Source: Candidatus Kaiserbacteria bacterium RIFCSPHIGHO2_02_FULL_49_34 (GTDB taxonomy: Bacteria; Patescibacteriota; Minisyncoccia; Phycocordibacterales; UBA918). Taken from it: a stretch of DNA of 59,040 nucleotides. Under the pieces are notes generated by a model, which saw only the letters and a list, made by a program, of their open reading frames with translations, ran no database searches and was not told the DNA's origin. Below, one piece after another: positions 1-59,040 of this stretch (positions within the stretch are counted from its first letter, which is position 1; the number at the start of each line of letters is the position of its first letter). The stretch lies in assembly GCA_001781205.1 (NCBI GenBank), contig MFLE01000017.1, positions 1-59,040 on the forward strand. The letters run 5' to 3'. The translations under genes were made by a program, and so were the position numbers.

Positions 1-2287
1 GAACGATGGTCTCGAGGATGTGTTTTAGCTTGGGGGCGATTACACTCACGAGGCCTTCTTTTATTTCGAAAATGAGCTCGTCGTGAATCTGGAGAAGGAG
101 TCGTACGTTGTCACGTAGTCCTTCTTTCTCGATAAAATCATCGGCACGTACCATAGCGATGCGGACCACATCAGCTTCCATACCCTGGATAGGAGCGTTG
201 ATTGCCATACGCTCTGCTTGGGCGCGCATAAACGGGACTGTCGAGTTAATACCCGCGAAGTAGCGGCGGCGGCCATACGGGGTTTCGGTGTAGCCGTTCC
301 TTCGGGCAAATGTTTTGGTATCTTCAAGATATGCAGCGAGCTGCGGGAACGAGGCGAAGTAGGCGTCGAGGTACTGCTGTGCCGTTTCGCGACTGGTGCC
401 ATCGCCGAGGTTTTGCCGAAGTGCGGTGACACCCATACCGTACATAATGCCGAAGTTAATCACCTTTGCACGACGACGCATCTCTTTGGTGACTTCCGCT
501 GCGTCGACATTAAACACGCGTGCAGCAACGGATGTGTGAATATCTTCCCCTGCTTTGAAAATGCGCATGAGCTCAGTGTCTTCTGCAAGGAATGCTGCGA
601 TACGTAGTTCAATTTGTGCGTAGTCGAACGCAACGAGTGCGTAGCCTTTCTCTGCGGTGAAGGCACTCCGAATCATTCTCCCCTGCTCGCTACGTGTGGG
701 AATGTTTTGCAGGTTTGGGTCACGTGATGCGAGGCGCCCTGTCGTGGTACCTGCCTGCAAGAAGTGCGAGTGAATTCTGCCATCTTCTTTGACAAGATTA
801 GGAAACGTGTCAATGTATGTTCCGACTAATTTTGATAATTCTCGATATTTGAGGACCTGCGCAATTATCGGATGCTCATCTTTCATTTTTTCTAGTTCGC
901 TTTCTTTGGTCGAGCGCTGCCCGGTCGACGTTTTCTTCGCACGTGACTTCGTACCAATGCCGAGCGTATCAAAAAGTATGTCGCCGAGCTGCTTTGGTGA
1001 ATTAATATTAAACTCTGTGCCGGCTGCTGCGTAAATTTCCGCAGTAAGCGAATCGAGTTCTTTATGGAATAGCCCGCTTAGTCTATTGAGCTCAGCAACA
1101 TCAACAGCAATGCCAATTTCTCGCATACGCGCAAGCACCGCCCGGAGCGGTTGTTCAATTTCAACAAAAACTTTCTGCATTGGAGTTTCTGCGAGATCTT
1201 TCAGAATCTGCTCTCTTGATGCCTGTACTCCAATAACCCCTCGTGTTCGCCCATACGCAACTACATCGTCCTTTGACGGGTTCGTATGGTCAGACACAAG
1301 CAACCAGAGTGCGAGTGCGGTTTCTTCAAGTTCATCATCAGTAAATTCTTCTTCCGTAACATCTTGCACCGCTTCAAAGGCTTGCGAGAGTCGTGGAATG
1401 AGTGAACGAAAACCAAGCTCCGCGCACCAGGTAATAACTTTCTCGCTATCGACGCTCTCGCGCCACACCCCTTCGGGAAGCTCGAAGGTAATCGGTGCAT
1501 CACGTGAAATTGTGGCAAGTACTTTTGAGAACCGCGCTTCGTCCTCCCCTTCGCGCAAGAGTCCAATAATACGAGGAGTTATTTTTACTTCACGAAAAGG
1601 AGCGTCATCTTTTGCGAGTTTCTTATACATCTTATCAAGGTCACCAAAGGTGGTAATAAGTGTGGTTGCTGTTTTTTCACCAATACCTTTAATGCCAGGA
1701 ATGTTGTCAGACGGGTCACCACGAAGCCCTTTGTAATCAGGAATAAGAAGCGGACCGAAACCAAAGCGCGTCTTCACGGCTACTTCGTCATATAAAATGG
1801 TGTCGTTAATCCCCTTTTTGAGCGTGTATACCTGCACGCGCTTTTTTTCGACAAGCTGGAGCGTGTCCATGTCGCCTGACGCAATAATAATCTCAACATC
1901 CTCATGTGCGCGCATCTGTTCTGCAATAGTACCGAGCAGGTCGTCAGCCTCATACCCCGCGCATTCATAACGAGGAATACCAAACACATCCATGAGATCT
2001 TTGGTACGTTCGAGCTGCACAATGAGGTCCTGCTCAAGTGCGTGGCGCGTACCCTTATATGCCTCATATGCTTCATGACGGTGCGTCGGTTGTGGCAAGT
2101 CAAAACACGCCACAAGGTAATCGGGTGAGAGTTCTTGCGCTATTTTTAGCACCATTGTAATTACTCCATACAGCGCACCGACAGGGTCACCATTGGGCGC
2201 GGTAAGTCCAGGAAGTGCATGGTAGGCGCGGTGAATGATTGCGTGTGCATCGAGCAAAACGAGACGAGTTTTTTTAGTTGTTGCCAT
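1..2287 (-). CDS. polA: DNA polymerase I (N-terminus complete, C-terminal end outside window)
   Basis: Absent from the ORF track because it runs off the left edge. My minus-strand translation from ATG at 2287 is stop-free to nt 1. It reads MATTKKTRLVLLDAHAIIHRAYHALP..GDPSDNIPGIKGIGEKTA (5-3 exo/FEN), then RLASRDPNLQNIP, FDYAQIELRIAA and LLQIHDELIFE (family A polymerase motifs). Confidence 0.95.
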   Translation of the reverse strand, partial: MATTKKTRLVLLDAHAIIHRAYHALPGLTAPNGDPVGALYGVITMVLKIAQELSPDYLVACFDLPQPTHRHEAYEAYKGTRHALEQDLIVQLERTKDLMDVFGIPRYECAGYEADDLLGTIAEQMRAHEDVEIIIASGDMDTLQLVEKKRVQVYTLKKGINDTILYDEVAVKTRFGFGPLLIPDYKGLRGDPSDNIPGIKGIGEKTATTLITTFGDLDKMYKKLAKDDAPFREVKITPRIIGLLREGEDEARFSKVLATISRDAPITFELPEGVWRESVDSEKVITWCAELGFRSLIPRLSQAFEAVQDVTEEEFTDDELEETALALWLLVSDHTNPSKDDVVAYGRTRGVIGVQASREQILKDLAETPMQKVFVEIEQPLRAVLARMREIGIAVDVAELNRLSGLFHKELDSLTAEIYAAAGTEFNINSPKQLGDILFDTLGIGTKSRAKKTSTGQRSTKESELEKMKDEHPIIAQVLKYRELSKLVGTYIDTFPNLVKEDGRIHSHFLQAGTTTGRLASRDPNLQNIPTRSEQGRMIRSAFTAEKGYALVAFDYAQIELRIAAFLAEDTELMRIFKAGEDIHTSVAARVFNVDAAEVTKEMRRRAKVINFGIMYGMGVTALRQNLGDGTSRETAQQYLDAYFASFPQLAAYLEDTKTFARRNGYTETPYGRRRYFAGINSTVPFMRAQAERMAINAPIQGMEADVVRIAMVRADDFIEKEGLRDNVRLLLQIHDELIFEIKEGLVSVIAPKLKHILETIV

Positions 2288-2291
2288 ATAC

Positions 2292-2723
2292 TTATTGTGT
2301 CACCGTTATACTTCGCCCATCATCTTCAATAGCAATAGAGATAGAAATGTTGTCCTCAGGAAGTATTCCCTCAAGATTCTCTGGCCATTCAACGACCATG
2401 AGTGTGCGCGGATTAGCAAGGTATTCATCAAGGCGCAGTACTGATGCTTCTTCGATATCTTCAATGCGGTAGGCATCAATATGCACAAGCCTATCAAACT
2501 CTGCATGTTTCGCGTCATAGAGTTGCATAAGCACAAAGGTTGGGCTCACCACTCGCTCCGTAACTCCAAGCACGCGCGCAATGGATTGTGTGCAGGTCGT
2601 CTTCCCTGCGCCCAAGGTCCCCTTGAGCGCGAGCACTGTTGCACCATCGCGCTTTGGGAGTGCCTCTATAATCTGTGATGCAACATCCTGCCAATCATCA
2701 GCAGTTTTCGTATGATATATCAT
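2292..2723 (-). CDS. tsaE: tRNA t6A37 biosynthesis ATPase TsaE
   Basis: 143 aa with P-loop GTLGAGKTT followed by VVSPTFVLMQ and VHIDAYR, typical of the YjeE/TsaE family. Confidence 0.85.
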   Translation of the reverse strand: MIYHTKTADDWQDVASQIIEALPKRDGATVLALKGTLGAGKTTCTQSIARVLGVTERVVSPTFVLMQLYDAKHAEFDRLVHIDAYRIEDIEEASVLRLDEYLANPRTLMVVEWPENLEGILPEDNISISIAIEDDGRSITVTQ

Positions 2724-2783
2724 GACATCAGTTTACTTGAGTACACAAAAATACACAAACAAGCTTGTTCGTGTCTCCTGCAA

Positions 2784-3130
2784 TCCGATTTGCTTAAAAT
2801 TGAGTACAAGTGCAAAAATTTCCGAAGCTGGCGCAAATGTGCCAATTTTAAGCAAATCGGAAACGAATACGCCGTGGAGTCAATTGTATGACTTCACGGC
2901 GTATGCTATGCTCTCTTGTAAGAGGAGTAGAAATTTTTGAAATCTAGACTCTTCATCAGAGTCAGAGCTCAAAACCATAACCCTCTAAACGCTTCTGGAG
3001 AAGTGAATAGCATACCAAGGAGATATCTCAGCGACCTCATTCAAGATGAGAACCAAAATACCCTCGTAGGATACCCAAATGCTTAGAGGGTTATAGTTTC
3101 GATGTCATGCATACTGCATGCTTACAAGAG
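2784..3130. ncRNA. candidate structured RNA or regulatory region (class unknown)
   Basis: Long non-coding gap with nested inverted repeats: 2784-2802/2843-2861 (19 bp), 2867-2876/2895-2904 (10 bp), 2913-2922/3121-3130 (10 bp), 2947-2952/2958-2963, and 2977-2988/3083-3094 (12 bp). Confidence 0.3.
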
Positions 3131-3253
3131 AACGTTTCTTCAGCACCCCTTGACGGAACGCTTTCGGAAGTAGCCATAGAATAGCACAGAACAGAAATTT
3201 GTCAAGCGGTTTTGCCCGTTTTTTTATTTGCCTCATGGTATACTTTCAGGAAT

Positions 3254-3535
3254 ATGCTTCAAGGTTATCTTACCCTCGTGACAAATTTTGCAAACGGCGT
3301 CGTAATGCCCATGCTTATTGCGTTTGCGTTCCTCTATACTGTTTGGAATATTTTCCAACTGTATATTGTACAAGCGGCTGACGACATTAAGAATCGCAAA
3401 TCAGCAGTTGCCTATGGTATTGGTGCAGTTGTCGCTATTCTCTCTTTTTGGGGCGTCGTCAACTGGCTCAGCAATAATCTCGCTGGTGATGTTGGTCCGA
3501 ATCAAGTCATTATCCCCGACTACATAAAAAAATAG
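3254..3535 (+). CDS. small two-TM membrane protein, possible T4SS pilin-like (TrbC/VirB2-type architecture)
   Basis: ATG at 3254 inside the track ORF 3212-3535 (which begins at TTG). Two hydrophobic helices separated by a polar loop (QAADDIKNRKS). Function assigned from architecture only. Confidence 0.45.
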   Translation: MLQGYLTLVTNFANGVVMPMLIAFAFLYTVWNIFQLYIVQAADDIKNRKSAVAYGIGAVVAILSFWGVVNWLSNNLAGDVGPNQVIIPDYIKK

Positions 3536-3572
3536 TTTTCACTATTTGCGAAAGTGGGTTATACTTGCCTCC

Positions 3573-4931
3573 ATGAGGTACACTATACTCACCTTTTTTG
3601 TTTCTGCATTTCTTACGCTACCCTTTTCTGCCTTCGCAGAAATTCGCATCAACGAAATCGCCTGGATGGGCGGCAACGGCAATGCAAACTGCGAATGGAT
3701 AGAGCTCTATAACGATAGCGATACTGAAGTTGATATTGCAGGATGGTCATTCATGGTCAATACTACGAAGAACGCAACACTTCTCGGAAATCCTGGCGAG
3801 CTTATCATCGAGCCATATGGGTACTATGTCATTGCACGAAAGTTCAGCACCACTGCCGCATCAGCAACCACCTGTCATCCTTATTTCGAAAGTTTTGGCA
3901 ACGTATATCTCGGCGGTATTGGCTCACTCAACAATACCGCCCTCTCCATATCGCTTTTTGATCCAACGAGCGTCGAACCTATCGACAGTGTTACGGCAAC
4001 GAACGTCAATTGGTCAGAGTACAGTAAAGCAAACACTGGTAATTACGACACCGTACAGCGCAGTGGTGCCACTTGGAGCCTCGGCACACCAACTCCTGCA
4101 GCACCAAACACCGCAACGGTACCTTCCGCAACACAAACCACGAACACGGCAGCATACACGACGGTTACCACAGCTTGGGACAAAGACCAAATCCGTCAGC
4201 TTTCTATTGTTGCTCCCGATACACTGCATGCTGGTGTCCCCTTCACCTTTACTTCAATTACATCACCAAAGGATTCTCGAAAATACAAGTCGCATCTCTG
4301 GAACTTTGGTGACTTCACCACAAGTAAGCTAAGTTCTCCGACACACACCTATGCAAAGCCGGGGACCTATCTCATTCATCTTACGGTCGACGGCGACACT
4401 CCCCTTATTCTCACCAAAACAATAACGGTAATCGCACCATCGATTATCGCGACCCGCTTACTCAATGGTGATTTCGAAATCATCAACAATGGCACCACCC
4501 CGCTTGACCTATCAAACTTTACGATTGTGGGGAGTACTACGTTTACCATTCCGCAGCACAGTACGATTCTTGCTGGTGCACGCATCACTATCCCCAAACA
4601 TCTGGTACCCGATGGCCGTGGCATTGTAAATCCACAAGGAGACTTGATTGCTGCAGCGATTGATACGCCGCCGCAAATACCGCCTCCCCCACGCACAAGC
4701 CCCTACACAGGAGCAGCATCCTTTGCGGAGCCTGCACCGTTCGCCCCTACACTTCCTGAACCTGAAGATGTGTCATCGACATCTATGGAACTACCCCCGT
4801 CCAAACTACCGCAATTGAGCGCCACCAACACAGCGAACGCAACCTCAACATCCTTCCCCGCGTATCTCACGCTTGGTATTCTCCTCGTTGTCGCGGTCGG
4901 CGCAAGCCTCATAAAGACGAAACTCCAGTAA
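3573..4931 (+). CDS. secreted lamin-tail-domain / PKD-domain surface protein with C-terminal TM anchor
   Basis: Signal peptide MRYTILTFFVSAFLTLPFSAFA. LTD signature IRINEIAWMGG..NCEWIELYN..DIAGWSF. PKD-like WNFGDFTTS..HTYAKPGTYLIHLTV. A Pro-rich linker precedes the terminal TM LTLGILLVVAVGASLI. Confidence 0.75.
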   Translation: MRYTILTFFVSAFLTLPFSAFAEIRINEIAWMGGNGNANCEWIELYNDSDTEVDIAGWSFMVNTTKNATLLGNPGELIIEPYGYYVIARKFSTTAASATTCHPYFESFGNVYLGGIGSLNNTALSISLFDPTSVEPIDSVTATNVNWSEYSKANTGNYDTVQRSGATWSLGTPTPAAPNTATVPSATQTTNTAAYTTVTTAWDKDQIRQLSIVAPDTLHAGVPFTFTSITSPKDSRKYKSHLWNFGDFTTSKLSSPTHTYAKPGTYLIHLTVDGDTPLILTKTITVIAPSIIATRLLNGDFEIINNGTTPLDLSNFTIVGSTTFTIPQHSTILAGARITIPKHLVPDGRGIVNPQGDLIAAAIDTPPQIPPPPRTSPYTGAASFAEPAPFAPTLPEPEDVSSTSMELPPSKLPQLSATNTANATSTSFPAYLTLGILLVVAVGASLIKTKLQ

Positions 4932-5052
4932 TGTCCCGTGTTATTTTTTAGGTTGCATTTTTTTCGTTTTCGTATACACTGTGCGCAATCGAGGAACAGA
5001 GGCTCTTGTAGCTCAGATTCCCCGCAGAAGGACTTGTTCCTCTCTGCGAATC

Positions 5053-5123
5053 GCGGCCATGGTTAAGTGGTATAATGCGGCCTTGCCAAGGCTGAGTCGG
5101 GAGTTCGATTCTCCCTGGCCGCA
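5053..5123 (+). tRNA. tRNA-Gly (anticodon GCC)
   Basis: Hand-folded cloverleaf: acceptor GCGGCCA/TGGCCGC, anticodon loop TTGCCAA, T-arm GGGAG-TTCGATT-CTCCC. No encoded CCA. Confidence 0.9.
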
Positions 5124-5132
5124 CAAAACAAG

Positions 5133-5160
5133 AAAAACAAGGCGTCCAGCCTTGTTTTTC
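5133..5160. terminator. bidirectional intrinsic terminator
   Basis: Stem acaaggc/gccttgt with an A-run upstream and a T-run downstream. It forms the centre of a longer palindrome spanning 5098-5195. Confidence 0.7.
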
Positions 5161-5170
5161 TATGTTTTGT

Positions 5171-5348
5171 GACGAGCCAGGGAGAATCGAACGCCGGAGC
5201 CGGTATACAAGCTTTGTATTGATGTGAAGCTTTAGCGAAACACAATACAAAGGCTTGTCGGCGAGGCGGGGCCGGCAGTGCTTGGCATTTTTGGAGCGAT
5301 AGCGAACATAAAATGCCTAGCAACTGTGGCCGATTCTCCATGGCCGCC
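5171..5348 (-). ncRNA. tRNA-linked structured element, copy A (Gly-type ends)
   Basis: Shares a conserved core with copies at 19139, 19361 and 20086. Its ends, GCCATGGAGAATCG and CGATTCTCCCTGGC, pair with each other and copy the T-arm/acceptor of the adjacent tRNA-Gly. Strand assigned by core alignment only. Confidence 0.45.
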
Positions 5349-5474
5349 TATATTTTATAAGCGCAAGCGAAATAAAATATAGATACACAAATACGTCAAT
5401 TCTCCCGTTCCAACTAAAACACCCCCCAATCCACACCCCTCATTTCCCCACTCCATGCTATACTTCACCAAGAT

Positions 5475-6251
5475 ATGATTTCTCAATTCATTACTCATTT
5501 CTCGAACGCACCAGTCTACGCAGGTATCGCCACCATCGCCGCTTTCGCTGGAGCATCTATCTGGCTTTGGTTTTGGCTTCGCGAAGATGATCATCCCGAA
5601 CCGTGGCGACTCCTTGCTCTCGCATTCTTTGCAGGTGCACTCATTGTGCCGTTCGTCGTTCCCCTCCAACGCCTTGGCTACGAACTCTACATCGCAAACG
5701 AACCACTCATGGTAACCTCATGGGCACTTGTTGAAGAGCTCTACAAATACGGTATCGCGCTCCTACTCATTCTTTGGCGACGCGCTGTTGACGAACCAAT
5801 CGACTACGTCATCTACATGATCATGATCGGTGTCGGATTCGCCACGTTTGAGAACATACTCTATTTATACAAGACACTCATTGAGATAAACGGCACAACC
5901 ATACTTCCGCTCGCGGGCACTCCTGCAGGCACCGAACTCGTCCGTGTCGGCGCAATGCGCTTCGTTGGTGCATCATTGGTACATATTGTTTCCTCCGCAA
6001 CCATCGGTATTGCTATGGCATTTGCCTTCAATGCATCCCAACGCACACGACTTATCGCAGGACTCCTTGGGTTATCCACAGCTACGCTCTTGCATACTTT
6101 GTTTAATCTCACTATAATAAGCAGAACACAATCAGCGTCGTCGCTCGGTGCAGTATTCCTTGGCGTTTGGATCAGTGTGATTGTGCTCCTCGTACTTATG
6201 GAGCGCGTCAAACATATACGCACGAAAACAAACACCCCTGGTACCACATAA
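5475..6251 (+). CDS. prsW: PrsW-family intramembrane metalloprotease
   Basis: Polytopic membrane protein with the motifs EELYKY, GFATFENILY and HTLFN that are characteristic of PrsW. Confidence 0.75.
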   Translation: MISQFITHFSNAPVYAGIATIAAFAGASIWLWFWLREDDHPEPWRLLALAFFAGALIVPFVVPLQRLGYELYIANEPLMVTSWALVEELYKYGIALLLILWRRAVDEPIDYVIYMIMIGVGFATFENILYLYKTLIEINGTTILPLAGTPAGTELVRVGAMRFVGASLVHIVSSATIGIAMAFAFNASQRTRLIAGLLGLSTATLLHTLFNLTIISRTQSASSLGAVFLGVWISVIVLLVLMERVKHIRTKTNTPGTT

Positions 6252-6265
6252 CAACTATATATCTT

Positions 6266-6793
6266 ATGGCATTAAATTTTATAAAACGACTTACTCAGTC
6301 AAATGACTACGATGACTCCTACGACGATGAGGAGCAGGATTTTCGTGTCACACCACGCCGGGTACCGCACGACGAAATCGAACAAGTTGCGAATGCGGGT
6401 ATTCAAGCGCCTGCATGGGAAAGTGAAGAATCAACGCTCGACGAAGAGGAGAGTAGTGCCGACGGTGAACTTCCTATCGACATGTACGAAACCGACGACG
6501 CCATTGTCATTCAAGCCTTTGTTGCAGGTGTTCGCCCTGACGACCTCGACATCATGATTACCCGCGACTCCGTAACTATCCGTGGCAGCCGTCTGCAAGA
6601 ACATCATATTCTCGATGAAGACTACGGACACAAGGAGCTCTTCTGGGGTTCATTCGCTCGAAAGGTCACCCTGCCTGATGAAGTTGTCATTGACGAAGCG
6701 GAAGCCAACGAACGTCACGGGCTTCTCCAGCTCACTCTTCCCCGTCTCGATAAGCACCGCTCTGCGAGACTCAACATCAAATCAAGTCGGTAA
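6266..6793 (+). CDS. Hsp20/alpha-crystallin small heat-shock protein with acidic N-terminal extension
   Basis: ATG at 6266, internal to track ORF 6167-6793, avoids overlap with prsW. The ACD-like core reads PIDMYETDDAIVIQAFVAGVRPDDLDI..GSFARKVTLPDEV..GLLQLTLPR. Confidence 0.8.
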   Translation: MALNFIKRLTQSNDYDDSYDDEEQDFRVTPRRVPHDEIEQVANAGIQAPAWESEESTLDEEESSADGELPIDMYETDDAIVIQAFVAGVRPDDLDIMITRDSVTIRGSRLQEHHILDEDYGHKELFWGSFARKVTLPDEVVIDEAEANERHGLLQLTLPRLDKHRSARLNIKSSR

Positions 6794-6863
6794 CAAAAAG
6801 AACGCTCGTCTCGGGCGTTCTTTCCATTTGTATGTTTCTAGTGTACATAGTATACTCGACCGT

Positions 6864-7448
6864 ATGACCTCAAAAAAATTACTCTTCATCAATGGACACC
6901 CTGATGATGGAAGTTTTGGCAATGTCCTTGAAGCATCCTACCTTGCTGCAGCACAATCTGCAGGACACATAATAAAAGTATTGCGTATTCGTGAGCTCGA
7001 CTTTGATCCAATTCTTCATCACGGCTATCGTAGTCGTCAGAATCTTGAGCAAGATCTTGAGCGTGCAAAAATCGATATTGAGTGGGCTGACCATCTTGTT
7101 ATCCTGTACCCAACCTGGTGGGGCTCCCTTCCTGCACTCTTAAAAGGTTTCTTTGATCGTGCCTTTCATCCGCACTGGGCATTTAAAGTACACAAAGACA
7201 GGCTTATGCATGAGCGCCTCCTCACAGGACGCACCGCCCATCTCATTACTACCATGGGCGGCCCTTCGTGGTTCGACTTCTTGTACTATCATCGCTCCGC
7301 GTACTACACTCTCAGCCGCGCAATCCTTTGGTACTGTGGCATCAAAGTAAAAAAGTTCACCATTTTCGACAACATGACTCGCGCCACTCCAGAGAAGCGT
7401 GCAGGCTACCTCAAAAAAATGGAAGCTCTCGGTCGTAAAGGCATATAA
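6864..7448 (+). CDS. NAD(P)H dehydrogenase (quinone) / flavodoxin-like fold (Flavodoxin_2) protein
   Basis: ATG at 6864 inside track ORF 6582-7448. Sequence LLFINGHPDDGSF..ADHLVILYPTWWGSLPALLKGFFDR is typical of the MdaB/KefF/NQO-like family. Confidence 0.7.
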   Translation: MTSKKLLFINGHPDDGSFGNVLEASYLAAAQSAGHIIKVLRIRELDFDPILHHGYRSRQNLEQDLERAKIDIEWADHLVILYPTWWGSLPALLKGFFDRAFHPHWAFKVHKDRLMHERLLTGRTAHLITTMGGPSWFDFLYYHRSAYYTLSRAILWYCGIKVKKFTIFDNMTRATPEKRAGYLKKMEALGRKGI

Positions 7449-7480
7449 AATATCTCTCCATGCATGGAGAGATATTTTTA
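7448..7480. terminator. bidirectional terminator
   Basis: Perfect palindrome atatctctccatg/catggagagatat flanked by A and T runs, between convergent genes. Confidence 0.7.
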
Positions 7481-8092
7481 TGCTGACAGAGCAAGAAGTT
7501 CAAGGAGCATCTTCGGAGAGGCGCCCGGCTGGTCGAGGTACTTCCGTACGAAGAGGGTATCCTTGGCGAGACGGACATATTTGTGCGGGTTACTATGTGC
7601 ACGTGCCTCGCATGCAGCGACGACAGCTTGCGCACGACGATGTGTTGCAACCTTTTCTTCGTCGGACTTTGCTACTTTTGCATAGAGTGAGGTAATAAAA
7701 GAGAGTTTCTTGGTGTATGGCATAGCAAGGAAGTCTCGCACCTCGTCGGTATATGCACGCTCTTCAATATATGCCGCCTCACTGAGCCGTGAACGAATCG
7801 TCGGCAAAAGCATATCGCGACGCGCGACGATAAAATACCAGCGAACATGCGTGGTGTCCTCGATTGATTTGAGGAGCATGTTCTGTGCCTGGGGCATGAA
7901 GCGGTCATACGCGACAACGAGATGCGTCACATTGTCGAGCGGTGCTCGTGCGGCATGAATACAAAGCTGTTCCGCATCGTCGACGGTACAGAGCCCGCCA
8001 CGCACATGATGCGTATCCGCGCCACTGCGTGCTCCGACGGGAAGTTTTTGTACGACGGCATCATAGGTGCCGATGTAAAGTACTGCGTGCAT
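7478..8092 (-). CDS. holB: DNA polymerase III delta-prime-like clamp-loader subunit (short form)
   Basis: Motifs AQNMLLKSIEDTT and LPTIRSRL match the sensor and SRC region of clamp-loader AAA+ subunits. No obvious Walker A, as expected for delta-prime. Confidence 0.6.
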   Translation of the reverse strand: MHAVLYIGTYDAVVQKLPVGARSGADTHHVRGGLCTVDDAEQLCIHAARAPLDNVTHLVVAYDRFMPQAQNMLLKSIEDTTHVRWYFIVARRDMLLPTIRSRLSEAAYIEERAYTDEVRDFLAMPYTKKLSFITSLYAKVAKSDEEKVATHRRAQAVVAACEARAHSNPHKYVRLAKDTLFVRKYLDQPGASPKMLLELLALSA

Positions 8093-8098
8093 GGTTCG

Positions 8099-9388
8099 TT
8101 ATCGTGATTTCCAAAATGCATCCTGTCGCACTAAGAGTTCCTCTGCCCGCTCAGGCTCTGCCATAATCTCCTCGACCGCGCGTTCAAGTCGCATACCTTG
8201 TGAGCCTTTGATGAGCACATAGTCACCCGAAACGAGTTTTTGTTCAAGATCGCGTGCAGCTTCAAGGGCATCATCATATTGGGTAATATTTGCTTCATCG
8301 AGTCCTGCACGAAGCGCTCCTTCAGCAATACCACGCGCACGAACACCAACCGTCACGAGCATATCTACACTCTCTGCAGCAGCCTCGCCGATATGATGAT
8401 GCTCATCAATAGAGTATTGTCCAAGCTCGAGCATGTCACCAAGGACCGCAATGCGTCGCGTAGCGTTTTTAATGCTACGGAGCGTACGTAATGCTTCAAG
8501 CGCAGCAACCGGAGACGCATTGTACGTATCATCAATAATATGTGTCCCCTTCACCCCCGGGAGCAGTCGCATGCGTCCTGGCGCAGCGACGTGTTTTTCG
8601 AGCGATGCAATCGCTTCATTCACGGGAATCTCAAAAAGGGTCGCGACCGCTATTGCAGCGGTATGCACATATACATACCCGACACCGAGCACGTCGCGCA
8701 CCCGTACTACATGCGACGTATCTTGGGTATTGAGCACAAACTCAAAACCGACGGGTACCCCATGCTCGTAGACATTTGTCTCTGACGCACCCACGAAACT
8801 ACTTCGTGAATATCGACTAAACCCAACCGATACCTGACGCATTTCAGAAACCGCTCGTACAATACGTTCGTCATCATTGTTATACACAATAACTCCGTCA
8901 TCTTTGAGTGCATAGAGTAACTGCTTTTTCTCTTCGGCAACTGCTTCAGCTGTCGGAAAATTCTCGACATGAACAGGGACGTCGGGGAAACGAGTCAGCA
9001 CTACAATGTCAGGGCGAACCCATGAGGTAAGTTTCGCCATGTCTCCGGGGCGGTCAACACCAACTTCAAGCACCAGCACATCAGGGTAATCGCGATGCAC
9101 GAGCATGATAACAAACCCTTCTATAAGCGCTCGAATCCAGAGAAATATATTCGTGCCGGGGTTTTCGATCCCGAGTACTGAGAGTGGCACTCCAACATCC
9201 GAGTTAAAACTCTTCGCGCTTTTACGCACGTGAATTTTGTCTTTGAGCGCCGTATAGATTGCATCTTTCGTGCCAGTCTTTCCTACACTTCCTGTTATCG
9301 CAATAATAGCTGGCTTGGTACGTCGCAAGAGTCCCCGCGCCTCAGCAGTCAGCATAGCAACAAGTACATTCTTAATCACTGATTTCAT
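8099..9388 (-). CDS. murF: UDP-N-acetylmuramoyl-tripeptide--D-alanyl-D-alanine ligase
   Basis: Mur ligase P-loop ITGSVGKTGTKD, DDTYNASP, and a C-terminal domain with LIKGSQGMRLE. Start is either 9388 (MKSVIKN) or 9418. Confidence 0.85.
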   Translation of the reverse strand: MKSVIKNVLVAMLTAEARGLLRRTKPAIIAITGSVGKTGTKDAIYTALKDKIHVRKSAKSFNSDVGVPLSVLGIENPGTNIFLWIRALIEGFVIMLVHRDYPDVLVLEVGVDRPGDMAKLTSWVRPDIVVLTRFPDVPVHVENFPTAEAVAEEKKQLLYALKDDGVIVYNNDDERIVRAVSEMRQVSVGFSRYSRSSFVGASETNVYEHGVPVGFEFVLNTQDTSHVVRVRDVLGVGYVYVHTAAIAVATLFEIPVNEAIASLEKHVAAPGRMRLLPGVKGTHIIDDTYNASPVAALEALRTLRSIKNATRRIAVLGDMLELGQYSIDEHHHIGEAAAESVDMLVTVGVRARGIAEGALRAGLDEANITQYDDALEAARDLEQKLVSGDYVLIKGSQGMRLERAVEEIMAEPERAEELLVRQDAFWKSR

Positions 9389-9525
9389 AGTCCTACCAGT
9401 ATACAACAAATCCCGCACAAGCGGGATTGTATACAGGCGTAGTTTGTGTGGTAAAAACTTATCTTCAGAAACATTCTAATAACCTCCCCGTCTTTTCATA
9501 TGTACGAAAAGTCGGGGATGATTAG

Positions 9526-11229
9526 TTATCGGTCTGGTGGAATCTCATAATAACTAATCAGCTCTCGCGTCAAATTCATAAATGTCTCTGCGAGCGTTTC
9601 AGATGCATATTGCACACCTTTCGGGTCACGTGTGTAGAGCAGAATGATAAATTTCGGATCATGCGCCGGGAAGTAGCCAAAGAGTGAGTGGAAGAATCGT
9701 TCTCGGTCATACTCACCATTTTCTACAAGAAAGGACGTCCCTGTTTTTGCTGCCACACTATAGCCGTCAAGCTTGAGCGTTCCGTGTCGAAGCGCCTCAT
9801 CAACAACAATCGTCAACATATTTGAGAGAGTGTCAGTGGTTTCCTCTGCAAACACACGGTCACCTGCTGGAAAGGTAATCTTTTCTTCCGAACCATCGAG
9901 GAGACGGAGCTTTGCACCAATGCGTGGCGCAGGAAGCACGCCATCATTTGCGAGCGTTGAGAGCGCACGAATCATACCAATTGGCGTTGTAGAAATACCT
10001 TGTCCATATGATGCCGTCGCATAGTTGATGTCGTATTTTTGCTGGAGGTTACGAATATCGCCGTGCACTTCCCCGCCTGCATCGATACCTGTGGCACTAC
10101 CGAGTTTTAAGTTTTCAAAATACGTACGGAAGCGGTCTTTCCCCAGTAATTGTCCAATGTGCACCACCCCCATGTTGAGTGACTGTGAAAGCACTTGCTG
10201 CATGTCGGTCGTACCACGCGCCCGCCCGTCATAGTTACAAATTTTAAGGGTGTTGAGCGTGGTACAGCCTGAGTCATTATAGGTTGTGTAACGACCGATA
10301 ACCCCCGCATCGATACCCGCCGCAACGGTAAGTGGCTTCATAATCGATCCGAATTCATAGGCACCAAGCACATTTGGATCCATCAAAGTCTTCAGTTCTA
10401 CTCCACGACGGTCGTTTGAATCATAGGTCGGCAGTGCATCCATGGCATAAATCTCGCCAGTTTTCGGACTCATAATGATGCCGCCGGTAATTTCGCTCGA
10501 ATACTTCTCGTGCACGGAACGCAGTGCATTTTGCAAAAGATGCGCAACGGTTGGCTCAATAGTGGTGTACAAATCAGCCGCTTCAGTAGCACTCGTGGAC
10601 GCAGCACGAAGGTCAGCAAAAAGTTCTGCGAAGAGATTAGTGTTTTGCTTGGTGCTTGGACGTTGCAAGTTTTCGTCATATGCTTTCTCAACGCCGTATC
10701 GCCCCTGAAGCATATCATCCTGACTTGATGCACCAACAAATCCAATCGTACGCGCCATCACAGAACCATACGGATACACACGCCACTGCGTTTTTACCAG
10801 ATGCACCCCTGCAAGCTTAAGTGCACGAATCTGCTCCGCATCTTCCTCAGAAAGCCGTCGTTCAAGCTCACGCCAACCAAGCTTGCCCTGCGCATATTCA
10901 AAGAACTGTTCACGGTCGAGACTCGGCACGATGCTTTGGAGCTGATTATATGCATCGACATGATTTTTAAGTTCTCGATAATCGATGGCAAGAATATAGC
11001 CGCTCTGCATGGTTGCTGCCGGAAGCGGGTCACCAATGCGTGGCGTCACATAAATACTCCCTCGCTTAAAAATACCTTTTTCAATCTGTACATAATTTGC
11101 CTCACCGCGCTCTACCCAAAGTTCGTGATTCCTGACTTGAATATCATACAAGTAATAGACAAACACCACCGCAAGCACGATAAAAAAAGCGTTCAAAAGA
11201 TAGATTCGTGCAAGGAGTGTCTTTTTCAT
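9526..11229 (-). CDS. penicillin-binding protein 2 / FtsI-type D,D-transpeptidase
   Basis: N-terminal TM, then the class B PBP motifs GSIMKP (SxxK), SQSLN (SxN) and KTGTS (KTG). Confidence 0.85.
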   Translation of the reverse strand: MKKTLLARIYLLNAFFIVLAVVFVYYLYDIQVRNHELWVERGEANYVQIEKGIFKRGSIYVTPRIGDPLPAATMQSGYILAIDYRELKNHVDAYNQLQSIVPSLDREQFFEYAQGKLGWRELERRLSEEDAEQIRALKLAGVHLVKTQWRVYPYGSVMARTIGFVGASSQDDMLQGRYGVEKAYDENLQRPSTKQNTNLFAELFADLRAASTSATEAADLYTTIEPTVAHLLQNALRSVHEKYSSEITGGIIMSPKTGEIYAMDALPTYDSNDRRGVELKTLMDPNVLGAYEFGSIMKPLTVAAGIDAGVIGRYTTYNDSGCTTLNTLKICNYDGRARGTTDMQQVLSQSLNMGVVHIGQLLGKDRFRTYFENLKLGSATGIDAGGEVHGDIRNLQQKYDINYATASYGQGISTTPIGMIRALSTLANDGVLPAPRIGAKLRLLDGSEEKITFPAGDRVFAEETTDTLSNMLTIVVDEALRHGTLKLDGYSVAAKTGTSFLVENGEYDRERFFHSLFGYFPAHDPKFIILLYTRDPKGVQYASETLAETFMNLTRELISYYEIPPDR

Positions 11230-11231
11230 GG

Positions 11232-11675
11232 TTATGCATCAATTTGCGCAATACGCCGAACATGTCGTTCTTCGCCACTAAAATTTGTTGCGAGCCAAAG
11301 TCGCACCGCTTCTTTTGCCTCCTCTTCCGAAAGAAATCGTGCGCCGAGCGAAAGAATATTTGCATTATTATGTTCGCGAGAAAGGCGAACAATATCAAGG
11401 TTACCGCCATAATACACGGCCGCACGAACACCCTTTGTGCGATTCGAAGCGACAGCCTCCCCTTGCCCTGAGCCGCCTAAAATAATACCGAGCGCGTCTG
11501 CATCTGCCGCGACGGCTGTCGATACAGCTTTCATAATGGCAGGATAGTCGTCATTCTCATCAAGTGTATGCGCGCCGTGGTCAATAACCTCATATCCAAG
11601 TTCATCACGTACAAAAGGAAGCAACACTTCCTTGAGCACAAAACCTGCATGGTCAGTAGCAAAATGAATTTTCAT
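11232..11675 (-). CDS. rpiB: ribose-5-phosphate isomerase B (RpiB/LacAB family)
   Basis: 147 aa, MKIHFATDHAGFVLKE..GGSGQGEAVASNR..RHVRRIAQI, typical RpiB. Confidence 0.85.
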   Translation of the reverse strand: MKIHFATDHAGFVLKEVLLPFVRDELGYEVIDHGAHTLDENDDYPAIMKAVSTAVAADADALGIILGGSGQGEAVASNRTKGVRAAVYYGGNLDIVRLSREHNNANILSLGARFLSEEEAKEAVRLWLATNFSGEERHVRRIAQIDA

Positions 11676-11689
11676 GCCTGTAGTATACC

Positions 11690-13048
11690 TTAAAACTCAA
11701 TTTCGAACGACTCGCTGGGGGCTGGTGCGACGGCGTCGACGCCGAGGAAGTCGCGGAGGCGCTGGACGAGGAAGAGGGATGATTTTTCTTCGCCCATGGC
11801 GACGAATACTTTTTTGACGGTTGCGGCGCCCGGCTCGACAAAATCTACGAGTTGGTCACGGTCGGCATGGGCGGAGTAGCCATCGATGGTTTGGACAGTT
11901 GCACGCACGGCAATTTCTTCTCCGGCAATACGGAGTGTTTTTGCGCCGTCTTGCAGTTTTCGTCCGAGCGTGCCGACACCTTGATACCCCACAAGGAGCA
12001 CGGTGGTTGATGGGTCAGGCAAGTAGCGGCGTTCATGCGCAAGAATGCGTCCGCCGTGAGACATACCACTGCCAGCGATGATAATCTTCGCACCATGCGT
12101 ATGCTGGATTGCCTCAGAATCTTCTTTCGTGTGCGAGACTTCGAGACCTGGAAACGCAAAAATATCGTCGCCGTTGCGAATTTGTTCTTGTACATCTTCG
12201 CGCATATACTCGGGGCGATTGCGATAGACTTCCGTTACTTTTATCGCAAGCGGCGAGTCGAGAAAGATTGGGATTGACTCGATTTCTCCACTTTCAACAG
12301 CGTTATTTATTTCATACAAAAGCCCTTGTGTGCGTTCGAGTGAGAACGCGGGGATTATAAGCGTGCCATTTTTTGCACGAGCCTCTTCGATAACGGCAAG
12401 AAGCTTTGCTTTTCTGCTGGCGACATCTTCATGGGCGCGGTCACCGTAGACACTTTCCATAATGAGGTAGTCATACTTTTCGGGAATTTGTGGCGCACCG
12501 AGGAGCGGCTGCGGCTGATTGCCGATATCGCCTGAAGCAACGAATGTTTTGTCACCGCGTTTGAGGGTAATGATTGCTGATCCGAGAATGTGTCCAGCGT
12601 CGGTAAACGTTGCAGTAATATCGTCGGGGAGCGAGATTGTTTCTCCATAGGAAACAGGGCGGAACATACTTAATGCACGTTGCACATCGTGTTCGTCATA
12701 GCATGGTTCGGTGCCGCCACGTTTTGCATCTTGCCGCATAACATTGAGTGCGTCGGCAAGCATGTGCTGGGTTAGTTCTGCAGTTGCTTTTGTTGCGTAA
12801 ATCGCTCCCGAAAATCCTTCACGTACGAGCTTGGGAATACGACCGATATGGTCGGCGTGTGCATGGGTCACCAGGAGCGCATCAACACTCTTTGCATCGT
12901 AGGCAAAAACCTCGCAATTCACTTCGCTTCGGTGTTGTCCTTGGATAAGTCCGCAGTCAACAAGAAGCGTTGCCTTCCCTGTCTCGAACATGAAGTTCGC
13001 GCCTGTGGCATCATGGACACCACTCCAGAATGTAAGTTTTGTTTGCAT
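11690..13048 (-). CDS. MBL-fold beta-CASP RNA-metabolising hydrolase
   Basis: HAHADHIG metallo-beta-lactamase motif, beta-CASP-like middle region, and C-terminal YSAHADRDQL. Start taken at MQTKLTF (13048). Confidence 0.75.
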   Translation of the reverse strand: MQTKLTFWSGVHDATGANFMFETGKATLLVDCGLIQGQHRSEVNCEVFAYDAKSVDALLVTHAHADHIGRIPKLVREGFSGAIYATKATAELTQHMLADALNVMRQDAKRGGTEPCYDEHDVQRALSMFRPVSYGETISLPDDITATFTDAGHILGSAIITLKRGDKTFVASGDIGNQPQPLLGAPQIPEKYDYLIMESVYGDRAHEDVASRKAKLLAVIEEARAKNGTLIIPAFSLERTQGLLYEINNAVESGEIESIPIFLDSPLAIKVTEVYRNRPEYMREDVQEQIRNGDDIFAFPGLEVSHTKEDSEAIQHTHGAKIIIAGSGMSHGGRILAHERRYLPDPSTTVLLVGYQGVGTLGRKLQDGAKTLRIAGEEIAVRATVQTIDGYSAHADRDQLVDFVEPGAATVKKVFVAMGEEKSSLFLVQRLRDFLGVDAVAPAPSESFEIEF

Positions 13049-13305
13049 GCTTATAGTATACCCGCGAATACAAAAAAGCCCGAATGCGAACATTCAGACT
13101 TTCGGATGAGGTCACCGTGCATGTGTTCCGGTTAAAAAACACAAGTGGGTGCCATTGCCGGTAGTTCGCGAAGATGTAAAACACCCTCAACCCCCACCGC
13201 GACGCAAGCCCCCTTAAAAAAGATTAACAAAAAACATACGTTGGCGACCTCGTGGTTCATAATACTCTCACAACCCTTTGCGTCAAGTGCAGCGACGCCT
13301 GGATT

Positions 13306-13362
13306 CCCGGGGTATTTGAAAACAATATTCGCTTTGGCTCATTTGTTTTCAAATACCCGGGG
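13306..13362. repeat. 19-bp perfect inverted repeat (hairpin) downstream of the pilin gene
   Basis: cccggggtatttgaaaaca ..19 nt.. tgttttcaaatacccgggg. No T-run follows on the pilin strand. Confidence 0.6.
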
Positions 13363-13392
13363 ATGACAGATATTGGAGTTGTTTTCCTTTTA

Positions 13393-13848
13393 TTACGGAC
13401 AAGTAGGATACGTCGTACTAAACCAACTCGCGTTTACGTTCGACCCTCGTTTGCAGAAGGTGTCGTTTGTGGGAAGGAAGCGTTCGAATTTCAAAAGTAT
13501 CCCATACGAATCTCTTTCACTATTCACAATATACTGATAGTCATGATACACACTCGTGCGCGGATCAATCGGGAGCTTCTCAAGGTACTTTGGCACCAAG
13601 AACGGCGCAAGAGCATCCACACTACATGCCGACTCATTACATCCTGGCGGCGATGGGTATCCGTGTACATTATCCCCATGATAGAGTTCGATACCTGTCA
13701 TAAGCGCGGAGATATCATCAGCACGTCGCGCATCCCGTGCCTTTGCCCGAGCATTCGCCAGCGCCGTCAAAACCCCCGACGCCAAAAGCGCAATGATGGT
13801 AATCACCACCATGAGCTCGATGAGTGTAAATCCTCGTACTGTATTCAT
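13393..13848 (-). CDS. type IV pilin / pseudopilin (prepilin N-terminal methylation domain)
   Basis: MNTVRGFTLIELMVVITIIALLA is a class III signal (G/FTLIE) followed by the hydrophobic helix. Confidence 0.85.
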   Translation of the reverse strand: MNTVRGFTLIELMVVITIIALLASGVLTALANARAKARDARRADDISALMTGIELYHGDNVHGYPSPPGCNESACSVDALAPFLVPKYLEKLPIDPRTSVYHDYQYIVNSERDSYGILLKFERFLPTNDTFCKRGSNVNASWFSTTYPTCP

Positions 13849-13903
13849 GTCACTACTATACCTCACCCCAGACAAAACAAAAAACGCAGTTGCGCTTTTT
13901 GTT

Positions 13904-14389
13904 CTATTTGCATGCTCTTACTGCAGCACTAATAATTCCAGGGGCAGTTGTACTACTTACATTTGCACCTCTATAGCATGTTGAGTCATTAGCAGTTGCA
14001 ATATTTGGTGATCGTTCATATTTTATATAGATACCGTACCCGTCCGTATTGCCAATACTCTGATAGCTATAATAATTATCAACATCATTAATAGGATCTA
14101 TAGGAAGTTTATCCAGATAGGCAGGAACAAGAACGTTGGTAAGGGTACTTGTAAAAAGAGAGGATGACGGAGTAGATCCCTGGACTGGATACGCGTTATT
14201 ATCATTGTTATAAAGCTCAAGCGCCGTCATAAGCTGACGCACATCCGCCGTACGACGTGCATCACGTGCCTTTGCACGTGCGTTACCAAGCGCAACAAGT
14301 ACTGACGATGCCAAAAGACCAATGATAGTAATAACCACCATGAGCTCGATAAGGGTGAAACCTCGAACTGACGAAGAATGTGTATTCAT
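13904..14389 (-). CDS. type IV pilin / pseudopilin, tandem paralogue
   Basis: SSVRGFTLIELMVVITIIGLLASSVLVALGNARAKARDARR. The N-terminal ~60 aa are nearly identical to the neighbouring pilin, while the C-terminal domain has diverged. Confidence 0.85.
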   Translation of the reverse strand: MNTHSSSVRGFTLIELMVVITIIGLLASSVLVALGNARAKARDARRTADVRQLMTALELYNNDNNAYPVQGSTPSSSLFTSTLTNVLVPAYLDKLPIDPINDVDNYYSYQSIGNTDGYGIYIKYERSPNIATANDSTCYRGANVSSTTAPGIISAAVRACK

Positions 14390-14411
14390 ACTCAGGAGTA
14401 TACACTATTTT

Positions 14412-14449
14412 AAAAAAAACAAGCTGTGGATATCCCCAGCTTGTTTTCT
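14412..14449. terminator. intrinsic terminator
   Basis: Stem acaagctg/cagcttgt with flanking A and T runs. Confidence 0.6.
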
Positions 14450-14515
14450 CGTAATCTTTCAATTAAGTTTCTCTACAACTAGGTAGAACTTTCTAAATTG
14501 GATGAAATTCGAGGC

Positions 14516-14576
14516 GCGGTTCGTAAAATAATGCGAGTCGTATTCAACATACGGTGAGTGTTATTTTACGAACCGC
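14516..14576. repeat. GTGAGTG-core long-hairpin family, copy 1
   Basis: 16-bp outer stem gcggttcgtaaaataa/ttattttacgaaccgc encloses GCGAGT-cgtat-tcaac-atacg-GTGAGTG. The same core occurs at 44846-45001 and 50247-50358. Confidence 0.5.
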
Positions 14577-14605
14577 AACGAAGAAGTTCGCCAATTTTGG
14601 AAGTT

Positions 14606-15211
14606 CTACTCGGACTTTCCGTCGAGGTTGACGTCATACATGATGCGCTCCTGCGCAGTCGTGTAATCCATAAGTTCCGCCTCCTCGAACCAGATAGCGA
14701 TTTCGCGTTCTGCTTCTTCGGGTGATTCTGAACAGTGTACAAGGTTACGCACTGCACGGTTCTCATATGATGAGTGACCGTATGAGTCGAGCGTGTAGTC
14801 ACCACGGATAGTACCAACGTCTGACGTTGCAGGTTCAGTTGTGCCGACGAGCTTGGTGACAACGGCTACTGACTGATTCCCTTCGATAACCATTGCGAGT
14901 ACTGGTGCTGCGGTCATGTAGTGCACGATAGTGCTAATGATTTCGCGGCCGTATTCGATTGGTTCCTTTTCTACAGGAAGTCCTGCAGCCTCGAGGTCTG
15001 CGACAATGCGAGTTCCCTTCTTCAAGAACCATGCGTCATCCTTGTTGTAGTGCTTGAGAAGCTGTTCTTCCTTCGGCACAATCATCTTCATACCAACAAA
15101 TTTAAGTCCAACACGTTCGAAACGTGCGACAACTTCTCCCATAAGTGAGCGCTGAACGGTGTCTGGCTTGAGGATAACGAACGTACGTTCCTGATGTGGT
15201 TTCTTTTGCAT
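14606..15211 (-). CDS. ndk: nucleoside-diphosphate kinase (long form with insertion)
   Basis: ERTFVILKPD, GTIRGDY, and the NLVHCSES active-site region. About 50 aa longer than canonical NDK. Confidence 0.8.
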   Translation of the reverse strand: MQKKPHQERTFVILKPDTVQRSLMGEVVARFERVGLKFVGMKMIVPKEEQLLKHYNKDDAWFLKKGTRIVADLEAAGLPVEKEPIEYGREIISTIVHYMTAAPVLAMVIEGNQSVAVVTKLVGTTEPATSDVGTIRGDYTLDSYGHSSYENRAVRNLVHCSESPEEAEREIAIWFEEAELMDYTTAQERIMYDVNLDGKSE

Positions 15212-15291
15212 AGTATTATATTGTTAGAATTATGCTGGCACTATACCAGATATCTTGCTTTTTTCAACGTATATGATAAGGTACAGCCACT

Positions 15292-15534
15292 ATGGCTAAA
15301 GTATGTGATATCACTGGTAAGTCGACACAGGTCGGCGGACGCTACTCAAACCGCACTCGTGCGACGCAGTTCAATCCGTCTGGCAAGACTCGTCGCTCTC
15401 CGAACCTTCAAAAGAAGACCATTTTCGTTCCAGAATTGAATGCAAATGTGACGCTTAATGTAACAACCGCAGGTATGCGAACTATCGCAAAGAACGGCGC
15501 GTTTGCTACACTTAAGAAGGTAGGATTGATCTAA
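15292..15534 (+). CDS. rpmB: 50S ribosomal protein L28
   Basis: MAKVCDITGKSTQVGGRYSNRTRATQ.. is typical of L28. Confidence 0.85.
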   Translation: MAKVCDITGKSTQVGGRYSNRTRATQFNPSGKTRRSPNLQKKTIFVPELNANVTLNVTTAGMRTIAKNGAFATLKKVGLI

Positions 15535-15545
15535 AAGATCCCAGG

Positions 15546-16436
15546 TCACCGTGCACGACGCACGGTGATTTTTTGTGCGTCGGATTCCATAATGATCGTG
15601 CCGTTATCCGCCGTATTTAAAATTTGCGCGCCAGCTGCAGCAATACTCTCTATAACGTTCTGATGCGGATGTCCGTACGAATTATCCTTCCCCGCAGAAA
15701 TGACCGCAATCGACGGCTGTACCGCAGCGAGAAAATATGCACTCGACGATGTCTTCGAGCCGTGATGCCCTGCCTTGAGGACATCTGCCTGAATGCCTTG
15801 GGCGTAGGCGCGAACCATTTCATGCTCGGCAAACATTGGCGCATCTCCGGTCAGAAGAAAGCTGCTGGTGCCGTACGTCACCATCATCACAATCGATTCC
15901 TCATTTGCATCCTCCGCATCCATGTCTTTGAATGGAAAAAGTACCTGCACGATAACTCCTCCACCTAAATCATACACATCGCCCGAATATGCAACAACAC
16001 GATTCACATTTTTGTCAATAACTGCTACGCCTAGCTGCTTTGTTGCTTGTGTTTCTTTTTCACTTTCTATCGTGACAAATGTATCCACATCATAATTTTG
16101 AACCACTGCAGCGAGCCCACCAACGTGATCCATGTCGGGATGTGTTGCGACTACATACATGAACGCACGCTCTCTTGGCGGCGTGACTTTCGGTAATTCA
16201 CGCAATACACTGCCGTCCTTCCCGCCGTCTACCAGCAGGCTCTTTCCACTCGGTGAGCGCACATAAATAGCATCTCCCTGCCCTACATCCAAGAACGCAA
16301 CACAGAGCCGAGTAACATCACACGTCGTAGTCTCGCGTGTCGTGTGAGTATATGACACAAACAAAACCACACACAACACACTCGCTATGAGTATTGCACC
16401 TCGCATATAAAGGAACCTTGTGATATTCTTTGTCAT
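15546..16436 (-). CDS. membrane-anchored MBL-fold hydrolase (ComEC C-terminal-domain-like, stand-alone)
   Basis: N-terminal TM, then FLDVGQGDAIYV, HPDMDHVGG and KAGHHGSKTSS, as in the beta-lactamase-like domain of ComEC/Rec2. Confidence 0.7.
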   Translation of the reverse strand: MTKNITRFLYMRGAILIASVLCVVLFVSYTHTTRETTTCDVTRLCVAFLDVGQGDAIYVRSPSGKSLLVDGGKDGSVLRELPKVTPPRERAFMYVVATHPDMDHVGGLAAVVQNYDVDTFVTIESEKETQATKQLGVAVIDKNVNRVVAYSGDVYDLGGGVIVQVLFPFKDMDAEDANEESIVMMVTYGTSSFLLTGDAPMFAEHEMVRAYAQGIQADVLKAGHHGSKTSSSAYFLAAVQPSIAVISAGKDNSYGHPHQNVIESIAAAGAQILNTADNGTIIMESDAQKITVRRAR

Positions 16437-16465
16437 GAATTATTAATTTAGCAGTATATTTTATT

Positions 16466-17050
16466 ATGACCTATTCGTCAAAAATCTTTACCCTCCCTAC
16501 TCTTACGGGCATTTCAGAAGAACAAGTAGCAGTACACCTCAAGCTCTACGAAGGCTACGTTACCCACACGAACAAAATCGCAACCATCCTCGCAGCAAGT
16601 CGTGATGGCTCTGCTCCGCTCGACGCATACGTTGAAGCAGAGCTCCGCCGTCGCTTCGCGTTTGAATTCTGCGGCATGCGACTTCACGAGTACTACTTTG
16701 AACAGTTTGAGCATGGCGCAACACCGCTTGCCGATTCATCACGCGCGGCACAGCTTGCTACTGCAAAGTATGATTCAGTCGATGGATTCATTGCGCACAT
16801 TAAGGCAGTTGCTGCAACACGTGGCATCGGCTGGGTTGTCGTCACACACGACCCCGTCCTCGACACGCTTCACACAACATTCGTCGCTGATCACGAACTC
16901 GGCAACCTCGCCGGGCTCGACATTATCCTTGCACTCGACCTCTGGGAACACGCCTACATGGTAGACCGCGTTCCTGCACAAAAAATGGAATACGTCGACG
17001 CATTCTTTGCAAATCTTAATTGGGACGTTGTCGCAAAGCGACTAGCCTAA
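16466..17050 (+). CDS. sodA: Fe/Mn superoxide dismutase family protein
   Basis: DLWEHAYMVD signature. By eye, all four metal ligands align with E. coli MnSOD: H in AVHLK, H in RLHEYY, and D and H in DLWEH. Confidence 0.75.
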   Translation: MTYSSKIFTLPTLTGISEEQVAVHLKLYEGYVTHTNKIATILAASRDGSAPLDAYVEAELRRRFAFEFCGMRLHEYYFEQFEHGATPLADSSRAAQLATAKYDSVDGFIAHIKAVAATRGIGWVVVTHDPVLDTLHTTFVADHELGNLAGLDIILALDLWEHAYMVDRVPAQKMEYVDAFFANLNWDVVAKRLA

Positions 17051-18580
17051 TCGCTGGCGAATATCGTCAATCGTCTCTATCTTCCAATCATGTACATCAG
17101 GGCCGCTCAGCGCGCTCTTTTGTTTGTCTGGCATACCATAGCGCCGGTACGCAAGAAATAAAATACCAACCGTTACAAGTACATAGATGCATCCGAGTAC
17201 ACTCAGTGAATATATACCTATGGTAAAGTACGCATACGGAAGCGCATGCAACAGTCGCGCGACCGCAATAATATACCCATGGAGTAGCGTGACGAGTTCA
17301 GCGAAAAAAGGAACCGCACTCGGCGATACCACTGAACCTATCCATAAAACAAGCGATGCAAGCATTGCGAACGGAACCACGGGTAGCACCAGTACATTGG
17401 CAAAGGTGCCAATAAGCGGGAAAGTCCCCATTGACCATGAAAGGAGCGGGGTCAGGATGAGTTCAATGGAAATTGTTGCCGCGACTATCGCACGCAATTC
17501 AAATGTGGTTGGTATTGCGCGTAAGAAAAGCATAATAATTGGCGTCACGACAATAATCGCAAAGGTTGCCAAAAATGAAAACTGAAACCCCGCATCATAC
17601 AAAAGTGCATACGGTGCAAGAAAGGTAATGATACACGCGGCAATCGCAAGTGCTCGAAGTGGTGCCCTTCCCTTGCCCAGCACGCAGGCAATAGCAACAC
17701 ATGTCGCCATAATATCCGCACGCACCACCGTTGGTGTTAGCCCAACCATGACACTAAAAAGAAGTGTTGCACCGAGCGCAACAACGAATCGCGCGCGATA
17801 CGGCAAAAAGAACGAGGTGAGGAAGATTATTGCAGCAAAAATTGCCATGATATGGAACCCCGAGAGCACCACAATGTGCACAAGACCAACTTCACGAAAG
17901 ACACGATTCTCGTCTTCGTCAAGAGTACCACCGATCCCCAGGAGCATCGCCGTCGCTAATCCTGCTTCTGGTTCGCGTATGGTGCGCGCGATAGTTGCTG
18001 CAATAGCATCTCGGAATGTGTACAGTGTTCCGATGTCTGTATGATACCAATTCGTCCCTACCACTTCATACTTGAGCGTCTTGGTATCGAAGAGAACATT
18101 TCGCGCTCGGGAGAATTCCGTGTATGCAAAGACGCGACCTGTTTCCGTTATGAACGGCTCAGGTTCATGAAGTAGCGCACTGTAAAGAATAACCTCTCCT
18201 ACACGAAGGGTGCTTTCGGGTAGTGTTGCACGAATACCAACACCCCACGCTTCGTCCTGCAACAAAACTCGCGTACGCATTGCGTTCGAAGAGAGAATCT
18301 GCGCAACCACCGCCTTGCGTTCTACAGCTTCTGTGGAACGGGCGATGGTATCAAAATGTGTGACCGTTGTGCTAGCATGGATAAATCCGAGTATGCAGAT
18401 ACCCGATAGGAACAAAACACTCGTCCGCAGACCCTGTGCAAAGTAGGCGAGCAGTGGCAAAAATATCGCAGAAAATATAAGGAGAAGTGGGGTCTGCGAA
18501 TATGAAACAACGTCACTTGTTCCAAAAACGATCCCTATGAGCCAACCAGCCGTCAACGCGTAAAAATTATATCCTGACAT
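17042..18580 (-). CDS. comEC: ComEC/Rec2 competence channel (DUF4131 + competence domain, no MBL domain)
   Basis: 512-aa polytopic membrane protein with an N-terminal OB-like segment. The membrane core includes REVGLVHIVVLSGFHI, typical of ComEC. Confidence 0.75.
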   Translation of the reverse strand: MSGYNFYALTAGWLIGIVFGTSDVVSYSQTPLLLIFSAIFLPLLAYFAQGLRTSVLFLSGICILGFIHASTTVTHFDTIARSTEAVERKAVVAQILSSNAMRTRVLLQDEAWGVGIRATLPESTLRVGEVILYSALLHEPEPFITETGRVFAYTEFSRARNVLFDTKTLKYEVVGTNWYHTDIGTLYTFRDAIAATIARTIREPEAGLATAMLLGIGGTLDEDENRVFREVGLVHIVVLSGFHIMAIFAAIIFLTSFFLPYRARFVVALGATLLFSVMVGLTPTVVRADIMATCVAIACVLGKGRAPLRALAIAACIITFLAPYALLYDAGFQFSFLATFAIIVVTPIIMLFLRAIPTTFELRAIVAATISIELILTPLLSWSMGTFPLIGTFANVLVLPVVPFAMLASLVLWIGSVVSPSAVPFFAELVTLLHGYIIAVARLLHALPYAYFTIGIYSLSVLGCIYVLVTVGILFLAYRRYGMPDKQKSALSGPDVHDWKIETIDDIRQRLG

Positions 18581-18650
18581 GAAACAATGTTCGCTATTAT
18601 TTCACATCTTGTGGATATTACAAAACAAAATGCCCGCTTGGGCATTTTGC

Positions 18651-19073
18651 TTACGCTTTTCTATCCATTGCATCGTTCGCAAGACGGTCGGCATCTTTGT
18701 TGAATTCGCGGTAGACGTGCTGGAACGTCAGATGTGGGAAGTGTTCTTTTTGGAGTGCTTTTATCTTCTCAAACTGGATACGCAATTCTGGTGACTTCAC
18801 TTTATAGATACCATCCATCTGCCGCTGTACGAGCTGGCTATCAAGACGGATCTCGACGGAGATTTTCTTGGTCTCATCAGCGAACATTGCATGAAGGGTC
18901 TCAAGCGCGACAAGTACCGCCTCATACTCCGCATGATTGTTGGTAGCTACCCCCAAATACTTTGAAACCTCCGCAAGCATATCACCATCCACATTGGTAA
19001 TATACACTCCCAACCCCGAAGGCCCTGGATTCCCCCGCGACCCCCCGTCCGTATATGCAATTATCTTTTTCAT
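18651..19073 (-). CDS. rnhA: ribonuclease HI
   Basis: YTDGGSRGNPGPSG.., NNHAEYEAV and NKDADRLAN together cover the DEDD catalytic pattern. Confidence 0.85.
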   Translation of the reverse strand: MKKIIAYTDGGSRGNPGPSGLGVYITNVDGDMLAEVSKYLGVATNNHAEYEAVLVALETLHAMFADETKKISVEIRLDSQLVQRQMDGIYKVKSPELRIQFEKIKALQKEHFPHLTFQHVYREFNKDADRLANDAMDRKA

Positions 19074-19138
19074 CCGTGCATTTTACTACAGCGAGAGGAA
19101 AGAAGCCAACAAAAAAGAGCTGGAAGCTCTTTTTTCTG

Positions 19139-19314
19139 TGCCGAGGGCGGGACTCGGTCACAGTTGCTAAGTCTTTTACTTCGCTGACGCTCATAAAAGT
19201 CAAAGCACTGCCGACCCCGACTCGCCGACAAGTATTTCTGTTGTGCTACGCTAACGCTTCACATCAACAGAAATCTTGTATACCAGCTCCGTCGTTCGAG
19301 TCCCGCTCCGGCAG
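19139..19314 (+). ncRNA. tRNA-linked structured element, copy B (Leu-UAA-type ends)
   Basis: Same core as copy A, with compensatory stem changes. Ends CGGGACTCG/CGAGTCCCG pair and mimic the T-arm of tRNA-Leu(UAA). Flanked by hairpin terminators at 19111-19136 and 19328-19352. Confidence 0.45.
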
Positions 19315-19327
19315 AAAATAATCAAAA

Positions 19328-19352
19328 AAGAGCTCGCCGCTCTTGTTTTGTT
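19328..19352. terminator. intrinsic terminator between elements B and C
   Basis: aagagc-tcgcc-gctctt with an A-run and a T-run. Confidence 0.6.
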
Positions 19353-19360
19353 ATTTTCTG

Positions 19361-19544
19361 TGCCGGGAGCGGGACTCGACCCAGAATCATGGACTTTTTA
19401 ATTCGTGCTGACGCACTCTAAAAATCTCATGTTCTTGGTCGGCCACTCGCTTTGCTTGTTCCTTCGCTACCGCTACGGAAACGCAATATGCTCCGTGTCT
19501 TCGAGTCCCGACGTAGGCAAAGCAGTTTGCCTACTCTCCCGGCA
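19361..19544 (+). ncRNA. tRNA-linked structured element, copy C (divergent; Leu-UAA-type ends)
   Basis: Starts with tgccgggagcgggactcga, identical to the reverse complement of the 3-prime end of tRNA-Leu(UAA). Ends with ttcgagtcccg..ctctcccggca. First hairpin is alignable with copy B. Has an extra hairpin taggcaaagcagtttgccta. Confidence 0.4.
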
Positions 19545-19548
19545 CTGT

Positions 19549-19586
19549 GAAAATGTAAAACCGCCCTTAGGCGGTTAACATTTTCT
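19549..19586. terminator. terminator shared by element C and tRNA-Leu(UAA)
   Basis: gaaaatgtaaaaccgcc-ctta-ggcggttaacattttc. A near-identical inverted copy lies at 19820-19857. Confidence 0.65.
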
Positions 19587-19590
19587 GCAG

Positions 19591-19676
19591 TGCCGGGAGC
19601 GGGACTCGAACCCGCACGACCGTATTAGGGTCCAGGAATTTTAAGTCCCCTATGTCTACCATTCCATCATCCCGGC
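19591..19676 (-). tRNA. tRNA-Leu (anticodon UAA)
   Basis: Acceptor GCCGGGA/TCCCGGC, anticodon loop CTTAAAA, long variable arm, T-arm GCGGG-TTCGAGT-CCCGC. Confidence 0.9.
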
Positions 19677-19743
19677 AGCAATTGGCATCATAGCATAAAG
19701 CAGTTGGATTATCACGCGGTATATGCTAAAGTATCGAGCACAA

Positions 19744-19815
19744 GTCTCGGTGGCGAAGTGGTAACGCTGTGGATTGCAAATCCTCCATGCGCGGGTTCGA
19801 TTCCCGCCCGGGACT
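19744..19815 (+). tRNA. tRNA-Cys (anticodon GCA)
   Basis: Acceptor GTCTCGG/CCGGGAC (one G-U pair), anticodon loop TTGCAAA, T-arm GCGGG-TTCGATT-CCCGC. Confidence 0.85.
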
Positions 19816-19819
19816 CATA

Positions 19820-19857
19820 GAAAATGTTAACCGCCCCTTGGCGGTTTTACATTTTCA
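19820..19857. terminator. terminator after tRNA-Cys
   Basis: gaaaatgttaaccgcc-cctt-ggcggttttacattttc. Confidence 0.65.
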
Positions 19858-19956
19858 TGAGTCCCGGGAAGAGGCGAACTGATTCGCCTTGTGACACTTC
19901 GCTTGAAAAAGCAGTAATATTGTGTATACTGCATCGACGTCCACAAGACGACATCT

Positions 19957-20038
19957 GCCCAGGTGTTGAAATTGGTAGACAAGCTACCTTGAGGTGGTAG
20001 TGCCGAGAGGCGTGGAGGTTCAAGTCCTCTCCTGGGCA
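19957..20038 (+). tRNA. tRNA-Leu (anticodon GAG)
   Basis: Acceptor GCCCAGG/CCTGGGC, anticodon loop TTGAGGT, long variable arm, T-arm GGAGG-TTCAAGT-CCTCT. Confidence 0.9.
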
Positions 20039-20044
20039 CAAAAC

Positions 20045-20080
20045 AAAAATTCCCAAAGCGTCTAGCTTTGGGAATTTATT
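20045..20080. terminator. bidirectional terminator
   Basis: attcccaaagc-gtcta-gctttgggaat with A and T runs. It forms the centre of the larger palindrome 20013-20110. Confidence 0.7.
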
Positions 20081-20085
20081 GTTTT

Positions 20086-20256
20086 GCACCCAGGAGAGGA
20101 CTTGAACGCCGGAGCCGGTACACAAGCTTTGTATTGATACGCAGCTTTAGCGCAGCACAATACAAAGACTTGTCGGCGAGGTGGGGTCGGCAGCACTTAG
20201 CAGAATTGGAGCGATAGCGAACAATTCTGTTTAGTGACTGTGACCAAGTCCTCTCC
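20086..20256 (-). ncRNA. tRNA-linked structured element, copy D (Leu-GAG-type ends)
   Basis: Core is near-identical to copy A. Perfect 12-bp closing stem GGAGAGGACTTG/CAAGTCCTCTCC copies the T-arm of the adjacent tRNA-Leu(GAG). Confidence 0.45.
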
Positions 20257-20279
20257 AAAAGTACAGCGTAAAAATTAAT

Positions 20280-20483
20280 TTATTTTTTACGCTGTACTGC
20301 AAGATACACAAGCCCGCACGGAACTATCACCATAATTACGGTAACCAACAGATTGGTACCTGAATCAACTGAGGGCGGTTCATTTCGCGCTACTATATAC
20401 GATACCGTAAAAAATATTGCTAAGGAAAACGCAATTGCAAAGAGCATATATCGAATGCTTTTACGGTACTTGTAAGAAGTCAT
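20280..20483 (-). CDS. small hypothetical membrane protein (two TM)
   Basis: 67-aa ORF with two hydrophobic helices. A hairpin terminator overlaps its stop codon (about 20259-20300). Confidence 0.45.
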   Translation of the reverse strand: MTSYKYRKSIRYMLFAIAFSLAIFFTVSYIVARNEPPSVDSGTNLLVTVIMVIVPCGLVYLAVQRKK

Positions 20484-20597
20484 ATATTTTTTCTAGTATA
20501 CACCCGCTTGAAACAAACGCCCATCCACTTCACAATGTAAACCAACAAGTGTATACTTTCACTAACCTTCGGGTCGTTAGCATTTAATTATTTTTCT

Positions 20598-21029
20598 ATG
20601 GAAAAAATTCATACACTGGTGCACAAACTTAATAATCCAGACGCAGGAGTTCTCCTCCTTCGTCTTGCACTTGGTATCGTATTCATCTATCACGGATGGG
20701 CAAAGATTCAGGGCGCTGAGGGGATGATTCCTTTCTTTGACTCTATCGGCATCAACGCATTCTGGTTCTATGTTGCAACCTACACTGAATTCCTTGGTGG
20801 TATTGCACTTATTCTTGGTATCTTTGTTCGCTATGCAGCTATCTTGCTCACCATCACCATGGCCGTTGCCGTACTCAAGGTACACTGGGATGCAGGTTTC
20901 AGCCTTCAGGCTGGGGGCTATGAGTATGCCTTTGCACTCATGCTCGCCTCAGCAGCACTGGTAACTATGGGCGCCGGCAAGTACTCTCTTGCGAAGAAAG
21001 TACCTATGGTCTGCACCGACTGCAACTAA
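20598..21029 (+). CDS. DoxX-family membrane protein
   Basis: LLLRLALGIVFIYHGWAKI..TEFLGGIALILG is typical of DoxX. Confidence 0.75.
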   Translation: MEKIHTLVHKLNNPDAGVLLLRLALGIVFIYHGWAKIQGAEGMIPFFDSIGINAFWFYVATYTEFLGGIALILGIFVRYAAILLTITMAVAVLKVHWDAGFSLQAGGYEYAFALMLASAALVTMGAGKYSLAKKVPMVCTDCN

Positions 21030-21040
21030 TCTAGCACAAA

Positions 21041-21072
21041 AAAAATCGAGCATATGCTCGATTTTTTTGTGA
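21041..21072. terminator. bidirectional terminator
   Basis: aaaaaaaatcgagcatatgctcgattttttt, a perfect palindrome between convergent genes. Confidence 0.75.
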
Positions 21073-21579
21073 CTACGCTTCCTTGATAGTTTCTTCGGTT
21101 GGTGCTGCTGCAACGTCTGCAGCCTGCGCTGCTTCTGCTGCCTGCTTTGCAACGTCTGCAGCTTCTGCTTCCTTGCGGACAGCAACAGCTGCTTCGGATT
21201 CGGTCGCGATAGACACGAGACGCATACGACGCATTGCACGCTTGATTTCGCGGGCAACCTTCTCACGAATGTGGTAGAGCTTTGAACGGCGAACCATTGA
21301 ACGCTTAACGATTTCGATTTTGTCGATGTTTGGTGAGTAGAGTGGATAAATCTTCTCTACACCAATACCATCAACCATCTTGCGAACAGTGAATGTTGCG
21401 CCTGCTTCATCGCCGTGCTTACGTGCGAGTACGAGCCCTTCGAAGATCTGGATACGAGTCTTGCCCTTGTCCTGGATCTTCTGGTGCACCTTAACGGTGT
21501 CACCTGCGCGGAGACCGAGCTCCTTGCGTGCCTGCATCTCAACGGGTGAGACAACTACGGCGTTCATAAGTTTTGACAT
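21073..21579 (-). CDS. rplS: 50S ribosomal protein L19 with Ala/Glu-rich C-terminal extension
   Basis: Start taken at MSKLMNAV. GDTVKVHQKIQDKGKTRIQIFEGLVLARKHG..YSPNIDKIEIV is canonical L19. About 50 extra residues of low complexity follow (AEAADVAKQAAEAAQAADVAA). Confidence 0.85.
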   Translation of the reverse strand: MSKLMNAVVVSPVEMQARKELGLRAGDTVKVHQKIQDKGKTRIQIFEGLVLARKHGDEAGATFTVRKMVDGIGVEKIYPLYSPNIDKIEIVKRSMVRRSKLYHIREKVAREIKRAMRRMRLVSIATESEAAVAVRKEAEAADVAKQAAEAAQAADVAAAPTEETIKEA

Positions 21580-21719
21580 ATATTGTATTGCGCGCCTTTC
21601 TGGGGCATGGTTTCTTTGATGACTTTCAACAAAGAGGCTAGCCATGCATCGTCAGGTGCTGTGGGGCGACTATACCACATAACGTTGAAATTTCAAGGAA
21701 ATATGATACCCTACGGAAC

Positions 21720-22313
21720 ATGCAATCAACATTCAACAACAACCTCGTCCCGATGGTGGTCGAGAAGGGCCCTATGGGCGAACGTGCGTACGATATTTTC
21801 TCTCGCCTTTTGAAAGAGCGTATCATTTTCGTGACAGGCCCTATTTATGACGAAATGGCAAACCTTATCGTTGCGCAACTTCTCTTCCTTGAAGCAGAAG
21901 ACCCCAAGAAAGAAATCCACCTGTACATCAATTCTCCGGGTGGCTCAGTAACTGCCGGCCTCGCTATCCTCGACACCATGAATCACGTGAAGCCTGATGT
22001 GACGACAACCTGTATCGGTATCGCTGCATCGATGGGGTCAGTCCTCCTCTCAGCAGGAGCAAAGGGAAAACGTCGCATTCTCCCGAACGCGGAAGTGATG
22101 ATTCACCAGGTACTCGGCGGCGCCGAAGGTCAGGCATCTGACATCGCGATTACTGCAAAACACATCCTCCGCACGAAGGATAATCTCAACAAAATTCTTG
22201 CGAACAATACTGGCAAAACATTTGCTGAAGTTGAAAAGGATGCTGACCGCGACTACTGGATGAACGCAGACGAAGCAAAGAAATACGGCATCGTTGACGG
22301 AATCCTCAAATAA
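21720..22313 (+). CDS. clpP: ATP-dependent Clp protease proteolytic subunit
   Basis: [16 protein letters not shown].., [16 protein letters not shown] and IHQVLGG; the Ser-His-Asp context is conserved. Confidence 0.9.
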
Positions 22314-22322
22314 TACACACAG

Positions 22323-22352
22323 AAAAAACCGCAGCAATGCTGCGGTTTTTTG
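22323..22352. terminator. intrinsic terminator
   Basis: aaaaaaccgcagcaatgctgcggtttttt. Confidence 0.75.
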
Positions 22353-22365
22353 TGCCCCCCCCCTG

Positions 22366-22497
22366 TTACGAGCACCGACGAGTGTCTACAACGCATGCGC
22401 CAACAAGCGCGATTGCTACGAGACTCCAAAGCATAGGTGATGCAAATACTGCTGCGAGAATTGCGCCGAACAGTACAACAACAAGAAAGAAAATCAT
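22366..22497 (-). CDS. possible 43-aa hydrophobic peptide
   Basis: Below the ORF-track length cut-off. My translation is MIFFLVVVLFGAILAAVFASPMLWSLVAIALVGACVVDTRRCS. Composition is the only support. Confidence 0.25.
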   Translation of the reverse strand: MIFFLVVVLFGAILAAVFASPMLWSLVAIALVGACVVDTRRCS

Positions 22498-22589
22498 AGT
22501 CTAACTCCTAAAGGTGAACGAACTCACTAAAAAGTACTACATATTTATAGTGGTGTCCACCCCTTGCATAAATAATTTTTCTAAGTATT

Positions 22590-22955
22590 ATGCAAACTAC
22601 TTGCGTAATTATGAGAACAAATACCTGGGGAGAACATATTCTTGAAGTGCTCAAGAAGTCGCACACAATGACGCTTGCAGAGCTCGGGAAGAAAATTCCT
22701 GCAGCTGACCAATCGACGCTTTTTCGTAACGCCGAACGTCTCGTGAAAGATGGGGCACTACGTAAGATTGTCGTGAATCAGCGGACCAGTGCGTACGAAC
22801 TCGTTACAGAGAATCACCAGCACGACCACTTTGTGTGTGATGACTGTGAAGAAGTCTCCCCTATCGAAATGCCTCGCCCAAAGGGCTTGCAGAAAATACG
22901 CGATGTTGTCGTGCGCGGCGTTTGCGCCCCGTGTATAAAAGAGAAGAAAAAATAA
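22590..22955 (+). CDS. Fur-family metal-responsive transcriptional regulator
   Basis: Winged-helix N-terminal region, then HDHFVCDDCEEV..GVCAPC, the Fur/Zur/PerR-type structural Zn site. Confidence 0.75.
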   Translation: MQTTCVIMRTNTWGEHILEVLKKSHTMTLAELGKKIPAADQSTLFRNAERLVKDGALRKIVVNQRTSAYELVTENHQHDHFVCDDCEEVSPIEMPRPKGLQKIRDVVVRGVCAPCIKEKKK

Positions 22956-22957
22956 GT

Positions 22958-23791
22958 ATGAAAATTGGATTTGTAGGAAAAGGCGGTAGTGGTAAAAGCT
23001 CAATGAGCTGGCTCTTTTCACATGTCCTTGCACAAAGCGGCACACCCGTCCTCGCGATTGACGCGGATCATAATATGGACCTCACCTCGAATCTTGGCGT
23101 TGACGAGTCTGATTTGCCAACGATGCTTTCGACACACAGTATTTTCCGCGAGATTGTGGGGCTTAAAAATGGGGATGTGTGGGGTGATTTGGTACGTGAC
23201 GAGACTCGTCCGAAACCGTCATTTACTATCAATCCGCCTGATTACTACACTGAGGCAGTCCGCACGAATGTGTGTGAGAACCTTGACCTTATCAATGTCG
23301 GGCTCGGTTCGGAAGAGGCATTGTATCTCGCACGTTGCTCGCATGGTAATTCTGCACCGCTTAAATTCTACCTTCCTTTCCTTGCCGAAGATGAAGCTGC
23401 GGTGATAGTTGACGGTGTCGCAGGCACGGACATGATGAACTTTGGACTGTATGCAGGCATTGATGCACTCGTATGTGTCGTTGAGCCACATCGAAATTCT
23501 GTGAAAGTATTTGAACTTATTAAATCTGTTGCTGAGCGCACGAATATTCCCGTATTTGCGATTCTTAACAAACCGTCGACAAATGAATTTCATACACTCA
23601 TGCGCGAAAAGTATGCTAACCAAGTGATTGGCGAAATCCCGCTGGACGTTGCAGTGCAAGACCTCACCGCGAACACACTCGCTTCACAAACGCAGAATGC
23701 CGTACATGCAATATGGAATCGATTGAAGGAAATTATTCCGAAGACCGACCATAAAAAGCGCCTCGCTGATATTGTCGCGCTCAAGTCGTAG
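22958..23791 (+). CDS. MinD/ParA-superfamily P-loop NTPase, CooC-like (possible metallochaperone)
   Basis: Deviant Walker A GKGGSGKSS at the N-terminus and AIDADHN. Starts 2 nt after the fur-family stop, so translational coupling is likely. Confidence 0.65.
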   Translation: MKIGFVGKGGSGKSSMSWLFSHVLAQSGTPVLAIDADHNMDLTSNLGVDESDLPTMLSTHSIFREIVGLKNGDVWGDLVRDETRPKPSFTINPPDYYTEAVRTNVCENLDLINVGLGSEEALYLARCSHGNSAPLKFYLPFLAEDEAAVIVDGVAGTDMMNFGLYAGIDALVCVVEPHRNSVKVFELIKSVAERTNIPVFAILNKPSTNEFHTLMREKYANQVIGEIPLDVAVQDLTANTLASQTQNAVHAIWNRLKEIIPKTDHKKRLADIVALKS

Positions 23792-23870
23792 CTATCTAGA
23801 GTACATGAATCTCATGTACTCTATGATGGTCTCGACCATCATTTGATCTTTCAACCCAAAGGAGTTACCC

Positions 23871-24272
23871 ATGGACTGTATTACCGCACGTAAAGTTTGG
23901 AGTCACCCCTGCTGCCCGATCGACGGGCTGCGCACCACCCTGCCGGACGTCATGGATCGTCTTGAAGCGACGGTTCTCAAGTATGTCGAGATGGCAAACG
24001 ACCCGTTTGACCGCAAGGTTAAAGAGCAGGTCACGGCACAAAACTTTTTCATCACCCATGTCGATGACCACGACCCTACAACCGAACGTACACACAGTGT
24101 GCTCGGTGACGCGGCCATGAACCTGCTTCTCTCGCGCTACTTTAGCGGCAAGTATCGTCAGCCGATTGTGCTTCAGAATGTTTGCTGCTCCGGCTGCAAC
24201 ATCCATGCCGGTGATCTCGACGAAGCAACCATTCTCCAAATTCAGCGTGCGGCCGTCTCGATTGAGATGTAA
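23871..24272 (+). CDS. hypothetical Cys-rich protein (133 aa)
   Basis: AAGGAG Shine-Dalgarno 7 nt upstream and a terminator downstream. Cys clusters HPCCP and CCSGC. No family recognised. Sampled 60-nt lines run from 48% to 63% GC, partly above the window background. Confidence 0.55.
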   Translation: MDCITARKVWSHPCCPIDGLRTTLPDVMDRLEATVLKYVEMANDPFDRKVKEQVTAQNFFITHVDDHDPTTERTHSVLGDAAMNLLLSRYFSGKYRQPIVLQNVCCSGCNIHAGDLDEATILQIQRAAVSIEM

Positions 24273-24285
24273 GCACGAACCCTTT

Positions 24286-24316
24286 GGAAAGCCAGCTAGT
24301 ATAGCTGGCTTTTTTT
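24286..24316 (+). terminator. intrinsic terminator
   Basis: aagccagctagtatagctggcttttttt. Confidence 0.75.
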
Positions 24317-24343
24317 GTGGGTGTTTCGTGCTATAGTGCGAGC

Positions 24344-25219
24344 ATGTCACATCATACACATCCAGAAATTACGACGGATATTGTCGTTATCTATCATGCA
24401 AATTGCTACGACGGCTTTGGCGGTGCGTGGGTTGCATGGAAAAAATTTGGCGATACCGCAACCTATATTCCTGCAAAGTATGGGCAGGAATTACCCGAGG
24501 GTATTGACGGACGTGAGATTTATGTTATTGACTTTTCATACGATGGCGAGCCGCTCTTGGAGCTTGAACGTCGTGCTCGTCGTGCTGTTTGCATCGACCA
24601 TCACGCAAGTGCAGAACCGTGGGTTCGACAACTCAAAGAACATGTTTTTGATTTAAACCACTCAGGTGCGTATCTTGCATGGGAATACTTCTTCCCCGAT
24701 GAGCCGGTGCCAAAGTTTATCGAGTACATTTCTGAGTCTGATATTTTTAAACTTACACTACCGTTTGCTGAGGAAGTTACTGCGTATCTCCAAGCTCTCC
24801 CACAAACGTTCGAATCGTTTGAAAATATGCATCGCGAGATTGACGATACAGTACTGTTCGAGCAAGCAATTGAAAAAGGAAAACTTCTTATGGTGTATCG
24901 CGACAAAGTTCTTGAACCCGCGATGAACAGCATTCTCACCATCGAGCTTGCTGGCTATGAGATTCCGGCGGTAAACATGTGCTTCCCTATTTCGGAAGTC
25001 TCGCATGGTCTGCATAACGTCTATGAGCTCTATCCACCTATTGCAATGTCGTACCGACTCGACGACGGTCAGTGGAAGTGTTCACTCCGCTCTAATACCA
25101 CCGTTGATTGCTCAAAAATAGCGCAACAATTCGGTGGTGGTGGACATCCTGGTTCTGCAGGTTTTGCCATCCCCTATGAAGAAGGCATCTTCCCTTTCAA
25201 AATTATTCACGGTGCGTAA
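24344..25219 (+). CDS. DHH/DHHA1-family phosphoesterase (NrnB-like)
   Basis: VIYHANCYDGFGGAW, IDHH, and C-terminal GGGGHPGSAGF (DHHA1). TATAGT -10 box at 24332-24337. Confidence 0.75.
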   Translation: MSHHTHPEITTDIVVIYHANCYDGFGGAWVAWKKFGDTATYIPAKYGQELPEGIDGREIYVIDFSYDGEPLLELERRARRAVCIDHHASAEPWVRQLKEHVFDLNHSGAYLAWEYFFPDEPVPKFIEYISESDIFKLTLPFAEEVTAYLQALPQTFESFENMHREIDDTVLFEQAIEKGKLLMVYRDKVLEPAMNSILTIELAGYEIPAVNMCFPISEVSHGLHNVYELYPPIAMSYRLDDGQWKCSLRSNTTVDCSKIAQQFGGGGHPGSAGFAIPYEEGIFPFKIIHGA

Positions 25220-25228
25220 TCCTAAAGA

Positions 25229-25261
25229 ACAACACCTGCCTATTAGGCAGGTGTTGTTCTT
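25229..25261. terminator. bidirectional terminator
   Basis: aacaacacctgcc-tatt-aggcaggtgttgtt. Confidence 0.75.
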
Positions 25262-25283
25262 TTCTTAGCACATACGCGAAGCA

Positions 25284-26177
25284 TTACGCGTTGTGAATAA
25301 CTCGCTGCGGGAATGGAATCTTAATACCTTCTTTATCAAACGCTTGTTTGAGGCGTTTACGAAGTTCTCCTTTAAGAACAAACTGGTCTCCCGGTTCTGT
25401 TTCGCCAAGGACCCGGATGACCATTGCGGAGTCGGCAAATTCATGAATACGAAGATATTTTGGCTCTGACTTGAAGAGTCCGCTCCAGAGGGGGTCAGCA
25501 GCAAGCTCTTTACCCACCTCATTCACCACGCGCTCGACGTGGTCAAGATCAGTATCATATGCTATCGATACATCAACCATAATGCGTGAGAATTCTTGCG
25601 ATTTATTGGCAACGCGAGTGATAGAGCCGTGCGGCACATGATGTACCGCACCCTCGAGGTCGCGGAGCGTTGTTTTACGGAGTGAGACATCCGTTACTTT
25701 TCCACAGGTTTCGTCAAAGCAGACAATGTCACCTACGCGGTATTGATTTTCGAGAATTATAAAAAGACCTGAGATAATATCTCGCACGAGATATTGTGCG
25801 CCAAAGCCGAGGGCGACACCTATAATACCGGTAGCGGTAATAATCGGCGCAATTGACACGCCGAACGCGTGCACAATAAACATGATGGCAACGAGCCAAA
25901 TGATAACATCGCCTGTTGCTCCGATAATCCGAATAAGAGTGTCCTCACGCTGCTTCTCTTCCTTGGCCGTCATGCCTTCATGACGAACTATAACGCGTCG
26001 AATCGCCCGGTCGATAACGGACACAAAAATCATGCGTGCGAGAATCGCAAGCAGCACAATACCAATAATATCAAAAAGATTTTTTTGATAGAATGTAATC
26101 GTGCCAAGCATCATAATCTCCCAAATATTCGCGAGTGTTTGCATATGCATAGTATACGTAGATTTGTGAACACGCAA
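25284..26177 (-). CDS. small-conductance mechanosensitive channel (MscS family)
   Basis: Three N-terminal TMs. The pore helix plus beta-domain reads GVALGFGAQYLVRDIISGLFIILENQYRVGD. Confidence 0.8.
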   Translation of the reverse strand: MRVHKSTYTMHMQTLANIWEIMMLGTITFYQKNLFDIIGIVLLAILARMIFVSVIDRAIRRVIVRHEGMTAKEEKQREDTLIRIIGATGDVIIWLVAIMFIVHAFGVSIAPIITATGIIGVALGFGAQYLVRDIISGLFIILENQYRVGDIVCFDETCGKVTDVSLRKTTLRDLEGAVHHVPHGSITRVANKSQEFSRIMVDVSIAYDTDLDHVERVVNEVGKELAADPLWSGLFKSEPKYLRIHEFADSAMVIRVLGETEPGDQFVLKGELRKRLKQAFDKEGIKIPFPQRVIHNA

Positions 26178-26232
26178 AATTACAACATGAACTTTTTTGC
26201 ACTTTTCTCCATGTCTGGTATGCTACCCAAAC

Positions 26233-26322
26233 GGTGGCGTCGCATAGTGGTCTAGTGCACTACCTTGGAAAGGTAGCAACGGGGCAACTCGTTCGGGAGT
26301 TCGAATCTCCCCGCCTCCGCCA
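26233..26322 (+). tRNA. tRNA-Ser (anticodon GGA), CCA encoded
   Basis: Anticodon stem-loop CTACC-TTGGAAA-GGTAG, long variable arm, T-arm GGGAG-TTCGAAT-CTCCC. One T-T mismatch in the acceptor stem. Confidence 0.8.
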
Positions 26323-26425
26323 GAGTACGCAGCTTACAAGTGAACGAGCGAGAGTCGTGGAAGACGAAACGAAGTGAAGTTTTACATGACCGAGCGAGAG
26401 AAGCTTGTATGATTGAAAATTTGGT

Positions 26426-26501
26426 CCGCCTATAGCTCAGTTGGTAGAGCGCGAAGCTTATACCTTCGTGGTCCCAGGTTCGAGTCCTGGTGGGCGGACC
26501 A
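26426..26501 (+). tRNA. tRNA-Ile (anticodon UAU), CCA encoded
   Basis: Acceptor CCGCCTA/TGGGCGG, D-arm GCTCAGTTGGTAGAGC, anticodon stem-loop CGAAG-CTTATAC-CTTCG, T-arm CCAGG-TTCGAGT-CCTGG. Confidence 0.8.
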
Positions 26502-26514
26502 AATCTTTAATCAT

Positions 26515-26555
26515 ATACCTCTGATGTCCATGGTTCGAGTCCATGAGGGCGGACA
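26515..26555 (+). pseudogene. tRNA 3-prime-half fragment (Ile-like), no matching 5-prime half
   Basis: ATACCTCTGATGTCCATGGTTCGAGTCCATGAGGGCGGACA parallels the 3-prime half of the preceding tRNA-Ile, and the T-stem is kept by compensatory changes. Confidence 0.5.
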
Positions 26556-26604
26556 AAGTATTGAAGTACGTGAATATATAAAATCGCCTGCTTTCTAGGC
26601 GATT

Positions 26605-27678
26605 TTACTTTGCATATGCGGGTGTCGGAGCGAGTGGCCTGTCGTAGCGGGCAACACCGGCGGGGGTTATTGCGCCGCGAACACGGGCAATGTCTTCGAA
26701 CATAGTATGAGGGCGAGCGACTGATTTTTCAAGATTAATTGCTGGTGTGCTTGCGGCAATCGAAGGAACAGCAGGAATTTGCTTCATCGGAAGCGGGATT
26801 GGTGTTAGCGCCTTTGGAAGCGGCGGGAGTGCGGGAGTAACTGATGTCTGCTGCTGTGGTGCGGCAATGACTGGTTGTACTGAAGCTGCTGGTTGCGGTG
26901 CGGGCACTACTGCTACTGGTGCGGCAGGAATCGCTATTGGTCTTTGGGGTGCAGGTGGAGGTGTTATGGGTGCAGGAACAGGGGTTGGTGCTGCCACAGG
27001 TGCTGGCTCTTGGTACACAGGGGGCTGTTCTGGAATTGGTGCAGGTGCGGGTGTAGGAACAGGCATGGAAGTTTGTGGAGCAGCTGGTTGCGGTACTGAG
27101 GCCGGTACAGGCGGAGGTGTTGGCACGATGTATGGTGCGGCAGGAATCGCTTGCTCGACTGGTTGTAACACAATAGGAGCAGGAGCAGGTATCGATGCAA
27201 CAAGAGGAGCTGGTGTAACGAGTGCAGGTTGCACCGGTACAGCAGGGGCTACCTCTACCGCCGGTGATGAAACTGGCACAGGTGCTGGTTCAGGGGCGGG
27301 TAGCGGAGCTGGCACACTTTCTGGGGGTGTTACCACACCTTCGATTGCACTCTCAGGTGCAATAAGCGACATAACATCTTTCAGGAACACTCCCTTCACC
27401 CAATGCTCAACCGCAAATGCTTGACGCGGTGGCATTTCGAGCTCGGTCATGAGTATGAATGAGAAATCATCTGGCGGTGTAAAACCGAGCATCATGAGCA
27501 TGATTTCGTGTTTGAGATCATCTGTTTGTTCAGGACTTAGTCCTGCACTTGCCGCGAAGCTTTCAATATAAAGTGAACTTGCAGCATCATCAAAAAGCCG
27601 CTTGAGTGCAGGGTCAAGTGTTGTCATGCGTTCTTGTACGAGCGCATCGAGTTCTTCATCGCCGGTATACGGATCCAT
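26605..27678 (-). CDS. hypothetical protein, folded N-domain plus long Pro/Ala/Val-rich tail
   Basis: Start taken at MDPYTGDEELD. About 110 aa are ordinary sequence, followed by about 240 aa of PAP/PVP low complexity. Confidence 0.6.
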   Translation of the reverse strand: MDPYTGDEELDALVQERMTTLDPALKRLFDDAASSLYIESFAASAGLSPEQTDDLKHEIMLMMLGFTPPDDFSFILMTELEMPPRQAFAVEHWVKGVFLKDVMSLIAPESAIEGVVTPPESVPAPLPAPEPAPVPVSSPAVEVAPAVPVQPALVTPAPLVASIPAPAPIVLQPVEQAIPAAPYIVPTPPPVPASVPQPAAPQTSMPVPTPAPAPIPEQPPVYQEPAPVAAPTPVPAPITPPPAPQRPIAIPAAPVAVVPAPQPAASVQPVIAAPQQQTSVTPALPPLPKALTPIPLPMKQIPAVPSIAASTPAINLEKSVARPHTMFEDIARVRGAITPAGVARYDRPLAPTPAYAK

Positions 27679-27756
27679 ACAACTTCTCGTGCAGTATACC
27701 ACCACTTCACGAAATTTTTTTAGATGGTTTCTTGCGCTTCATGATATACTTGCGAC

Positions 27757-30700
27757 ATGAACGACAAGTTTCGAGACTACCCTGCAAAGAGAGGTGAGCG
27801 GCGCGGTTTAGACCTGGACGATACCGCATCGTATTCTTCTGATATGACGCCGAAGTATACAAAACCAAGGAAGTCCTCTGTTGATACCTCCCCTCTTCCT
27901 TCCCCGCAGGAAGCCTCTCCTGCCGTACCTCCTGTAACCCCGGCGACTGCTCCACTAAGTATTGATGAGCGTGCTGCTTGGATATCTCGACTCGACCAAC
28001 CAGCCCCTGAAGAAGACACTACTGTACCTGATGAAATTCAGGATACCAGCGAACTTGATGCGCAGCATAAAAAGTGGCAAAAAACACTTGACGCAAGAAA
28101 CAAGCAGGCAAACAAAAACTATCAAGAAGATGCTGTCACATCTACCTTTGAAGCAACACCATTATCTGAAGCGACCGAGGTTATTGCGCAGGAACCTACG
28201 GATACTTCGCAAGGTAATCCAGACGATTCAAATACAGAAAACTCAGCAACCATCGAACTACGCGAAGAAATTACCCCAAAACCAATTCCTGAAGTTACTC
28301 CAGACACCGGTACTGTCTCCGAACAAGAAATAGAGTCTCCTTCTGAAGAAGATAGAGAACCACTCACTCCTCAATCAGAAACCACTACACTCGAAACAGA
28401 AAGCTCAATCGCGCCAACGCGTAGCGAAGAAAAACCAGTCGAGGAGACGGCGCCGCAAGCTAAGCAAGAAGAGCCAGCATCTCCCGAACCTCATCCGTCT
28501 GCGCCAGTGCACGAGCTCGCGCAAGACGTTGCTGATAGTTTTACAAAACACTTCTCGCTCGATAAGAAAGCCCTCGAGGAAACGCCAGGCTTTCAAAATC
28601 TCACTGAAGCACAGCAGCGTTTAGTGCTTGAACGATTTGCATCACTTGTGCGGGAGAATATCCACACAAAAGCAGTCAGGGAACATCTTGAAACCGTCGA
28701 TACAGCGAAGCGTGTGCCTGCTACGACACGCTTTGGAAAACTCAAACGTGCGGTACGCACAGGCTGGCACACCACAACGCGCAGTTACCAAATTGGAAAA
28801 CAAGAAGCGGCACTCCACGAAAAATGGATGAGTAGCGAAGGTGGTAAAGAAACAGAAAAACTTCGCTTACTTGCTGAACTTTCTCAAACAGTCCTTGAAA
28901 CGAACGCCTTTGGAGTTGACGCACGAGGTCATACGAACTTCACCGAGAACGAAGGCTCGCTCAAGAATGCATCTGAACTTCTGAATGTTCTCATCAGAAC
29001 AAAACCATCGCTAGGAGAAAAGGGTGCGCAGGAGCGCCTCGCGAAACTCAACGAAACTATTGCACTCGGCATCGACAGCATGCGTATGTCGCTTCCTGAA
29101 AAGATGAGCCCTGAAGACGAACGTGAGTTTGAAAAAATGGCTGCTGACTGGGCACTGCGAGCACGAAAAGAGGTGGTGCTTGGTACCTTTCTAGAGAAGA
29201 ATCGTAGCCTCGAGGAAACATTACAGAGTAATGAAGCTGCTCGCGGCTTTGCTCATTCTACCCTTTTGGAACGAGGTGGACTTGTGGCTACAGGCCTTGT
29301 GGGACGCGGTGTCCTCGGCACTCTATGTGGCTTCATTGCAGCACCAATTGTTGGTGCGGGCATTGGTGGATTCATGGGGTGGCGTCGCAAAGGTATTGCA
29401 CAGAGTGATACTGACCTCCTCGCACGCATGGGTGAGAAAATTCCAACCACAGATACCTCGTCACGAAAATCAGACATAAGCCCTGCGCACCTACAGGTAC
29501 TCCGTAAGGGCGTTGCAGAACGTCTTGCAAAAGCGAAAACAGTCGAGGAAAAACGTGTACTTAATCGACGTCTTGCGGAATACGACACACAACTCCGAAC
29601 ACACGACTTACCAAAGGTAGGAGCGATACCATCAGAAAGTGCCTTCGGTTTTGATAATGGGAACGTTCTCAATGAAAAACTCCTCCGTCTTGCAAAGGAG
29701 TACGCACAGGCAGCTGAGGAACTTCAATCGCTCTCACAGAGTGATGTAGACCTCGACCTTCTTGAAGCAAAGCGCGTGCAAACAGAAAAGCTTGCCGACA
29801 GACTTGCTGCACGTACCGACTACACCCAAAAGCGCCTTATGCAGCAGCGTGTTGATATCGGTGGCACCCCCGCCACTCGTGCGGGTATGCTTGCAAACCT
29901 TGCTGCTGCACTCGGTACTGCAGAAACGACCCTTTCCATGAACGACAAATCACAGCAGGTAAAAATACAGGCGCACCTGAATGATGTATCTGCAGTACTT
30001 GCTGGTCGTGATAAAAACGTGGACAAGGCTCGCCTTCGCGATAAAAAGCGGGCTGCGCTTGAAGGGGCTGCGCTTGGTGCAGGATTCGCCGTCGCTGGTG
30101 CCGCACTTGCGGATATATTCCAAAATGACAGTGCAATCAAAGGACGACTTCACGGAGTATTCCCAACATCTGAAACCTCTCCGAATGCACCACTACTTCC
30201 AATCCAAAAAGACGAGGCTGCTTTCGAGGCACTTATCGAGAAACATTCCACCTCTGTTCCGGAAATCCCTATCGTGCCGGTACAACCAATCGTTACCGAA
30301 ACGGTCGTCGGTGGAGCTGGTGGCAAGCAGATTTTGATTGAAGACTGGAATAAAACCCCCACAGCAGAACCAGTGCAGTCATTCACTGAGCGTCGCGTCG
30401 CTGTAGAAGAAGCACTTCGTCAAAAACCAGTACCTAGGCCTACCTCGTACAACATTCCAAACTGGGAGGCGAACTATAATTCGCCCGCAGTGCCGCGTCA
30501 CTTCCCCGAATCATGGGCGCGGGGTACGGAAGCGTTGCAAGGTGGGCACCGGGCCGATGTTGAGTCATTCTTCAGGGCACCTACTGCACCGAACCCAGTA
30601 ACGCTTGAAACACTTGCAACAGTCGCACACGAAACTCCTGCTGATGCACAGCGTGTGATGGATTTCTATCAGCGTGCAACCGAGGGTAAATCATCCGCGT

Positions 30701-31011
30701 TCGCTCAGCATATTCGCGAGGAGTATACGCTCAAAGCACGTCTTGCATTGAAGTATCCCGAACTCACAGCAGATATCGCACGTATGCATCCGCCAGTCGA
30801 CGATGCCACTATGCAGTCGCTGGTCAAGATGACAAAAGGTGCCTACCTCAATGGGAAATCAAACCCCTTCATGTACGCGCAGAGCGGTGTTACGAATGTA
30901 CCGCAAAATCAAGGCGCCATCGCTCGTATGTCAAATGAACTTGACCGTATGAAGGTTACTTTCCACCGCGATGCGCAAGGGAAAATTGCCGGCTACGATG
31001 TTACAAAATAA
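27757..31011 (+). CDS. large hypothetical membrane protein (1084 aa)
   Basis: Acidic Pro/Glu/Thr-rich N-terminus of about 270 aa. Gly-rich hydrophobic segments (GGLVATGLVGRGVLGTLCGFIAAPIVGAGIGGFMGW; GAALGAGFAVAGAALADI), coiled-coil-like stretches. No family recognised. Confidence 0.65.
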   Translation: MNDKFRDYPAKRGERRGLDLDDTASYSSDMTPKYTKPRKSSVDTSPLPSPQEASPAVPPVTPATAPLSIDERAAWISRLDQPAPEEDTTVPDEIQDTSELDAQHKKWQKTLDARNKQANKNYQEDAVTSTFEATPLSEATEVIAQEPTDTSQGNPDDSNTENSATIELREEITPKPIPEVTPDTGTVSEQEIESPSEEDREPLTPQSETTTLETESSIAPTRSEEKPVEETAPQAKQEEPASPEPHPSAPVHELAQDVADSFTKHFSLDKKALEETPGFQNLTEAQQRLVLERFASLVRENIHTKAVREHLETVDTAKRVPATTRFGKLKRAVRTGWHTTTRSYQIGKQEAALHEKWMSSEGGKETEKLRLLAELSQTVLETNAFGVDARGHTNFTENEGSLKNASELLNVLIRTKPSLGEKGAQERLAKLNETIALGIDSMRMSLPEKMSPEDEREFEKMAADWALRARKEVVLGTFLEKNRSLEETLQSNEAARGFAHSTLLERGGLVATGLVGRGVLGTLCGFIAAPIVGAGIGGFMGWRRKGIAQSDTDLLARMGEKIPTTDTSSRKSDISPAHLQVLRKGVAERLAKAKTVEEKRVLNRRLAEYDTQLRTHDLPKVGAIPSESAFGFDNGNVLNEKLLRLAKEYAQAAEELQSLSQSDVDLDLLEAKRVQTEKLADRLAARTDYTQKRLMQQRVDIGGTPATRAGMLANLAAALGTAETTLSMNDKSQQVKIQAHLNDVSAVLAGRDKNVDKARLRDKKRAALEGAALGAGFAVAGAALADIFQNDSAIKGRLHGVFPTSETSPNAPLLPIQKDEAAFEALIEKHSTSVPEIPIVPVQPIVTETVVGGAGGKQILIEDWNKTPTAEPVQSFTERRVAVEEALRQKPVPRPTSYNIPNWEANYNSPAVPRHFPESWARGTEALQGGHRADVESFFRAPTAPNPVTLETLATVAHETPADAQRVMDFYQRATEGKSSAFAQHIREEYTLKARLALKYPELTADIARMHPPVDDATMQSLVKMTKGAYLNGKSNPFMYAQSGVTNVPQNQGAIARMSNELDRMKVTFHRDAQGKIAGYDVTK

Positions 31012-31070
31012 CACACAACATGCACCCCGCTCTGGTTGCATGTTTTTGTTTTCACCTGTACTGTGCGGGT

Positions 31071-32081
31071 ATGGAATTAAGTCTTGAAGAAATTGCGCGA
31101 CAGAATGTTTCTCATATCGTAACGCAGGCACTACAACACACTTCTGCACAAAAGGCGGTTATTATTTTTGATACGCAGTTTGGTTTAACGCGGATGGTGG
31201 CTAATGCGTATCGAGTAATGCTTCCTGATGCTGTGCGCATTGATTTTGATATGTCTTCAAAAGAAGAAATTCTTGCGGCGTTTGACTTACTTTCTCCGGG
31301 CGATTTGGTTATTATGGTGCAATCAACGAATTTTCGATTGAATGATTTTCGTATTCGTTTGCATTTGTTCGCAAAGAAATTGAAAGTTATTGAGCATGCG
31401 CGACTTGCGCGGAACACTGAAGAGACTTGGGCGACCTATATTCATGCCCTTGCATACGACCAAACGTGGTATCACGAGACAGGTCATGGACTAAAGAATA
31501 TTCTTGATAGCGCGCAAGAGCTTCGATATGAATCAGGTGATGCAGTACTTGTGGTCAAGGACGGACTCGAAGCTGCAAGTTTGAATATCGGCGATTATAC
31601 CGGTATGGAAAATGTTGGTGGCTCCTTCCCTATTGGCGAAGTATTTACTGAGGCAAAAGACCTGACAAAACTCAATGGTTCTGTGTATATCGACATTTTT
31701 GCCGATACGAACTTTGAAATCGAAAAACACGAGCCATTTCGTGTTGATATTGCTGAGGGGCTCATTGTTGGATACGGAGAAAACACACCGCAGCTTTTTA
31801 AAGACATTATCGAGAAAATTAAGGAGGAAGAACGTCCAATTATCCGTGAACTTGGTTTTGGACTCAATCGTGCGATTACGCGAGAGAATTTTTTGAATGA
31901 CATCACTGCGTTTGAGCGTAATCTTGGTATGCATTTTTCAATTGGTGAGAAGCATAGCATCTATAAAAAGCCGGGGATTAAGGCATATAAGGCAAGGTAT
32001 CATATTGATGTGTTCCCTGTAATTGATCGCGTACTTGCCGATGGTGTGGTGATTTTTGAGGATGGAAGGCATATGCTCTAG
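31071..32081 (+). CDS. aminopeptidase-like protein (M29/AmpS-like, tentative)
   Basis: Start taken at MELSLEEIA. GGSFPIGEVFTEA resembles the M29 motif around the metal site. The assignment is tentative. Confidence 0.45.
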   Translation: MELSLEEIARQNVSHIVTQALQHTSAQKAVIIFDTQFGLTRMVANAYRVMLPDAVRIDFDMSSKEEILAAFDLLSPGDLVIMVQSTNFRLNDFRIRLHLFAKKLKVIEHARLARNTEETWATYIHALAYDQTWYHETGHGLKNILDSAQELRYESGDAVLVVKDGLEAASLNIGDYTGMENVGGSFPIGEVFTEAKDLTKLNGSVYIDIFADTNFEIEKHEPFRVDIAEGLIVGYGENTPQLFKDIIEKIKEEERPIIRELGFGLNRAITRENFLNDITAFERNLGMHFSIGEKHSIYKKPGIKAYKARYHIDVFPVIDRVLADGVVIFEDGRHML

Positions 32082-32082
32082 C

Positions 32083-32205
32083 TCTGGATCCCGCCAGGAT
32101 GACAAATGTTGGGTACGCTGTTTAAAATTAACAAATGGTTAAAATCGATTTTAATCATTACTTAATTTGTAGGCATATACCCTCATTTTGTCATCCTGGC
32201 GGGAT
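32083..32205. mobile_element. MITE-like inverted-repeat element, copy 1
   Basis: 19-bp perfect terminal inverted repeat atcccgccaggatgacaaa / tttgtcatcctggcgggat around the central sequence ggttaaaatcgattttaa. A partial extra arm (ctggatgttaaaatcgg) lies at 32222-32238. Confidence 0.6.
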
Positions 32206-32300
32206 AATGTTTTAAATTATTCTGGATGTTAAAATCGGACAATCTGTCTTATAGGATTAGTGCGTGACATCTGTCACTTTTATGGTATGGTGCTGGTACT

Positions 32301-32867
32301 ATGAAGAAGGTAAAATTTATTAAGGGTATCACGGGGTCAAATGAGGTTCTTGCGGATGCGATTCCGCAGGTGGCTTTTGTTGGGCGGAGTAATGCGGGGA
32401 AAAGTTCTACAATTAATGCACTGATGAACGAAATCGTCGCAAGGGTTTCTAAAACACCAGGACGCACAAAGGAGATCAATTTCTTTTTGATGCATGGCGA
32501 AAAATACATTGTTGACCTTCCTGGATTTGGCTATGCTCGCACCTCGGTGACTATGGCGGAGAAAATCCGTGGATATATTTTATGGTATCTCACCTCGCCT
32601 GAAGTTCGCCCCAATCTTCAGCATCTTCTCCTTATTATCGACGGTAGTGTCGGCATGACTAAGTTCGACCGCGAACTTATCGAGATTGCGTACGAAGAGA
32701 AGCTCCCGCTCATTGTTGTCCACAATAAGATGGACAAACTGAATCAATCAGACACCATCAAAGCACAACGTGCGTTCAAACAGGAATTCCCTAGACAGGA
32801 ATACTTTATGGTTTCATCACGGACTAAGCGCGGCATTGATGCGCTTCGTACTCGAATTGGATTATAA
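32301..32867 (+). CDS. engB: ribosome biogenesis GTPase YsxC/EngB
   Basis: G1 GRSNAGKSS, G3 DLPGFGY and G4 NKMD, with a size typical of EngB. Confidence 0.85.
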   Translation: MKKVKFIKGITGSNEVLADAIPQVAFVGRSNAGKSSTINALMNEIVARVSKTPGRTKEINFFLMHGEKYIVDLPGFGYARTSVTMAEKIRGYILWYLTSPEVRPNLQHLLLIIDGSVGMTKFDRELIEIAYEEKLPLIVVHNKMDKLNQSDTIKAQRAFKQEFPRQEYFMVSSRTKRGIDALRTRIGL

Positions 32868-32874
32868 CCATCAA

Positions 32875-32902
32875 AAAATACGACCGTGGTCGTATTTTTT
32901 AT
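32875..32902. terminator. intrinsic terminator
   Basis: aaaaaatacgaccgtggtcgtatttttt. Confidence 0.75.
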
Positions 32903-32939
32903 CTTTCAAACGAGTGAGTGTCGTAGCCAAGCGTCATAA

Positions 32940-35249
32940 CTATGGCTTTGGTTTATTCTTATCACGAAGTCCTGCACCAGCTTCTCTGCCTGCTGATGAA
33001 CCTATATCAACTCTGCCAAGTGTTGCACCTCTCGCTGCAGCGCGAGCAGTGTCACGGACGGTGGTTTCTGTTTCGAGCGAGCCGGCGATGCCGCCCTGCT
33101 TTCGCTTTAGATTACGAGCTGCTTTTGCAGCGTCACGGAGACGTTCGGCTACATCAGTGTTTCGCTGTGCCATTTCTGGCGCGTATGTTGCGGCAGCAGC
33201 CACATGCTCTGCTGACCCAGTTTTAATAGCGCGAGCTTCCATCTGTGGAGCAAGCATCGCACGTTGGTAATCAACGCGGTCTGATCTTAATCTGTTAAGG
33301 CTCGCAGTCAGTGCTGCGTGCTCTTGAGTACCAGGAGCAACTCCAGCAAGAGCAGTTCGTGTTGCAACAATTTGTGCATCAACGTCATCCTTTCTCTTTT
33401 TGTTCTCGGTGGACACTGTTTTCTCTGCACTAATGTTTGCTGACTCAATAACCTCTTCTTGCTCTTTGATACTCTTATCGAGTTCATCGACCTTTTTCTG
33501 CATAACCGCACGCTCTTCTGCTGACACGGTCGCCATACGAGTAACCGTAGCATCACGCTGGGCTATTAGTGTTGCGCGAGCTGTTTCAGCAGCAGGAAGT
33601 TTTGCAGCCGCTTCTGCATAGGCGATGTTTTGTCGTGCTTCCTTGGTGCCAACAAGAACATTTTCAACCTTTTCTTTGTATTCGTTTTTAACTTTCTTGT
33701 GTTCGTCCTTCTTTTCTTTATCCTTTTTGAATGCGTCGTCGACCGCTTTATTCGCTTCGTCGATTTCTTTTTGCTGGTCAGCCGTACGGGTTGCAGCAGG
33801 ATAACGGTTTTCGAGTGCTTTCTTGTATGACTGAGTATCTTTAAGTTCCTGTCGTGCCTTTACTGCTTCTTCGGCTGCCTTCTTTTCCTTTTCTTCTTGT
33901 TCTGCTTTGTTGACGCCTGCAAGAATGACAGCTTGTCTTTCTGCGGTCTCTTTTTCTTTCTTAACTTCTGCTTCACGAATGGCTTCGAAGCCTTGATTAC
34001 GAACGCCCCAGCCGCCGCCCGTCGGTACACCTGTTGCAGCAGCTGCTCGCTGATATGCTTTTGTGTTACGCGCTTCGTAACTCGCGGTGCGCATTTTTTC
34101 GGCTCCCTGGAGTGCAGATGTAGTTACAAGACGCCCAAGTCGTGAACGATTAATACTTCCGGTACGGAGCGCCTCCCCTACTTTTCCTTCTTGAAGAGCT
34201 CTCCCCGCACGCCCGAGTGTTTGACGCCCGGCAAATGCTGTCGCGCCGAGTGTTGCGGCGCCTGCGGCTTTGCGAGTCGCGCTCATCGCCATATTTGCCG
34301 CGGAGTCGGAGATCATGCTTGCGGACTTCATTGCAGCGAAGAGCATCGCGATACCGATACAGTACACGATAATGGTACCCATTGCGGAACCATTATTTTT
34401 GAGGAGTGTCTCAGAAAATTGCGGAGGATTCCCGTATGCAGCAACAATCTGTACCGTAAGGTAGATAATAAAGAGAAATACTGCAGGGAAAAATGCGCTT
34501 GAAATGAAGGTGCTAAAACCTGCCTTTGTTTTGTTTGCGATACCACTCATGAAAGGGACATTCACGAATCTAAAAATAAGCGCGAGCGGTGACATAATCA
34601 TTCCCAGCAAGAGCACGATATATCTTTTTACGAGCATGATAGACGCGGTCAAAAATGCGATTGCGGCAACAAGAAAGAAAATCATCATCATGACTCCTTT
34701 TGAGAAGGTCATTTCCGTGAGTGCGGGGGCATCTACATTAAACCAACTCTGGAGTCCAAGTGCTCCCGCAATTGCCGAAGCAACGTCTACCGTACCTGCA
34801 GTGCCAAAAAGTCCATAGACAGCAACAGCCGCAACGTTTGCAAGATCAATAATAGCTTTTGCAAAAAAGAGACTGAAGTTCACGAGAAGGGCTGCCAGAA
34901 GGAGTGGAACGAGTGCTTTTCTTGCACCACTCGTGCTTTCAATAGTAAGTACCAGACGAATACCGATAAGGAGGAAGAGGAAGATAAACACGAGATTGCA
35001 AAGGTCTCGCATGATAGTCCATACGGTATTTACCACAAAGCCGAGCTGTCCCGACATATGTCCACCAATACCAAACACCAAGAACTCTATTGCGTATTTA
35101 AATAGAAGCGCAACAAAACCGAACACATACGCACCAAATGAGGCGAGTGCATTCCCTACCGACTCTTCGAAGTCAGCAAAAGCCGGCTCGGGCAGAACCG
35201 TAAGTGTGACAAGGAGGAATGCAAGTATGTAAAGTGTTTGTTTTTGCAT
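32940..35249 (-). CDS. polytopic membrane protein with long Lys/Glu/Ala coiled-coil tail (TrbL/VirB6-like, tentative)
   Basis: Signal peptide, then about 8 TM helices over about 330 aa, then about 430 aa of charged coiled-coil-like sequence. The VirB6-like call rests on architecture and T4SS-like neighbours only. Confidence 0.45.
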   Translation of the reverse strand: MQKQTLYILAFLLVTLTVLPEPAFADFEESVGNALASFGAYVFGFVALLFKYAIEFLVFGIGGHMSGQLGFVVNTVWTIMRDLCNLVFIFLFLLIGIRLVLTIESTSGARKALVPLLLAALLVNFSLFFAKAIIDLANVAAVAVYGLFGTAGTVDVASAIAGALGLQSWFNVDAPALTEMTFSKGVMMMIFFLVAAIAFLTASIMLVKRYIVLLLGMIMSPLALIFRFVNVPFMSGIANKTKAGFSTFISSAFFPAVFLFIIYLTVQIVAAYGNPPQFSETLLKNNGSAMGTIIVYCIGIAMLFAAMKSASMISDSAANMAMSATRKAAGAATLGATAFAGRQTLGRAGRALQEGKVGEALRTGSINRSRLGRLVTTSALQGAEKMRTASYEARNTKAYQRAAAATGVPTGGGWGVRNQGFEAIREAEVKKEKETAERQAVILAGVNKAEQEEKEKKAAEEAVKARQELKDTQSYKKALENRYPAATRTADQQKEIDEANKAVDDAFKKDKEKKDEHKKVKNEYKEKVENVLVGTKEARQNIAYAEAAAKLPAAETARATLIAQRDATVTRMATVSAEERAVMQKKVDELDKSIKEQEEVIESANISAEKTVSTENKKRKDDVDAQIVATRTALAGVAPGTQEHAALTASLNRLRSDRVDYQRAMLAPQMEARAIKTGSAEHVAAAATYAPEMAQRNTDVAERLRDAAKAARNLKRKQGGIAGSLETETTVRDTARAAARGATLGRVDIGSSAGREAGAGLRDKNKPKP

Positions 35250-35258
35250 GATTGGTTT

Positions 35259-36617
35259 TTAATTGCCGCTTTGATTATCATCAAAGTCACGGCAACGAGC
35301 ATCGATGAGATTATTGTATGAATCAATGAGGTTGCTCAGTTCCATGGAATTCAGATACACATCAGGGCTCTGTGTAATGGTAGAGACCTGTTGCGTTAGG
35401 GAAATTGCTGCTGGAGTTGATGTTGCTGTTTGCGTGCTTGCACGCATGTCCTGAAGTTCACGGAGCTGCGTGGTCGCACGCGTGAGCCGTGCACTTACTT
35501 CGAGGTAGGTTGCATAGACACCCTCTTCTTCATAATCTCGAATGCGTCCTGCTTCAGTATTTGATGATGAACACTGCTGGGTGAGTTTTGAAAGGACTCC
35601 GCTAAAGCCATTTACGGCGTTCTGTTGTAACGGAATAATTTTATCGATTGAATTTCGGATTTGTGTTTGATCAATAGGGTTTAAACCTTGTGTGTAACCA
35701 ATATCTCCTGAGTCACCACCACTACCTGCGTTTGTGAGCCCTCCTTCGAGCGTTGATGAGAGAAGGTATGCAATGAATGCGCCAACAATCTCGTTCATTT
35801 CATCTGCTGTCACGAGCGAATCCGCGCCCAAGCCGAGTGATTTGTTGAGTGAGCTACTTATCGTGTCACCTGGTGTGATAATCTTACAAACTTCCTTGCC
35901 GTCAACCTCAGAACATTCGCGCTTTGAGAGAAACCCTTTTCCAAAATCAAGAAGCTTCACCTCCCGTCCATCTGCGTTCGTAATTGAAACGCCAAGTTTT
36001 GCCTTCGCATCAACATATGCGCCCTGCGGTGTATTGACGGGGTTTGATGTATACGCAAAGAGGTCTTCTGTGGTAAATGAGTTTTCTACACTCTTACCGA
36101 AATTATTTATATTTTTTGTGATATCGGTAAAACTACAGCTGTTGATACGTTCACCACGTTCACGCATATTTCTTCCATATTCTAGTGCAAGTGCACCCTT
36201 AATGTTGAGGGCAAATGGTGAACAGAGCGCATCGAGCCCTGTACCCGTAATAAAGTCTGCGGCAATCTCGTCTCCCACATTCTGCAAGTACCCCTGAAGA
36301 TTCTGCACAAACGCAGGACTTCCTTCAAATCCGTTATTAATCCAGTCGATAACACTACGCACAAGCGCTTCGCGTGCCGCTTGAATGGCCGCGTATGCGA
36401 TACTGTCGTAGACAAACTCCTTCGTAACAAGCTGATCTGATGCATATGATGAAATATATTCATAGGCAGTAGCAACATAATCCCCGATTGTTTGAATAAC
36501 CGTCCATGGATCTGCTGCAACCACCACAGGAATAGCATATGTGCGTTGTGGCACTATAAGAAAGACACTCATCATAATGAGTATACTCGCCACAAATTTT
36601 CGTCCGTGCTGTATCAT
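35259..36617 (-). CDS. hypothetical secreted protein (452 aa)
   Basis: N-terminal signal/anchor FVASILIMMSVFLIVPQRTYA. Starts 4 nt after the upstream gene ends (36622), and its own stop lies 9 nt upstream of the TrbL-like gene start (35249). Confidence 0.6.
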   Translation of the reverse strand: MIQHGRKFVASILIMMSVFLIVPQRTYAIPVVVAADPWTVIQTIGDYVATAYEYISSYASDQLVTKEFVYDSIAYAAIQAAREALVRSVIDWINNGFEGSPAFVQNLQGYLQNVGDEIAADFITGTGLDALCSPFALNIKGALALEYGRNMRERGERINSCSFTDITKNINNFGKSVENSFTTEDLFAYTSNPVNTPQGAYVDAKAKLGVSITNADGREVKLLDFGKGFLSKRECSEVDGKEVCKIITPGDTISSSLNKSLGLGADSLVTADEMNEIVGAFIAYLLSSTLEGGLTNAGSGGDSGDIGYTQGLNPIDQTQIRNSIDKIIPLQQNAVNGFSGVLSKLTQQCSSSNTEAGRIRDYEEEGVYATYLEVSARLTRATTQLRELQDMRASTQTATSTPAAISLTQQVSTITQSPDVYLNSMELSNLIDSYNNLIDARCRDFDDNQSGN

Positions 36618-36621
36618 ACTA

Positions 36622-37491
36622 TTATAGTTTCATAAAACGTGCCCCAAAACTATTTTCTGGGAAGGTAAGCTGCTCCACGTTTGCCTTGAGCTGTATAAGC
36701 GCAATAGCTGCACGTAGTGTATCAACCGCAGTTACATATGCTTGCATACCTGCCGCGGCACGAAGCGGGTCACGTTCGGCCGTCGCCATGTCGAGGATAT
36801 GTGCTCGAATACCTGCTGTTGCGTTTATAAGCGCAAGATGTGTATTTGCAAGGTCTCTCGGTACGGGAACAGTAAGAAGTTCTTTCTCAATACGTTCGTA
36901 GACGCTGGCGATATGTACGAGTGATGCAACATCATCGTCGAGCACTCCGTCACCGCTTATGAGACGCTGAAATATTACGAGTTCGTGCTCGGTTGTTTTG
37001 GTCGTCTTTCCCATTGCTGCAGCAGCTGCGGGGATGTAGGTTGCAAGCTGAGCGATAGCCTCTAGAGTGATGTCGCTTTGTGTATATTCCGTTGGTGTAA
37101 TAGAGAGCCGAAACGCATTCGCATAATCTTGTGCAAACGTCACCCGTGATCCTGATGCGTCGATTTCATTGCGATTACGGAGATACATTTCAAACATCGC
37201 TCGTGCGAAAGTGTCGGTCATGGTCATGTTCGTTGATGACGCATGCGCGAGTGTTGAGCTGGCAACATCAGGGTCGATGGTTGTGTACTTTGCAAGTGAA
37301 GAACGCCATTCGTTTGAGCTTGGTACCGTAATTACTTCTGTTGCGGTAGATGTTTGTGTGCCTTCAAGCGTGGTAAATACATTCGCAAACGAACCAGCAA
37401 TATCAAAACGCGACGCGACCGCCGTCGCCAAAATAACCATTGCAAAGCAACCCGCTGCAGCAATCTTCAATGTCTGCCCGTCCATGTCCAC
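36622..37491 (-). CDS. hypothetical membrane-anchored protein (289 aa)
   Basis: N-terminal TM AAAGCFAMVILATAVA. First gene of the three-gene minus-strand operon. Confidence 0.55.
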   Translation of the reverse strand: MDMDGQTLKIAAAGCFAMVILATAVASRFDIAGSFANVFTTLEGTQTSTATEVITVPSSNEWRSSLAKYTTIDPDVASSTLAHASSTNMTMTDTFARAMFEMYLRNRNEIDASGSRVTFAQDYANAFRLSITPTEYTQSDITLEAIAQLATYIPAAAAAMGKTTKTTEHELVIFQRLISGDGVLDDDVASLVHIASVYERIEKELLTVPVPRDLANTHLALINATAGIRAHILDMATAERDPLRAAAGMQAYVTAVDTLRAAIALIQLKANVEQLTFPENSFGARFMKL

Positions 37492-37620
37492 AGTATACTA
37501 TCGTTTGCAAAATACACGAAATATAACCAGCGTGTTGACAGGTGTGTATAAATATGTAATAGTGTAATTCTAATAGCTCCTTTTCATTTGTACCTACACC
37601 CAAACCCTGAGGATACTGAC

Positions 37621-38070
37621 ATGAACTATTTCAATCGTGTGTCTGCAGCCCTGCTCTTCCTCGTGTTTCTCATGATGCCACTGACGGGATGCTCTGCTGA
37701 TGAACCATCTAACAAGGAGATTGAACAGTCTCTTATGGAAGGGCTCCAAAAAGATTTTCCTCATTCAAAGTATGGGTGGGCAGACCTTTACTCCTTTAAA
37801 AAGACTGAGGGACACAAGGCAGGACAGGAAGGCTTCTACACCCTGTTCTATTCCTTTGAATTCGCATTCTCGCGTGATGTGGGAAAATTTATTAACGGAA
37901 GTATGGGGTTCACATCAGATCTGAACCACTGCAGACGCTACAGTAACGATTGTAAAATTATTCTCAAGGGCGCAATGATTCATGCAAAGGGCGAAACAAC
38001 ATTTCGGAAAACTGGCGAAGGCTGGATACCGTACCGTAAAACCTGGACTAACTTCACACCAACCCCCTAA
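37621..38070 (+). CDS. hypothetical lipoprotein
   Basis: GAGGA Shine-Dalgarno, signal MNYFNRVSAALLFLVFLMMPLTGC with lipobox LTGC. Confidence 0.6.
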   Translation: MNYFNRVSAALLFLVFLMMPLTGCSADEPSNKEIEQSLMEGLQKDFPHSKYGWADLYSFKKTEGHKAGQEGFYTLFYSFEFAFSRDVGKFINGSMGFTSDLNHCRRYSNDCKIILKGAMIHAKGETTFRKTGEGWIPYRKTWTNFTPTP

Positions 38071-38085
38071 AAAGTGATCTTACTT

Positions 38086-38113
38086 TCCGTAGCTTCGGCT
38101 GCGGGATTTTTTA
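38086..38113 (+). terminator. intrinsic terminator
   Basis: ccgtagc-ttcg-gctgcgg followed by a T-run. Confidence 0.6.
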
Positions 38114-38214
38114 TGCCTATTCCTTGCCATATATAGAATCCGTGGTAGAGTGCATAGAGGCGCACTTCTGACGTGCTTTTTGCGTCGCTGTATTATTTAA
38201 TTTTTAGAACATAT

Positions 38215-39729
38215 ATGACCGTCCCCCTCTTTGCGTTTGTGGTCATTGCTTTTACTCTCGGTTACCTTGCGCGATATATACAATCTCGTGTCCGCGCATC
38301 ATCACTCGAACTTACCCTTGAACGTAAAGTACTTGCTGCGCAAGAAGATGCGCAACGTATTCTTGCGAAAGCTGAAGAAAAAGCAGAAACCCTTGAACGC
38401 GAAACAAAGCAGGAGCTCTCTGAGCTCAAAAAGCGCATAGAAACACGCGAAGAACATATTCTTCGCAAAGAAGAAACACTTGATACTCGACAATTCTCTC
38501 TCGAATCAGAGACTGAAAACGTCCGTACGAGAATTGAAGAGATTAAAAACATAAAAGCAGCGCTCGATACCCGTGCTGCTTACATCGATACAAAGCTTGC
38601 TGAAGTTGCCGGACTCTCAAAAGATGAGGCATATGCTCGCATGATACGTGACCTTGAAAAGCAGAACGAAGCTGATCTCCTCGCCCGACTTCGTAAACTT
38701 GAGACAGCTTCGGGTGATGCCTACGACGAAAAAGCAAAAAGGCTTCTCACTGCAGCAGTACATCGTATTGGCAACACCCTGTCACCAGACATCATGACAT
38801 CGACCGTTGAGATTCCTTCGGAAGATATCAAAGGTAAAATCATTGGTCGTGAAGGTCGTAATATCCGTGCGTTTGAACACGCTTCTGGCGTTGATGTCCT
38901 TATCGATGAACAACCAGGAACGGTTACTCTTTCTTCATTCGACCCAGTCCGTCGCGAAATAGCCCGCGTCGCACTCGAAGCACTTATTGCCGACGGACGT
39001 ATCCAGCCTGCAAAAATCGAAGAGGTACTTGAAACCGCTCGCGCGAATGTTGCAGAAACAGTACGTGCAATGGGAGAAAAGGCAGCGTTTGAGGCAGGTG
39101 TTACCGGGCTCCACCCCGACCTCGTAAAAATTCTCGGACGTCTCCATTTCCGCACCTCGTACGGTCAAAATGTGTTATGGCACTCCGTTGAAATGGCACA
39201 CATGGCAGCAATTCTCGCCGAAGAAATCGGTGCCGATGTTGCCATCTCCCGTGCTGGCGCGCTCTTGCATGACATTGGAAAAACAGTATCCCAAGAAGTT
39301 GCTGGTACGCATGTCGAAATTGGTATTCGTATTTTGAAGAAGTATGATGTTGATGAGCGAGTGATTCTCGCAATGCGTGCACATCATGAGGAATATCCGT
39401 ATGAAACGATTGAATCAATGATTGTGCAGGTTGTCGATGCAATCTCTGGCGGTCGCCCTGGCGCTCGTCGTGACTCACTTGAGCACTACATCAAACGAAT
39501 TCGTGAAATCGAAGAAATCGCCACAGAAATCCCCGGTGTTGAAAAAGCGTTTGCTATTTCTGCAGGACGTGAAGTACGCATTATCGTAAATCCTCGCGAA
39601 GTTTCGGATTACGGTGCTGAGAAACTCGCCCGTGATGTTGCTGCGACTATCGAGGAACGTCTCCGTTATCCTGGCGAAATCAAAGTCCACGTTATTCGTG
39701 AGACGAGAGTGGTTACGTGGGCACGATAA
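38215..39729 (+). CDS. rny: ribonuclease Y
   Basis: N-terminal TM, coiled coil, KH domain (GKIIGREGRNIRAFE) and HD domain (LLHDIGK..HH). Confidence 0.9.
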   Translation: MTVPLFAFVVIAFTLGYLARYIQSRVRASSLELTLERKVLAAQEDAQRILAKAEEKAETLERETKQELSELKKRIETREEHILRKEETLDTRQFSLESETENVRTRIEEIKNIKAALDTRAAYIDTKLAEVAGLSKDEAYARMIRDLEKQNEADLLARLRKLETASGDAYDEKAKRLLTAAVHRIGNTLSPDIMTSTVEIPSEDIKGKIIGREGRNIRAFEHASGVDVLIDEQPGTVTLSSFDPVRREIARVALEALIADGRIQPAKIEEVLETARANVAETVRAMGEKAAFEAGVTGLHPDLVKILGRLHFRTSYGQNVLWHSVEMAHMAAILAEEIGADVAISRAGALLHDIGKTVSQEVAGTHVEIGIRILKKYDVDERVILAMRAHHEEYPYETIESMIVQVVDAISGGRPGARRDSLEHYIKRIREIEEIATEIPGVEKAFAISAGREVRIIVNPREVSDYGAEKLARDVAATIEERLRYPGEIKVHVIRETRVVTWAR

Positions 39730-39742
39730 TGAAAGCACCTTA

Positions 39743-39796
39743 ATGAAAGTTTAATACCCCCGTGTCCTCAAGGACACGGGGGTATTAAACTTTCAT
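39743..39796. terminator. 25-bp perfect hairpin after rny (terminator-like, no T-run)
   Basis: atgaaagtttaatacccccgtgtcc-tcaa-ggacacgggggtattaaactttcat. Confidence 0.5.
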
Positions 39797-39837
39797 AACC
39801 GCTTTAACTACCACTCCCACAAAAGCTACACCCGTAA

Positions 39838-40080
39838 CTTTTGTCATCCTGTAAGGACCCAGAGCGAGAATGCAGGCCCTCGGGCTTTTCATTTACCACC
39901 ATAAAGAAGTTCAACGTAATCGCTCCTTATAAAACAAAATAATAACTCGAGTTTTGTCAGTTCCCGCTCTGGATCCCGACAGGATGAGGAGGTGAATTGG
40001 TACGAAGTACCAAGAGAGGCTGCCCTGGGGTACAAAATGAGGGCAAAGTGCCTAAAAGTTGCACGTGGTTAAAATCGCAC
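39838..40080. mobile_element. mosaic of MITE-like element arms (copy 2, rearranged and truncated)
   Basis: A 3-prime-type arm ttttgtcatcctgtaaggacccagagcg (39838-39865) precedes a 5-prime-type arm cgctctggatcccgacaggatga (39965-39987). The element stops in the middle of its central palindrome (ggttaaaatcg|cac) at 40080. Confidence 0.55.
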
Positions 40081-40707
40081 TTACTCACTCCGCGGTGCAT
40101 TTCCTAGTTCGTTTGGATTATAGATATGATAAAAAAGTTCTACAATTTCATCTTTGCCAAGACGAGCGGATTTTATTCCCATACTACCAAGCCCTGACGA
40201 TACAGAGCTAACACGCTGATCAAGTTGCTCTTTACTCTTTAAAAATGACTGCTGTACTTCCTGTACCGTACTTTTCTGGAAGGTATTTGGAATAAATGAC
40301 TTCCCTTGTGAAATTGGTGCAGGATGGTACGGTACCACTACAAAGAAGTTTTTCTTCATGATTGCGACGTCTTCCGCAAATGTTTTAATAAACTCAGTAT
40401 ACTCGCGGAGCTGCACCCGCATGAGATCGTTATGTTGTGTACCTTCAAGTGAACGCAGGTACGTGAGATAGGGGCGCACATCATACCGGCGAGACTGTGC
40501 ATAAATCTGCACTGAGAAGTCGAGTGAATTGAGAAAACTCTGAAACTGCTGAATCACCGCTGTTTGTTCATCATGTGATTTAAGAGCAAGGTTAACGGAG
40601 GTGGTAAGCAAAATACCGCAGATCTGCCCATTTTGAAGTACCACGACATCGTCGTTTATTTCTTTAATGGGGACAAATGTTTGTGTTGCTGGTGTTCCTT
40701 GTGCCAT
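40081..40707 (-). pseudogene. VirB4-family T4SS ATPase, N-terminal domain only (208 aa; no ATPase domain)
   Basis: FVPIKEINDDVVVLQNG..VNLALKSHDEQTAVIQQFQSFLNSLDFSVQIYAQSRR..KNFFVVVPY..ELFYHIYNP matches the N-terminal third of Gram-positive/CPR-type VirB4. The stop codon directly abuts the half MITE. Confidence 0.6.
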
Positions 40708-40708
40708 A

Positions 40709-41131
40709 TTATTGTGTAGTTACCTCATCCTCGACGAGTTTGTTTTGAAGTTCTGCGAGCCCTCCTTCTTTGCGCGGCTGTATCGGCGCGATTGGTCGAC
40801 GTTCCTGCGGTGCTGACACTTCACCAACAATGGTGTATTTGCGTGACTCGTCGATATTCCAAAGATAGAAACGCGACTTCACTATATAGTTAAACGCTGC
40901 CTCAAGAAGGAGTTCAAAGGGGCGGTCGTTGATTTTTTGAAACGCGAGCATAGCAGCCAGTGCTGCTATTGGCAGGCCAATGATGACAAAAAATATAAAC
41001 GGGAGCGTCAGAAATACAATAAGCGCACCACCTGCCCCGCCGGCAAGATACACGAACTGCTTCCACGTAAAAGGCCCGATTACTTTTTGTTCAACTTCAA
41101 TAAATTGTGGTACTTCATACCGCATGCGCAC
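40709..41131 (-). CDS. PrgI-family (VirB3-like) T4SS membrane protein
   Basis: YEVPQFIEVEQKVIGPFTWKQFVYLAGGAG followed by two TMs. Its stop lies 1 nt before the virB4-fragment start. Confidence 0.75.
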   Translation of the reverse strand: MRMRYEVPQFIEVEQKVIGPFTWKQFVYLAGGAGGALIVFLTLPFIFFVIIGLPIAALAAMLAFQKINDRPFELLLEAAFNYIVKSRFYLWNIDESRKYTIVGEVSAPQERRPIAPIQPRKEGGLAELQNKLVEDEVTTQ

Positions 41132-41254
41132 AGTATACCACTAGACAAGAAAAACCCGCACTCTCATTGAGAATGCGGGGGTTTGGTTGTGCCCGAAGGC
41201 TTGGAAAGAACGGATTGGAGACGGCGAGAATCGAAAGATCCTCGCCGAACGGCC

Positions 41255-41905
41255 TTACTGCACGGAGACGGAGACGACGCCGGCGGCGTTGACTGCCGAA
41301 GCGGAGGCCATGCCACCAATTGCGGTCGCGCCGGAGACTTGCGTCAAGTTCGACGCCAGACCAGCGGTCTGCACCCCGACGAGCGAGGCACTTTCGATTG
41401 CAGTCGAAGCGACACCGGCGGCGTTGACCGCGGAAGCATCAGCGATTTGGTTGCACGAGTTGTTGCAGCCGCTCGCGACTGCCGAAGCAGATGCAACTTG
41501 CGTCACATCATCGACACCGGCCAGGGCCTGTACGACAGCGGAACCCGCATGGTCGATCGTCACCGACACGACGCCGGCGGCGTTGACCGCGGAAGCTGTT
41601 GCTTCCTTGACACCTACCGAGACCGCACTCGCGGACTGCACGACATCTTCAGCCAGGCCTGCAGCTTGCACTGCGACTGCCTCGCTGGTACTGCCGGTGG
41701 CAGCGCCCAGGTCGATCGAGCCGAAGTTGACGCTGTTATCGACGATGTTGGTGGTGTCGTTGTTGGTGGTGATGTTGTTGGTCACGGAGCTCAGATCGAC
41801 AGTGACGTTGTGGTGGTTGTTGTCGATGTTGTCAGCCGAAGCGGCGAAGGACGTCAACGACAGAACCAGGGCGGCGGCGGACATGGCGAAAAATTGCTTT
41901 TGCAT
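41255..41905 (-). CDS. secreted Ala/Ser/Val/Asn-rich repeat protein (curlin/HfaD-like role inferred)
   Basis: GGAG Shine-Dalgarno and signal MQKQFFAMSAAALVLSLTSFAASA. Three imperfect repeats carry ASAVNAAGV. Very high GC. A terminator lies at 41148-41180. Confidence 0.65.
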   Translation of the reverse strand: MQKQFFAMSAAALVLSLTSFAASADNIDNNHHNVTVDLSSVTNNITTNNDTTNIVDNSVNFGSIDLGAATGSTSEAVAVQAAGLAEDVVQSASAVSVGVKEATASAVNAAGVVSVTIDHAGSAVVQALAGVDDVTQVASASAVASGCNNSCNQIADASAVNAAGVASTAIESASLVGVQTAGLASNLTQVSGATAIGGMASASAVNAAGVVSVSVQ

Positions 41906-42018
41906 GGTTGAAGCTCCAGTTTGGTTTTGAAAGAACAGCTTTGGTGGTGCCCCACGGTTGCGGGAACTCGGGTAAGTTAGCACGAAACTTTTCAGGTGTC
42001 AAGCTCTCTTCGACTAGG

Positions 42019-42840
42019 TCAAATATTATTGAGCTTTTCGCGACATCCCGAGAGATACTCGAGAGTTCCTTTGTCATGCGCATATTTCCGCTGCGCCTCG
42101 TTGAGGACAAGCACGGTTGCTGCGTAATCGATAAGCCATCCGGTAGTGAGCTGAATCGGGGTGCGTTCGCCTTTTGCAAATTCAAAACTGAACATGCCTA
42201 AGCCGTCGCCTTTCCCGATAAAACGCCCAAAGCCAACACGGTCTTCAACGGCAAGGTATTCCTTCTGCAAGGAAAGCCCGTCAACCACACGCCCTGTTTC
42301 GCCATCGCTTCCCAGGAATTTCACCATACGGATATCGAGGCGGCCAACTGCCTTATAGGCAGTTTTATTGGCGTTCATACCGAGGATGCCAAAGCCTCCT
42401 GCGGTACCTGGCTGCAAATCAAGCCCTGTCACCGACCCCATAACGAGGTAGGTGGGGAGCTCGATCGTCATCTGCACACCTTTCCCGAGGTACCAATCCA
42501 CCGCGCCGCGGTAGTGTGGTGTTGCCTCAGTGGGGCGCACGCCGAGCCCCGACAGGGCTGTATAGAGCATGTCGGTTGCACCTTGAGTCATCAGGTTGCC
42601 CGTACCGCCTTCGGCGATGTTGATCTTGCCGGTTTTATCCGCAATATCAACGACACCAATGCGAATCGGTGACTGCCTCACGAATTCACGTGTGCATGCC
42701 ATCGCTTCTGCATAGGGCGATGCAAGCGTGGTGACGCCTGCGTGTGCTTCGATTGAACGTTGTGCTTCACCCGTCTGTCCACCCGTGCTTGCACAAGCGG
42801 TGACTGAAAGACACAGCAATGCCAGGAAAATTGCTTTCAT
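42019..42840 (-). CDS. CsgG/HfaB-family secretion lipoprotein
   Basis: AAGGAG Shine-Dalgarno and lipobox LSVTAC. Blocks align by eye with E. coli CsgG: IRIGVVDIADKTGK, TQGATDMLYTAL, YLVMGSVTGLD..GGFGILG, VGFGRFI. Confidence 0.8.
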   Translation of the reverse strand: MKAIFLALLCLSVTACASTGGQTGEAQRSIEAHAGVTTLASPYAEAMACTREFVRQSPIRIGVVDIADKTGKINIAEGGTGNLMTQGATDMLYTALSGLGVRPTEATPHYRGAVDWYLGKGVQMTIELPTYLVMGSVTGLDLQPGTAGGFGILGMNANKTAYKAVGRLDIRMVKFLGSDGETGRVVDGLSLQKEYLAVEDRVGFGRFIGKGDGLGMFSFEFAKGERTPIQLTTGWLIDYAATVLVLNEAQRKYAHDKGTLEYLSGCREKLNNI

Positions 42841-42853
42841 GTAGTGGAGCTCC

Positions 42854-43288
42854 TTATTGGTTGATGGTAATCGTGCCAGACGAAACATTGCCGCGTACCG
42901 TATCTGCATCGCCGTTTTGCGAGGTGTCCGTTGCGGTTGCACTGCTCGTCACATTCACGCTCGAGCCAGTTTCCGACGAAATTGTCGTGACGGTCGAGCC
43001 GTTAATGTTCGAGACTTGCGAACTTTGTGCCTGACATGAGCCTTCAACGTCGCAATTCTGCGTGGAATAGAAATTCCCGTAGTAGTGCTGCGTTGTCGTA
43101 ACCTTGGTACGGTTACCCAAGAGCTCGTTGCGGAGCATATGCTCCTTGAGTGCGAGGTCGATGATTTCGTAACGGGGTGTGAGTGACGTGGTACTTCCCC
43201 ACGCACGCGCACCATCGCCCGCATTCGCGTATTGCGCCGCCGTAGCAGCAAGTGCGAACCCAGCAATGATCAACAGTTTGATCTTCAT
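42854..43288 (-). CDS. small secreted Ser/Thr/Asn/Gln-rich protein (HfaA/minor-curlin-like role inferred)
   Basis: GGAGAG Shine-Dalgarno and signal MKIKLLIIAGFALAATAAQYANA. The C-terminal half reads QSSQVSNINGSTVTTISSETGSSVNVTSSATATDTSQNG. Lies 13 nt upstream of the CsgG-like gene. Confidence 0.6.
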   Translation of the reverse strand: MKIKLLIIAGFALAATAAQYANAGDGARAWGSTTSLTPRYEIIDLALKEHMLRNELLGNRTKVTTTQHYYGNFYSTQNCDVEGSCQAQSSQVSNINGSTVTTISSETGSSVNVTSSATATDTSQNGDADTVRGNVSSGTITINQ

Positions 43289-43390
43289 ACTTTCTCTCCA
43301 ATTGATGTAAAAGAACCTCATCACCACAGGTGATGCCAAAAGAAATTATCACAAAATCAACATAATGTCAATGGTTTCATATCAGGCGTA

Positions 43391-43419
43391 TTGACTTATG
43401 ATATTATTTATGGTATAAA
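43391..43419 (+). promoter_or_regulatory. sigma-70-type promoter
   Basis: TTGACT, 17 nt spacer, TATAAA, with TGG immediately upstream of the -10 box. About 40 nt upstream of the ATG at 43459. Confidence 0.6.
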
Positions 43420-43458
43420 TAACCTGTTGATAGTCCTTTGAAATTTTGGAGAAATCTG

Positions 43459-43749
43459 ATGAATACTTTCTTCTTGGTTTTTGCACTCATTGCCCTTGCA
43501 CCGTTCGTCTATCACATTCTGGTACATGGAGTAAAAACTCCCCTGCCAGAAGCTGAGACAACAAGCGGTATGTTGCGTGTCCGTTATTGGCCAAGTGCTG
43601 CTTTCCTTCTCTGGATAGCATTCAATGCACTGGTACTGATGTCACTTCTGGCTTCGCCGGATGCGGCGTTTATGCACAGTGTACACCACGAGACACTCCA
43701 CTACGTTCTTTATACCCCCATCCGTATCTTTGCCGAATTTTTCGGTTAA
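43459..43749 (+). CDS. small hypothetical membrane protein
   Basis: ATG at 43459 inside track ORF 43438-43749 (which begins at TTG). Two hydrophobic helices. Confidence 0.45.
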   Translation: MNTFFLVFALIALAPFVYHILVHGVKTPLPEAETTSGMLRVRYWPSAAFLLWIAFNALVLMSLLASPDAAFMHSVHHETLHYVLYTPIRIFAEFFG

Positions 43750-43780
43750 GAACAAGATTGGCGCACAAAACCCCGTTTCG

Positions 43781-44524
43781 TTACGGGGTTTCTTTTTTGT
43801 TTATTTTTTTCGTGATGAAATCGGTGAATTCTGACGGGAGTTCTGTGGAGAATTTTTTTTCTTCACCCTCTGGAAGAGCAATAGTGAGCGCGTATGCATG
43901 GAGGAGAATACGTGGAACCTCCTGTGTGCTCTCACTTTGCTCTTTTGATGCGTAGAGCCAGTCGCCTACAATAGGATGTACAATCGAGGTGAGATGTGCA
44001 CGAAGCTGGTGGGTGCGACCTGTTTTCGGTAAGAGGCGCACATGTGCGAAGTGTGCGTTTTGGGTAATGAGTTCCCAATCAGTTACCGCATCGCGGAGCG
44101 TACCTATTGCGGTTTTAAAGGCAGAACGTTTGCGGGGATCACTTTTTGAACGGCCAATTGGCGCTTCGATACGTCCTTTGATCGCTTTGAAATAACCATA
44201 CACAATGGCGTGATATTCTTTATGCGCAAGCCGGTCATGAAATTGCGCTTTCAAATGTTCGTAGGCTGGTTGATTTTTTGCAAGGATAAGCACACCGGAA
44301 GTACCTTTGTCGAGACGATGAACAACACCACTACGCTCAATAAGATTCCCCTGCATATCAAATTGTGGTTCACCAACACCCTTTGCATCAGGGTATTTTT
44401 GTATGAACCATGAAACAACCGTCTCCTCTGCACTCCCTTGTTTTTCTTCATGCACAAGAAGACCACTTGGCTTGTTGATAACGAGAACATTTTTGTCCTC
44501 GTAGATAATTTCTATAGTTTTCAT
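43781..44524 (-). CDS. RluA-family pseudouridine synthase (no S4 domain)
   Basis: VVHRLDKGTSGVLILAK catalytic Asp motif, and LPKTGRTHQLRAH. Confidence 0.85.
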   Translation of the reverse strand: MKTIEIIYEDKNVLVINKPSGLLVHEEKQGSAEETVVSWFIQKYPDAKGVGEPQFDMQGNLIERSGVVHRLDKGTSGVLILAKNQPAYEHLKAQFHDRLAHKEYHAIVYGYFKAIKGRIEAPIGRSKSDPRKRSAFKTAIGTLRDAVTDWELITQNAHFAHVRLLPKTGRTHQLRAHLTSIVHPIVGDWLYASKEQSESTQEVPRILLHAYALTIALPEGEEKKFSTELPSEFTDFITKKINKKETP

Positions 44525-44533
44525 GTTGTTTTT

Positions 44534-44809
44534 TTAAGCTTTTACTGAAAAATCATCGTATAAGATCTTCGGTGTACGAAACTCCGTTGCAACACCGGAA
44601 ACTTTTGCGAGCACAGACCCCTCTTGGAGAAGTTCAGAAAATGCACGAAGTTTCTCGGGATATCCTTGTGCAAGAATTTCAACGGTGTCGTCGCTCTTAT
44701 TTTTAACCCAACCTTTTAGCCCCAGTTCCTCTGCATTTGCACGCACAAAATCACGATAGCCAACTCCTTGTACCTTCCCAGAAATCACCGCATGTAGTTC
44801 TGTAAGCAT
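44534..44809 (-). CDS. acyP: acylphosphatase
   Basis: 91 aa with ISGKVQGVGYRDFV and GWVKN, typical of acylphosphatase. Confidence 0.85.
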   Translation of the reverse strand: MLTELHAVISGKVQGVGYRDFVRANAEELGLKGWVKNKSDDTVEILAQGYPEKLRAFSELLQEGSVLAKVSGVATEFRTPKILYDDFSVKA

Positions 44810-44845
44810 GTTGCGACAATAGCACGAAAGAAAAAAACGCGCGAG

Positions 44846-45001
44846 CCCTTACTTTGCATAGGATTATCCAAAATAAAACTCTCAAATTTCAGTCTCTACG
44901 ACGAGCCGGAGCAGGAGCCTTGTGAGTACAAGGTGAGTGCGAGGCGAAATCGTAGAGGCGAAATTTGTGAGTTTTATGGATAATATTATGTGAAGTAAGG
45001 G
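44846..45001. repeat. GTGAGTG-core long-hairpin family, copy 2 (about 155 nt)
   Basis: Outer arms 44846-44890 and 44961-45001 are complementary. An inner stem gtctctacga/tcgtagaggc encloses the core GGAGC-cttgt-gagt-acaag-GTGAGTG. Confidence 0.5.
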
Positions 45002-45868
45002 CTACTGCGCGTTTGATTCTGATTCTTCTGATTCTTCGCTAACCGTCTCCTCAACAACCTCCTCTTCTGGTGCTGTCACTTCAACTTCCTTAATGGTAAG
45101 AAGTTCCTTTACTTCTGCTGCAGCAATGAGTTCATCGATGTGTGCACGAATCTTTTCTTCACGTGCGGTGTTTGCAAGATATTCACGTACCTGTTCCTTG
45201 ATACCTTCGAATTCAGGAATCTCAACCCCAGGTTCTACATTTGCAGTACGTTCTTTGTAGAACGCCTTCACAACGTCATCAGTAATGCTTGCGGTATCTG
45301 ATGGAATTGTTTTTTCCATATAATTACTCAAGAGCGTCTGTTCAACAACTGATGTACGGTAGGCGTTGTATGTAATACCCATTCGTTTCAGTTCTTCTTT
45401 TACCGCATCTTCGCCACCCATCTGAATTGAAGTTGCAAGAATTTGTTCATTAACTTTTTCCTCATCTACCTCTGTTTGTGCGGCGCGAGCTGCTTGGAGC
45501 AAGACTTCGTTTTCAATCACGGTCTTAAGTGCCGCCTTTTTAATTTCTACTGCGATAGCGTCATCAGAAAGGGTAATGCCATTACTTGTTGCGAGATTTG
45601 CAACGGCAGCAAGTGCGGTATTGTAACGTTCACGTGAAATTTTCACATTGTTTACCTCTGCTACTGCACCAATACGTCCATTACGAAGTTCTGCGGGAAG
45701 AAGTGGTGGATACTGTGGTACGATTTTTTGATAGCCAACATATCCTCCGGTAAGCACAACCGCAACGGTAAGTGCACTAAAAATTGCTTTCAACGGTACG
45801 CGAATTACGCGCTTAGCAGATGGTGTATCTACTGGTGTATTGTGTTCATGTTCCATAGCAAATATCAT
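45002..45868 (-). CDS. SurA N-terminal-domain-like membrane-anchored chaperone (no PPIase domain seen)
   Basis: Start taken at MIFAMEHEH (AAGGGG Shine-Dalgarno). Single TM, then a helical domain resembling PpiD/PrsA/SurA N-terminal regions, then an acidic tail. The upstream 112 codons of the track ORF look non-coding. Confidence 0.55.
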   Translation of the reverse strand: MIFAMEHEHNTPVDTPSAKRVIRVPLKAIFSALTVAVVLTGGYVGYQKIVPQYPPLLPAELRNGRIGAVAEVNNVKISRERYNTALAAVANLATSNGITLSDDAIAVEIKKAALKTVIENEVLLQAARAAQTEVDEEKVNEQILATSIQMGGEDAVKEELKRMGITYNAYRTSVVEQTLLSNYMEKTIPSDTASITDDVVKAFYKERTANVEPGVEIPEFEGIKEQVREYLANTAREEKIRAHIDELIAAAEVKELLTIKEVEVTAPEEEVVEETVSEESEESESNAQ

Positions 45869-45936
45869 ACCCCTTTTCAAATACTTGCGCAAGAACAATT
45901 TTTTTGTTACAACATGCCAAACTAAATAATAAAAAT

Positions 45937-46149
45937 ATGTTTCAAGATCTTGCAGATGACAATAATCTCGATGATGTAATGCTCGACGGCGATGATTTTC
46001 CCGTTGACGATGAGGAGCTTGAGGTAGAGAGTTCAAACAGCTCACCTGAAGATCTTCTTCGCGATAACGACGGGAATGATCCTGCGGGCGATGAAGATGA
46101 TGATGAAAATCCTCTTTTTGACTCGTTTGAAGACCGCGATCTTCTCTAA
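45937..46149 (+). CDS. possible small highly acidic protein (70 aa)
   Basis: MFQDLADDNNLDDVMLDGDDFPVDDEELE..DEDDDENPLFDSFEDRDLL. Preferred over the antisense extension of 45002-46204, but support is weak. Confidence 0.35.
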   Translation: MFQDLADDNNLDDVMLDGDDFPVDDEELEVESSNSSPEDLLRDNDGNDPAGDEDDDENPLFDSFEDRDLL

Positions 46150-46257
46150 TGCGGAGTTTATGCCCCTGGGGTACTTCTTCCTGCTCTCGTTCGGTCATAT
46201 CCAAGTCTCCGCTAACGCTCCGGCTTTGCTATGACGCTCACTCGTTTGAAAGATAAT

Positions 46258-46291
46258 AAAAAAATCCACACAAGAAATTGTGTGGATTTTT
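46258..46291. terminator. intrinsic terminator after tyrS
   Basis: aaaaaaatccacacaa-gaaa-ttgtgtggattttttt. Confidence 0.75.
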
Positions 46292-47464
46292 TTAAATAAG
46301 TTTTACGAAACGTCGCTTCCCTATTTTTAGAACAGTTGGTTTAGTAATTTTTTCGGGAAATATCTCATATTTCTCACCAGTTTCTATATTACTAACTGCA
46401 CCTGCTGCGAGGAGTGTACGGAGTTCGGTTTTTGATTTTATGATTTCTTTTTCAAGAAGAGTGTCGATATACGGCGTTGAAATTTCTTCAACATCATCGG
46501 GGATGCCGCCTTTTTGGAATGTATCGATGAATGCCTGCTGTGCAGCGTCTGCTGCTCCTTGAGTATAATACATTCTCACGAGTTCATGTGCGAGACGCAT
46601 CTTAATATCGCGTGGATTCATTCCTTGTGAGAGCTGATGTGACATTTCGGCAATTTCTTCAAGTGGAATACGAGTACAGACCGTGAGGTAGGTAATAATA
46701 TCGTCGTCACGCATACTCATAACTTTGCCAAACATTTCATTTGGTTCCATGGTGAGTGCAATAACGTTACCTTTTGAAGATGACATTTTTTGGCCGTCTA
46801 CACCGTTAATAATTGGCCCGAGGACGATTGATTGCGGCTTCTGTCCAAAGTGTGGCTGAATGGTGCGCCCAGCGAGATTATTGAAGCGTTGATCACTGCC
46901 GCCAATTTCCACATCTGACCTTACCGCAACAGAGTCATATCCTTGCATGAGCGGATACATCATTTCACGAAGCGACACACGCTTCCCTGCATCGAGACGA
47001 AGTCTGATATTTTCGCGGGCAATAAATTCTGCCACGGAGAAAATATCAGCAATTTCTCCGATTTCGCGAAAAGATAGTTTATTAAGCCAATCTCCATTGT
47101 GACAAAACTCAACCTTGTCCATGTCGAGAATTTTTGCAATCTGATCGTAGTAAGCTTCTTTATTTTCATCAATAGTCGCTTGTTCAAGCATGGGGCGTTC
47201 TGCAGTTTTGTCGGAAGTATCACCAATAACTCCTGTCGCATCGCCAATAATAAGGACGATTTGATGCCCAAGCTCTTGAAAATCACGCAATTTTAAAAGC
47301 GGAATAGATCGGCCAATATGGACATTCTTACTCGTTGGATCAATCCCCAACTTAATACGAAGCTTTTCACCAGCAAGCATGCGCTTTTTGAGTTCTTCGG
47401 CGCCAATTACCTCCGCGACACCACGAGAAAGTACTGCGTCTATTCTTTTTTCATCAGTTATCAT
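46292..47464 (-). CDS. tyrS: tyrosine--tRNA ligase
   Basis: HIG motif (NVHIGRSIP), KMSSSKGN (KMSKS), and a C-terminal S4-like domain. Start taken at MITDEKR. Confidence 0.85.
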   Translation of the reverse strand: MITDEKRIDAVLSRGVAEVIGAEELKKRMLAGEKLRIKLGIDPTSKNVHIGRSIPLLKLRDFQELGHQIVLIIGDATGVIGDTSDKTAERPMLEQATIDENKEAYYDQIAKILDMDKVEFCHNGDWLNKLSFREIGEIADIFSVAEFIARENIRLRLDAGKRVSLREMMYPLMQGYDSVAVRSDVEIGGSDQRFNNLAGRTIQPHFGQKPQSIVLGPIINGVDGQKMSSSKGNVIALTMEPNEMFGKVMSMRDDDIITYLTVCTRIPLEEIAEMSHQLSQGMNPRDIKMRLAHELVRMYYTQGAADAAQQAFIDTFQKGGIPDDVEEISTPYIDTLLEKEIIKSKTELRTLLAAGAVSNIETGEKYEIFPEKITKPTVLKIGKRRFVKLI

Positions 47465-47502
47465 GTATTGCATGCTACTATAATGTGAGTATAGTAGCAA
47501 CT

Positions 47503-49731
47503 ATGAAGAAACAAACAAAACCATCACGTTTCCGCCGTATTTTGGGAGATATCGTCATTTTTGGCGCTGTCCTCTTTTTGGTTGCGGTCGGTAGCATTTT
47601 TGTATGGGTCGCAACGCTAGATATTCCTGACCTTTCTGCGTTTAATCAACGCCTTGTCGCACAATCAACAAAAATTTACGACCGCACTGGTGAAACAATT
47701 CTCTATGATACAAACAGTGATGTTCGTCGTACCGTTGTTCGCTATGAGGAAATTTCCGATAATATCAAGAATGGAACCATTGCTATTGAAGATGCAGAAT
47801 TTTGGACACATGCCGGCGTACGCCCTACCGCAATTATCCGCTCAATGTTTACCTCACTCTCACAAGGAAAAGGTGTCTTTAGTGGTGGGGGCGGCTCAAC
47901 GATTACGCAGCAGGTCATCAAAAACTCAGTACTTCAACAAGAGCGATCTCTCACTCGTAAAATTAAAGAAGCCATTCTCTCAATTCGCCTTGAACAAGTA
48001 ATGGAAAAGGATGAGATTTTGCTCACCTACCTCAATGAATCACCCTACGGTGGTACTATTTATGGTGTCGAAGAAGCATCACAAGCATTTTTTGGAAAAC
48101 ATGCATACGAAGTCACTCTTGCTGAAGCCGCGTACCTAGCCTCTCTTCCTCAGGCCCCAACACGACTCTCTCCATACTCACAGGAATTCCGCGACCCAGA
48201 AACTCGTCCAGAGACACAACTAGAGAAGCGTAAAAATTACGTTCTCACCCGTATGGTTGAAGAAGGAATGATTTCTCAAGAAGATGCGGAGAGGGCACAA
48301 GATGAAGAAGTTGTCTGGAAACCATATGTTTCTGCAAAAATTCGCGCGCCACATTATGTTATGTATGTTCTTGAGCAACTAGAAACACAATTCGGCGACG
48401 AGGTTTTGAATAAGGGATATAAAATCATTACTGCCGTCGATCTGAAACTTCAAGAAAAAGCAGAAGAAATTGTAAAAGAATACGCGTTAAAAAATGATGC
48501 TGCATATAATGCTGCAAACGCCGCTCTTGTTGCACAGGATCCTAAAAACGGTGATGTTCTTGTCCTTATTGGATCACGAGACTTTTTTGAAGAAGATACA
48601 ACCGATGCTCGTTTAGGCCCACAATATAATGTTGCCACCAAGGAAACACCAGGGCGGCAGCCGGGTTCTGCATTCAAGCCATTTATTTACGCTACTGCAT
48701 TCGAAAAAGGATATACTCCTGACTCAATCCTCTTCGATGTTGAAACACAGTTCTCTACCGCCTGTGCAGTGGATAACTTCAAAACAAACATTGAAGATGC
48801 AAATTGTTATTCACCAAAGAACTACGACAACACCTTCCGTGGTCCTGTTTCAATACGAAACGCACTCGCACAATCTTTAAACGTTCCTGCGGTAAAAATG
48901 TTCTACCTTGCCGGCAGAAAATCATCAGTAAAAACCGCTCGGGATATGGGTATCACCACTCTTCCTGACACAACACCATCACTCGACCTCGTGCTTGGAT
49001 CAGGAGAGGTTACCCTCTCGCAAATGGTTGGCGCATATGCTGTCTTTGCAACTGAGGGAGAACGTGTCGCACAACGCACTATTCTTTCTATCGAGGATAC
49101 TCGTGGTAAAAAAATAATGGAATTTGAAGAGCAACACCTCGGTCGTGTTCTTGAACGAAATACCGCATTGAATATTTCTAATATTCTTTCTGATAATACT
49201 GCACGAACACCTCTTTTCGGAGCAAACTCACCACTTTATTTTGAAGGGAGAGATGTTGCCGCAAAAACAGGTACCACAAACAACAAAAAAGACGTATGGG
49301 TTATCGGGTATGCTCCAAACCTTGTCGCTGGCGCGTGGGCAGGTAACAACAATAACAAAGAGATGAAGGAGTTGTCAGGACTTATTATTACGCCACTCTG
49401 GCGAGCGTTTATGGATGAAGCACTGAAAGATCTTCCTATTGAAACGTTCCCAGAACCAACACACACCACAACAGGAAAACCAATTCTTGATGGTATGTGG
49501 CTCGGTATGAATGAAGGTGGTGAGCCAGAAATTCATTCAGAACTTTATTTTATTGATACTGAGAATCCAACAGGAAATAACCCCTCAAATCCTAACAGTG
49601 ACCCTCAGTTTAAATACTGGGAGTACGGCGTTCTTAACTGGCTCCAGTCACTTCTTGGTAATAACACCGGCTCATTCCCTGGGTTTGGACTACCTACAGT
49701 AGCCACTACAACAACCGAGGTTATTGATTGA
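47503..49731 (+). CDS. class A penicillin-binding protein (glycosyltransferase + transpeptidase)
   Basis: GT51 motifs EDAEFWTHAGV, GGSTITQQ and RKIKE. Transpeptidase motifs SAFKPF (SxxK) and KTGTT. Confidence 0.9.
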   Translation: MKKQTKPSRFRRILGDIVIFGAVLFLVAVGSIFVWVATLDIPDLSAFNQRLVAQSTKIYDRTGETILYDTNSDVRRTVVRYEEISDNIKNGTIAIEDAEFWTHAGVRPTAIIRSMFTSLSQGKGVFSGGGGSTITQQVIKNSVLQQERSLTRKIKEAILSIRLEQVMEKDEILLTYLNESPYGGTIYGVEEASQAFFGKHAYEVTLAEAAYLASLPQAPTRLSPYSQEFRDPETRPETQLEKRKNYVLTRMVEEGMISQEDAERAQDEEVVWKPYVSAKIRAPHYVMYVLEQLETQFGDEVLNKGYKIITAVDLKLQEKAEEIVKEYALKNDAAYNAANAALVAQDPKNGDVLVLIGSRDFFEEDTTDARLGPQYNVATKETPGRQPGSAFKPFIYATAFEKGYTPDSILFDVETQFSTACAVDNFKTNIEDANCYSPKNYDNTFRGPVSIRNALAQSLNVPAVKMFYLAGRKSSVKTARDMGITTLPDTTPSLDLVLGSGEVTLSQMVGAYAVFATEGERVAQRTILSIEDTRGKKIMEFEEQHLGRVLERNTALNISNILSDNTARTPLFGANSPLYFEGRDVAAKTGTTNNKKDVWVIGYAPNLVAGAWAGNNNNKEMKELSGLIITPLWRAFMDEALKDLPIETFPEPTHTTTGKPILDGMWLGMNEGGEPEIHSELYFIDTENPTGNNPSNPNSDPQFKYWEYGVLNWLQSLLGNNTGSFPGFGLPTVATTTTEVID

Positions 49732-49776
49732 TAAAAAAAAATACACTCTCTTTAATATGAGGGTGTATTTTTTTGA

Positions 49777-49905
49777 CTCTGGATCCCGTCAGGATAAAAA
49801 AATGAAGGGAATAAGTTATGAATTTAGTGATGGTTAAAATCGATTTTAACCATCACATAATTTAAAACATCACACTTAACATTTGTTGTCTTGACAGGAT
49901 CCAGG
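49777..49905. mobile_element. MITE-like inverted-repeat element, copy 3
   Basis: Arms ctctggatcccgtcaggat / ttgacaggatccag around the central palindrome ggttaaaatcgattttaacc. Confidence 0.55.
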
Positions 49906-49921
49906 CGTTAGAGAAAAATAC

Positions 49922-50221
49922 TTACAGTATAAGTTTCGGAACATTCTTCGCACCTATTGTTTCTTTGAGATTACTTAAAATCTCATCTTGGCGCATTTTT
50001 ATTTCTTGTTTAAACATTCCTGTTGCATTGAGGTGTAATGTTTTAGAAGAAGGAACATATGACACAAATCGAGGATCAAGTTTCATTCCCAGAACCTCTT
50101 CAACCGAAACACAAAATGCTTCAATTACTGATTTTTGTGGCGCAATAAGCCGCGCAGCAATCGCAGCAAACATTCCATTTAAAGGCTTGGTTTGCGTTGG
50201 CTTAAAAATTCTTGGCTGCAT
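49922..50221 (-). CDS. DUF721/DciA-like protein
   Basis: 99 aa, positioned immediately after dnaN. The pattern FVSYVPSSKTLHLNATGMFKQEIKMRQDEILSNL fits DUF721. The call rests on family pattern and synteny. Confidence 0.55.
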   Translation of the reverse strand: MQPRIFKPTQTKPLNGMFAAIAARLIAPQKSVIEAFCVSVEEVLGMKLDPRFVSYVPSSKTLHLNATGMFKQEIKMRQDEILSNLKETIGAKNVPKLIL

Positions 50222-50246
50222 ATTTTCAATAAACTCTCAGAGGATT

Positions 50247-50358
50247 TTCAAAAATGAGTGAAGTTGTGCTGGTTGGAAGAAATTTTTACAGGAGCCGTAC
50301 TCAACGTACGGTGAGTGGAAAAATTTCTGAAACTAGTGCAAATTCATTTATTTTTGGA
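50247..50358. repeat. GTGAGTG-core long-hairpin family, copy 3 (about 110 nt)
   Basis: 28-nt arms 50247-50274 and 50331-50358 give 21 Watson-Crick pairs, 6 G-U pairs and 1 mismatch when read on the plus strand. Inner 10-bp stem agaaattttt/aaaaatttct. Core GGAGC-cgtac-tcaac-gtacg-GTGAGTG. Confidence 0.5.
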
Positions 50359-50362
50359 AGTC

Positions 50363-51454
50363 CTACCTATTCATTGGCATAACGAGATACCTAAGTGACT
50401 TATCATATACCCCTTCAATAACCATTGGACGACCTATACCGGTAAAATGCACCGTAAGACTGTCATCGGTGATGTAATTAAGAATATCTTGTAGGTATTT
50501 TTGATTTACGGAAATAGAAATATCTGAGCCTTCTTGTGCAATAGTAATGTTTTCTTCAGTCATACCTGTATCTCCTTTTGAAGAAAGATTTAAAGTACCG
50601 TTTGTGAGTGTGAGAGTGAGTTGTGAGAATTTATTCAAGAAAACGTTCGTACGACGAAGTGCATTCACTACATCCTGCACTAAAATGGTTGCATGTGTTG
50701 AAAATTCCTTAGGCATGATTTGATTGTAATCTGGGAAATTACCTGCAACCGAACGAGAAGTAATCTGAATATGCCCCCAGCTCAAAACACACTGGTTTTC
50801 GGCAATGGTAAGCTTCGGGTCATCTTTGTTGCTCTCAGCTATTTTCGCGAGTTCTAGGGCGTTTTTTGCGGGAATGAGGATGTGTCCTGTGAGAACTACG
50901 TTTGCCATCGGGATTGTTTTCTCTGCAAGGCGAAATGAGTCAGTTGCAACAAAGGTGAGGGTATTTTCTTTCTTCTGATAGATATACACACAACCTAGCT
51001 CTGGTTTGATAGAATTTTGTGATGCGGCAAATGCTACTGTTTTAATACCATACGCAAAATTCTTACCAGACACATTGTAGGCATCACCTTCAATCACCGG
51101 AAGGCTTGGAAAATCACTCGCATTCTGTGTAGCGATTGATGTTTTTGATGTTTTTGTAGTAATAGTAAGAGTATCACCTTCTGCGAAGAGTGTGACCTCT
51201 GGATGGGTAATAAGTGAGATGGTTTGCAGGAGCACATGTGCTGGTACTGCAATAGATCCTTCGTGCTCAATACGACCCTTCACCGTTCCTTCAACACCAA
51301 TCTCAAGGTTTGTTGCACGATAGGTAATCACTCCTTCTGCTGACGCATGTAAATACACACACTGGAGAATAGGGAGTGTTGGATGTTTGATGCTGACACG
51401 AGAGACTATCTCAAGAACACTACGTAACTCTTCGGTGGGGATGTGGATATGCAT
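50363..51454 (-). CDS. dnaN: DNA polymerase III beta sliding clamp
   Basis: 363 aa with three-domain clamp length. The N-terminus ..LEIVSRVSIKHPTLPILQCVYL.. and the position next to dnaA are typical. Confidence 0.9.
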   Translation of the reverse strand: MHIHIPTEELRSVLEIVSRVSIKHPTLPILQCVYLHASAEGVITYRATNLEIGVEGTVKGRIEHEGSIAVPAHVLLQTISLITHPEVTLFAEGDTLTITTKTSKTSIATQNASDFPSLPVIEGDAYNVSGKNFAYGIKTVAFAASQNSIKPELGCVYIYQKKENTLTFVATDSFRLAEKTIPMANVVLTGHILIPAKNALELAKIAESNKDDPKLTIAENQCVLSWGHIQITSRSVAGNFPDYNQIMPKEFSTHATILVQDVVNALRRTNVFLNKFSQLTLTLTNGTLNLSSKGDTGMTEENITIAQEGSDISISVNQKYLQDILNYITDDSLTVHFTGIGRPMVIEGVYDKSLRYLVMPMNR

Positions 51455-51765
51455 AGCGGGTGGTGATTACTTTTTTATTTTTAAAATTTTTTACTACTCT
51501 TATTAGCACTGTGGACGGTGTGGATAAGACGAGTATAACACAGGAATACAAGGTGGTTTGACGAGTCCTCTGTGTGGATAGCTTGATGAGGGGGTTGTGG
51601 ATACGTTTGGTGGAATGTGGATAACTTTATCATCTCTGTGTAAGAGAGGTGTTCGGTGTGGATAACTTTTGAGCTACCCACACCTTTTTAGGAGGTTATC
51701 CACAGGGTAGTATGAGAGTTATCCACAGAGTTTTCCACGTTATCCACAAGCTTATCCACAGTTTT
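51455..51765. other. oriC: DnaA-box cluster plus AT-rich unwinding region
   Basis: Perfect TTATCCACA or its complement at 51519, 51616, 51657, 51696, 51719, 51740 and 51752, plus one-mismatch boxes at 51573 and 51596. AT-rich tract at 51471-51505. Confidence 0.85.
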
Positions 51766-53166
51766 TTAACGGAATAAGTCGCGGATTCGGTTTATCTCTC
51801 GGGGTAATGTCTCGTCTGTCTTTAGATCTTCTTTAATACGTTCACAGGAGTGGATAACTGTTGAGTGGTCACGACCACCCATAGCAGCACCGATATTTGG
51901 GAATGAAATCTGAAAATCTTCACGGAGAATATACATAATCAGCTGACGCGGGCGCATGATATCTTTTTGACGTGTCTTTTTATGAAGATCTTCAATGGTG
52001 AGATTATAGAGTTTTGCTATTTTTTCAACAATATCACGTACAGAAAGGGTTGTTCTTGGTTTTAAGCTTACCTCTACAATTCCCTTCACTGCTTCATATG
52101 AGAGGGGTTTCCCTGCAACTTCAGATTGAATAATGACAGAATTAAGCATTCCTTCGAGTTCTCGGATATTTCCGTCGAGTGATTTTGCAATAAATGCAAC
52201 AATATTATCGTCAAGGGAAATACCACGATGTGCGAGCTTTGCTGAAATAATTGCAGTTCTTGATTCAAGGTCGGGTTTTGGGATGTCTATAATCATACCC
52301 TGATTAAAACGGGAGCGGAGGCGATCTTCAAGCCCTTCGAGAAGCGCGGGATGAATATCACTTGAAAATACAATCTGTTTATTGAGATCGTGGAACGCAT
52401 TAAAAAGATGGAAAAGCTCCTCTTGTGTTTTGTCTTTATAGGAAAGGAATTGAATATCGTCGATAATAATCGCATCATACGCACGATAGGTATCTTTGAA
52501 TTTATTTGCATTTCCTGACTGAATTGCGTTGAAGTAGTCAACAGCAAAACGCTCAGAGGTGACGTAAAACACCTTTAAGCCGCGCTTTTTAAGGCTGTTA
52601 CCTACTGCTTGTGTGAGGTGTGTTTTTCCGTGCCCTGTTTGTCCATAAATAAAGAGTGGGTTATAGACAATGCCGGGACGTTCAACAACAGCTTTTGCAG
52701 CCGCGTGGGCAAGCTGATTAAAAGGACCGACAACAAATGATTCGAACTGATATTTTGGGTTCAGATTATCAGAACGATCAACATAATACTCATCGAGTGG
52801 AATGACTGCAGAAGGAGTTCGAGCACGCATTTTTTCTTTTTCAATACGCTCCGCTTGGTTTGGTGGGGTACGATGGGTAACACTAAAATTTACACCACGA
52901 ACACCTGGTTCTTTCTCACGAAGGATGCGGAGAATTGCAGTACCAAATTTATCGCGTAGATAATCACGCACAAAAATAGAAGGAGCGCCCACGGTAATAG
53001 TGCCGGCGGCAAACGTGGTGATGAAGGTGTCGCGAAACCAAGCTTTATTTGCAGGACTTGTATCAACACTCACTTCCTGCAGGGTTTCGTCCCAGAGAGT
53101 GAGTAGGTCACGTGAGAGTTCCGACAATTCTTCGTCTTCATGCAGGGTGGCATGCTGGGTATTCAT
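51766..53166 (-). CDS. dnaA: chromosomal replication initiator DnaA
   Basis: Walker A GQTGHGKTH, IIDDIQF, the sensor region, and the C-terminal DNA-binding domain ..GGRDHSTVIHSCERI. Start taken at MNTQHATL. Confidence 0.95.
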   Translation of the reverse strand: MNTQHATLHEDEELSELSRDLLTLWDETLQEVSVDTSPANKAWFRDTFITTFAAGTITVGAPSIFVRDYLRDKFGTAILRILREKEPGVRGVNFSVTHRTPPNQAERIEKEKMRARTPSAVIPLDEYYVDRSDNLNPKYQFESFVVGPFNQLAHAAAKAVVERPGIVYNPLFIYGQTGHGKTHLTQAVGNSLKKRGLKVFYVTSERFAVDYFNAIQSGNANKFKDTYRAYDAIIIDDIQFLSYKDKTQEELFHLFNAFHDLNKQIVFSSDIHPALLEGLEDRLRSRFNQGMIIDIPKPDLESRTAIISAKLAHRGISLDDNIVAFIAKSLDGNIRELEGMLNSVIIQSEVAGKPLSYEAVKGIVEVSLKPRTTLSVRDIVEKIAKLYNLTIEDLHKKTRQKDIMRPRQLIMYILREDFQISFPNIGAAMGGRDHSTVIHSCERIKEDLKTDETLPREINRIRDLFR

Positions 53167-53261
53167 ACTAGGTAGTATAAACAATAGAAAATGAAAAAGC
53201 AAAGAGCATTCACCCTTTTTGCCCTTGCGTTTTAAAAAAAAGTAGGTATAGTACCACCATT

Positions 53262-53432
53262 ATGGCAACGAAGAAAACCTATCAGCCGAGTAAGCTCAAG
53301 CGTGCACGCACTCACGGCTTCCTTGTGCGTATGAAATCACCAAGTGGTGCAAACATTATCCAGGCACGTCGTCGTAAGGGACGCGCGGTTCTTGCGGTTA
53401 CTCCTACAAAGAAACGCGTAACGACTAAATAA
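53262..53432 (+). CDS. rpmH: 50S ribosomal protein L34
   Basis: Below the ORF-track length cut-off. My translation is [56 protein letters not shown]. Confidence 0.85.
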
Positions 53433-53436
53433 CAGA

Positions 53437-53464
53437 AAATCCCGTGCTTTACGGGATTTTTTGT
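53437..53464 (+). terminator. intrinsic terminator or attenuator after rpmH
   Basis: aaaatcccgtgctttacgggatttttt. Confidence 0.7.
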
Positions 53465-53478
53465 GTATAATCGCAGGT

Positions 53479-53802
53479 ATGTTAGCGAAAAAAAATAGGC
53501 TTACCGTAAAAGAATTTAAGGATATATTCACAAAAGGGCGTAGGTTTCATAATGAATTAACGACACTCGTATATGTTCCGAGTGAGACATTCAAAGCTGC
53601 AGTGGTAGTTTCAGGAAAGAATACTAACATAAAGCCGGTACGTAATAAGCTTCGTAGGCAAGTATATGAAATTCTCCGGACATCTCTAAAAAATACACCC
53701 CGCACTGGAACATATATATTCCTTCTCAAAAAGGACGCACTCCGCGCTTCATATGCTATGCTATCGACATCGCTCATTGCGTTAACTAATCGTATACAAT
53801 AA
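53479..53802 (+). CDS. rnpA: ribonuclease P protein component
   Basis: MLAKKNRLTVKEFKDIF.., basic, about 107 aa, in conserved rpmH-rnpA-yidC synteny. Confidence 0.8.
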   Translation: MLAKKNRLTVKEFKDIFTKGRRFHNELTTLVYVPSETFKAAVVVSGKNTNIKPVRNKLRRQVYEILRTSLKNTPRTGTYIFLLKKDALRASYAMLSTSLIALTNRIQ

Positions 53803-53804
53803 TT

Positions 53805-54524
53805 ATGTTTTCTTACATTTGGCACACTATTTTCTTTGACCCTATCTACAACACACTCATATTTTTTGTTGATACCATACGACTACATGATGTAGGGCTT
53901 GCAGTTATTGCAACGGTGATTGTGGTGAAGGTTATCCTTCTTCCTATTGCACTCAAAGCATCACGTACAAATCAGTTGATGAAAAAGGTACAGCCGGAGA
54001 TTAAGGCGATTCAAGACAAATATAAAGGAAAACGTGAAGAATTAGCATTACATCTCATGGAAGTGTATAAGAGAGAAAAACTGAATCCCTTCTCTCCCCT
54101 CTTGATTCTTATTATTCAGATTCCTGTCCTTTTTGCCCTTTACTTTTCAGTTACCTCGCTTCCAGACATTAAAAGTGAACTTCTCTATACGTTTGTTCCG
54201 TCTCCAGAGACTATTAATATGCTCTTCCTTGGGACAATTGCTATGGATGCGCGACATATGGGGCTTGCACTACTTGCAGGTATCACCATGCACCTTCTTG
54301 CACGAGTAACTCTTCCTCCAAAAACTGAAAAGAAAGAGGGGGAGAAGCCAGACTTTATGCAAGATATGCAGGACAGTATGCGTACTATGATGCTCTACGT
54401 AATGCCGGTAGTTATAGTGGTCTTCGGTTACACCTTTGCTGCAGTAATTTCACTCTACTTTACTATCAGTAACCTTACCTCTATCGTACAGGAACTCTAC
54501 GTTCGCAAAAAAATCGCTGTATAA
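53805..54524 (+). CDS. yidC: membrane protein insertase YidC (short form)
   Basis: GLAVIATVIVVKVILLPIALKASRT..MKKVQPEIKAIQDKYKG..NPFSPLLILIIQIPVLFALY is typical of YidC/Oxa1. Confidence 0.85.
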   Translation: MFSYIWHTIFFDPIYNTLIFFVDTIRLHDVGLAVIATVIVVKVILLPIALKASRTNQLMKKVQPEIKAIQDKYKGKREELALHLMEVYKREKLNPFSPLLILIIQIPVLFALYFSVTSLPDIKSELLYTFVPSPETINMLFLGTIAMDARHMGLALLAGITMHLLARVTLPPKTEKKEGEKPDFMQDMQDSMRTMMLYVMPVVIVVFGYTFAAVISLYFTISNLTSIVQELYVRKKIAV

Positions 54525-54538
54525 GCGATTTTTTGTGG

Positions 54539-55765
54539 TTAGCGAGCAAACAACCAAAGGCTGTCGTTATTTTTATTAATCAAGAGAAGGAGGTCGTCGC
54601 GTGTAGGGTGTGCGACAAGTTTTAAAATGTCGAAGATTTGTCCTGTTTCAACCTCCGGAGATGCAGTGCTTACCAGGCGTTGGGTTTGTGTATTAAGTGT
54701 GAAGAGAATGTCATTGTGTTGTTCCTCACCCCGATACCAGCCATCAGGGTATTCTTGTGTGGGGATTTCATACGGGCGAGCACAATAGATAGTTTTTGGT
54801 GATGCAACGCATTTGTCGGTGTTAAGTATATTATGTACCTCCTGTACCATTTTTCCATTTGTAGCAAGAGTTCTGAGTTTCTTTTGCTCATACGAGGTTA
54901 TATATACATAGTCTCCTGCAGCGAATGCGGTGAGACCTAGGCTACTTTTGATAAGTGCGGTAATTCCTGTTGGGGTATATCGATAAACCGTACCGTTCAT
55001 GTGGGCGGAAGGTTTTGTAATAAGATATGTTGTACCTTGTGGTGAGGTGGCGAAATACGCTTGTGAAAATGGGATGGTTGCTTCTATAGAATCCGCGCGA
55101 GTTGATGGTTCGTAGGTGTGAATTTCACCACCATTACTTGTTGCAAGGAGGTAACGGATGTTTGTTACTCCCGTAAATGTTGCGTCTACTGTGTTGTTTG
55201 GAAGGAATGATCCTCGAAGCTCTTTCTCGCCACGGGCATTTTCTGCAATCACTCCGGCAAAAAATCGCAATACAAGCCCATCATGGATACGCATAAGAAC
55301 GCGAGACCCATTACTGTTGAATGTTGTAGAAATAACACCAGTGAGGTTTGTGGCAATCATTTTTGTCTCCATAGTGAGAAGATCGAGCTCAAAAAGAGCA
55401 CCTGTTCCCTGCTCGCTATATCGTACAGTGGTTGTTCCGGTGAAGGACATACCCACGACAGGTTTCGTTGAAAGTTGTGTGAACCGTAATTCAGGGGCAA
55501 AGACATCGGTAGGTATCTTATCGGTTGTGGTAGCTACTGCTGATGCTTCTATGCTTGAAGATATATCATCAGAAATAGCATCGTCATTACCATTAAACGC
55601 AGCTGGAGGTGTTTCAGTGCTAGAATCACTTGAGATAGGAAAAGAAGATTCCTGAACTGTTGGTAGTTGATCTTCAGCCTTTTGAATGAAAAAGACATAG
55701 AGAAAGAGACTAATAGTCAAAACTACAAGGAGAGCGCCGATAATGACAAATAATTTTTTTTGCAT
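54539..55765 (-). CDS. hypothetical membrane-anchored extracytoplasmic protein (408 aa)
   Basis: N-terminal TM KLFVIIGALLVVLTISLFLYVFFI. Last gene of the VirB4-led minus-strand operon. Confidence 0.6.
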   Translation of the reverse strand: MQKKLFVIIGALLVVLTISLFLYVFFIQKAEDQLPTVQESSFPISSDSSTETPPAAFNGNDDAISDDISSSIEASAVATTTDKIPTDVFAPELRFTQLSTKPVVGMSFTGTTTVRYSEQGTGALFELDLLTMETKMIATNLTGVISTTFNSNGSRVLMRIHDGLVLRFFAGVIAENARGEKELRGSFLPNNTVDATFTGVTNIRYLLATSNGGEIHTYEPSTRADSIEATIPFSQAYFATSPQGTTYLITKPSAHMNGTVYRYTPTGITALIKSSLGLTAFAAGDYVYITSYEQKKLRTLATNGKMVQEVHNILNTDKCVASPKTIYCARPYEIPTQEYPDGWYRGEEQHNDILFTLNTQTQRLVSTASPEVETGQIFDILKLVAHPTRDDLLLLINKNNDSLWLFAR

Positions 55766-55770
55766 ATGAA

Positions 55771-56415
55771 TTAATTCTTAGGGGAAACATTACATGCAAC
55801 AACATATCCATTACGTCCCTCTTCAGTATATGTTATATCAATGGTTCCACCATAACCTTCGCACGCTCCCTTTTTTTCAACAGCGTATTGCTCTGCTTCC
55901 TTCAGATCTTCTTCCTTGGAGCTCAACGTGCCATAAAACTTTTTCTGTATAAGCCCTGCGGAATTAATACGAGTTTGTTCAGCTGTCGCTGTAGTGGGGC
56001 TTGTGGGGGTAATAAGACTTCCTGAGGCACCAAAGATCTCAAGTGTATCAATAATATCGGGGTTGATGAAACGAAATATGATAAACATACTTGCGATTAA
56101 TGCGACACCAAACGCAACGGAGGTTATTTTACCACGGAGCATAGTTACCGTAGCACCTGACTTTTCCGTAGTGGCGTATTGGAATCCAATCATTACAATC
56201 ATCACCACTGAGGCGATTGCGGCGACAGTAAAGGTAAAAGTAATAATACCATTAAAGAACCCCGCAAGTCCGTAGGTAGAGATATTCGAAAGTGTTGTGT
56301 CGTCAGTGATGCCGGGAATACGAGTTAATGGCTGTGGGTATAGAGAATTTTGTGCATGCACAAAAAGCGGTAGGAAGAAAAGTGAGGAAACAGTAACAAT
56401 ACGCGAGAGATTCAT
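55771..56415 (-). CDS. signal peptide + two-TM protein, possible T4SS pilin-like subunit with extra C-terminal domain
   Basis: Signal MNLSRIVTVSSLFFLPLFVHA. Helices FFNGIITFTFTVAAIASVVMIVMIGF and ITSVAFGVALIASMFIIF flank a short polar loop, a TrbC/VirB2-like topology. Confidence 0.4.
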   Translation of the reverse strand: MNLSRIVTVSSLFFLPLFVHAQNSLYPQPLTRIPGITDDTTLSNISTYGLAGFFNGIITFTFTVAAIASVVMIVMIGFQYATTEKSGATVTMLRGKITSVAFGVALIASMFIIFRFINPDIIDTLEIFGASGSLITPTSPTTATAEQTRINSAGLIQKKFYGTLSSKEEDLKEAEQYAVEKKGACEGYGGTIDITYTEEGRNGYVVACNVSPKN

Positions 56416-56419
56416 AATA

Positions 56420-57334
56420 TTATTGGGTAATGGTTATGGATTTTTGAGCAGTGAGGGTATTGAATGGCCCGTAAGGAATCTCAATACGGAGTGATGCTTG
56501 TGCGGTAAGGAGTTGTCCAAGGGTAAGAAGGTGGGGGTTTTCAAGATTTGTGAGTGCTGTACCGCTAAGGAACCATTTTGGAATACTTTGTGAACCGTGG
56601 CGAATACTAGCAAGGAAGGTTTCTGTGTCGCGAAGAGGAATATAGGTATTACTGATAGGAAAATGAGAGGCAACACCATTCATATACGGATAGATTGAAA
56701 GGTGTGGGGTTTGTGGGATAAGACGTGTGCCACCTTGATGTACGAGTGTGCCTTGCTCGTCAGTGACGGTCACAGAAAGAAGTGTTTCGTACAGAGGCAT
56801 ATTTAGAGAAACACGCTGTCCCGAAATAGTGCCAGCATTCCCTTGCCCAAGCTCCCAACGGTAGCTGTACGCTGTTGTTTTTTTGCCCTGATCAAGATGT
56901 GCGATTGCCATGAAGGGTGTTTCTGCAGGAATACCCATTTTCTCCTTTATAAAAGGAGACGAAGGAACTGATGTTTCTAAAAGTATAGTAAGGACAGAGG
57001 GAGTGATGGTTTTTTCGACAGAGAAAGGTAAGGCTCCTTGTGAAACAACAGCAGAGACATGTGTTGATTCACCAACACCTTTTGTTGTAAGGGAGATGCT
57101 ACGTGTACCACTTATGTATGGTTCTCCATCAATGTACCAGCTGATGTGCTCATCAAGCACGGCGGTACCAAATGCTTCAAGGGTGAGTTTTGTGGGGGTG
57201 AAGGGTTCTGGAAATTTCGGATTTGAAGTAATGGAGATGTTTACACCTTGTGGAATGCCTTGTGCGGCTACAAAAAACGGCATACATGCAAACACGCACG
57301 TACTTATAAGAAGAAGAGGTAATGACTGTATCAT
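56420..57334 (-). CDS. hypothetical secreted protein (304 aa)
   Basis: Signal MIQSLPLLLISTCVFACMPFFVAAQG, followed by beta-rich composition. Confidence 0.6.
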   Translation of the reverse strand: MIQSLPLLLISTCVFACMPFFVAAQGIPQGVNISITSNPKFPEPFTPTKLTLEAFGTAVLDEHISWYIDGEPYISGTRSISLTTKGVGESTHVSAVVSQGALPFSVEKTITPSVLTILLETSVPSSPFIKEKMGIPAETPFMAIAHLDQGKKTTAYSYRWELGQGNAGTISGQRVSLNMPLYETLLSVTVTDEQGTLVHQGGTRLIPQTPHLSIYPYMNGVASHFPISNTYIPLRDTETFLASIRHGSQSIPKWFLSGTALTNLENPHLLTLGQLLTAQASLRIEIPYGPFNTLTAQKSITITQ

Positions 57335-57375
57335 AGAAGCAGTATACCGTCATTCTTGGAAAACGTATAGCGGTG

Positions 57376-58077
57376 CTATGCGTTTGGTGCGGTGCAGAGA
57401 ATAAATGTCCACAATACAAGCCAGGGAAAAATATTCAGTCCGGGGACAACGTCGAAAACAGGAAGCATCATGAGTGCAACAAAAGGAATTCCAGTGAGTT
57501 TCAATGGCTGTAACCCTTTTATAAACATGAGATAGATAAGTACCGCAGGATAGGCAAGTATGACACAGGCAAATGAAAGCCCTATAAAAAGCATGCCAAT
57601 TGTTTCGGTATCAACAGCAACAGAAACAAACCATGAAAGAGCTCCTGTGCCGGCAAGTGCAACAACGCCAAGTATGCCCATAAGTGCAATCAAAACAGAT
57701 ACCACACTAAGAGGGACAAGCAGCGGCATGAAAAATCGAATATTTACCGCGAGCCCCATTACTTTTTGTTTGACGGATGATTGCGAAGAGTCTTCTTCCT
57801 GGGAAGGGATTCTTGTTCTTGATGAACGCGCAGTGAGTTTTTTGAGGACTTTTTGCTGCGGAGTACCAACCGTAGATGTTCTCTTGGGGTGTGCTGCTCG
57901 TGCCTCGAGACTTTGACTCTTCGCAAAACGTGCGCCGCCTGACTTTTCGGCAGTGAGTTTTGCAGCTCGCGCAGCACGTGAACGTACTGCAGTTCCTGCA
58001 GTTTTTTGCGCAACAATACGCGCAGCACCAATAATAAGTGGGGCGACCATGGCGCTATAGTACCATGACTCGTACAA
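57376..58077 (-). CDS. hypothetical polytopic membrane protein with basic N-terminal region
   Basis: Lys/Arg/Ala-rich N-terminal ~110 aa, then four or five TM helices. Lies immediately downstream of VirB4. Confidence 0.55.
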   Translation of the reverse strand: MYESWYYSAMVAPLIIGAARIVAQKTAGTAVRSRAARAAKLTAEKSGGARFAKSQSLEARAAHPKRTSTVGTPQQKVLKKLTARSSRTRIPSQEEDSSQSSVKQKVMGLAVNIRFFMPLLVPLSVVSVLIALMGILGVVALAGTGALSWFVSVAVDTETIGMLFIGLSFACVILAYPAVLIYLMFIKGLQPLKLTGIPFVALMMLPVFDVVPGLNIFPWLVLWTFILCTAPNA

Positions 58078-58098
58078 GAAAAACGCATTGCTGCGCTT

Positions 58099-59040
58099 CT
58101 ACTGTTTTTTCTGTTGCATTGCAAGGATTTGCTCGGGGTTGGAGGTAATGATTTGATCTTCGGTGTAGGAAGCAATAATCTTGAGTGCGACATGTTTTTG
58201 TCCAGCAAAGAAGATTCCTTCCCCTACCCCGCTTTCGAGCAAAAGGAATTTTTCTTCATCAGTAAGGTTAAATACTTCCTTAAGGGTATCAACCGCGCTT
58301 GGTGATTGCTTCATAAGAAGCTGCATGGAAGAGTTGGTAATCATCGGTACCCCATACGGCGAGCGAAGGAAGTCATCCACATCCTGGGTAATCGTTGCAA
58401 TACCCATGTAATACTTGCGCCCGCGCTTTGCAAGTGAATGGAGGAACTTTGCGGTATCTTCTGATTTAAGCATCCACCATGCCTCGTCGATAACCATGAG
58501 ACGTTTCTGAAGACGACGACGAATCTGTGCCCAAATATGGTTCATGATGATGTACATCGCTGCAGGCTTCAGATCTTCTTCCATTTCACGAAGTGAGAAG
58601 ACAATGAATTTTTGTTGAATATCAACGTTGGTTGGTTCGTTCATGAAACCTGACCACGTACCCGTAGTGTACTTTTGCAGACGCTGCACGAGTGATTCAC
58701 TTCCCACCATGCCGATAAGTACCATTTCAAAGTCAGAAAGAAGTGGCGGCGGAAGTTCACGGAAGTCAGAGGTGCCATCAATATCTTTGAGAGCATAGGT
58801 TTCATGGAGAGCTTGGTCAACAATAGCCTCTTCTTCAGGCGTGAGTCCGCCGAGAATAATACGGAAGAGCCCCGTGAGTTCAATGATGTGTGTGCGGAGA
58901 ATATCCTTCGGACTTTCATCCTCTGTTGGGTCAGGAAGATCAAACGGGTTGATGTGGTTCGGTGATGAGAGTGAAATATCAATGAAACGTCCGCCGGTAG
59001 CTTCGGCAAGGTATTCATATTCATGTTCAGGGTCGATAAC
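58099..59040 (-). CDS. virB4: VirB4-family T4SS ATPase (C-terminal part; N-terminus outside window)
   Basis: The reading frame stays open to the window edge. My translation begins VIDPEHEYEYLAEATGGRFIDISL..INPFDL and continues to the Walker B LMVIDEAWWML and GIATITQDVDDF. Confidence 0.85.
   Translation of the reverse strand, partial: VIDPEHEYEYLAEATGGRFIDISLSSPNHINPFDLPDPTEDESPKDILRTHIIELTGLFRIILGGLTPEEEAIVDQALHETYALKDIDGTSDFRELPPPLLSDFEMVLIGMVGSESLVQRLQKYTTGTWSGFMNEPTNVDIQQKFIVFSLREMEEDLKPAAMYIIMNHIWAQIRRRLQKRLMVIDEAWWMLKSEDTAKFLHSLAKRGRKYYMGIATITQDVDDFLRSPYGVPMITNSSMQLLMKQSPSAVDTLKEVFNLTDEEKFLLLESGVGEGIFFAGQKHVALKIIASYTEDQIITSNPEQILAMQQKKQ

Follow-up and report, generated by a model that had tools for sequence, protein, structure and literature searches.

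The module described here is, on the evidence of covariance models, a previously uncatalogued folded RNA family of tRNA-downstream regions in Patescibacteria. These bacteria have tiny cells and minimal genomes, and they keep the module in many copies despite this. We consider it fairly probable that the module is an RtT-like passenger RNA of tRNA units, freed by tRNA end-processing and spread by recombination or template switching. The window (the whole 59,040-nucleotide stretch of DNA that was analysed) holds four copies, units A to D, and the anatomy of unit A, downstream of tRNA-Gly(GCC), is as follows.

5053–5124, plus strand: tRNA-Gly(GCC), found by ARAGORN and the Rfam tRNA model (66 bits)
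5125–5175, plus strand: spacer hairpin (A-tract, GC stem at 5131–5161, U-tract), from the terminator scan
5176–5192, plus strand: unit A 5′ arm (X), GCCAGGGAGAATCGAAC, from the sequence; helix 1 of the consensus structure
5193–5330, plus strand: unit A core, a predicted three-way junction with two hairpins, from covariance models R1 and R2 (163–200 bits) and covariation
5331–5347, plus strand: unit A 3′ arm (X′), CGATTCTCCATGGCCGC, given also as CGATTCTCCaTGGCCGC, from the sequence and 3′-arm match statistics
5348–5382, plus strand: distal hairpin closing unit A, with the tip AAGCGCAAGCGAA, from the sequence and an alignment with L167

The 3′ end of tRNA-Gly(GCC), from T-loop to discriminator, serves as the template for both arms of unit A. 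Its 5′ arm is the reverse complement of tRNA positions ~54–70, and its 3′ arm is a direct repeat of the tRNA 3′ end with 16 of 17 nucleotides identical. A first-pass annotation of this DNA had described a strongly structured element of ~175 nt at 5171–5348 whose ends copy and complement the T-loop, T-stem and acceptor 3′ strand of the tRNA; we find the same element, with the arms closing a three-way junction that carries two hairpins. The long palindrome that it placed at 5098–5195 is also present and is centred on the spacer hairpin (stem 5131–5161), which is terminator-like in both directions. The 14-bp closing stem that it proposed held in that the arms do pair, and in its register 13 of the 14 positions match. 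The conserved joining segments that it saw between the ends are there too, and read CGGAGCCGGUAUACAAG ... CUUGUCGGCGAGGCGGGG(U/C)CG ... UGUG(A/G)CC. Both hairpins of the core are tipped by a GA-flanked mini-hairpin, and the same motif forms the tip of the distal hairpin, which is kept in the closest relative.

Three further copies had been suggested at 19.1–20.3 kb, and they correspond to units B, C and D, which lie among three more tRNA genes.

19138–19315, minus strand: unit B, same subtype as unit A, from sequence, repeats, covariance model and arm match
19316–19359, unstranded: hairpin between units B and C, from the terminator scan and inverted repeat
19360–19545, minus strand: unit C, a diverged subtype (R2 match at 19356–19527, E 1e-14)
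19546–19589, unstranded: spacer hairpin from tRNA-Leu(TAA) to unit C, from the inverted repeat and terminator scan
19590–19676, minus strand: tRNA-Leu(TAA), arm template for units B and C (ARAGORN, Rfam)
19744–19868, plus strand: tRNA-Cys (19744–19816) and its terminator palindrome (ARAGORN; inverted repeat)
19957–20039, plus strand: tRNA-Leu(GAG), arm template for unit D (ARAGORN, Rfam)
20040–20085, plus strand: spacer hairpin from tRNA-Leu(GAG) to unit D, from the inverted repeat and terminator scan
20086–20256, plus strand: unit D, same subtype as unit A, from covariance models R1 and R2 and arm match

Downstream of tRNA-Leu(TAA) two units form an array; unit B is the one farther from the tRNA, and its arms agree with that tRNA apart from a few changes. 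Unit C, which was detected only by the second model (R2), matches the same tRNA at 17 of 17 positions of its 3′ arm, and its 5′ arm is split by a hairpin inserted at 19511–19535. The 3′ arm of unit D is cut down to CAAGTCCTCTCC. The ends thus track the neighbouring tRNA in all four window copies, as had been claimed, and they do so in unrelated loci as well. At tRNA-Cys, where the R2 search gives no unit match, the terminator palindrome (19807–19868) extends into the acceptor 3′ strand, and a hairpin with TGTGAC on its 3′ side may be a decayed unit.

Searches with the covariance model returned more than 65 copies at more than 40 Patescibacteria loci, distributed over Kaiser-, Nomura-, Yonath- and Paceibacteria and Saccharibacteria. 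Unit length ranges from 130 to 190 nt. A tRNA lies upstream on the same strand in 59 of 69 matches, and several of the others are truncated by contig ends or sit inside arrays; the copies had been expected to be tied to tRNAs in a convergent orientation, and the tie was confirmed but the orientation was not. Among these 59 tRNA-linked units, 44 begin 31–63 nt past the tRNA end, and the ~45-nt spacer hairpin is present in 44 of 44 tRNA-proximal units. Units adjoin 29 tRNA isoacceptors, and roughly half of the tRNA genes in the loci sampled carry at least one. This census is a lower bound, because R2 with default filters overlooked diverged units that are visible by eye (L037 1462–1650, unit 1 of L039 and L180 2303–2480). 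The first sequence pattern used on genomes was too strict, with 35 of its 36 matches due to chance and only L001 genuine. Viral contigs contained no copies; the four pattern matches found in them were chance matches in coding DNA.

Covariation in the covariance-model alignments is very strong, in keeping with the earlier description of a conserved, structured, multi-copy element. Two-sided changes were found in 44 of 62 consensus pairs across 18 distinct sequences and in 51 of 57 pairs across 51 independent sequences, both counted in model-fitted alignments that are biased towards structure. Paired cells made up 89–93%, compared with 33–46% when the partners were slid, and none of 500 shuffles reached the observed pairing values. 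Variable helices flank a junction of which ~50 nt are near-invariant from Saccharibacteria to Kaiserbacteria, including unpaired positions and one G·U pair. This conservation across class-level lineages places the module, which Rfam lacks, among the best-conserved candidates for a non-coding RNA in the group. The 4,227 models of Rfam 15 gave no unit match at the gathering threshold or at E ≤ 10 in the window, 18 Patescibacteria loci and L064, where the only matches were to tRNA and tmRNA, which bears out the first impression that the element belongs to no named RNA family. Literature searches returned no prior description of the module in Patescibacteria.

The arms follow the local tRNA gene closely. 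An ungapped match of the 3′ arm to the upstream tRNA at 17 of 17 positions was found in 24 of 59 units, and cores that are 91% identical carry unrelated arms, as in L043 (Ala-type) and L041 (Val) and likewise in L048 and L044. Together with the linkage described above, this arm matching supports a mechanistic tie to the neighbouring tRNA, which had also been proposed. Where tRNA-Ala has its G3·U70 pair, the arms have A–U, so the 5′ arm complements the 3′ strand of the tRNA and does not copy its 5′ strand. The repeats that flank units consist of 15 to more than 55 nt of tRNA sequence, and the direct repeat can extend over trailer and hairpin in full, as in L039, L047 and L064. CCA occurs in arms only where the tRNA gene encodes it. 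Copying from mature tRNA, by the logic of a retroviral primer-binding site, was therefore rejected: arms next to tRNA genes that do not encode CCA have none, and the copies extend to trailer and hairpin. Re-templating of arms from the adjacent tRNA while cores swap loci is an unusual and testable form of local sequence copying, and could point to a new way in which small elements move.

Comparison with the closest relative indicates that orthologous tRNAs can gain, lose or exchange a unit, with arms that fit the local tRNA in every case. Between L037 and L040 a single 192-nt unit appears as an indel flanked by a 15-nt repeat, which resembles excision between repeats as at att sites, and L001 and L064 contain exact tandem units. 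In the closest relative, in which the flanking proteins are 88% and 87% identical, the tRNA-Gly locus retains the tRNA, the hairpin and both arms around a replaced core, with breakpoints at TCGAA and at a GCGAyAGCGAAC motif. In the same relative tRNA-Leu(TAA) has no unit, and a C-type unit adjoins tRNA-Leu(GAG) with arms that match that tRNA.

The first-pass annotation took the element for a minus-strand gene convergent with the tRNA. This orientation is probably wrong, and sequence features favour the tRNA strand as the strand that folds, which puts the folded RNA about 40–55 nt downstream of the tRNA. Core helices read on the tRNA strand have 52 variable G·U against 21 A·C pairs (p = 0.0004, model-guided alignments), and one core G·U pair is kept in 47 of 51 sequences. 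The count of GA-NN-loop-NN-GA mini-hairpins is 69 on the tRNA strand and 0 on the opposite strand (7.7 expected), and 14 of 14 first copies are predicted to be more stable on the tRNA strand, by 5–23 kcal/mol.

Judged by sequence and predicted fold, the architecture matches that of RtT (Rfam RF00391; rttR, the 178-bp repeats of E. coli tyrT/tyrV), the only known look-alike of the module and a precedent that the first-pass annotation had not recognised. According to PMC3318445, a tyrT operon repeat unit encodes the RNA rtT, which, with reference to Bosl and Kersten 1991, arises as a discrete stable RNA by processing of the tRNA operon transcript. Its function was still called unknown in a 2024 preprint (bioRxiv 10.1101/2024.07.17.603846). 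Like RtT, the module lies downstream of a tRNA and on the same strand, to which G·U/A·C asymmetry and the mini-hairpin motif assign it. In E. coli the last 19 nt of each unit copy the tRNA-Tyr 3′ end and pair with their complement to form the closing stem P1 (GGGGAAGGAU/AUCCUUCCCC); the module has the same design, with a terminal copy of the 3′ end of the local tRNA paired to its complement. Both have branched cores with GA-NN-loop-NN-GA mini-hairpins, including identical GAGCGAAGCGA and GAGCGTCAGCGA, and both occur as tandem units of similar length (178 bp in RtT, 130–190 nt in the module). This shared mini-hairpin is the likely functional handle.

The two families also differ. RtT units lie only beside tRNA-Tyr in the E. 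coli K-12 locus that we examined, whereas the module stands beside 29 isoacceptors, and its re-templated arms run the full length of the acceptor strand and in many cases into the trailer; it has a palindromic terminator-like hairpin between tRNA and unit, and its junction sequences are different. RF00391 gave no match at E ≤ 10 in window positions 4950–5450 and 19050–20350 or in L064 900–1500, so that the module stays below a gathering threshold of 45 bits for which E. coli units score 133–138 bits, and R2 gave no match to the E. coli RtT locus. As neither model detects the other family, the likeness does not demonstrate homology. The module provides the first broad comparative context for the E. 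coli RtT RNA.

Each unit follows the order of a ~45-nt terminator-like hairpin, 5′ arm, three-way-junction core and 3′ arm. If the units are RtT-like passengers, transcription that starts at the tRNA promoter would read through into them; the terminator scans of the window show no promoter of their own. The 5′ arm is the reverse complement of a stretch of the local tRNA that runs from the T-loop (TCGAA) past the discriminator; it would pair with the 3′ arm, so that the 3′ strand of the resulting helix has the sequence of the tRNA's own 3′ end. The enzymes that trim tRNAs would for this reason excise the module as well: RNase P, RNase Z or exonucleases, with the CCA-adding enzyme where needed, may release it as a discrete stable RNA. 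In most loci an intrinsic terminator of canonical appearance (GC stem and U-tract) lies between tRNA and unit, so read-through may be weak, and the closing stem usually pairs past the discriminator and has no T-loop, so it does not closely resemble the substrates of RNase P or RNase Z. In the DNA, units would multiply, vanish and move from one tRNA locus to another through recombination or template switches. Candidate exchange sites are the repeated arms from the tRNA 3′ end, the palindromic hairpins, the TCGA junction that derives from the T-loop, and the mini-hairpin motifs that units share. Exchange at such repeats would leave arms that always bear local tRNA sequence. Of the three roles suggested at first pass, a processing signal and a tRNA-templated duplication fit best, and no antisense or decoy RNA is needed.

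A possible but unlikely alternative is that the module is a non-autonomous mobile DNA element whose fold acts in single-stranded DNA, as a replication or recombination intermediate or a small circle, and which reaches new tRNA genes through template switches or some recombinase. Any RNA would then be a by-product of its position within a tRNA transcription unit. This is compatible with the passenger RNA and does not exclude it. The arms do act like target-derived inverted repeats between flanking direct repeats of the tRNA end, some of which hold the trailer and an entire hairpin, and the exact tandem arrays, the turnover among close relatives with breakpoints at short shared motifs and the terminator upstream of the unit point the same way. 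GCGAAGC and GCGAAAGC are exceptionally stable DNA mini-hairpins. The arms have no clear G·U bias (20 against 11, p = 0.15), which is expected if they are DNA copies and not selected RNA pairs, and G·T is also tolerated in folded single-stranded DNA, so strand asymmetry alone is no proof of RNA. In E. coli the tyrT-rttR region has raised exonuclease-resistant 'mobilome' coverage under stress (bioRxiv 10.1101/2024.07.17.603846). However, a repeat that is selfish and nothing more would not usually keep ~50 nt of junction near-invariant, PMC3318445 describes E. coli rtT as an RNA, and the viral contigs searched held no copies. There is also no transposase, integrase or reverse transcriptase near the window copies: the neighbours encode a PrsW protease, an LTD/PKD protein, RNase HI, ComEC and DoxX, and the scan of 24 window ORFs yielded no recombinase. 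With no reverse transcriptase among the neighbours we rejected a retron ncRNA (msr-msd), and with no reverse transcriptase, recombinase or nuclease gene nearby we rejected guides of the bridge-RNA or omega-RNA type.

Among known repeats, bacterial MITEs and palindromic repeats (REP/BIME, ERIC and Correia elements) resemble the module in being short, multi-copy and intergenic, with inverted-repeat ends, strong hairpin potential and presence/absence polymorphism among relatives. Unlike them, the module has terminal inverted repeats that are copies of the adjacent tRNA and not a constant sequence, lacks a short target duplication of fixed length, and has a core with RNA-type covariation and strand asymmetry that is conserved across class-level lineages. 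We rejected a MITE because arms on 91%-identical cores differ wholly and equal the local tRNA, and the flanking repeats vary in length.

A more speculative combination, which we hold to be rather doubtful, is an enzyme-free mobile module that lands 3′ of any tRNA and has its arms templated from the tRNA 3′ end by snap-back synthesis at the terminator palindrome and template switching at the palindromic T-loop TCGA. The host's tRNA-end machinery would excise and possibly circularise the RNA, a viroid-like passenger common to Patescibacteria and, as RtT, to enterobacteria. The conserved junction could then act as a ribozyme of a new type or serve to bind some factor of tRNA processing.

It is very unlikely that the units process themselves, with the junction acting as a new self-cleaving ribozyme, or as a substrate of tRNA-end enzymes and a ligase, to release and perhaps circularise them; in that case the hairpin, the arm stem and the core together would be rod-shaped with one branched end, much like a viroid-like circle. 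Variable helices around invariant junction nucleotides and a conserved G·U pair would suit such an RNA, as would many copies per genome and head-to-tail repeats, and because of the palindrome a cut after each discriminator would leave the unit ends abutting as a nick in a continuous helix. That juxtaposition follows trivially from direct and inverted repeats, and Rfam gave no match to known ribozyme families.

We regard it as highly improbable that the opposite strand holds a small RNA gene of its own, which would converge on the tRNA, share its terminator and, with a 5′ end antisense to the tRNA 3′ half, serve as an antisense or decoy regulator. The hairpin makes a good terminator both ways, and on that strand one short variant (L001) carries a C(UUCG)G loop and unit A folds with a slightly better z-score (−9.9 at −83 kcal/mol, against −8.3 at −89 kcal/mol on the plus strand). 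Yet consensus pairs on that strand number 0 G·U against 7 A·C, and read the other way there are 12–21 A·C against 37–99 G·U. The conserved G·U would turn into a conserved A·C mismatch, and the strand lacks the mini-hairpin motif. In the terminator scans another hairpin abuts the supposed 5′ end and leaves no room for a promoter, and the RtT precedent is co-oriented with its tRNA.

Like tmRNA and viral tRNA-like structures, the module has paired ends and finishes in a tRNA-type acceptor 3′ strand; unlike them it has no T-arm, its T-loop copy pairs with the 5′ arm, and the helix passes the discriminator. ARAGORN and the Rfam tRNA and tmRNA models match genuine tRNAs only, and we rejected a tRNA or tmRNA. 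An intron-bearing, permuted or split tRNA was rejected too, as there is no D or anticodon arm and no ARAGORN match, and the 5′ arm complements the 3′ strand.

Decayed tRNA pseudogenes or att-site scars of integrase-mediated insertion deserve almost no credence: direct repeats of tRNA 3′ ends are a hallmark of tRNA-targeted integration, and a tRNA-Ile 3′-half repeat of that sort lies at window positions 26509–26563, but here the insert is just 130–190 bp, contains an inverted repeat copy, comes without an integrase and has a conserved, covarying core beside 29 different tRNAs. Islands and prophages integrated at tRNAs are likewise inserts bounded by a tRNA 3′ end and its direct repeat; the module differs in its size (~190 bp), its internal inverted copy, its lack of an integrase and the many tRNAs used per family, and an integrase-borne island was rejected because 130–190 nt have no coding capacity and 29 isoacceptors are used. 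In metagenome-assembled genomes, the units will confuse the annotation of tRNA loci, terminators and repeats.

Downstream of tRNA-Gly, the window carries a structured element (unit A, 5171-5348) whose two ends, here called arms, match the 3' end of the tRNA. The window features that define this unit and its copies are as follows:

5053-5124, + strand: tRNA-Gly(GCC), from tRNA calling and Rfam
5131-5161: stem of the spacer hairpin after tRNA-Gly (A-tract, GC stem, U-tract), which scores as a terminator in both directions
5176-5192: 5' arm of unit A, GCCAGGGAGAATCGAAC, reverse complement of tRNA-Gly from the T-loop into the acceptor 3' strand
5331-5347: 3' arm of unit A, CGATTCTCCATGGCCGC, direct repeat of the same tRNA-Gly segment, 138 nt from the 5' arm
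19138-19315 and 19360-19545: copies B and C, adjoining tRNA-Leu(TAA)
20086-20256: copy D, adjoining tRNA-Leu(GAG)

Pairing between the arms of unit A closes a three-way junction that bears two long hairpins; on either strand the fold is far more stable than that of shuffled sequence (z = -9.9 and -8.3). The first-pass annotation had described ends that copy and complement the tRNA-Gly 3' end, three more copies near 19.1-20.3 kb and ends that change with the neighbouring tRNA. These descriptions held: the ends of the three further copies have the sequence of their own tRNA-Leu neighbours, not that of tRNA-Gly. It had also recognized no named RNA family, and an Rfam scan of the window copies returned no family match, even at E = 10.

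We searched for relatives using a pattern of two conserved core segments. It matched twelve metagenome loci and a single genome locus, L001, in a Paceibacteria MAG, where two exact copies stand in tandem. In nearly all of these the element adjoins a tRNA (Ala, Glu, Val, Ser, Gly(TCC) or Leu), and in each case its arms repeat parts of that tRNA: its T-loop, the 3' strands of its T-stem and acceptor and, often, its trailer. A looser pattern from the junction CTTGTCGGCGAGNNGGGGYCG was used on a genome collection, and its matches were scored with R1 and R2, covariance models made from the copies as the earlier annotation had suggested. Among the matches listed, the models recognized at least 52 units in Patescibacteria loci, labelled Saccharibacteria, Paceibacteria/Paceibacterota, Nomura-, Kaiser- and Yonathbacteria, and Parcubacteria. 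They recognized none in the listed non-Patescibacteria loci, which we rejected as chance pattern matches; viral contigs searched by pattern likewise gave chance matches only. Copy C of the window, which is diverged, is also picked up by R2 (E 1e-14), as are other core subtypes; all therefore belong to one superfamily. The feature is far larger than the finding first noted: a highly conserved, structured module with many copies that spans the Patescibacteria and has no entry in Rfam.

Covariation of the unit fold is very strong. In alignments that were fitted to the model, and so are biased towards the structure, two-sided changes occur in 44 of 62 pairs in a set of 18 distinct sequences, and in 51 of 57 pairs in a second set of 51 sequences, none of which is in the training set of the model. 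Paired cells make up 89-93%, compared with 33-46% when partners are slid, and none of 500 shuffles reached the observed covariation values. The hairpins range in length between about 10 and 60 nt, whereas the junction hardly varies from Saccharibacteria to Kaiserbacteria: CGGAGCCGGUAnACAAG, a hairpin that is often ACGAGCGAAGCGAGUG, then CUUGUCGGCGAGnCGGGGUCG ... UGUGACC. Between tRNA and unit there is always a spacer hairpin of ~45 nt; pairing between its A- and U-rich flanks joins the tRNA 3' end, trailer, hairpin and 5' arm into one long palindrome.

The minus-strand, convergent placement of the first-pass annotation did not survive. On that strand, G.U is absent from the consensus pairs of the first alignment, and seven A.C mismatches are present. 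On the tRNA strand, the first model-guided alignment gave 37 G.U against 12 A.C, and the variable pairs of the core in 51 independent sequences, again aligned with model guidance, gave 52 against 21 (p = 0.0004), with one G.U pair conserved in 47 of the 51. The tRNA strand also folds better, by 5-23 kcal/mol, in 14 of 14 copies. A GA-NN-loop-NN-GA mini-hairpin (a two-pair stem with tandem G.A pairs around it) occurs 69 times on the tRNA strand of 69 units, where 7.7 would be expected by chance, and not once on their opposite strand. These three lines of evidence identify the tRNA strand as the folded one; the unit sits downstream of the tRNA in the same orientation and is not convergent with it. 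The predicted link to tRNAs itself stood: among the matches listed, 59 of 69 have a same-strand tRNA upstream, 44 of these 59 start 31-63 nt past it, and the neighbouring tRNAs cover at least 29 isoacceptors. Several of the ten exceptions are contig-end cuts or inner array members, and the units at four loci (L090, L095, L098 and L074), which lack an intact upstream tRNA, seem to be orphans or arrays detached from a tRNA. L074 has three or more units in an array (about 2800-3200), and 8 kb of sequence there yielded no tRNA.

Wholly different arms can flank cores that share 91% identity, as at L043 (an Ala-type tRNA) and L041 (tRNA-Val), and likewise at L048 and L044. CCA is found in the arms only where the tRNA gene encodes it, and the arms may run into the trailer, even through a whole hairpin (L001, L039, L047 and L064). 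The G3.U70 pair of tRNA-Ala becomes A-U in the arms; the 5' arm is therefore the complement of the tRNA 3' strand and not a copy of its 5' strand. The arms have no clear G.U bias (20 against 11 A.C). These patterns show that the arms are copied, as DNA, from the local tRNA.

The same tRNA-Ala locus occurs on two metagenome contigs, one of which has a 192-nt unit that the other lacks; a 15-nt repeat of the tRNA end bounds this unit. The closest sequenced relative of the window, judged by flanking proteins (PrsW 88% and RNase H 87% identical), is the Kaiserbacteria MAG MFMN01. At its tRNA-Gly locus (L167), the tRNA, spacer hairpin and 5' arm match the window at ~97% identity as far as ...GGGAGAATCGAA. 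Beyond this point the core is entirely different: it is of another subtype, after which come just the final ~70 nt of the window's subtype. Identity restarts within the mini-hairpin motif GCGAyAGCGAAC and runs on through the 3' arm and distal hairpin. In the MFMN01 tRNA cluster, no unit accompanies tRNA-Leu(TAA), a plain terminator follows tRNA-Cys, and tRNA-Leu(GAG) has a C-type unit where the window has an A-type. This C-type unit is 80% identical to window copy C and shares its inserted hairpin, and its arms fit tRNA-Leu(GAG). Compared with the window, the Leu(TAA)/Cys pair (L180, 2530-2923) stands in inverted orientation between its flanks, and the breakpoints are at the terminator hairpins. 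Gain, loss and exchange of units thus take place over a short timescale, and the arms of the units always match the local tRNA. Among the genes around the window copies we found no transposase, integrase or reverse transcriptase.

The same loci have other features. The terminators after tRNA-Leu(TAA) and tRNA-Cys (window 19548-19586 and 19819-19857) are 90% identical hairpins in inverted orientation. The palindrome of the latter (window 19807-19900) reaches into the tRNA-Cys acceptor 3' strand with no unit after it, only a small hairpin and TGTGAC, like the 3' border of a unit; this may be a decayed copy. In the tRNA-Gly leader (window 4990-5052), a promoter-like TTGCAT...TATACA and the tRNA are separated by a conserved hairpin, GAGGAACAGAGG...CTTGTTCCTC, which is also found in L167.

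The only known analogue of the module is RtT (Rfam RF00391); a passage in PMC3318445 describes rtT as an RNA encoded by the repeat unit of the tyrT operon. E. coli tyrT/tyrV have the same design, with 178-bp units after each tRNA-Tyr on the same strand. Each comprises GGGGAAGGAT (the complement of the tRNA T-loop and T-stem 3' part), a branched core and AATCCTTCCCCCACCACCA (the last 19 nt of tRNA-Tyr); the closing stem of the Rfam model pairs precisely these two segments, and the annotated rttR RNA stops at the CCA of the first unit. The E. coli units have two or three GA mini-hairpins each, of the same form as in the Patescibacteria units; among those of E. coli are GAGCGAAGCGA, which is the commonest Patescibacteria variant, and GAGCGTCAGCGA, which is identical to that of window copy B. 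The Rfam model scored no Patescibacteria unit tested and R2 scored no E. coli unit; the family is therefore RtT-like in architecture and not a member of RtT. A MITE, a tmRNA-type tRNA-like domain, a retron RNA and an integrase-borne island were each rejected for failing on a defining feature. In E. coli K-12 (L053, NC_000913.3 1286500-1287900), the annotated tpr 'protamine-like protein' ORF lies within the first RtT unit, which casts doubt on whether tpr is a real gene.

The fold is conserved, covarying, on the tRNA strand and tied to tRNA 3' ends, and its units turn over rapidly. We lean towards the unit being an RtT-like passenger RNA. It would be transcribed by read-through of the spacer hairpin and, as the 3' strand of its closing stem is the tRNA's own end, the enzymes that act on tRNA ends could free it as a stable RNA, as reported for rtT. 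Units might spread through recombination or template switching, with candidate substrates in the terminator palindrome (snap-back copying would yield an inverted arm), the shared mini-hairpins and the T-loop TCGA, a palindrome that borders the core on both sides; the L167 breakpoints coincide exactly with the T-loop TCGA and a shared mini-hairpin. Against a passenger RNA stands the good terminator upstream of the unit. The strand asymmetry fits a single-stranded-DNA fold, with G.T tolerance in place of G.U, equally well; this is compatible with a mainly DNA-level mobile element, a reading that overlaps with the passenger RNA and that we consider unlikely, though worth weighing. A self-processing or circular RNA is improbable. 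The convergent small RNA first envisaged is more doubtful still, given the A.C mismatches and missing mini-hairpin on its strand, and att scars are hardly credible.

Beside tRNA-Ile(TAT) (window 26426-26501), 26509-26563 directly repeats the tRNA's 3' half (anticodon loop through 3' end) at 73% identity, with compensatory T-stem changes. It resembles half of a pseudo-tRNA or an att-type scar and is distinct from the units that trail tRNAs. Three tandem tRNA-Met-like genes at L043 (1100-1505, minus strand) share an identical 3' end and terminator hairpin, a different mode of tRNA 3'-end repetition in these genomes. A 173-nt direct repeat (71% identity, 529 nt apart) occupies window 13669-13841 and 14198-14370. 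A second repeat family, which gave no Rfam match for its palindromes, looks MITE-like:

32077-32205 and 49777-49904: intergenic near-perfect palindromes of ~125 nt, CTCTGGATCCCGnCAGGATGA ... GGTTAAAATCGATTTTAAcC ...
39836-39869 and 39967-39996: fragments of the same family

Follow-up and report, generated by a model that had tools for sequence, protein, structure and literature searches.

The tRNA-like domain of tmRNA, YrlA, the MALAT1 mascRNA and the 3′ tRNA-like structures of viruses are built on a helix formed by the paired ends of the molecule, in which an acceptor-like helix is stacked on a T-like helix and from which the remaining RNA emerges. The elements described here share this arrangement, and excision by RNase P and RNase Z followed by addition of CCA appears plausible for them as well. 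However, they contain no T-loop and carry a Y-shaped core instead, they are present in many copies, and their helix copies the adjoining tRNA and is different in each copy. To our knowledge, neither tmRNA nor YrlA nor any viral tRNA-like structure possesses an acceptor/T-arm personalised to a neighboring tRNA.

A second related system is the T-loop class of integrative elements at tRNA 3′-ends. Like these, the family occupies the 3′ side of tRNA genes and forms tandem arrays in which the older copies are distal, and a segment of the tRNA 3′-end (positions 56-73) is directly repeated in most copies. In contrast to them, the family units consist of ~175 nt plus a terminator, contain an additional inverted tRNA end and represent one core family found at many different tRNAs. 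No tyrosine or serine integrase was found in Pfam searches of 50 ORFs of the window, i.e., the whole stretch of 59,040 nt that was analyzed.

On the strand of the tRNA, the order of such a unit is tRNA gene, hairpin terminator, 5′ arm, core and 3′ arm. The 5′ arm is antisense to tRNA positions ~53-73 and the 3′ arm copies positions 56-73, while the core (~130 nt) is Y-shaped and comprises two long hairpins, which are kept across copies and closed by both arms. Two members, B and C, lie behind tRNA-Leu(UAA), whose gene does not encode the CCA end:

19111-19136, no strand assigned: T0, a bidirectional, terminator-like hairpin distal to B, resembling T1 and located directly upstream of the RNase HI promoter
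19139-19314, minus strand: element B, subfamily 1 (covariance model R1, 188.6 bits)
19139-19157, minus strand: 3′ sense arm of B
19171-19201: hairpin 1 of B
19228-19279: hairpin 2 and basal stem of B
19294-19313, minus strand: 5′ anti-arm of B
19322-19352, no strand assigned: T1, hairpin terminator between C and B
19361-19544, minus strand: element C, subfamily 2 (R1, 41.2 bits, E 2e-9)
19361-19379: sense arm of C, identical to tRNA-Leu(UAA) positions 55-73
19500-19544: anti-arm of C, interrupted by an extra hairpin
19515-19532, minus strand: extra hairpin in C (subfamily 2), AGGCAAA-CUGC-UUUGCCU
19548-19586, no strand assigned: T2, bidirectional terminator between tRNA-Leu(UAA) and C
19590-19676, minus strand: tRNA-Leu(UAA), from which the arm sequences of B and C derive

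The description of B and C in the initial annotation as head-to-tail units bracketed by hairpins is in line with these coordinates, with T0, T1 and T2 as the brackets. The same applies to their ends. Read on the plus strand, both elements start with the reverse complement of the 3′-end of tRNA-Leu(UAA), which is exact in C (tgccgggagcgggactcga) and reads tgccgagggcgggactcgg in B, and both finish with a sense copy of it (19/19 matches in C, ~16/19 in B). The sense arm of C, T1 and the anti-arm of B together form a palindrome with 34-nt arms. T2 is 90% identical, in inverted orientation, to the terminator of tRNA-Cys (19819-19857).

The window contains four copies of the family (A, B, C, and D), and the core motif CTGCCGNCCCCNNCTCGCCGACAAG occurs in it three times, compared to 0.00 expected occurrences. 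A fifth locus, behind tRNA-Cys, is just the 5′ end of a subfamily-2 element:

5053-5124: tRNA-Gly(GCC), preceding element A
5125-5169: terminator, likewise preceding element A
5170-5348, plus strand: element A, subfamily 1, behind tRNA-Gly(GCC) (R1, 196.7 bits)
5350-5382: AT-rich hairpin after element A
19858-19895, plus strand: remnant behind tRNA-Cys, with the anti-acceptor arm tgagtcccggg and a CUGA-loop hairpin
19957-20039: tRNA-Leu(GAG), preceding element D
20040-20085: terminator, likewise preceding element D
20086-20259, plus strand: element D, subfamily 1, behind tRNA-Leu(GAG), with a sense arm shortened to the T-stem part (R1, 184.2 bits)

The family extends to five or more related genomes or metagenome contigs of Kaiserbacteria-like Patescibacteria; its hosts are a group of tiny groundwater bacteria. 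Each copy found lies behind a tRNA gene and its hairpin terminator. A metagenome scan with a 20-base core motif matched 14 loci, of which three (L012, L015, and L020) were real and the other 11 were chance matches in GC-rich coding DNA.

L001: copies next to tRNA-Val and tRNA-Ser
L002, 4636-4806: subfamily-2 copy next to tRNA-Leu(GAG)
L012: copies next to a type-II tRNA and tRNA-Phe, with the subfamily-2 locus at 3257-3535
L015: copy next to tRNA-Trp
L020: copy next to tRNA-Gly(UCC)
L034: copy next to tRNA-Gly(GCC)

The initial annotation had read B and C on the plus strand and thus as convergent with tRNA-Leu(UAA). However, the functional strand is likely to be the one of the neighboring tRNA, i.e., the minus strand for B and C, and both would therefore be co-directional with this tRNA. 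The consensus energy amounts to -83.2 kcal/mol on the tRNA strand compared to -69.2 kcal/mol on the opposite one, and 11 out of 12 copies reach a lower minimum free energy when folded as the tRNA strand. The core cells contain 20 G·U against 4 A·C when read on the tRNA strand, and one G·U pair is kept in six of seven copies. Counted as distinct events, the ratio is 20 G·U to 10 A·C (p≈0.05). The strand test is no more than moderately significant and derives in part from an alignment that had been fitted to a tRNA-strand model.

Since G·T is tolerated in folded DNA too, this strand bias also fits with a fold that is used as single-stranded DNA, as is the case for attC sites of integrons and for the hairpins at the ends of IS200/IS605-type miniature elements. 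In that case a structure-specific recombinase or transposase would be encoded elsewhere, and heavy transcription of the tRNA would expose the tRNA-sense (non-template) strand. Both hairpin tips carry TTCGCTA/TAGCGAA, as for a dimeric protein binding two similar hairpins, new copies lie near the target with the old ones displaced distally as in an integron array, and the boundary between arm and core at the T-loop GTT/AAC is reminiscent of attC core sites, which contain GTT/AAC. The lack of a promoter (see below) would then pose no problem. Nevertheless, we consider this explanation unlikely. No such enzyme is found among the window ORFs, and the orientation of the elements follows the tRNA and not replication, as A and D are on the plus and B and C on the minus strand of one replichore, unlike what is seen for lagging-strand-dependent elements. 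Known attC or IS200-type ends are moreover not re-templated from the target, and the conserved unpaired nucleotides across the 130-nt Y-shaped core exceed the needs of these systems.

The fold itself is well supported by covariation. The consensus structure of seven full copies comprises 66 pairs, 32 of which are changed on both sides, and 95.5% of all cells are paired. Shuffled controls gave 18.7±2.2 double-change pairs with 82.3% of cells paired, and none out of 500 reached the observed values; with slid partners, 4-9 double-change pairs and 31-44% paired cells were obtained. Covariation thus exceeds both types of control, as is generally asked of a structured RNA. The compensatory changes that had been reported for hairpins 1 and 2 hold, and the concern that a proper alignment would reveal the stem differences to be non-compensatory is answered by the seven-copy alignment, which shows compensation. 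Within the core, 30 out of 39 unpaired columns (77%) are invariant, compared to 58 out of 104 paired ones; loops and junctions are under more constraint than stems. The tips of both core hairpins share one motif, RGC-NNNA-GCGAA. A kink-turn at these tips, judged by eye, was rejected because it would require a 3-nt bulge with two G·A pairs, whereas the internal loop is 2×3. The notion of a structured nucleic-acid family, as opposed to a peptide gene or a drifting repeat, agrees with this covariation and with the lack of a common open frame: no frame is open across all copies, and no start codon is consistent.

The paired arms are predicted to form a helix that reproduces the acceptor-stem/T-stem stack of the particular neighboring tRNA. 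In subfamily 2, a hairpin with a CUGC tetraloop exits the 5′ strand at the 7/49 junction, so that the model yields a tRNA-like three-way junction, with the hairpin emerging from the position that the D and anticodon arms take in a genuine tRNA. For C, L002, and L012-Phe, its insertion point is at most 1 nt away from the acceptor/T-stem boundary. The extra hairpin noticed in C is a real feature: it is located between the mimics of the acceptor 5′ strand and the T-stem 5′ strand, it is kept in a second genome (identical in L002), its stem covaries in L012-Phe (AAAGGCGC/GCGCCUUU) with the loop remaining CUGC, and the stem of the hairpin in the tRNA-Cys remnant covaries with it as well (loop CUGA). 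On the corrected strand, however, it belongs to the 5′ arm, at the acceptor/T-stem junction, and not to the 3′ arm as previously stated. C had also been regarded as a more divergent member of the family. It is not a decayed B but belongs to a separate conserved subfamily, which is also found in L002 and L012.

Copies of the family adjoin nine different tRNAs, and comparison of the arms with the tRNAs revealed that in 10 out of 11 elements the best match of both arms is the neighboring tRNA or its orthologue, the exception being the sense arm of L001-Val. The earlier proposal that the ends are tRNA-derived and specific to the neighboring tRNA is thereby borne out. Identity between copies is accordingly distributed unevenly, with 0.30-0.70 for the arms and 0.73-0.92 for the core. 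The sense arms of D, L020, and L001-Val are cut back to the T-stem part; complete mimicry of the acceptor stem is thus not shared by all copies. The arms additionally pair the discriminator base and copy trailer nucleotides, which looks like copying at the DNA level rather than selection for an RNase P substrate.

A direct repeat made up of tRNA positions 56-73 and the sense arm would also be expected if the elements had been left behind by genomic islands that an integrase had inserted into tRNA genes, the sense arm being the displaced attR copy of an island since deleted. The repeat has the extent that is reportedly typical of T-loop-class attachment sites in tRNA genes, and such elements typically accumulate in tandem at tRNA genes. 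Such an origin is, however, highly improbable given that neither an integrase nor island genes are present among the window ORFs and that one and the same insert of ~175 nt, with unchanged boundaries, is found at nine different tRNAs. It would furthermore leave the inverted anti-arm unexplained, and covariation in a Y-shaped fold is not a property of attachment sites.

Next to their fixed architecture, the elements display a turnover that, judged from the compared loci, resembles the one of mobile elements, an aspect absent from the initial annotation. In tandem arrays the proximal copy is better preserved than the distal one (C then B; Ser1 then Ser2 in L001; type 1 and then a type-2 fragment in L020; type 3 and then a type-1 remnant in L034). 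The sister genome L002 contains no elements behind tRNA-Leu(UAA) and tRNA-Cys, and behind tRNA-Leu(GAG) it carries type 2 where the window carries type 1; at the orthologous tRNA-Gly site, an element is retained in the sister lineage. Elements are found at only about half of the tRNAs, two subfamilies exist side by side in several genomes, and several assemblies break at elements. Core identity between genomes (0.88 for D and L015; 0.86 for A and L020) appears as high as that among A, B, and D within the window (0.73-0.84) in spite of the differing tRNA partners, which points to a change of partner at ~88% core identity. Terminator sequences seem to travel with the core lineages, as the terminator loop GCGTCYAGC is common to A, D, L012, and L034 and the motif ccaaaaaatctgcga to L015 and L020. 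In six contigs of the same strain that carry the RNase HI of the window, neither presence/absence differences nor substitutions were observed at the elements. Loci with homologs of this RNase HI (L003, L006, L027, and L028; 64-75% identity) or of PrsW (L038; 65% identity) had no tRNAs or elements nearby, and no filled site with a matching empty site showing an insertion event was found among the loci compared. The lineage also contains tandem pseudo-tRNA-Met copies and a duplication of a tRNA-Ile half.

Duplications of this kind might imply that the elements are passive by-products of quasi-palindrome extension, slippage and tandem duplication at tRNA terminators, by which inverted copies of tRNA 3′-ends are created and homogenised around the terminators, with a functionless core in between. 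The terminator-centered palindromes, which reach from the tRNA T-loop to the anti-arm and have arms of 34-40 nt, are in accordance with such processes, as are the tRNA-Met and tRNA-Ile duplications and, in L015, a directly repeated segment of 65 bp that comprises the tRNA 3′-end and the terminator. Yet this explanation, which we regard as very improbable, is largely contradicted by the data: a 130-nt core at 73-92% identity across genomes and tRNA partners, 77% invariant unpaired positions next to compensated stems, the strand asymmetry and the existence of two or three conserved subfamilies would all be left unexplained.

Searches against collections of known sequences yielded no match to the family. 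Rfam 15 (gathering threshold and E≤10) returned only true tRNAs and, below threshold, microRNA-type hairpin matches on palindromes. Likewise, tRNA and tmRNA models (Rfam RF00005 and RF00023; ARAGORN) identified six true tRNAs only and nothing over A-D. A blastn search of phage and plasmid collections with element A gave no match, and three core-motif scans of viral contigs gave nothing or five chance matches. Reverse transcriptases, integrases and transposases were absent among the 50 scanned window ORFs (Pfam) and RNase HI. A full-text literature search found no description of such tRNA-linked elements, and a search for sigma-70-like promoters serving the elements was negative on both strands.

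A stable, non-mobile family of host RNAs is another conceivable identity, in which each copy would be dedicated to one tRNA, whose top half it would mimic or pair with as an antisense RNA, and selection would preserve the match between the arms and this tRNA. Such RNAs could act as minihelix-like substrates or decoys for aminoacyl-tRNA synthetases, EF-Tu, aminoacyl-tRNA-dependent transferases or tRNA-targeting toxins, or alternatively as regulators of the maturation of the cognate tRNA. This would agree with the observation that the arms often match the tRNA independently of each other (the sense arm of A retains TGGCCGC, which is lost from its anti-arm), with the stronger constraint on loops and junctions, with the coexistence of two subfamilies and the tRNA-like three-way junction in one of them, and with the retained element at the orthologous tRNA-Gly site. 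On the other hand, the occupation of only about half of the tRNAs, the varying content of sister genomes, the tandem piles with decaying distal copies and the truncated arms are hard to reconcile with it, the copying of the trailer and the pairing of the discriminator would be superfluous for a functional mimic, and no promoter was found. A non-mobile host RNA is therefore an improbable explanation.

The explanation that we tentatively prefer is that B and C represent two subfamilies of undescribed, structured, tRNA-linked elements of ~175 nt from Kaiserbacteria-like Parcubacteria, possibly a modular, relocating tRNA-like RNA that is made by read-through and trimmed by tRNA-end enzymes. Having no promoter of its own, the element would be transcribed by read-through from the strong tRNA promoter. 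The tRNA-like closing helix might then allow tRNA-end enzymes to excise it as a discrete RNA, with the 5′ end generated by RNase P and the 3′ end by RNase Z, followed by the CCA-adding enzyme; cleavage by RNase P or RNase Z would be plausible. Terminator, arms and core would relocate and duplicate as one module among tRNA genes, and the arms would be re-templated from the new neighbor, with template switching or gene conversion across the long terminator-centered palindrome as the probable routes. Taken together, such an element would behave as a non-autonomous hitch-hiker of tRNA genes with an RNA fold under selection, whatever function or benefit for the cell it may have. In addition to the moderate strand test, the truncated sense arms, the pairing of the discriminator and copying of trailer nucleotides, the absence of mobile-element enzymes among the scanned ORFs and the missing pair of filled and empty sites, two further observations speak against this preferred explanation. 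On the tRNA strand, each element is immediately preceded by a strong intrinsic terminator; together with the lack of a detectable sigma-70-like promoter, this implies that the levels of element RNA may be very low. Moreover, the thermodynamic optimum predicted for the full read-through transcript joins the tRNA 3′ part, terminator and anti-arm in one long hairpin, in place of the tRNA plus a closed element.

As both ends copy the end of the next-door tRNA gene, the family suggests either a new tRNA-mimicking RNA or a new tRNA-targeting mobile element. Two more far-reaching readings, which do not exclude each other, are possible but rather doubtful. One is a class of genetic elements with target-templated ends, in which an RNA core that is itself conserved would pass from one tRNA gene to another and rebuild both termini from the 3′-end of the host tRNA; with its termini rebuilt in this way, it would always fold as the acceptor/T-arm mimic of that tRNA and might thus be excised by the tRNA machinery. 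The other is a set of tRNA-specific minihelix RNAs that would receive a CCA tail and might in addition be aminoacylated or serve as decoys, so that a minimal-genome bacterium would have one “shadow” RNA per tRNA species. If the elements act as RNA, they would constitute a new class of bacterial tRNA-like RNA with an acceptor/T-arm helix personalised to each neighboring tRNA, and offer direct access to the exploitation of tRNA-end enzymes, and perhaps of aminoacyl-tRNA synthetases, in bacteria of the candidate phyla radiation. If they are mobile, they would represent a tRNA-gene parasite that carries its terminator along and whose termini are copies of the target, a mechanism for which we know of no described bacterial precedent. 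Either way, they interrupt assemblies at tRNA loci, give rise to long palindromes and inversions (e.g., the Leu(UAA)-Cys segment) and could be mistaken for pseudo-tRNAs or small ORFs. An 88-aa ORF at 19055-19321 is an example of a possible misreading of the latter kind.

With bacterial MITEs and REP/REPIN repeats, the family has in common that it is small, non-coding and intergenic, with terminal inverted repeats and a strong hairpin potential, and that assemblies break at the repeats, which vary between strains. In contrast to these repeats, the terminal repeats of the family are not constant but taken from the neighboring tRNA (arm identity 0.30-0.70 instead of inverted repeats common to all copies), the stems covary while the loops are fixed, the association with tRNA genes is strict, and the copies are old, at 73-88% identity both within genomes and between them. 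In place of a fixed short target-site duplication, the copies are flanked by no direct repeat other than the 18-nt tRNA 3′-end, which reaches 65 bp in L015, terminator included. Miniature elements derived from IS200/IS605 (PATE) have subterminal hairpins and a cognate TnpA, insert 3′ of a fixed tetra- or pentanucleotide and are oriented by the lagging-strand template. In the family, two similar hairpins are present, no TnpA is found in the window, and both orientations occur on one replichore. The msr-msd RNA of retrons is comparable in length (~170 nt) and in its a1/a2-type terminal inverted-repeat duplex from which hairpin arms emerge, whereas the family has many copies per genome and tRNA-derived arms, and its flanking genes encode RNase HI, PrsW, and DoxX, with no RVT_1 domain among them. 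Integron attC sites are likewise folded substrates that are strand-specific and recognized by structure more than by sequence, in arrays that grow proximally, and the family boundaries ATCGAAC/GTTCGAT are one position off the attC consensus RYYYAAC/GTTRRRY with its GTT/AAC boundaries. However, neither cassette ORFs nor intI are found among the window ORFs, the central core of the family is conserved and its arms are derived from the target. Finally, the 3′ETS RNAs of tRNA operons, such as 3′ETS-leuZ of the E. coli glyW-cysT-leuZ operon, are functional RNAs derived from a tRNA trailer, as is proposed here. While these are short sponges that pair as single strands and are located upstream of the terminator or include it, the elements described here lie beyond the terminator and are large, highly structured and tRNA-mimicking.

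The initial annotation had described elements B and C as a head-to-tail pair bracketed by hairpins. Both the positions and this layout were recovered, and the bracketing hairpins were also found by a terminator scan. Together with A and D, the other copies of this family of folded, tRNA-linked elements of ~175 nt in the window, the features concerned are as follows.

5053-5124, plus strand: tRNA-Gly(GCC) (ARAGORN and Rfam)
5170-5348, plus strand: element A, behind tRNA-Gly
19111-19136, 19322-19352 and 19548-19586: hairpins around B and C, terminator-like on both strands (terminator scan)
19139-19314, tRNA strand minus: element B, head to tail with C
19361-19544, tRNA strand minus: element C, head to tail with B
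19590-19676, minus strand: tRNA-Leu(UAA) (ARAGORN and Rfam)
19744-19816, plus strand: tRNA-Cys (ARAGORN and Rfam)
19957-20039, plus strand: tRNA-Leu(GAG) (ARAGORN and Rfam)
20086-20259, plus strand: element D, behind tRNA-Leu(GAG)

The tRNA-Leu(UAA)-type ends ascribed to B and C likewise held up: the first 19 bases of C are the exact reverse complement of the tRNA 3′ end, B starts with a near variant, and a sense copy of the tRNA 3′ end closes both elements. The core motif CTGCCGNCCCCNNCTCGCCGACAAG occurs three times in the window (0.00 expected). A covariance model built from seven copies (R1) scored A, B and D at 184-197 bits and C at 41 bits (E 2e-9), and its search of the window yielded no copy beyond these four. 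The tRNA-Cys gene is followed by a terminator and a stub (together 19819-19895), the stub (19858-19895) comprising an anti-acceptor arm and a CUGA-loop hairpin and nothing more.

Judged from neighboring proteins, the window belongs to Kaiserbacteria-like Parcubacteria (Patescibacteria), the nearest named relatives of its RNase HI and PrsW being ‘Candidatus Kaiserbacteria’. The same strain was found in six contigs, four from JGI/ENA metagenome samples and two from Logan run assemblies. A genome scan yielded one further locus, L001, in a Patescibacteria MAG, with one element beside tRNA-Val and two divergent copies behind tRNA-Ser. A metagenome scan yielded 11 chance matches and three true loci, namely L012 (with a long variant behind tRNA-Phe as well as an element beside a type-II tRNA), L015 (beside tRNA-Trp) and L020 (beside tRNA-Gly(UCC)). 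In a sister lineage (L002, L034, and L037; ~86-88% protein identity), the element behind tRNA-Leu(GAG) is C-like, and the one at the orthologous tRNA-Gly site has a core of a third subtype. At the latter (L034 8941-9172), anti-arm, terminator and a distal AT hairpin are conserved relative to the window, and the core (55 bits to R1) is followed by a 55-nt 3′ remnant of a type-1 element. Besides L034, R1 also recovers the L012 tRNA-Phe variant and the second tRNA-Ser copy of L001. Every copy immediately follows either a tRNA gene with its hairpin terminator or another element in that position. In a small and non-independent sample (the window, L001, L002, L012, L015, L020, and L034), an encoded CCA is absent from 11 of 12 tRNA genes followed by an element and present in four of six without one. 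No similar DNA was found in phage or plasmid collections or in viral contigs, and no description of such elements in the published literature.

The common fold is real. For seven copies of subfamily 1, to which A, B, and D belong, RNAalifold gave 66 pairs, and 95.5% of the cells are paired, compared with 82.3±1.1% in shuffles (0 of 500 as high) and 31-44% when partners were slid by 1-3 columns. Covariation reaches every helix, beyond the trivially covarying arms, as in the short junction helix (CGCC/GGCG in A, CGAC/GUCG in B, and CGGC/GCCG in L001) or in GGCC/GGCC versus GGUC/GACC. Among core columns, 30 of 39 unpaired but 58 of 104 paired ones are invariant, and this stronger conservation of unpaired positions marks a fold under selection rather than a repeat that spread recently. 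Three mechanical ORFs overlapping B (19055-19321, plus strand, 88 aa), D (20076-20258, minus strand, 60 aa) and A (4948-5250, minus strand, 100 aa) could be mistaken for genes; their frames are not kept across element copies. With both sides changed in 32 of the 66 pairs and no reading frame open in all copies, the earlier view of a structured family with compensatory stems, rather than a peptide gene or drifting repeat, is borne out.

The core of ~130 nt forms two long irregular hairpins about a three-way junction and is closed by a helix of both arms. Identity between copies is 0.30-0.70 in the arms, whereas it is 0.73-0.92 in the cores. When both arms were compared with 17 tRNA 3′ ends, the neighboring tRNA or its orthologue matched best in 10 of 11 elements. 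In the tRNA-strand reading, tRNA positions ~53-73 appear in antisense as the 5′ arm, and positions 56-73 are copied again as the 3′ arm. The closing helix therefore reproduces the acceptor/T-stem stack of the neighboring tRNA, with the core replacing the T-loop. In three copies the sense arm is cut back to its T-stem part. Each terminator is the center of a palindrome, with arms of 34-40 nt, that spans the tRNA from its T-loop onward, the trailer, the terminator, and the anti-arm. Since both arms match every new neighbor, they must be copied from the target; they carry trailer bases as well (cagaaaa, which follows B, C, and tRNA-Leu(UAA)) but lack CCA, so the template is the tRNA gene or precursor, not the mature tRNA.

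B and C had initially been read on the plus strand. Energies, single-sequence folds, and G·U counts favor the tRNA strand, which is minus for both: the consensus fold reaches −83.2 kcal/mol there versus −69.2 on the other strand, and 11 of 12 copies, folded singly, also have the lower minimum free energy there, with a margin of 6-16 kcal/mol. Non-Watson-Crick core cells comprise 20 G·U in the tRNA-strand reading versus 4 A·C (distinct events 20 versus 10, binomial p≈0.05), one G·U being kept in six of seven copies; because this count rests partly on a model-fitted alignment, the tRNA strand is likely, not proven, to be the functional one. Orientation follows the tRNA and not replication, A and D (plus) and B and C (minus) lying in one replichore. 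The window probably holds the chromosomal replication origin (50363-53460 region); dnaN (50363-51454) and dnaA (51766-53202) are both on the minus strand, and GC skew flips near 50 kb.

The extra hairpin reported for C is real and is identical (AGGCAAACUGCUUUGCCU) in the L002 element. C had been regarded as a more divergent member; its 81% alignment with the L002 element instead marks it, by sequence, as belonging to a second subfamily. Despite the common hairpin the arms differ, matching Leu-UAA in C and Leu-GAG in L002. In the L012 tRNA-Phe variant, which is of C-type design, the CUGC loop is kept on another stem (AAAGGCGC/GCGCCUUU). On the tRNA strand, the hairpin does not lie in the 3′ arm but interrupts the 5′ strand, exiting within 1 nt of the boundary between the acceptor-5′ and T-stem-5′ mimics. 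It is at this boundary that the D and anticodon arms branch off in a genuine tRNA, so the exit point gives subfamily 2 a tRNA-like three-way junction. The tRNA strand is thereby independently favored, because a plus-strand hairpin would break the 3′ strand at 65/66, without a counterpart in tRNA.

In its distribution, the family behaves like a moving element. Core identity is 0.88 between D (Leu-GAG) and L015 (Trp) and 0.86 between A and L020, and it is 0.73-0.84 among A, B, and D; with cross-genome cores as alike as those within the window, the tRNA partner has changed while the core diverged by ~12%. The terminator travels with the core lineage: a loop, GCGTCYAGC, is common to A, D, L012, and L034, with covarying stems, and a motif beginning ccaaaaaatctgcga is common to L015 and L020. 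In tandem piles the better-kept copy sits next to the tRNA, the sense arm being perfect in C and degraded in B; other piles are the two tRNA-Ser copies of L001, type 1 followed by a type-2 fragment in L020, and type 3 followed by the type-1 remnant in L034. In L002, tRNA-Leu(UAA) and tRNA-Cys have no element behind them, and the one behind tRNA-Leu(GAG) is of type 2 where the window has type 1. The Leu(UAA)-Cys segment is inverted between L002 and the window; at its two ends in the window stand the terminators of tRNA-Leu(UAA) (19548-19586) and tRNA-Cys, which are inverted and 90% identical. Several assemblies stop at elements. If each tRNA instead had its own mimic or antisense partner, a non-mobile host RNA whose match to that tRNA selection maintains, the constrained loops and the independent matching of the two arms would be accounted for; patchy distribution and decaying copies make this rather unlikely. 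In L015, the tRNA-Trp 3′ end and whole terminator (~65 bp; 24-90 and 246-312) are directly repeated past the element, which could be an insertion or duplication signature. Relics of integrase-borne islands would account for the direct repeat formed by the tRNA 3′ end and the sense arm, yet leave the anti-arm, the fold, and the presence at nine different tRNAs unexplained, and are the least probable of the alternatives considered.

The unit is modular (terminator, anti-arm, Y-shaped core, and sense arm), with a selected fold, strand bias, tRNA-specific arms, and turnover. We favor an element that would spread as a module and be transcribed by read-through from the tRNA promoter, itself lacking one; a promoter search on both strands found none for the element. 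Resembling a minihelix and copying the top half of the tRNA, the closing helix might allow release by RNase P and RNase Z, and the CCA-adding enzyme might finish the released RNA. The terminators upstream of the elements look strong, a caveat for read-through. For the full read-through transcript, the predicted optimum joins the 3′ part of the tRNA, the terminator, and the anti-arm in one long hairpin and pairs the sense arm with the 5′ strand of the tRNA, so co-transcriptional folding order would matter. The source of newly templated arms might be gene conversion or template switching across the terminator-centered quasi-palindrome, for which the T-loop bases GTTCRA, universally conserved in tRNAs, could serve as outer anchor. 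Passive palindrome growth at tRNA terminators would leave the conserved core unexplained and is very unlikely. The absence of a promoter, the twin hairpin tips with TAGCGAA and the proximal growth of arrays would also suit a single-stranded-DNA substrate of a structure-specific recombinase; however, with neither an enzyme nor a replication-strand bias, we give this a low probability. The 50 window ORFs scanned include no gene for a reverse transcriptase, integrase, or transposase.

Other repeats were also seen. The 3′ half of tRNA-Ile(UAU), from anticodon loop to 3′ end, is duplicated directly behind its gene (26454-26563, 73% identity) with compensatory T-stem changes (CCCAGG/CCTGG to CCATGG/CCATG), and looks like a half-tRNA pseudo-copy or att-like scar. 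A second, unrelated repeat family (32077-32205, 39836-39996, and 49777-49904; L012 381-470), with an inverted repeat beginning GGATCCCGCCAGGATGACAAA and a central palindrome GGTTAAAATCGATTTTAACC, is shared with another lineage genome. In L012 (1183-1505), the intact tRNA-Met(CAU) gene, the only one reported there by ARAGORN, has beside it two degenerate copies in tandem, each with the terminator. A 173-nt direct repeat (13669-13841 and 14198-14370, 71% identity) lies in a group of genes carrying pilin-type N-terminal methylation motifs and is probably due to pseudopilin paralogues.

The element was recognized by neither Rfam nor ARAGORN. Closest in presumed working are the tmRNA tRNA-like domain, YrlA, and mascRNA, in which a tRNA-like structure is freed by tRNA-end enzymes. 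Integrative elements at tRNA 3′ ends share the siting, but here there is no integrase nearby; MITEs and REPINs look similar, but the terminal repeats of this family are not common to its copies. Nor is there a reverse transcriptase or transposase nearby. While function and mobility mechanism are what we infer, the family is a real, conserved, strand-specific structured one with tRNA-templated ends; its nearest known kinds are rated to be a tRNA-like RNA or a tRNA-gene-targeting repeat, with a substantial chance that it represents an altogether new category.

Follow-up and report, generated by a model that had tools for sequence, protein, structure and literature searches.

The window analyzed here is a stretch of 59,040 nucleotides from Candidatus Kaiserbacteria bacterium RIFCSPHIGHO2_02_FULL_49_34 (contig MFLE01000017.1). 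Between positions 41140 and 43345 it carries three co-directional minus-strand genes, called A, B, and C below, each coding for a protein with a signal peptide. The genes and their putative control elements are as follows.

43343-43371, minus strand: promoter-like element 5' of gene A, read from the letters and putative in function, with TTGACA at 43371-43366 and an AT-rich -10 region, GATAATTT, at 43350-43343
43319-43335, minus strand: small hairpin CATCACCTGTGGTGATG in the gene A 5'UTR, followed by the conserved leader TCTTTTACATCA..GGAG, both from a scan and from comparison with the related locus L007
43288-42854, minus strand: gene A, 144 aa, predicted to be Sec-exported, with the signal peptide MKIKLLIIAGFALAATAAQYANA followed by GD (cleavage between ...ANA and GD)
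42840-42019, minus strand: gene B, a 273-aa lipoprotein assigned to the CsgG/HfaB superfamily, lipobox V-T-A-C16
41974-42002, minus strand: promoter-like TTGACA-17 nt-TAACTT right past the B stop, within the B-C spacer, likewise read by eye and putative in function
41905-41255, minus strand: gene C, 216 aa, predicted to be Sec-exported, signal peptide cleaved between ...ASA and DN
41145-41179, minus strand: putative intrinsic terminator of the cassette, CCCGCATTCTCAATGAGAGTGCGGG plus TTTTTCTTGT, with the stem-loop at 41179-41155 and then a T-run

The A-B and B-C spacers are 13 and 113 nt long, and a GGAG motif lies 8-10 nt 5' of the ATG of each gene. An earlier note on this DNA had described three minus-strand genes with these spacers, GGAG-type Shine-Dalgarno sequences, export signals, and a terminator 17 nt from a PrgI-like start codon, and all of this was found again on re-analysis: the T-run of the terminator ends 17 nt short of the GTG at 41131. 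The TTGACA 5' of gene A and the 5'UTR that follows it are kept in the Kaiserbacteria locus L007; a simple promoter scan gave this element no score. The second element, in the form TTGACA-17-TAnnTT, also occurs past the B stop in L007 and in another locus, L005, while the L007 terminator has the same position and a different sequence.

The composition of the region departs from that of its surroundings. The GC content of 41140-43345 is 55.6% vs 46.4% for the rest of the window, which is higher than in any other 2.2-kb sliding window of the whole stretch (z=3.1), and the peak of tetranucleotide distance falls on the same segment. In 300-nt windows the GC fraction reaches 0.62-0.63 over 41200-41799 and 0.58 over 42250-42699, and the flanks have 0.42 (40000-40449) and 0.38 (43300-43599). 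The hand counts made earlier were close to the computed values on the 60-nt lines (68.3 and 63.3% for 41281-41400; 51.7, 60, and 65% for 42361-42540; 43.3% for 40141-40200), and the sharp change claimed from them was borne out by GC, GC3, and tetranucleotides alike. GC3 was 0.62 for A, 0.56 for B, and 0.73 for C, compared with 0.441±0.078 for the 54 other ORFs of the window, so the GC excess sits at the codon level. C alone shows it strongly; A does so moderately and B marginally, with a GC3 not above that of ClpP (0.556). Expression level was considered as a cause of the excess: the GC3 of ClpP, SOD, and NDK is only 0.52-0.56, which fits B and not C, and the window holds no ribosomal protein genes for this comparison. 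Deviating composition and codon usage, as looked for in genomic islands, are thus both present in 41140-43345.

Such a sharp change of composition is also the only observation in favor of the island being an assembly chimera or bin contamination, as had been suspected. Against this, a JGI contig of 182 kb shares 20.8 kb with the window at 99.995% identity, positions 39730-43000 recur in an ENA contig at 100% identity, and a third JGI contig also matches window DNA. Both junctions are identical in the separate JGI and ENA assemblies, and the arrangement is repeated at the same site in another species, there on a contig of 370 kb. An artifact of assembly or binning has virtually no chance of being the explanation. 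The flanking genes are 80-86% identical to those of Candidatus Kaiserbacteria RIFCSPLOWO2_12_FULL_50_10, and the host is, judging from its genes, a CPR bacterium of the Kaiserbacteria type.

In the second species (Candidatus Kaiserbacteria, MFMN01000015.1), the cassette lies at the same position, and its sequence is also found on the 370-kb JGI contig; in all, the arrangement was seen on contigs of 58 kb and 370 kb. In genome and metagenome pattern scans, the L007-type species was the sole match. Protein identity to the second species is 46% for A, 62% for B, and 27% for C vs 80-86% for the flanks, and the B proteins of the two species are sisters in a neighbor-joining tree. PrgI and the TraC-like protein encoded next to the cassette are 68 and 86% identical between the two species, which means that both are under constraint. 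In addition, the origin-proximal T4SS of CPR bacteria includes PrgI/VirB3 as a standard component (PMC12102498), and the description of these genes as T4SS remnants does not hold. The succession of terminator, extended -10, and prgI, together with the upstream promoter and 5'UTR, is kept in both Kaiserbacteria species and is therefore ancestral. This speaks against the supposed insertion of the island into a T4SS operon promoter.

The island might also be recently acquired diderm DNA, carried beside the T4SS genes as functionless or decaying cargo. The deviation in GC, GC3, and tetranucleotides would agree with such an origin, as would the fact that the CsgG family is typical of diderms and that relatives of A and B occur in Proteobacteria. 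However, two species with only 80-86% identity in their housekeeping proteins both have intact ORFs, ribosome-binding sites, promoter, and terminator, and every closest relative stands in a CPR-type context. There is no integrase or tRNA gene at the island borders and no conserved flanking repeat, and no relative of the cassette was found on viral contigs. Among the marks of a recent insertion (mobility genes, tRNA or repeat borders, absence from relatives), none was seen, and the nearest relative available for comparison has the cassette at this site too. A 25-nt direct repeat on either side of the island (41107-41131 and 43188-43212) was considered as an insertion scar and rejected, as it is not conserved in L007. 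Cargo of this kind is very improbable, and a recent acquisition from diderms is largely refuted. The comparisons indicate that the cassette is a genuine chromosomal three-gene operon, neither a chimera nor a recent insertion.

The same succession of a small protein, a CsgG-like protein, and a repeat protein was found on at least 8 further small-genome contigs, at other sites. The cassette MAGs labeled as CPR represent two distinct loci in three NCBI assemblies (L008/L009 and L010), the label being 'Candidatus Paceibacterota' of NCBI, which corresponds to the phylum Minisyncoccota. The other small-genome contigs carry L005, L012, L013, L014, L015, and L016, with the CPR identity of L012-L016 taken from gene content only. 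The composition of the cassette is native to hosts with 55-63% GC, and the cassette forms a GC-rich island in hosts of 42-46% GC. The GC excess in the window may thus go back to GC-rich CPR lineages, as the source of the cassette or as partners in exchange, and codon selection and the Ala/Gly/Val-rich composition of the proteins may add to it. In L016, a CsgG-like domain is fused to an HfsH-like polysaccharide deacetylase beside a cassette, and in L015 a GT2 gene and a deacetylase gene adjoin it. The A+B pair also occurs in Proteobacteria, on a Brucella plasmid together with genes for an outer-membrane protein, an EAL protein, and a response regulator, and it is found in L017 as well; the Brucella plasmid was the only match on plasmids. 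The cassette is a recurrent CPR module, and the idea of a one-off foreign island is not supported.

Gene A codes for a protein with a conserved N-terminal A-x-x-W motif, a Cys pair (NC..GSCQ), a NINGST motif, and a Thr/Ser/Asn-rich tail. W30 is invariant in the family alignment of 10 loci. The protein had no sequence match in Pfam, NCBIfam, or PDB and belongs to no known family, and the A-family profile hit no PDB chain at E<=1, although the PDB is expected to include solved curli proteins. The N-terminal domain is also present in the proteobacterial cassettes (hhalign probability 83.5%, E 8e-6). Gene A is tightly coupled to gene B: its stop is 13 nt ahead of gene B, and the pair is conserved from CPR to Proteobacteria. 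Homology between A and C was considered as well, and their likeness ends at the signal peptides.

The homology of the 273-aa lipoprotein B to CsgG, first proposed from a manual alignment, was confirmed by models. B scored 40.9 bits against Pfam CsgG (PF03783; cutoff 20.8, E 1.9e-10), and the B-family profile aligned with E. coli CsgG chains with an E value of 4e-15 across residues 3-245. The profile and model matches show that B can be assigned to the CsgG/HfaB superfamily of lipoproteins. A word-index homology search with B returned 4 matches and a 40-sequence profile likewise 4, and it was an exhaustive HMMER search that revealed the family. Of 152 family representatives, 113 have the lipobox; about a quarter, including the sister-species copy, are without the lipobox Cys, and this copy and several other members have an ordinary secretion signal instead. 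Two cysteines, Cys49 and Cys266, do not vary within the family. The constriction residues Y51/N55/F56 of CsgG align with a Gly-rich A-E-G-G-T-G loop in B, in which GGTG is conserved in the family, so the constriction typical of curli channels is not found.

The AF2 model of B (pLDDT 88.6) contains strands at 131-152/155-174 and 184-208/215-226, and the predicted long hairpins 131-174 and 184-226 are the counterparts of TM1 and TM2 of CsgG. In Foldseek, the best matches of the model were the membrane-bound CsgG structures 6l7a, 6l7c, 6si7, and 4uv3 (E 3e-15 to 1e-12, TM 0.57-0.65), while the match to the pre-pore form 4uv2 was poorer (E 1e-10, TM about 0.45). The face means of the hairpins (+1.4/-0.4, +1.4/-0.9, and +1.0/-0.8) are those of amphipathic strands, and the contrast between faces is no weaker than in E. 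coli CsgG. These results show that the predicted fold of B is that of membrane-inserted CsgG with two long amphipathic β-hairpins.

Gene C codes for an acidic, Ala/Val/Ser/Asn-rich protein with 1 K+R and 15 D+E. An Asn-rich N-terminal part with an NHHN motif is followed by three repeats of 44-54 aa, the middle one containing GCNNSC, and each repeat closes with ASAVNAAGV (aa 104, 157, and 202). The underlying DNA repeats lie at 41259-41302, 41394-41437, and 41553-41596, and CGGCGGCGTTGAC is found at 41281, 41416, and 41575, against a chance expectation of 0.09 matches; the three protein repeats and their DNA counterpart noted before are thus real. The architecture recurs in L005, L015, and L016. 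C gave no sequence match in Pfam, NCBIfam, or PDB and belongs to no known family, and the C-family profile, like that of A, hit no chain at E<=1 in the PDB, where solved curli proteins are expected. A word-index search with C returned zero matches, its own sequence included, and AF2 run on the C sequence alone gave a model with a pLDDT of 33.5, too low to be informative. Read from the DNA, gene C is shown to have a conserved promoter-like element of its own and a three-repeat Ala/Val/Ser/Asn/Gln architecture.

The cassette resembles two known surface systems. The curli channel is a nonamer in the outer membrane. B and CsgG of E. coli (PF03783; PDB 4UV3, 6L7A, 6SI7) are both lipoproteins of similar size, homologous over nearly the full length and with the same predicted fold with two extended hairpins, and in both systems the channel gene stands alongside small secreted proteins with Asn/Gln/Ser/Gly/Ala repeats. 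However, B is only about 20% identical to CsgG, has the A-E-G-G-T-G loop in place of Y51..N55-F56, and has the family-invariant Cys49/Cys266. Curli loci contain csgE, csgF, csgA, csgB, and curlin repeats, whereas Pfam, NCBIfam, and PDB profile searches found no homologue of any of them in the cassette; A and C thus lack the curlin subunit and CsgE/CsgF likeness by which type VIII secretion is recognized. The hosts differ too, that of the cassette being thought to have no outer membrane.

The second system is hfaA-hfaB-hfaD of Caulobacter crescentus, which has the same succession of a small secreted protein, a CsgG-like lipoprotein, and a larger secreted protein. In Caulobacter, HfaB is required for the surface placement of HfaA and HfaD; there the two proteins assemble into SDS-resistant multimers, by which a deacetylated GlcNAc polysaccharide is anchored (PMC6707917; bioRxiv 10.1101/2022.07.20.500906). 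The likeness to the hfa and curli loci proposed earlier holds for the order and sizes of the genes and for the two Sec-exported low-complexity proteins that flank B; it does not extend to the families themselves. HfaB (NF037935) was the top NCBIfam match of B, with 48.9 bits against an equivalog cutoff of 300, and it matched 38 of the 40 closest B relatives weakly (best E 1.5e-29), none near the cutoff. Ten A- and C-family proteins matched no NCBIfam family named HfaA or HfaD at E<=10, the presence of such models in NCBIfam being uncertain, and in profile and family-model searches A and C had no detectable similarity to curlin, CsgB/E/F, HfaA, or HfaD. The window contains no hfs genes. The Caulobacter bearer of the holdfast has an outer membrane and a stalk; the host of the cassette has no stalk and is regarded as being without an outer membrane. 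The CPR-type loci L015 and L016 tie the family to an HfsH-like deacetylase and GT2. By these scores, B is not an HfaB equivalog, and the cassette appears to stand outside Hfa or curli proper.

The three-gene layout is also shared by proteobacterial cassettes annotated as 'CsgG/HfaB family protein', such as that on plasmid NZ_CP137606.1 of Brucella pseudintermedia (WP_104756879.1 and neighbors). The small upstream protein there has the N-terminal A-x-D-W domain in common with gene A, and the B-like protein scores comparably on the HfaB model (88 bits), with 26% identity to B and a long C-terminal extension. The third gene codes for a secreted Ala/Val/Asn/Gly-rich protein with no detectable homology to C. 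The genes accompanying this cassette, which belongs to a true diderm, code for a two-component system, an EAL protein, and an outer-membrane protein.

Taken together, the cassette is probably an export and anchoring module, similar to those of curli or the holdfast anchor, for a cell-surface fiber or adhesin. B would form an oligomeric ring like that of CsgG, external to the cytoplasmic membrane. A might be an adaptor or nucleator bound to B, with a role like that of CsgF/CsgB or HfaA, and C the abundant polymerizing subunit, comparable in role to CsgA or HfaD. The resulting structure would be a fiber or anchor that attaches to a host cell or surface, and it may tether a deacetylated polysaccharide adhesin, as suggested by two related loci. 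The differing constriction loop, the quarter of the family without the lipobox Cys, and the missing curli/Hfa similarity of A and C count against this reading.

In CsgG, the lipid anchor and the barrel share one membrane. CPR bacteria are regarded as being without an outer membrane (PMC12102498), so there is no obvious membrane for the barrel of B. The oddity of a CsgG-type protein in a CPR genome, pointed out in the earlier note, is upheld by both the PF03783 match and the Kaiserbacteria-type host. An unlikely but credible alternative is that B, with its CsgG fold, serves as a scaffold lipoprotein of the wall zone and forms no transmembrane channel, and that its ring organizes or tethers a polysaccharide or S-layer component, with A and C as accessory wall proteins; its hairpins would stay tucked or bind a non-lipid partner. 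The CsgG-like α/β core is common to the non-channel lipoproteins HpaA, LptE, and TraT, which were among the weaker Foldseek matches of the B model, and the expected absence of an outer membrane (PMC12102498), the unconserved constriction loop, and the fusion or proximity of the family to polysaccharide deacetylase and GT2 genes would also suit a scaffold. However, AF2 has the hairpins extended at high confidence, the model fits membrane-bound CsgG better than 4uv2, and the alternating hydrophobic faces are hard to explain without lipid or other hydrophobic surroundings.

Another possibility is that B is delivered to the host cell and builds its barrel in that cell's membrane, acting there as a pore or conduit, with A and C as the attachment structure. 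This would provide a barrel membrane that the CPR cell does not have, and CPR are episymbionts that depend on host metabolites (PMC12102498). Family members without a lipobox would then be soluble secreted pre-pores, like non-lipidated CsgG (4uv2). However, most members, the window copy included, are lipoproteins, and the proteobacterial relatives have EAL and two-component genes around them, an ordinary context of the biofilm type. The proposal is pure inference, we know of no CsgG-family member that acts in trans, and we consider it quite improbable. With the export and anchoring module as the preferred reading, a broader claim is decidedly doubtful: that a CsgG-type lipid-inserting barrel is a working, conserved envelope part in bacteria believed to be single-membraned. 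It would imply either an unrecognized outer lipid-containing layer in some Parcubacteria/Kaiserbacteria or a barrel that acts in trans, placed in the host membrane as a conduit for attachment or uptake.

Host attachment and exploitation by CPR/Patescibacteria are largely unexplained, and the main candidates so far have been type IV pili and the monoderm-type T4SS. In the literature searched, no paper was found that ties CsgG, curli, or holdfast systems to CPR. For lineages of the Parcubacteria type, the cassette is a concrete, testable candidate for a system of surface fibers or adhesins. There is also a puzzle, in that a family defined by building an outer-membrane barrel, with its hairpins still amphipathic, is kept in organisms thought to be without that membrane. 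Resolving this puzzle would tell more about how CPR envelopes are built and about how far the CsgG (type VIII) secretion family extends.

The cassette consists of three co-directional genes, coding for the CsgG-like protein B and its secreted partners A and C, and ends in a terminator:

43288..42854, minus strand: gene A, 144 aa, signal ...ANA/GD
42840..42019, minus strand: gene B, 273 aa, lipobox VTAC
41905..41255, minus strand: gene C, 216 aa, signal ...ASA/DN
41179-41155, 3' of C: clean terminator

The reading of this region in the earlier note was borne out for the three genes, their spacers (13 nt for A-B and 113 nt for B-C), their export signals and the GGAG motif, which lies 8-10 nt upstream of the ATG in each gene. 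Its three ASAVNAAGV repeats were also confirmed; each closes one of the three 44-54-aa repeats of C, and the corresponding DNA repeat, CGGCGGCGTTGAC, occurs at 41281, 41416 and 41575, where 0.09 matches are expected by chance.

The possibility of an assembly chimera, raised in the earlier note, is contradicted by the presence of the same DNA on separate JGI and ENA contigs and of the cassette at the same site in a second species. Identity is 99.995% along 20.8 kb on a 182-kb JGI contig and 100% from 39730 to 43000 on an ENA contig, which spans the 41140 junction; a third JGI contig likewise matches. Among GTDB species genomes, a close relative was found only in that of the second species, Candidatus Kaiserbacteria RIFCSPLOWO2_12_FULL_50_10 (locus L007), whose cassette is also carried by a 370-kb JGI contig. 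Comparison of synteny from rny to RluA placed the L007 cassette between RluA and PrgI as in the window, in the order PBP, tRNA synthetase, SurA-N-like, acylphosphatase, RluA, small membrane ORF, A, B, C, PrgI, TraC-like, and RNase Y. Protein identity between the two loci is 80-86% in the flanks and 46%, 62%, and 27% for A, B, and C, respectively, the latter values resembling those of other non-housekeeping neighbours, and in a rough tree the B proteins of the two loci group as sisters. A TTGACA promoter-like element and leader 5' of A, a TTGACA-17-TAnnTT element in the B-C spacer, the terminator 3' of C, and a -10 box abutting the prgI start are all kept in L007, which makes this arrangement older than the split of the two species. 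The shared site and non-coding features argue against recent insertion of the cassette into the promoter of T4SS genes. The adjoining genes are not "T4SS remnants" either, since PrgI (140 aa) and the TraC-like protein (208 aa) are 68% and 86% identical to those of the second species, indicating constraint rather than decay (window 40081-41131). A scan of neighbouring genes showed no VirB4 ATPase domain.

Several other features were observed around the cassette. An extended -10-like box, TGgTATACT, lies at 41123-41140, directly 5' of the prgI start (GTG 41131 or ATG 41125), and its TATACT core is conserved in L007; the sequence suggests that the prgI transcript may be leaderless, beginning right past the cassette terminator. 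A 25-nt direct repeat (41107-41131 and 43188-43212, 20/25 matches) flanks most of the island and was considered as an insertion scar; it is probably due to chance, as L007 lacks a conserved copy (11/25). Divergent from the cassette, a hydrophobic-rich ORF of 103 aa (43438-43749, plus strand) probably codes for a small membrane protein; its position is retained in L007 with an identity of only 27%, and it does not adjoin the cassette at most other loci. Between rny and the TraC-like gene lie 351 nt (39730-40080), compared with 42 nt in the sister species; they contain a perfect bidirectional terminator hairpin (39741-39797) and a strongly structured stretch of ~260 nt with a long inverted repeat (39847-39987). 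RNA folding of this stretch yielded a z of -6.0 for the minus strand and of -4.5 for the plus strand, and no Rfam family matched it. Short pieces of the hairpin element recur between genes at 32077-32110 and 49765-49921, the latter itself a palindromic stretch of ~157 nt, and at 1148-1188 of L007, a pattern suggestive of a MITE/REP-like family of long-hairpin elements. Elsewhere in the window, ARAGORN predicted a tRNA-Ile with anticodon TAT at 26426-26501, and Rfam confirmed a tRNA. In most bacteria, AUA is decoded by a lysidine-modified CAU tRNA instead.

B belongs to the CsgG/HfaB superfamily. In agreement with the earlier proposal of a CsgG homologue, it scored 40.9 bits against the Pfam CsgG model (threshold 20.8), and a profile built on the 40 nearest relatives matched E. 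coli CsgG (residues 3-245, E = 4e-15). The best NCBIfam match was the holdfast protein HfaB, at 48.9 bits, where the equivalog cutoff is 300. The AlphaFold model, obtained from the alignment of the 40 nearest relatives, was confident (pLDDT 88.6, pTM 0.79) and nearest to membrane-inserted CsgG (6l7a, 6l7c, 6si7, and 4uv3; E 3e-15 to 1e-12, TM 0.57-0.65), with a poorer match to the soluble pre-pore form 4uv2. In the predicted long hairpins 131-174 and 184-226, one face is hydrophobic and the other polar, with a contrast at least equal to that of E. coli CsgG. However, the alignment places a Gly-rich AEGGTG loop at the constriction formed by Y51/N55/F56 in E. coli CsgG, and, unlike in CsgG, Cys49 and Cys266 are invariant in the B family. 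The lipobox is absent in about one quarter of the family, including the sister-species copy. B is neither a CsgG orthologue nor an HfaB equivalog.

The A and C families had no matches in Pfam, NCBIfam models or PDB sequences, and they are unrelated to each other. The A family has an invariant Trp in an A-x-x-W motif directly past the signal peptide, and most members share a Cys pair (NC..CQ), an N(I/V)NGS motif and a Thr/Ser/Asn tail. The closer members of the C family (window, L005, L012, L015, and L016) have an Asn-rich start, with NHHN in the window and L015, three repeats with Q..Q and (A/T)N(A/V)AG motifs, and a GC(x2-3)C element in the middle repeat. The GC-rich, Ala-rich C gene also yields long spurious antisense ORFs, such as 41183-41930 (plus strand) in the window. 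Public gene calls are on the wrong strand at L012 7141-7884, L015 8039-8734, and L016 7083-7847, so the C family is under-represented in protein databases.

The cassette recurs as a module in CPR genomes. An exhaustive HMMER search over 1.84 billion representatives returned only 228 clusters related to B with E ≤ 1e-3, of which 13 had E ≤ 1e-30; among the best 40 relatives, 38 match HfaB weakly, 26 match CsgG, and none comes near the HfaB cutoff. Every close relative with readable context shares one layout: a small secreted protein (~120-170 aa) comes first, a CsgG-like protein (~280-300 aa) second, and a secreted Ala/Val/Asn/Gln repeat protein (~145-245 aa) third. L008/L009 and L010 belong to MAGs labelled by NCBI as Candidatus Paceibacterota (phylum Minisyncoccota/CPR), and compact housekeeping contexts were also found at L005, L012, L013, L014, L015 (Rifle sediment), and L016, which are assigned to CPR by gene content only. 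At L010 (5261-11881) the cassette lies 3' of rpsL-rpsG and a CofD gene and just 5' of fusA, thus interrupting the usual str-operon neighbourhood.

Composition and codon usage set the cassette apart from the rest of the window, as the earlier hand counts, close to the computed values, had indicated. At 55.6%, the GC content of 41140-43345 exceeds that of the remainder (46.4%) and of every other 2.2-kb window (z = 3.1), and tetranucleotide distance peaks at the same place. GC3 is 0.62 in A, 0.56 in B, and 0.73 in C, against 0.441 ± 0.078 in 54 other ORFs; the excess is marked in C only, B not exceeding ClpP (0.556). The cassette is compositionally native where host GC is 55-63% and a GC-rich island where it is 42-46% (window, L007, L012, and L015). 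The GC excess is most simply explained by exchange among CPR lineages rather than by import from diderms; at the third codon position it has been kept in two long-diverged species.

The N-terminal domain of A is shared with a small gene 5' of proteobacterial "CsgG/HfaB family protein" genes (hhalign probability 83.5%). The proteobacterial cassettes compared, on Brucella plasmid NZ_CP137606.1 and at L017, are accompanied by a two-component system, and that of NZ_CP137606.1 is followed by an outer-membrane protein and an EAL protein. Their third gene is similar to C in composition, with no homology detected. A and B thus form the conserved core, combined with a variable third gene. In addition, L016 3698-5293 codes for a 531-aa protein in which a CsgG-like domain (no lipobox) is fused to an HfsH/IcaB-like polysaccharide deacetylase, directly 5' of a complete A-B-C cassette, and GT2 and deacetylase genes adjoin the cassette at L015. 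These two related loci link the family with polysaccharide adhesins.

From the homology of B and the analogy with curli and the Caulobacter holdfast anchor, the cassette most likely serves to export and anchor a surface fibre or adhesin, with a possible role in attachment. B would assemble into a CsgG-like ring and act as the channel; A, tightly coupled to B, would probably be its adaptor or nucleator, and C, with its own promoter-like element, probably the abundant polymerising subunit. In Caulobacter, HfaA and HfaD need HfaB to reach the surface and there assemble into SDS-resistant multimers (PMC6707917; 10.1101/2022.07.20.500906). Layout apart, no criterion tested makes the window operon a curli or hfa operon. 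The main difficulty for the export model is topology. CPR bacteria are regarded as having no outer membrane (PMC12102498), CsgG has its lipid anchor and barrel in one membrane, and the lipobox is missing in about one quarter of the B family. Because of this difficulty, B might instead be a wall-zone scaffold without a pore, which would accord with the expected lack of an outer membrane, or, more speculatively, might insert into the membrane of a host cell, with which the lipobox-free copies would also be consistent. No literature linking CsgG, curli or holdfast with CPR was found among the papers searched. The cassette offers a concrete candidate system for surface attachment in CPR bacteria, and it presents a testable paradox, a barrel-forming outer-membrane family in presumed monoderms.
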